Below are positions 1 through 11,240 of a stretch of DNA of 11,240 bases, piece by piece. Source of the stretch: a virus (lineage: Duplodnaviria > Heunggongvirae > Uroviricota > Caudoviricetes). The stretch covers positions 1 to 11,240 of IMG/VR virus record IMGVR_UViG_2537561823_000007. One strand, given 5' to 3'. Numbering within the stretch: the first letter of the stretch is position 1; each line of letters begins with the position of its first letter. The position numbers and the translations under genes are program-made. The notes beneath the pieces are model-generated. The model did no database searches. It was not told the DNA's origin and saw only the letters and a list, made by a program, of their open reading frames with translations.

Positions 1-6597: not shown

Positions 6598-7644
6598 GTG
6601 CGGGTATTACTTCGACCTGTTCTGGTGCCGGAACTTGGGGTGGTTATCGTTAAGCCAGGTCGTGAATCCATGCAGGTATTCCATAACGGCAGAGTGCTGG
6701 TTGAACCGGAGCCAAAAAGCATGCGCGGTCTGCCGTCCGGAGTCGTTCCTGCTGTTCGCCAGCCGCTGGCGGAGGATAAATCATTACTGCCATTTTTCAG
6801 CGATGAGCGGGTGATTCGTGCTGCTGGTGGTGCTGGTGCATTGTCTGACTGGCTGTTACGCCACGTTAAATCCTGCCAGTGGCCTCATGGTGACTATCAT
6901 CACAGTGAAACCGTCATACATCGTTATGGTACCGGCGCAATGGTGTTGTGCTGGCACTGCGACAACCAGCTGCGTGACCAGACATCCGAATCACTCGAGC
7001 AACTTGCTCATCAAAACCTGTCAGCATGGATGATTGACGTCATACGCCATGCAATGAATGGCACGCAGGAGCGGGAATTATCGCTGGCTGAATTATCTTG
7101 GTGGGCAACCATAAATAACGTAGCGGACGCACTACCGGAGACGGTATTACGTCGTTCGCTGGGATTGCGCGCGGAAAAAATTCGCTCAGTATACCGCGAG
7201 AGCGACATCGTGCCGGGAGAGCAGACTGCCACCAGCATACTGAAGCAGCGCACAAAAAATCTTGCGCCGCTGCCTCACGCCCACCAGCAAACCCCGCCAC
7301 AGGAAAAGACGGTGGTCAGCATTGCTGTTGATCCGGAGTCTCCGGAATCTTTCATGAAACGACCTAAACGTCGCCGCTGGGTTAACGAGAAATACACACG
7401 CTGGGTGAAGACACAGCCGTGTGCGTGTTGTGGTAAGCCAGCCGACGATCCCCATCACCTGATTGGTCATGGTCAGGGCGGAATGGGGACAAAATCTCAC
7501 GATATTTTTACGCTACCGCTGTGTCGGGAGCATCACAACGAGCTTCATGCGGATCCGCTGGCGTTCGAAGAAAAGCATGGTTCTCAGGTTGATTTAATTT
7601 TTCGTTTTCTTGATCACGCCTTTGCAACTGGCGTGCTTGGGTAA
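6598..7644 (+). CDS. DUF968 / YdfU-like protein with C-terminal HNH-like Cys/His cluster (348 aa)
   Basis: GTG start. C-terminal CACCGKPADDPHHLIGHGQGGMGTKSHDIFTLPLCREHHNELH resembles a zinc-binding HNH-like motif. Lies upstream of rusA as is common in lambdoid nin regions. Confidence 0.75.
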   Translation: MRVLLRPVLVPELGVVIVKPGRESMQVFHNGRVLVEPEPKSMRGLPSGVVPAVRQPLAEDKSLLPFFSDERVIRAAGGAGALSDWLLRHVKSCQWPHGDYHHSETVIHRYGTGAMVLCWHCDNQLRDQTSESLEQLAHQNLSAWMIDVIRHAMNGTQERELSLAELSWWATINNVADALPETVLRRSLGLRAEKIRSVYRESDIVPGEQTATSILKQRTKNLAPLPHAHQQTPPQEKTVVSIAVDPESPESFMKRPKRRRWVNEKYTRWVKTQPCACCGKPADDPHHLIGHGQGGMGTKSHDIFTLPLCREHHNELHADPLAFEEKHGSQVDLIFRFLDHAFATGVLG

Positions 7645-7656
7645 AAGAGGTGACTG

Positions 7657-8016
7657 ATGCTCATAGATTTGGTTTTACCTTACCCGCCGACGGTGAACAC
7701 TTACTGGCGACGCCGTGGCAGCACATATTTTATCTCGGAGGAGGGAAAGCGTTATCGCCGTGATGTGGCGCTTATTGTTCGCCAGCAGCGACTGAAATTA
7801 AAGCTGTCCGGACGGCTGGCGATAAAGGTGATTGCAGAGCCACCGGATAAACGTCGTCGTGACCTGGACAATATCCTGAAAGCACCACTGGATGCACTGA
7901 CACATGCGGGGTTGCTTATCGACGACGAGCAGTTTGATGAAATCAATATTGTGCGCGGTCAGCTCGTTCCTGGTGGGCGACTGGGGATAAAAATCACAGA
8001 ATTGGGGTGCGCATGA
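7657..8016 (+). CDS. rusA: RusA-family Holliday-junction resolvase (119 aa)
   Basis: AAGAGG ribosome-binding site. Sequence PYPPTVNTYWRRRG... and DKRRRDLDNILKAPLDALTHAGLLIDDEQ match the RusA signature (RRRDLDN...K...DAL) as I recall it from DLP12 RusA. Confidence 0.85.
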   Translation: MLIDLVLPYPPTVNTYWRRRGSTYFISEEGKRYRRDVALIVRQQRLKLKLSGRLAIKVIAEPPDKRRRDLDNILKAPLDALTHAGLLIDDEQFDEINIVRGQLVPGGRLGIKITELGCA

Positions 8017-8702
8017 ATAACCAGTATTTACAGTTTGTGCGTGAGCAGCTCATTATCGCCACCGCTGATTTGAGTGGGGCAACAAAAGGTCAGCTTGAAG
8101 CCTGGCAGGAGAATGCCATGTTTGATACAGGGCGTTACAGGCGTAAAAAAATCCGGTACCGAGATGAAGTGACCGGAAAAATGATTACGCGGGATAATCC
8201 ACCAATCCCGGGGAAACAATCGCTGGCGAAGGGGACGTCAATTCCTCTGGTCAGTCCGGTTGAGTTTTCGACATCATCGTGGCGGCGGGCTGTTCTGTCT
8301 CTTGAAGAACATCATAAAGCCTGGTTGTTATGGTGTTACAGCGGGAGTATTTGTTGGGAATATCAGATCGCGATAACACAGTGGGCGTGGAATGAATTTA
8401 ATACTCAATCCGGTACCAGAAAAATTGCAGGGAAAACGCAGGAACGCCTGAAAAAATTAATCTGGCTGGCGGCGCAGGCAGTAAAAGCAGAACTTTTTGG
8501 TGGGGAAGGTTATGAATACCAGGAGCTGGCATTACTGGCGGGAGTGACAACTAAAAACTGGTCCAAAACATTTACTCGTCACTGGGTTGCAATGAAACAC
8601 ATTTTTCACCGACTGGATAGTGAGGCTTTATTGTTTGTAATGAGAACACGTTCAAAACAAAAGGCGGCATTTTCAAAGCAAAGTGTTGCAAAAGTAGATT
8701 GA
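8013..8702 (+). CDS. Q-like late-gene antiterminator (229 aa)
   Basis: ATG at 8013 overlaps the rusA stop (ATGA). MNNQYLQFVREQLIIATADLSGATKGQ... resembles what I recall of Qin QuuQ. Followed by a tR'-like terminator and the late region. Confidence 0.7.
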   Translation: MNNQYLQFVREQLIIATADLSGATKGQLEAWQENAMFDTGRYRRKKIRYRDEVTGKMITRDNPPIPGKQSLAKGTSIPLVSPVEFSTSSWRRAVLSLEEHHKAWLLWCYSGSICWEYQIAITQWAWNEFNTQSGTRKIAGKTQERLKKLIWLAAQAVKAELFGGEGYEYQELALLAGVTTKNWSKTFTRHWVAMKHIFHRLDSEALLFVMRTRSKQKAAFSKQSVAKVD

Positions 8703-8765
8703 AAGGCATATATTTCATGCAAATCTGATATTTTGCCGATTTTGTACGTGATGGCAAAAGCAAAC

Positions 8766-8792
8766 AAAACCCGCCCACAAGCGGGTTTTTTT
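8766..8792 (+). terminator. tR'-like intrinsic terminator downstream of the Q gene
   Basis: ACCCGC-CCACAA-GCGGGT hairpin followed by a run of seven T. Confidence 0.75.
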
Positions 8793-8874
8793 GTGCCACT
8801 TATCTCGGATAGAAATGGTGAATGCGCTGGTGGAGGAAGTAAGGGTAATTTTTAACCAGGTGATTCTTGAATGC

Positions 8875-8903
8875 TTGCAACATTTATTTCGTAACGTTAT
8901 TAT
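8875..8903 (+). promoter_or_regulatory. Near-consensus sigma-70 promoter driving the tRNA cluster
   Basis: -35 TTGCAA at 8875..8880, 17-bp spacer, -10 TATTAT at 8898..8903, about 9 bp upstream of the first tRNA. Confidence 0.65.
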
Positions 8904-8912
8904 CCTGCGCCC

Positions 8913-8988
8913 GGCCCTTTAGCTCAGTGGTGAGAGCGAGCGACTCATAATCGCCAGGTCGCTGGTTCAAATCCAGCAAGGGCCACCA
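8913..8988 (+). tRNA. tRNA with anticodon CAT, Ile2 (lysidine)-type, ileX/ileZ-like
   Basis: Manual cloverleaf: acceptor GGCCCTT/AAGGGCC, D-arm GCTC/GAGC, anticodon loop CTCATAA, T-arm GCTGG-TTCAAAT-CCAGC, discriminator A, encoded CCA. Very close to recalled E. coli ileX. Confidence 0.85.
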
Positions 8989-8989
8989 A

Positions 8990-9066
8990 CCGTCACCAGT
9001 TCATCAGGAAAGAGCGTCAACCCTTTAAGTTGAGTGTGCGAGGTTCGAGTCCCCGGTGGCGGTCCA
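8990..9066 (+). tRNA. Atypical tRNA, anticodon TTT (Lys-like) with C at position 33 and 9-nt D-loop
   Basis: Acceptor CCGTCAC/GTGGCGG (one G-U pair), anticodon stem TCAAC/GTTGA, loop CCTTTAA, T-loop TTCGAGT with one A-C mismatch in the T-stem, encoded CCA. Assignment tentative. Confidence 0.55.
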
Positions 9067-9068
9067 GT

Positions 9069-9144
<76 letters not shown>

Positions 9145-9147
9145 TAT

Positions 9148-9222
<75 letters not shown>

Positions 9223-9496
9223 GCATTTGAAATAAGCCTTATTGTATTGCAGCACTGGCGTATTTTTTATTACGTGGGAGCAGGTTGTTTTAAGAGACAT
9301 TCTGTTCTCTGGCTATAATTTGAGGCCAGGTGTAGCCTCAGTGCTGATTTTTTTACGACAGCAGAATGGTGCATTATCGGTGGAGATTTTGTATTTCCTG
9401 GCAGGGTCGGTGATGCATCATTCCGATGTTGTAAGCATCGCTCAGAATAACGTTGAGATTAATCGCGTACTAAGCAAAACCTGGAAATACATCCTT

Positions 9497-9524
9497 AACC
9501 GCCGCACCAGGCGGTTTTTTTTAT
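9497..9524 (+). terminator. Intrinsic terminator in the late leader
   Basis: ACCGCC-GCACCA-GGCGGT hairpin followed by eight T. Confidence 0.7.
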
Positions 9525-9639
9525 TCATTTTTTTTTCATGGCTCGCTACGGCGGGCCTTTTTCATATCCTCGCCACACCCGGCGCATATCACATCAAATA
9601 ACGCCGCGCAAAAGGCATCTGCGGGTGCCTTTGACGGGG

Positions 9640-9665
9640 TGTTTTTACGGGCCGCTGGTGGCCCT
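9640..9665 (+). terminator. Intrinsic terminator/attenuator just upstream of the lysis genes
   Basis: GGGCC-GCTGGT-GGCCC hairpin followed by a T-run; an AAGGCA/TGCCTT hairpin precedes it at 9612..9633. Confidence 0.6.
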
Positions 9666-9689
9666 TTTTTATTTACAGGAGAAAAACGT

Positions 9690-10079
9690 ATGTCTGAACC
9701 CTTATCCGGTTCCGGCACGGCTGCGGCGCTCGGTGGGGCGACGGTGTACGGGCTGTTTACCGGAACGGATTTCGGGATTGTGTTTGGTGCGTTCGCCGGG
9801 GCGTTATTTGTGGCAACGATGCCGCAGGCGCTTTCAGTCTGGCGTGTGGTGGCGCATTTTTTGGTGTCGTTTATCGTCGGCGTGCTGGGGGCGCGCGTGC
9901 TGTCAGCCTGGATTGCATCAAAAACAGGGTATGACGGTACATCGGCAGATGCGCTGTGTGCGGTGCTGGTATCGGTGGTGTCGGTGAAGATTCTGTCGTT
10001 CATCCACCAGCAGGATATTGCATCGCTGGTGTCCGGTGTGTTCTCCCGTCTGCGGGGTGGAGGCGGTAATGTTAAGTAA
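9690..10079 (+). CDS. Putative holin / lysis membrane protein (129 aa)
   Basis: ATG at 9690 with AGGAG ribosome-binding site 8 nt upstream. Several Gly/Ala-rich hydrophobic segments (GATVYGLFTGTDFGIVFGAFAGALFVA, VVAHFLVSFIVGVLGA). First gene of the lysis cassette. Confidence 0.6.
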   Translation: MSEPLSGSGTAAALGGATVYGLFTGTDFGIVFGAFAGALFVATMPQALSVWRVVAHFLVSFIVGVLGARVLSAWIASKTGYDGTSADALCAVLVSVVSVKILSFIHQQDIASLVSGVFSRLRGGGGNVK

Positions 10080-10344
10080 CCTTCCCGGATTACTGAATGT
10101 GGTGTTAAGCACGGTTATCGTGCTGACGCTCTTTTTTTATCGTCGTGGTGATTCCAGACATAAACCGCTGATGTCGTGGCTGGCCTGGCTGCTGATGCTG
10201 CTGTATGCCTTTGCGCCACTTTGTTATCTGTGTGGTCGCTTTCCACCCGGTAACTGGCTGGTCGTCCTGATTAACCTGGTGTTCTGCGTGCTGGTGATAC
10301 GAGCACGCGGGAACGTATCAAAAATCCTTTCATTACGGAGGTGA
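10069..10344 (+). CDS. Small membrane protein, holin/antiholin-like (91 aa)
   Basis: ATG at 10069 overlaps the previous gene's 3' end by 11 nt. Two to three predicted transmembrane helices (LLNVVLSTVIVLTLFF, LAWLLMLLYAFAPLCYL, WLVVLINLVFCVLVI). Stop lies next to the endolysin ribosome-binding site. Confidence 0.55.
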   Translation: MLSNLPGLLNVVLSTVIVLTLFFYRRGDSRHKPLMSWLAWLLMLLYAFAPLCYLCGRFPPGNWLVVLINLVFCVLVIRARGNVSKILSLRR

Positions 10345-10346
10345 GT

Positions 10347-10724
10347 ATGCCCGGTAAATTCAGATTCAGTCGTCGAAGTGAGAAAAATCTGGAGGGCGTC
10401 AAACCACAGCTGGTTGCTGTTGTTCGCCGTGCGCTGGAGCTGACGGAGGTTGACTTCGGTATTACGGAAGGCCTGCGCAGTAAGTATCGCCAGAAGCAGC
10501 TGGTCGCGGAAGGGAAAAGCCAGACCATGAACAGCCGCCACCTGACCGGTGATGCGGTGGATGTTGTGGCCTACATTGGTAGCCAGGTGTCATGGGACTG
10601 GCCTCTGTACGAGAAAATCGCGCAGGCATTTAAGCAGGCTGCCGCAGAGCTGGGAACTGCCATCGAATGGGGCGGGGACTGGAAAACACTGAAAGACGGG
10701 CCTCACTTTCAGTTGAAGCGCTAA
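10347..10724 (+). CDS. Endolysin, peptidase M15 family (L-alanyl-D-glutamate peptidase-like, 125 aa)
   Basis: GGAGG ribosome-binding site then ATG at 10347. Zinc-ligand pattern SRHLTGDAVD ... DGPHFQ typical of M15/VanY-like phage endolysins. Confidence 0.8.
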   Translation: MPGKFRFSRRSEKNLEGVKPQLVAVVRRALELTEVDFGITEGLRSKYRQKQLVAEGKSQTMNSRHLTGDAVDVVAYIGSQVSWDWPLYEKIAQAFKQAAAELGTAIEWGGDWKTLKDGPHFQLKR

Positions 10725-10738
10725 TAACCAGGTGGTTT

Positions 10739-10921
10739 ATGAGCCGAAAACACTGGACACACAGAATGCCGCGAACGGCGGCGAAATGGGCACTGGTAGC
10801 GATACTGGTGCCTTTTTTCCTGGTGGGATGCGTTAGCCTGGATAAGGTGCGCCAGCTTTTCGATACGGCCTCGCAGGTCTGCGAAATTGTCGAAAGTGCC
10901 AGGCAGTGTATGCAGAACTGA
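10739..10921 (+). CDS. Small lipoprotein (60 aa), possible outer-membrane spanin component or lysis-associated lipoprotein
   Basis: AGGTGG ribosome-binding site then ATG at 10739. Signal peptide with lipobox LVGC (MSRKHWTHRMPRTAAKWALVAILVPFFLVGC) and a 29-residue mature part with two more Cys. Not proline-rich like lambda Rz1. Confidence 0.55.
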   Translation: MSRKHWTHRMPRTAAKWALVAILVPFFLVGCVSLDKVRQLFDTASQVCEIVESARQCMQN

Positions 10922-10954
10922 TCGCCTGTAAGAGCAGAATATTGTTGAATCTAA

Positions 10955-11240
10955 GTAAGCGGCTCGTCAGAACCGTATTGATATTTACTGAGAGCTCAGA
11001 TCAACTTTCCAGGGCAACAGATCGCGTACCCGGTTTGCCGGCCAGTCCTGGATATGTTCAATGACGTAGCGCAGCCACTTTTCTGGCTCCACATTGTTCA
11101 GACGGCATGTGCCGATCAGCGAGTACAACACCGCCGCATGTTCACCACCGCTGTCGGAACCCGCGAACATCCACTTTTTCCGGCCTACGGCCACTCCCCG
11201 TAAGGCGTTCTCTGCGATGTTGTTGTCGATTTCCACCCAG
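10955..11240 (-). mobile_element. End of an IS66-family insertion sequence (continues beyond the window)
   Basis: GTAAGCG-type terminal sequence at 10955 followed by the 3' end of a transposase gene on the minus strand. Confidence 0.75.
10985..11240 (-). CDS. IS66-family transposase, C-terminal portion (5' end beyond the window)
   Basis: Translation ...ENALRGVAVGRKKWMFAGSDSGGEHAAVLYSLIGTCRLNNVEPEKWLRYVIEHIQDWPANRVRDLLPW matches the conserved IS66 transposase C-terminal motif (ENALR...GRKNWLFAGS...LLPW). Confidence 0.85.
   Translation of the reverse strand, partial: WVEIDNNIAENALRGVAVGRKKWMFAGSDSGGEHAAVLYSLIGTCRLNNVEPEKWLRYVIEHIQDWPANRVRDLLPWKVDLSSQ

Follow-up and report, generated by a model that had tools for sequence, protein, structure and literature searches.

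Putative non-coding tail of a mobile tRNA cassette in the lysis-operon leader of an Escherichia coli lambdoid prophage

Layout of the late region

The window (the whole stretch of DNA analysed, 11,240 nt) represents a lambdoid prophage from ETEC E. coli, with 100% identity to a prophage of ETEC strain 504239 that has Q, tRNAs, a hypothetical CDS, a P27-type holin and an M15 endolysin in that order. In the window, the Q gene (labeled “bacteriophage antitermination protein Q” in RefSeq) is followed by a pR'/tR'-like pair (8686-8792), four tRNA genes, a leader (9223-9689) and the P27-type holin (Pfam PF16931), whose ATG lies at 9690 behind a Shine-Dalgarno sequence, AGGAG, at 9677-9681. The features of this region are as follows:

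8007..8702, + strand: Q antiterminator gene (Pfam PF06323 Phage_antiter_Q, E 8.6e-92)
8686-8714, + strand: pR'-like promoter, TTGCAA-17-TATATT (promoter scan, 9/12 consensus matches)
8766-8792, + strand: tR'-like terminator, CCCGC/GCGGG + U7 (sequence reading, fold)
8875..8903, + strand: promoter-like site for the tRNA cassette, TTGCAA-17-TATTAT (promoter scan)
8913..9222, + strand: tRNA-Ile2/Met(CAU), degenerate tRNA-Lys(UUU)-like, tRNA-Thr(UGU) and tRNA-Gly(UCC) (ARAGORN)
9250..9346, + strand: domain 1, predicted four-way-junction RNA (MFE -43.4 kcal/mol, z -6.5)
9341..9601, + strand: PGAP “hypothetical protein” of 86 aa, WP_000904532.1, judged spurious (RefSeq annotation of the identical genome)
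9347..9354, + strand: A + U7, immediately 3' of the domain 1 closing stem
9352..9435, + strand: domain 2, predicted 33-bp hairpin (MFE -35.5 kcal/mol, z -5.1; RNAalifold 33 pairs)
9436..9496, + strand: X-type linker (61 nt), rich in A/U with little structure; the module varies here
9497..9522, + strand: predicted terminator T1, AACCGCC-GCACCA-GGCGGUU + U8 (-12.4 kcal/mol, z -4.5)
9540..9562, + strand: predicted terminator T2, GGCUCGC-UACG-GCGGGCC + U5 (-14.5 kcal/mol, z -4.25)
9591..9601, + strand: cargo junction or scar (blastn break points, alignments)
9600..9646, + strand: long hairpin (apical stem GGCAUC-UGCG-GGUGCC) and then U5, terminator-like (fold, inverted repeat I1)
9649..9670, + strand: predicted terminator T3, GGGCCGC-UG-GUGGCCC + U6, ending 6 nt before the holin Shine-Dalgarno sequence

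The original prediction had described 9223-9689 as a late leader; this stands in that it precedes the lysis genes as their non-coding leader, but the pR'-like promoter lies upstream of the tRNAs, outside this interval. From the pR'/tR'-like pair a short RNA of about 75 nt is predicted, comparable to lambda 6S or StxS, and isrK and isrJ gave weak Rfam matches at 8718-8791. Homology to the Q end of the E2348/69 prophage PP2 reaches 8724 and stops there; blastn-short against the three E2348/69 Pas loci found similarity only to the Q end and the pR' region and none to the leader.

Rfam detects three of the four genes of the tRNA cassette, and PGAP annotates Ile, Thr and Gly. A GC-rich discriminator lies between the promoter-like site at 8875-8903 and tRNA-Ile2, just before the latter, and one relative (L009) has a similar promoter-like site ahead of tRNA-Thr; in the Sp5 phage, a tRNA promoter has been mapped and StxS documented as well (PMC7547250). 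The last tRNA, tRNA-Gly, ends at 9222; the interval 9223-9522 follows it immediately in the same orientation and is bounded by T1. The layout resembles that of other lambdoid late-operon leaders: behind Q come a promoter-like site with a putative strong terminator (8686-8792), then tRNAs with their own promoter-like site, a cargo site and the holin; the window differs in that cargo genes (e.g., stx) are absent, in that its tRNAs are Ile2/(Lys)/Thr/Gly and not Ile/Arg/Arg, and in that a structured trailer and four terminator-like sites have been added between the tRNAs and the holin.

That the interval encodes the 86-aa PGAP protein (9341-9601), or some other small protein, is suggested by the RefSeq annotation, which is present in several genomes, yet we regard it as extremely improbable. 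The reading frame is not kept among relatives (whose element lengths in this comparison run from 98 to 105 nt): T-run indels of 1-2 nt shift it, and L010 has a stop after 23 codons. Nor is there any codon periodicity or third-position bias, the variable sites falling 23/23/21 by codon position. The ORF passes through two terminators, its hydrophobic stretch is a translated T-run, a Pfam search of the ORFs within the interval matched no family, and near-identical genomes go without the annotation, a 98% identical copy (H39) having no CDS there; a 15-codon ORF within the hairpin is shortened to 5 codons in L004. We therefore judge the interval to be non-protein-coding, and the earlier statement that it holds no convincing ORF was right in substance.

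RNA domains and terminators

Domain 1 is closed by a predicted stem in which CAGCACUG (9250-9257) pairs with CAGUGCUG (9339-9346), and within it lie three arms (9258-9275, 9276-9309 and 9311-9337). When folded without constraint, 47 of 52 distinct relatives adopt the closed three-arm shape, versus 136 of 1560 interior-shuffled controls; the interiors of type-1 and type-2 variants cannot be aligned with each other, and the architecture is nevertheless kept. The second pair of the closing stem is A-U, G-U or G-C among variants, and the arm 3 pairing GGCUAUA/UGUAGCC is maintained through compensatory change. In a natural variant represented by two contigs (L082), the 3' half of domain 1 has been lost. 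A tRNA-like reading of this domain was rejected, as it drew no ARAGORN call and no RF00005 match even at E up to 10.

A T run of 5-8 follows the closing stem by 1-3 nt in every variant, and in the window the last three U's of the U7 run double as the base of domain 2. Judged by its predicted fold, the A + U7 after the closing stem has the geometry of a terminator or of an Hfq-binding tail. It would be unusual for an intrinsic terminator to have a “hairpin” enclosing an 80-nt multi-branch loop, a point that counts against the explanation we come to prefer below.

It is here that the original prediction had placed a possible promoter followed by a GAGGC/GCCTC hairpin with a T-run at 9323..9350, a short unit that might encode a small RNA or be the remnant of a lost gene. 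The repeat does exist (GAGGCC/GGCCUC at 9322-9339), but it is no small terminator: the GAGGC hairpin is set 8 nt ahead of the T-run, which makes the two a poor terminator, and what the T-run directly follows is the other, conserved stem that closes domain 1. The unit as a mini-gene or scar does not hold up either, since relatives such as L006 have a disrupted GAGGC hairpin whereas arm 3, within which the TATAAT (9314-9319) falls, is the pairing that compensatory change has preserved.

Domain 2 comprises 27 pairs in a lower and 6 in an upper stem, with a conserved bulge, CUGGCAG, on the 3' side. Pairing is retained in 98.6% of cells across 58 distinct sequences, and 29 of the 33 pairs vary; six of the 33 are changed on both sides, which none of 500 shuffles reaches, in a sample made up of closely related sequences, from Escherichia only, with much one-sided G-U wobble. 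The alignment A4 was fitted to the model, and the MAFFT alignment A2 agrees with it overall but shows just two pairs changed on both sides. A covariance model of the domain scores 57-114 bits on the + strand versus 31-50 bits on the - strand (forward scores are at least 87 bits except in two divergent variants), and with so many G-U pairs the predicted fold appears specific to the + strand RNA. The predicted folds of domains 1 and 2 are kept through compensatory changes. Domain 2 also has the length of duplex looked for in an RNase III substrate, some two helical turns at least. Alternative pairings can be drawn between 9390-9401 and 9480-9491 (11/12) and between 9298-9309 and 9357-9368; the former was dropped as a candidate switch because its complementarity is not kept in the L004 and L014 variant types.

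Terminator-like sites are enriched across 8600-9800 (8 versus 1.7 +/- 1.3 in shuffles), and T1, T2 and T3 each consist of a G+C-rich stem-loop directly before a U-run. T1 keeps its stem while its loop varies among relatives, and it ends the tRNA-linked module; all ten aligned loci have it, as do about 87% of the contigs examined (18 contigs have no pattern match). The long hairpin at 9600-9646 is conserved ahead of P27-type and EssD-type holins alike. Two intrinsic terminators had been seen before in this part of the leader and were found again, at 9497-9522 and 9649-9670, whereas T2 and the long hairpin with its U5 had been missed; the proposal that stacked terminators go with Q-dependent antitermination is supported by the PF06323 Q gene upstream.

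Distribution, variable tail and cargo junction

Domains 1 and 2 lie about 140 nt past tRNA-Gly(UCC) in more than 120 phage contigs. Counted over those contigs of the IMG/VR scan that have enough sequence upstream, with the tRNA T-arm as the anchor, the 33-bp hairpin is 132-151 nt from the 3' end of tRNA-Gly in all but six, and these six have a one-base difference in the T-arm anchor itself. The segment 9064-9434 recurs among relatives at 79-97% identity, with a Q gene of the DUF1133 type or the PF06323 type before it and a holin of the EssD type or the P27 type after it: the structured module travels with the tRNAs among prophages of differing Q genes and holins. We found the element in 388 of 5426 complete E. 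coli genomes (~7%), including E. coli W, ATCC 8739, one DH5alpha assembly and many ETEC strains. When one genome per species (GTDB) was searched using a strict hairpin pattern, only Escherichia ruysiae matched, along with two chance hits, so that at this stringency the element is seemingly confined to Escherichia. Rfam offered no family for 9223-9440, either at gathering thresholds or at permissive E-values, and searches of the keyword-searchable literature, by topic as well as with strings of the sequence, returned no description of the element. A counterpart in the IpeX/DLP12 region was rejected, as the K-12 region is laid out differently (nmpC) and has no similarity.

It had also been considered that the interval might be a leader conserved in all relatives with nothing missing; this describes 9250-9435 and T1, but both 9436-9496 and the 9591/9597 junction are variable. 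In relatives with an X-type linker this part is 52-64 nt long, and in Y-type relatives it is 142-160 nt. A Y-type tail matches the Rfam family STnc100 (RF02076) over the full model (27.3 bits, E 2.7e-4, the latter from a search of the narrow region; a larger search space put the match above the E-value cut-off). Y-type relatives as a group score 23-27 bits against RF02076, for which PasD1 scores 37.7 and PasD2 41.4 and the gathering score is 47; the window, at 17.3 bits (E 0.39), falls below that gathering score. The STnc100 core hairpin CGGGAGGCACCCG and its closing helix are present in the Y-type relatives and absent from 9436-9496 of the window. In many relatives, then, the predicted tail is a distant STnc100/PasD-like sRNA, and the window is without that body.

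PasD/STnc100 of EPEC is located between DUF3927 and the holin (Zhu et al. 2026), and the resemblance is one of niche, the Q-to-holin leader of lambdoid prophages, as well as of sequence, in that the whole model, CGGGAGGCACCCG.CACC core included, can be aligned with the Y-type tail past domain 2. The window, however, carries the X-type tail, blastn shows no similarity of PasA, PasC or PasD to its leader, and the STnc100 model takes in nothing of domains 1 and 2 beyond the final ~25 nt of domain 2's 3' strand.

Farther downstream, relatives carry 679 bp (TerB + DUF3927) between window positions 9591 and 9597, and their DUF3927 stop codon is matched in the alignment by the window's TAA at 9599-9601; in L010 and L004 the TerB/DUF3927 module is flanked by imperfect direct repeats, GCGCA(C/A)ATC..AA. 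In phiP27, stx2e and a 28-codon remnant of DUF3927 stand before the same holin-proximal segment. The idea that cargo is missing from this leader therefore holds, but at 9591/9597 and not at the promoter-hairpin unit to which it had been assigned.

Proposed function and its alternatives

We think it probable, with some reserve, that this interval represents the non-coding tail belonging to a mobile tRNA-Thr/tRNA-Gly cassette, joined here to the lysis operon's 5' leader, and that it works in the manner set out here; for its function we infer a tRNA-operon trailer, or an sRNA, together with terminators insulating the lysis genes. In the lysogen, transcripts from the pR'-like promoter would stop at tR', and those from the tRNA promoter would cross the tRNAs and end at the U7 run or at T1. 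Processing of the tRNAs would then release a structured trailer RNA, a phage counterpart of the 3'ETS-derived or STnc100/PasD-type sRNAs, with the 33-bp duplex as the likely RNase III site that parts the tRNA portion from the tail. T1, T2, the hairpin with U5 and T3 would prevent constitutive tRNA transcription from entering the holin gene, and upon induction Q-modified polymerase coming from pR' would read through all of them.

Parts of this scheme have precedents. RNase III processing hairpins occur in phage polycistronic transcripts, for instance in the T7 early region, and Daniels et al. in 1988 (cited in PMC7547250) reportedly described RNase III sites in vivo in the lambda late leader; domain 2 resembles such hairpins in that its long, near-perfect predicted duplex (27 + 6 bp) contains an internal bulge and lies between functional units within a single transcript. 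At the ends of stable-RNA operons, 3'ETS-leuZ is an sRNA from the end of the glyW-cysT-leuZ tRNA operon. The rrA, rrB and rrF sRNAs are reported to come from between the dual terminators of rrn operons (PMC8144298). The element shares with these a terminator-bounded position directly 3' of the last tRNA, which implies a by-product of tRNA transcription and processing, but it is phage-borne, much longer (~130-300 nt) and predicted to be highly structured.

A different origin for a small RNA from this region was considered, namely a sigma-70 promoter (-10 at 9314-9319) that would start an sRNA near 9326 with GAGGCC/GGCCUC as its 5' stem-loop, ending either at the U7 run (~25-30 nt) or at T1 (~200 nt, the size of STnc100/PasD). 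The promoter motif named in the original prediction can indeed be recognized, with TTAAGA 18 bp upstream of TATAAT and 10/12 consensus positions matched; a promoter-like site sits at this fixed place in 38 of 39 type-1 variants (TTAAGA-18-TATAAT in the window, TTGAAA-19-TATGAT in most relatives), and EPEC PasD has a promoter-like site of its own in an analogous position. Yet promoter-like sites are not clearly enriched in the region (5 versus 1.9 +/- 1.4 in shuffles), the spacer is 19 bp in most relatives, and of 13 type-2 variants retaining both RNA domains, at least 7 lack the site. Moreover, arm 3, the pairing that is kept while the GAGGC hairpin is broken in L006, contains the -10, and a start at this point would omit the 5' strand of the covarying closing stem, so we consider such an sRNA rather unlikely.

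The structured domains might also lack a function of their own, the interval being decaying filler from repeated recombination at a cargo hot spot in which only the terminators matter. The mosaic structure (with break points at 9434/9435, 9591/9597 and others), the deletion in L082 and the variable linker would all fit, but filler would hardly be expected to keep a fold across variants with unalignable interiors, to pair in 98.6% of cells with some pairs changed on both sides, or to hold a fixed distance from tRNA-Gly in more than 120 contigs, and we find this improbable. Less probable still is that domain 2, or domains 1 and 2 together, form a cis-acting RNA that alters polymerase or termination and so decides passage of T1-T3, much as HK022 put elements or an attenuator switch would. 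The element does sit between the promoters and the terminator stack, its CUGGCAG bulge is conserved and both alternative pairings can be drawn; against this, the pairings are not kept in the L004 and L014 variant types, the Q protein and the pR'/tR'-like pair already explain read-through, and factor-independent read-through from a constitutive tRNA promoter would lead to holin expression in lysogens.

We thus keep to the reading of a tRNA-cassette tail fused to the lysis-operon leader. A bolder version of it, to which we give a limited chance, is that domains 1 and 2 (9250-9435) represent a previously undescribed family of structured RNAs linked to phage tRNAs and have a specific task of their own. 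ROOL and GOLLD are large prophage ncRNAs that often adjoin tRNA genes, and by description the element is like them a phage-borne structured ncRNA linked to tRNA genes, but it matches neither family in Rfam, is much smaller and differs in host range (Escherichia). If this were true, the family would be the enterobacterial counterpart of these tRNA-adjacent phage ncRNAs: it could be an RNase III-gated device that turns prophage tRNA-operon transcription into regulatory RNA in lysogens or, alternatively, an RNA protecting or licensing the phage's tRNAs against host nucleases that target tRNA.

Lambdoid late-operon leaders set the timing of toxin and lysis gene expression and are now known as a source of regulatory sRNAs as well (StxS, the Pas RNAs, STnc100). 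The non-coding reading would correct a recurrent, spurious “hypothetical protein” annotation, and the 9591/9597 junction marks a reusable cargo site (TerB/DUF3927, stx2e) for this phage group. A structured RNA module joined to a mobile tRNA cassette would add a class to the RNAs of prophages and would account for the retention of what otherwise looks like an “empty” spacer.

Position and mosaic make-up of the interval

A prophage of ETEC strain 504239 matches the window at 100% identity, as do five other genomes; the RefSeq gene order is DUF968, RusA, antiterminator Q, tRNA-Ile, tRNA-Thr, tRNA-Gly, hypothetical protein, putative holin, second holin, M15 endolysin and IS66 element. The positions of Q, the tRNAs and the holin place the interval 9223-9689 at the end of the leader of the late operon, in a lambdoid prophage whose lysis cassette is of phiP27 type.

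Features around the interval (window positions)
1507-1558, minus strand: DicF, full-length sRNA (Rfam, 76.7 bits)
8007-8702: Q antiterminator (PF06323, E 8.6e-92)
8686-8714: late promoter-like site, TTGCAA-17-TATATT, overlapping the end of Q, outside the interval
8766-8792: canonical terminator, CCCGC/GCGGG + U7, downstream of the late promoter-like site
8875-8903: second promoter-like site, TTGCAA-17-TATTAT, GC-rich discriminator, just before the first tRNA
8913-9222: tRNA genes
9690: start of the holin (PF16931)

This DicF-bearing prophage also has a hokD toxin gene further along, and an IS66-family element (ISCro1) lies just past the lysis genes (10985-11240, the window ending inside it, by RefSeq annotation of an identical genome).

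Transcription from the late promoter-like site (pR') to the terminator that follows it (tR') would give a short RNA of ~75 nt, comparable to lambda 6S or StxS; homology to an EPEC prophage of the same Q type extends to 8724 and stops there. In Rfam, the predicted RNA (8716-8795) weakly resembles two Salmonella prophage sRNAs, isrK (22.7 bits, E 0.02) and isrJ. In the related contig L039, a C4 antisense RNA and a true isrK (75.5 bits) lie ~2.5 kb upstream of the tRNA cassette. At the place equivalent to the second promoter-like site, a start site has been mapped in Stx2 phage Sp5, where it appears to drive the phage tRNAs (PMC7547250). The tRNA-Lys(UUU)-like sequence at 8990-9066, called by ARAGORN, scoring below the Rfam gathering score and left out of the PGAP annotation of an identical genome, is probably a degenerate tRNA; its homologue in the related locus L005 reaches 33 bits only.

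Q-controlled leaders with several terminators in a row are well known, and so is a hot spot for cargo genes before the holin. From 8600 to 9800, terminator-like sites are enriched (8 versus 1.7 +/- 1.3 in shuffles) and promoter-like sites show no clear enrichment (5 versus 1.9 +/- 1.4). The two downstream terminators of the original prediction are present, at 9497-9522 (T1) and 9649-9670 (T3); it had missed T2, a good third terminator at 9540-9562 (-14.5 kcal/mol), as well as a long hairpin with U5 behind it (9600-9646).

Comparison with ten related loci (blastn) revealed sharp break points within the interval. A segment comprising tRNA-Thr, tRNA-Gly and the next 212 bp (9064-9434) recurs at 79-97% identity across prophages with different flanks on both sides (DUF1133-type Q-like genes or an adjacent methylase gene upstream, EssD/RrrD or P27-type lysis genes downstream), followed by a variable stretch (9435-9591); from 9597 onwards the sequence travels with the holin, and is also ~80% conserved before EssD-type holins. 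In phage SerU-LTIIb (L001) the unit of tRNA-Gly, structured trailer and holin is duplicated in tandem (1117-2445 and 3026-4148), one copy with a type-1 and the other with a type-2 trailer, as defined by the interior of the first RNA domain.

A two-domain RNA downstream of tRNA-Gly

The sequence 9223-9530 folds at -101.5 kcal/mol (z -4.3) and includes a long hairpin, domain 2 (9352-9435), whose base is built on the last U's of the T-run. Searching IMG/VR with a degenerate pattern of this hairpin yielded 115 contigs, and a second pattern, from its 3' half, yielded further variants. Domain 2 lies 132-151 nt past the 3' end of tRNA-Gly(UCC) in all but six of the contigs with enough upstream sequence; in those six, the T-arm sequence that anchored the tRNA differs by one base. 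When one genome per species was scanned with a strict hairpin pattern, only Escherichia ruysiae had it, and by blastn 388 of 5426 complete E. coli genomes carry it, among them E. coli W, ATCC 8739 and a DH5alpha assembly.

RNAalifold predicts 33 pairs from 45 distinct sequences. Aligned on a model, 58 distinct sequences have 98.6% of cells paired, with 29 of the 33 pairs varying and six changed on both sides, values reached by none of 500 shuffles; sliding the 3' partner lowers pairing to 35-58%, and a plain MAFFT alignment gives a similar result (two pairs with changes on both sides). Most sequences have G-U pairs at seven or more positions, and the covariance model scores the plus strand at 57-114 bits (at least 87 except in two divergent variants) versus 31-50 bits for the minus strand. 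Because of this conserved pairing, the G-U pairs and the higher plus-strand scores, domain 2 is an RNA structure of the strand carrying the tRNAs and late genes.

The 130 nt from tRNA-Gly to the T-run fold as a four-way junction, domain 1 (9250-9346, -43.4 kcal/mol, z -6.5), with a closing stem (CAGCACUG/CAGUGCUG) and three arms. Its interiors fall into two or more mutually unalignable types among relatives; nonetheless, unconstrained folding gives the closed three-arm shape in 47 of 52 distinct sequences, compared with 136 of 1560 controls in which the closing stem was retained and the interior shuffled. The second pair of that stem is A-U, G-U or G-C among relatives. The related contigs grouped as L082 (two contigs) are a natural variant in which arm 3 has lost its 3' half and the closing stem its 3' strand (…GAGGCCAGGTTTTTTTAC…), with domain 2 intact.

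It was within domain 1 that the original prediction had placed a promoter-hairpin unit. TATAAT is indeed present at 9314-9319, with TTAAGA 18 bp upstream, as are a GAGGCC/GGCCUC inverted repeat and a T-run (9348-9354), but the U7 follows, by one base, the closing stem of domain 1 instead, and the unit itself did not hold up: TATAAT falls in arm 3, on its 5' strand (GGCUAUA, 9311-9317), and in the related locus L006, which no longer has the GAGGC/GCCUC pairing, a G-C to A-U change preserves arm 3. Every variant has 5-8 U at this place, and in its geometry closing stem plus U7 resembles a terminator or an Hfq-binding tail.

The tail and the cargo junction

Beyond domain 2, a T1-type terminator with constant stem and variable loop occurs in ~87% of contigs examined; the pattern search had no match in 18 contigs. 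It lies 52-64 nt from domain 2 in the X type, to which the window belongs, and 142-160 nt in the Y type. Over its full length the Rfam STnc100 model aligns to the Y-type tail (27.3 bits, E 2.7e-4), with the core CGGGAGGCACCCG.CACC included and the start of the model falling on the 3' strand of domain 2. Against this model, PasD1 of EPEC scores 37.7 bits and PasD2 41.4 bits; both are situated between DUF3927 and the holin, in agreement with the relationship of PasD to STnc100 described by Zhu, Shabalina and Storz (2026). The window's X-type tail, in contrast, lacks the STnc100 body (17.3 bits, E 0.39) and has no similarity to PasA, PasC or PasD; it is rich in A/U, has little structure (z -1.9) and finishes with U8, which may give it the general build of the 3' part of an Hfq-type sRNA.

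Directly after the long hairpin, many Y-type relatives (e.g., contig L009, 2697-2894) have a distant STnc100/PasD-like sRNA that is missing from their annotation. In L009 a convergent minus-strand terminator (2938-2915) comes after it, a possible sign of another minus-strand transcript in Y-type phages. In the window, the apical part of domain 2 (9390-9401, UGUAUUUCCUGG) and the tail just before T1 (9480-9491, CCUGGAAAUACA) form an 11/12 inverted repeat that could be an alternative pairing; the L004 and L014 variant types do not share this complementarity.

The suggestion that alignment to relatives would uncover a deletion scar was reasonable, but the scar maps to 9591-9601 and not to 9314-9350. 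Two related loci (L004 and L010) hold 679 bp with TerB and DUF3927 between window positions 9591 and 9597, and the window's TAA at 9599-9601 aligns with their DUF3927 stop codon. The occupied site has imperfect direct repeats, GCGCA(C/A)ATC..AA, on both flanks, and the window and other empty sites have one hybrid copy, which fits deletion between short repeats; insertion of TerB and DUF3927 is a possible alternative. In phiP27 (L002), stx2e is followed by a 28-codon DUF3927 remnant and the same holin-proximal segment, so that, judged from sequence, the DUF3927 and holin leader looks like the older arrangement. The remnant (3930-4016, plus strand) lies beneath the annotated minus-strand ORF L27.

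Alternatives and a possible role

Could the interval encode a protein? PGAP annotates an 86-aa ORF (9341-9601) that spans the T-run, domain 2, T1 and T2, but it fails indel, codon-position and Pfam checks, and the earlier view that there is no convincing ORF stands: T-run indels of 1-2 nt in relatives lead to a stop after 23 codons in L010, variable sites divide 23/23/21 by codon position with element lengths of 98-105 nt, a Pfam search gave no match, and a 98% identical copy has no annotated CDS. An internal promoter is another rival. A promoter-like site (mostly TTGAAA-19-TATGAT) has a fixed place in 38 of 39 type-1 variants and is absent in at least 7 of 13 type-2 variants retaining both domains; an internal promoter is thus possible in the window's type, on sequence grounds, and the site does not define the module. 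That the structured domains are functionless filler is an unlikely rival, favoured by the mosaic make-up and opposed by the preserved pairing of domain 2. Evidence for the conserved fold of the two-domain RNA is good and that for its function indirect. A cis-acting antitermination or attenuation RNA, a role that the position between promoters and stacked terminators would allow, is a further unlikely rival to the tRNA-linked trailer outlined next.

In a lysogen, tR' would halt pR' transcripts, while transcripts from the tRNA promoter would traverse the cassette and stop at U7 or T1, tRNA processing releasing the structured trailer. The 33-bp duplex of domain 2 is long enough for RNase III, and work cited in PMC7547250 reportedly describes sites for this enzyme in the late leader of lambda. 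T1, T2, the hairpin with U5 and T3 would shield the holin, whose Shine-Dalgarno begins 6 nt past T3, and Q-modified polymerase would read through all the leader terminators. We lean slightly towards this overall picture of a tRNA-linked trailer, shielding terminators and Q read-through, and less so towards its RNase III and sRNA steps.

The tRNA-Gly-linked two-domain RNA has no family in Rfam 15, and neither its sequence strings nor, by keyword, any description of it appeared in the literature searched; we therefore treat it as new only within known kinds of RNA, the prophage leader and trailer RNAs and the sRNAs from the ends of stable-RNA operons.

Follow-up and report, generated by a model that had tools for sequence, protein, structure and literature searches.

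In phage lambda the lysis genes S-R-Rz/Rz1 belong to a Q-dependent late operon, in which holin and endolysin genes are followed, last, by the gene of an outer-membrane lipoprotein; S has a dual start and the endolysin is a transglycosylase. Very small lipoproteins are also known among the colicin lysis proteins (BRPs) and the entericidins, whose mature peptides have 25-33 residues and which perturb the envelope without an inner-membrane partner. The lysis cassette of the Stx2e phage phiP27, known as an inducible infectious phage, is of a type that is known but little studied and consists of L28-L30 and an unannotated lipoprotein gene. The phiP27 lipoprotein was catalogued as an o-spanin that forms a singleton family, and the 62 residues given for phiP27, doubtful i-spanin included, make it the shortest of 528 two-component systems (Kongari et al. 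2018, PMC6139136). According to the same survey, recognisable spanins are missing in about 13% of phages, and unusual membrane anchors could serve as i-spanins (Kongari et al. 2018, PMC6139136). The only published spanin assignment for the phiP27-type family rests on an i-spanin ORF whose standing as a gene our analysis puts in doubt.

Organization of the lysis cassette

The window, that is, the whole stretch of 11,240 nucleotides analysed here (positions 1 to 11,240 of IMG/VR virus record IMGVR_UViG_2537561823_000007), contains a lysis cassette at 9690-10921, made up of two overlapping holin-family genes (PF16931 and PF05449), an M15 endopeptidase gene and the gene of a 60-aa lipoprotein. The features of this region are as follows.

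8007-8702: Q gene (PF06323)
9497-9525, 9540-9565 and 9649-9672, plus strand: three stacked intrinsic-terminator-like hairpins with T-runs, directly 5' of the first lysis gene
9690-10079, plus strand: holin-family gene 1 (Phage_holin_8), 129 aa; PF16931, E 2e-22; phrog_198, holin
10069-10344, plus strand: holin-family gene 2 (Phage_holin_3_7), 91 aa; PF05449, E 5e-21; phrog_217, holin
10347-10724, plus strand: M15_C L-alanyl-D-glutamate endopeptidase (endolysin), 125 aa; PF13539; phrog_465, endolysin
10739-10921, plus strand: lipoprotein precursor, 60 aa, lipobox L-V-G-C31; phrog_7528, function unknown

The preliminary description of this DNA had named the two overlapping membrane-protein genes, the M15 peptidase endolysin and the 60-aa lipoprotein, all of which were found as it described them. 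It had missed that the cassette is of the phiP27 type: all four genes recur in phiP27 in unchanged order, with a DNA identity of about 90%, and the lipoprotein is the homologue of the o-spanin catalogued for that phage. As in lambda, a holin, an endolysin and a final outer-membrane lipoprotein gene appear to form part of a Q-dependent late operon, although two holin-family genes are present in place of the dual-start S gene and the endolysin is an M15 peptidase and not a transglycosylase.

Terminator-like sites number 12 against 3.1 expected in shuffles, and the position of the three hairpins fits Q-antiterminated late transcription. Such transcription would cross the three terminators and enter the cassette. 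The two holin-family proteins would then permeabilise the inner membrane, one of them probably as a regulator of the other, and the cytoplasmic M15 L-Ala-D-Glu endopeptidase would cross the holes and cleave the cell wall. The small outer-membrane lipoprotein would come from the same transcript, its gene occupying the slot that the spanin pair has in related cassettes.

Holin pair and endolysin

Both holin-family genes encode small multi-transmembrane proteins, adjoin the endolysin gene and match their Pfam families well above the gathering scores (79.9 bits versus 26.4 for PF16931 in gene 1, 75 bits versus 25.4 for PF05449 in gene 2). Hydropathy gives 3-4 hydrophobic segments for the gene 1 protein. 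Gene 2 overlaps gene 1 by 11 nt and its protein has three transmembrane segments by hydropathy, at residues 5-23, 38-56 and 61-79, for which the charge distribution (positive-inside rule) predicts the N-out/C-in topology of a class I holin. In NCBIfam, neither holin nor the lipoprotein matched a family. When a 130-aa homologue of gene 1 was deleted in porcine STEC, antibiotic-induced release of Stx2e was abolished, and the mutant was complemented by that holin gene alone (PMC12571312).

A homologous PF16931 and PF05449 pair occupies the same position in Salmonella phage F1055 and in mEp390, with about 43% identity for the second holin. There the endolysin is of the lysozyme type and is followed by a canonical embedded Rz/Rz1 in F1055 and by a short overlapped i-/o-spanin pair in mEp390, where the window has the lone lipoprotein. 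The same holin pair followed by short overlapped spanins is also found in a Klebsiella phage.

The endolysin scores 48.3 bits with PF13539 (cut-off 25) and carries the zinc-ligand motifs SRHLTGDAVD (SRH..GDAVD) and GPHF (GPH); its relatives in the PDB include ChiX (5opz, E 9e-43) and EndoT5 (2mxz, E 2e-23). By hydropathy it has no hydrophobic stretch and no signal or SAR segment, so that a hole-forming holin is needed for it to reach the wall. A +1 ORF embedded in the endolysin gene (10549-10692) was rejected as a candidate, having neither a lipobox nor a transmembrane segment and varying in length among relatives.

The lipoprotein and its relatives

The lipoprotein has a basic n-region, an h-region and the lipobox L-V-G-C31 with Val at +2, and it is predicted to be sorted to the outer membrane, the sequence around the processing site being MSRKHWTHRMPRTAAKWALVAILVPFFLVG/C31-V-S with no Asp at +2. 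Only one proline is present, within the signal peptide. The 29 residues that follow the lipid-modified Cys are predicted to be helical, have a net charge of -1 and contain Cys48 and Cys57, which together with the lipobox are invariant across Escherichia, Salmonella, Cronobacter and Yersinia and are retained in more distant relatives as well. This part of the protein, helical, proline-free and only 29 residues long, is unlike a lambda-type o-spanin. The AlphaFold model shows one long helix at low confidence (mean pLDDT 66). The gene is under purifying selection, with a dN/dS of about 0.2.

No Pfam match was obtained for the lipoprotein at E up to 0.1, and none of the spanin families of PHROGs, Pfam or NCBIfam matched it. 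A HMMER search of 1.84 billion proteins returned only 23 representatives of its family, all of them short and with no informative extra domain save apparent frame-fusion artefacts, and our literature search found no experimental paper on this protein. It resembles the colicin lysis proteins and the entericidins in size and anchoring only, with no sequence relationship and in another genetic context; membership in either family was rejected, given the lack of a Pfam match at that threshold.

The gene is preceded by an AGGTGG Shine-Dalgarno sequence and begins 14 nt past the endolysin stop in the same orientation, and the gap holds no promoter-like or terminator-like site; we infer that it is co-transcribed with the genes before it. 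Within it lies a further feature.

10788-10819, plus strand: conserved RNA hairpin with 11 pairs and a U6 run after it, located where the lipoprotein gene encodes the signal peptide

The free energy of this hairpin is -19.8 kcal/mol (z -4.2), and its synonymous sites are invariant, Lelliottia included.

In 66 non-redundant related loci the lipoprotein gene without exception comes after a lysis cassette (66/66), in 35 of them directly after the M15 gene. A GH108-type endolysin, not M15, precedes it in some other loci, and in Lelliottia it comes after a different holin and a GH108 endolysin; altogether its link to lysis cassettes holds for three endolysin/holin combinations and in several genera. 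Accessory genes often sit between endolysin and lipoprotein in relatives. Immediately upstream of the lipoprotein gene, 28 of the 66 loci (about 40%) have a gene for a small membrane protein, of a 37-aa, a 48-aa or a 44-aa type, with 1 nt between its stop and the ATG. The DUF3927 protein encoded 5' of the holin in relatives is unrelated to these small membrane proteins. Rac-SA53 has the same holin pair and no lipoprotein, so at least some prophages can do without the lipoprotein. The cassette family is common in ETEC and STEC prophages, often adjoining toxin genes.

Search for an inner-membrane spanin partner

Every start codon in the six frames of the window was scanned, and neither a second lipoprotein nor a type-II membrane protein (single N-terminal transmembrane segment) was found in or near the cassette; the few single-transmembrane hits lie kilobases off in the early region and resemble shadow ORFs. 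The annotation of the 50-kb prophage names no spanin. The downstream genes of 69 and 71 aa were rejected as partners, as both lack a hydrophobic segment and belong to PHROGs of unknown function. The cassette had been called non-canonical beforehand, for want of an embedded Rz/Rz1 pair and of an apparent inner-membrane partner to a lone lipoprotein that is not proline-rich, and on each of these points the window, and for the partner also the prophage annotation, agrees.

Like the lipoprotein of a two-component spanin, that of the window is encoded downstream of the endolysin. Unlike lambda and other two-component systems, the window has no Rz-like type II membrane protein and no i-spanin gene that embeds, overlaps or adjoins the lipoprotein gene; with 29 residues after its lipid anchor, the lipoprotein cannot bridge the periplasm as Rz/Rz1 does. 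Nor does it resemble a unimolecular spanin of the T1 gp11 type, as there is no hydrophobic segment after residue 38 and none of the 23 family representatives is a longer protein with a transmembrane segment at its C-terminus. A disruptin of the phiKT gp28 type, defined as a cationic amphipathic peptide without a secretion signal, was likewise rejected, the mature part having a net charge of -1 and a lipoprotein signal being present.

Unlike the window, phiP27 has an insert of about 476 bp between endolysin and lipoprotein genes, and this holds the proposed 64-aa i-spanin ORF. Among 5,426 complete E. coli genomes, only 3 have the insert. A 90-aa minus-strand ORF appears to be the real gene in it, and the 64-aa i-spanin looks like a spurious shadow ORF opposite it. 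The cassette family as such lacks an inner-membrane spanin, "by design", and the absence is not damage done by the IS.

The ISCro1 insertion

At its 3' end the window runs into an IS66-family element, the features of which are listed below.

10947-10954: left copy of the 8-bp target-site duplication, GAATCTAA
10955-11240, minus strand: ISCro1 (IS66 family), of which the window contains one end only; the terminal inverted repeat begins with GTAAGCGG
10985-11236, minus strand: C-terminus of the IS66 transposase (PF03050, PF13817, NF033517; RefSeq name ISCro1 family)

The distance to the lipoprotein stop, previously put at about 34 bp, is 33 bp, the stop ending at 10921 and the IS starting at 10955. 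A full copy of 2,699 bp, with tnpA-tnpB-tnpC annotated, is found in NZ_CP025859; its ends, GTAAGCGGCTCG and GTAACCGGCTCA, are matching inverted repeats starting GTAAGCG. Gene order, ends, 8-bp duplication and the IS66 DDE and C-terminal domains are those of other IS66/ISCro1 elements, from which nothing notable differs. A second, independent ISCro1 insertion was observed 12 bp away in another ETEC prophage.

The preliminary description had suggested that the IS may have removed or separated downstream lysis or packaging genes, and deletion or displacement of an inner-membrane spanin by the element would account for an IS 33 bp past the last lysis gene and for the absent partner. The evidence makes this extremely improbable. 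The complete 2,699-bp element lies within its 8-bp duplication, GAATCTAA being present on both sides of it and as a single copy in an IS-free relative, and when the flanks are joined without the IS they differ from this relative by 4 of 1,856 nt. phiP27 likewise has no IS at this place. Gene content on either side of the site is identical with and without the IS, the next genes being a 69-aa hypothetical and then terS, and hundreds of IS-free genomes share the order endolysin-lipoprotein-69-aa gene-terS. Nothing was displaced, an outcome named beforehand as one that would refute the suggestion. ISCro1 transposed recently, in a simple event, into the 90-bp spacer that follows the lipoprotein gene, and nothing was deleted. 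Between its lysis genes and its packaging genes, the late operon now has an extra 2.7 kb of antisense DNA. In the NZ_CP025859 copy of the prophage cro and gpJ are already frameshifted, so defectiveness can be accounted for without the IS; the insertion is a routine one and sheds no light on prophage fitness.

Discussion

We regard it as on balance probable that an intact phiP27-type set of late lysis genes is carried here by a lambdoid prophage integrated next to ompW in enterotoxigenic E. coli, and that the lipoprotein serves the outer-membrane step; the IS removed nothing. Neither the cassette nor the IS is unusual, and it is the orphan lipoprotein that poses a question, if a modest one. Because the lipoprotein is under purifying selection and occupies the Rz/Rz1 slot of the phages that share the holin pair, we infer that the outer-membrane step is most likely where it acts, either by itself or together with a non-canonical partner. 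Gene position, when taken alone, is weak evidence for a link between lipoprotein and lysis.

How the lipoprotein might act can be read in several ways. It may be a stand-alone lysis protein that disrupts the outer membrane as a lipid-anchored, disulfide-containing amphipathic helix with no inner-membrane partner, which in this specific form we think unlikely. It could also be a true o-spanin whose partner was the small membrane protein encoded upstream in relatives and lost in the lineage of the window, leaving the outer-membrane step defective. The 1-nt spacing in 28 of the 66 loci does suggest translational coupling, and unusual membrane anchors are allowed as i-spanins by Kongari et al. (2018), but the roughly 13-17 residues that the small membrane proteins have outside the membrane do not suffice to cross the periplasm together with the 29 of the lipoprotein, and these proteins are lacking in the most distant homologues (Citrobacter, Lelliottia, Salmonella) as well as in phiP27, so that we hold a lost partner to be quite improbable.

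A role outside lysis, as a lysogenic-conversion or exclusion lipoprotein like Bor, Cor or Llp beside a spanin-less cassette that relies on shear or low divalent cations, would sit well with the lack of homology to any spanin family in PHROGs, Pfam and NCBIfam, with Rac-SA53, with the frequency of accessory genes between endolysin and lipoprotein and with the share of phages that have no recognisable spanins. That role seems rather unlikely to us, as the gene is co-oriented with the endolysin gene, starts 14 nt past its stop, lacks a promoter-like site of its own, is tied to cassettes over three endolysin/holin combinations in several genera and stands in the Rz/Rz1 position of F1055 and mEp390.

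If the i-spanin ORF of phiP27 is not a gene, phages of this family either have no outer-membrane step or use a lone 29-residue lipopeptide for it. A stand-alone lipoprotein, if confirmed, would be a third route of outer-membrane disruption beside spanins and disruptins, and hundreds of prophages in E. coli, Salmonella and Citrobacter would use it, many of them located next to AB5 toxin genes (stx2e, stx2k, LT-II). A homologue of the gene 1 holin controls Stx2e release (PMC12571312) and the cassette family is often found beside toxin genes; the outer-membrane step of phiP27-type phages bears on the exit of toxin from the cell.

The lysis cassette

The lysis cassette and the IS66-family element adjoining it, both recognized in the preliminary description, were confirmed. 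The cassette is of an already known type and shares about 90% identity with that of the Stx2e phage phiP27.

Features in and around the lysis cassette (the four cassette genes are co-oriented)
7657-8016, RusA gene, 5' of the cassette
8007-8702, Q antiterminator (PF06323, E 9e-92)
8913-9222, tRNA cluster, four genes by ARAGORN: CAT, Lys-TTT, Thr-TGT, Gly-TCC
9497-9672, three successive intrinsic-terminator-like hairpins with T-runs, just 5' of the first holin gene
9690-10079, holin-family gene 1, 129 aa (Phage_holin_8, PF16931; phrog_198, holin)
10069-10344, holin-family gene 2, 91 aa (Phage_holin_3_7, PF05449; phrog_217, holin)
10347-10724, endolysin, 125 aa (Peptidase_M15_4, PF13539; phrog_465, endolysin)
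10739-10921, lipoprotein, 60 aa (phrog_7528, function unknown)
10947-10954, left copy of the octamer GAATCTAA
10955, start of ISCro1

RefSeq has only three tRNAs in the cluster, labels the CAT gene as Ile and omits the Lys-like gene at 8990-9066. Its 86-aa 'hypothetical protein' at about 9341-9601 crosses two of the three terminator-like hairpins and is probably not a gene.

The two holin-family genes overlap by 11 nt. Hydropathy analysis gave three to four hydrophobic segments for the first protein and three for the second, for which an N-out/C-in topology is predicted from hydropathy and charge. The endolysin has no hydrophobic segment by hydropathy and is therefore cytoplasmic and holin-dependent; its nearest solved structures are the L-Ala-D-Glu endopeptidases ChiX of Serratia (E 9e-43) and EndoT5 (E 2e-23). 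Experimental support within the cassette is limited to the first holin. A porcine STEC from which its 130-aa homologue had been deleted no longer released Stx2e upon antibiotic induction, and the homologue gene alone was enough to complement the mutant (PMC12571312); primer sequences from that study match the start of the first holin gene and the region upstream of it.

The ISCro1 insertion

Several ETEC chromosomes match the window at 100% identity. One of them is NZ_CP025859, whose annotation names the insertion ISCro1 (IS66 family) and places tnpA, tnpB and tnpC on the opposite strand. The element is 2,699 bp long with matching terminal repeats (GTAAGCGGCTCG and GTAACCGGCTCA), and the 8-bp target-site duplication that had been proposed as a check was found as GAATCTAA on both flanks. 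NZ_CP025851 carries an otherwise identical prophage without the element; it has a single GAATCTAA and the same next genes as the IS-bearing copy (a 69-aa hypothetical protein, WP_000958717, then an 850-bp spacer and terS), and the joined flanks of ISCro1 differ from it by 4 mismatches in 1,856 nt. The same gene order is found in many further IS-free genomes. Because of the duplication, the single-copy empty site and the same genes in IS-free relatives, we conclude that ISCro1 displaced nothing, which refutes the suggestion that it had removed or separated downstream genes, by the criterion that the preliminary description itself had set. Nor is the element needed to account for a defective prophage, as had also been suggested: cro and gpJ are annotated as frameshifted in the NZ_CP025859 copy (948-1191 of L001 and 6863-10341 of L091, two loci of this prophage outside the window), so that any defectiveness is independent of the IS. 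Unless these frameshifts are assembly errors, the prophage is probably defective for such IS-independent reasons.

A second, independent ISCro1 copy lies in a different ETEC prophage (NZ_LR882997; 5335/8034 of locus L093). It shares the orientation of the window copy, sits 12 bp upstream of that copy's site and has its own duplication, CAGAATAT. The AT-rich spacer 3' of the lipoprotein gene is a repeated ISCro1 target.

The inner-membrane spanin

A six-frame scan with every start codon turned up neither a second lipoprotein nor a type-II membrane protein within the cassette or close to it. The RefSeq annotation of the whole prophage, about 50 kb between the integrase (57366) and the ompW remnant (near 107400), lists no spanin. 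These results uphold the earlier remark that no inner-membrane partner is apparent. Lack of an i-spanin is characteristic of the family.

phiP27 was listed as having a 'separated' two-component spanin, with an i-spanin of 64 aa at 20348-20542 and an o-spanin of 51 aa at 20706-20861, both singleton families and together the pair with the shortest combined periplasmic length in the set (Kongari et al. 2018; PMC6139136). The 51-aa o-spanin is a homologue of the window lipoprotein. In the phiP27 record the lipoprotein ORF (5106-5294 of locus L003, which comes from that record) is unannotated, and L32 is called in another, wrong frame. The i-spanin ORF sits in an insert of about 476 bp that is absent from the window and, judged from sequence, appears to be a shadow ORF of a 90-aa minus-strand gene. 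This reading is favored because the 64-aa ORF, which begins with TTG, is faced on the other strand by a 90-aa ATG ORF (phiP27 20332-20604; L003 4765-5037) whose full length matches phrog_36812 (E 5e-20), whereas the 64-aa ORF has no match; in the single diverged copy compared, locus L061, the frame of the 90-aa protein is free of stops, with 46% identity, and the plus frame is interrupted by a stop codon; NCBI PGAP calls the minus-strand gene; and 3 of 5,426 complete E. coli genomes carry the insert, compared with at least 220 that carry the cassette.

The lipoprotein

The lipoprotein has a classical signal (five basic residues, an h-region, LVGC31 and Val at +2) and matched no Pfam or NCBIfam family. 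Over 50 distinct gene sequences dN/dS is about 0.2, and 0.11-0.18 in the mature part. The lipobox, Cys48 and Cys57 do not vary among Escherichia, Salmonella, Cronobacter and Yersinia, and more distant relatives retain them as well. The family is narrow: with clustering at 50%, 1.84 billion proteins yielded 23 representatives. These are all short, and none has a C-terminal membrane segment. Many database entries are 84 aa long (10667-10921), the callers' ATG lying inside the endolysin gene, and a 51-aa version is also in RefSeq; conservation of the N-terminal MxRKHWTHR among homologues and the Shine-Dalgarno sequence favor the 60-aa start at 10739. AlphaFold predicted one helix with low confidence.

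Among 66 non-redundant loci the gene always lies 3' of a lysis cassette, directly after M15 as in the window in 35; others have a GH108-type endolysin instead, and the holin differs in a Lelliottia locus. In 28 of the 66 a small membrane protein lies directly upstream with a 1-nt spacer, either of a 37-aa type, whose transmembrane segment is C-terminal, or in the form of a pair of 48 and 44 aa (phrog_4493/1115), for example at 5067-5180 of L004 (phiSTEC1575-Stx2k) and 3698-3996 of the related locus L022. These proteins, none of which occurs in the window, could be non-canonical partners of the lipoprotein. Phages with the same holin pair have other genes at its position: canonical embedded Rz/Rz1 in F1055, a short overlapped spanin pair in mEp390 and a Klebsiella phage, and only LT-II toxin genes in Rac-SA53. 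Since Rz/Rz1 or a spanin pair is carried there, the lipoprotein occupies a 'spanin slot'. It cannot be classified as a spanin, because it has no partner and only 29 residues past the anchor, a stretch that lacks proline (the preliminary description had called the lipoprotein not proline-rich), carries a net charge of -1 and shows a moderate amphipathic moment.

An 11-pair hairpin followed by U6 (10788-10819; -19.8 kcal/mol, z -4.2) lies within the signal-peptide codons. Synonymous sites of codons 17-26 are almost invariant, including in the 56%-identical Lelliottia gene, and the two stem changes seen are both G-U to G-C, one at the cost of Leu-to-Pro. This conservation suggests RNA-level selection on a terminator, attenuator or 3' stabilizer of the lysis transcript.

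Implications for lysis and toxin release

The AGGTGG ribosome-binding site, the distance of 14 nt between the endolysin stop and the lipoprotein gene, and the lack of any promoter-like or terminator-like site between the endolysin and lipoprotein genes argue for late, Q-dependent co-transcription of the cassette genes including the lipoprotein. The lipoprotein would be sorted to the outer membrane and may act in the last lysis step.

The holin-pair cassette repeatedly adjoins AB5 toxin genes (phiP27, phiSTEC1575-Stx2k and Rac-SA53; L003, L004 and L005), with stx2e or stx2k upstream of the cassette or LT-IIa directly after the endolysin, and ChiX, from the chitinase secretion system of Serratia, is a very close relative of the endolysin. 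These AB5 neighbors and the closeness to ChiX hint that this cassette type is linked to toxin or protein release.
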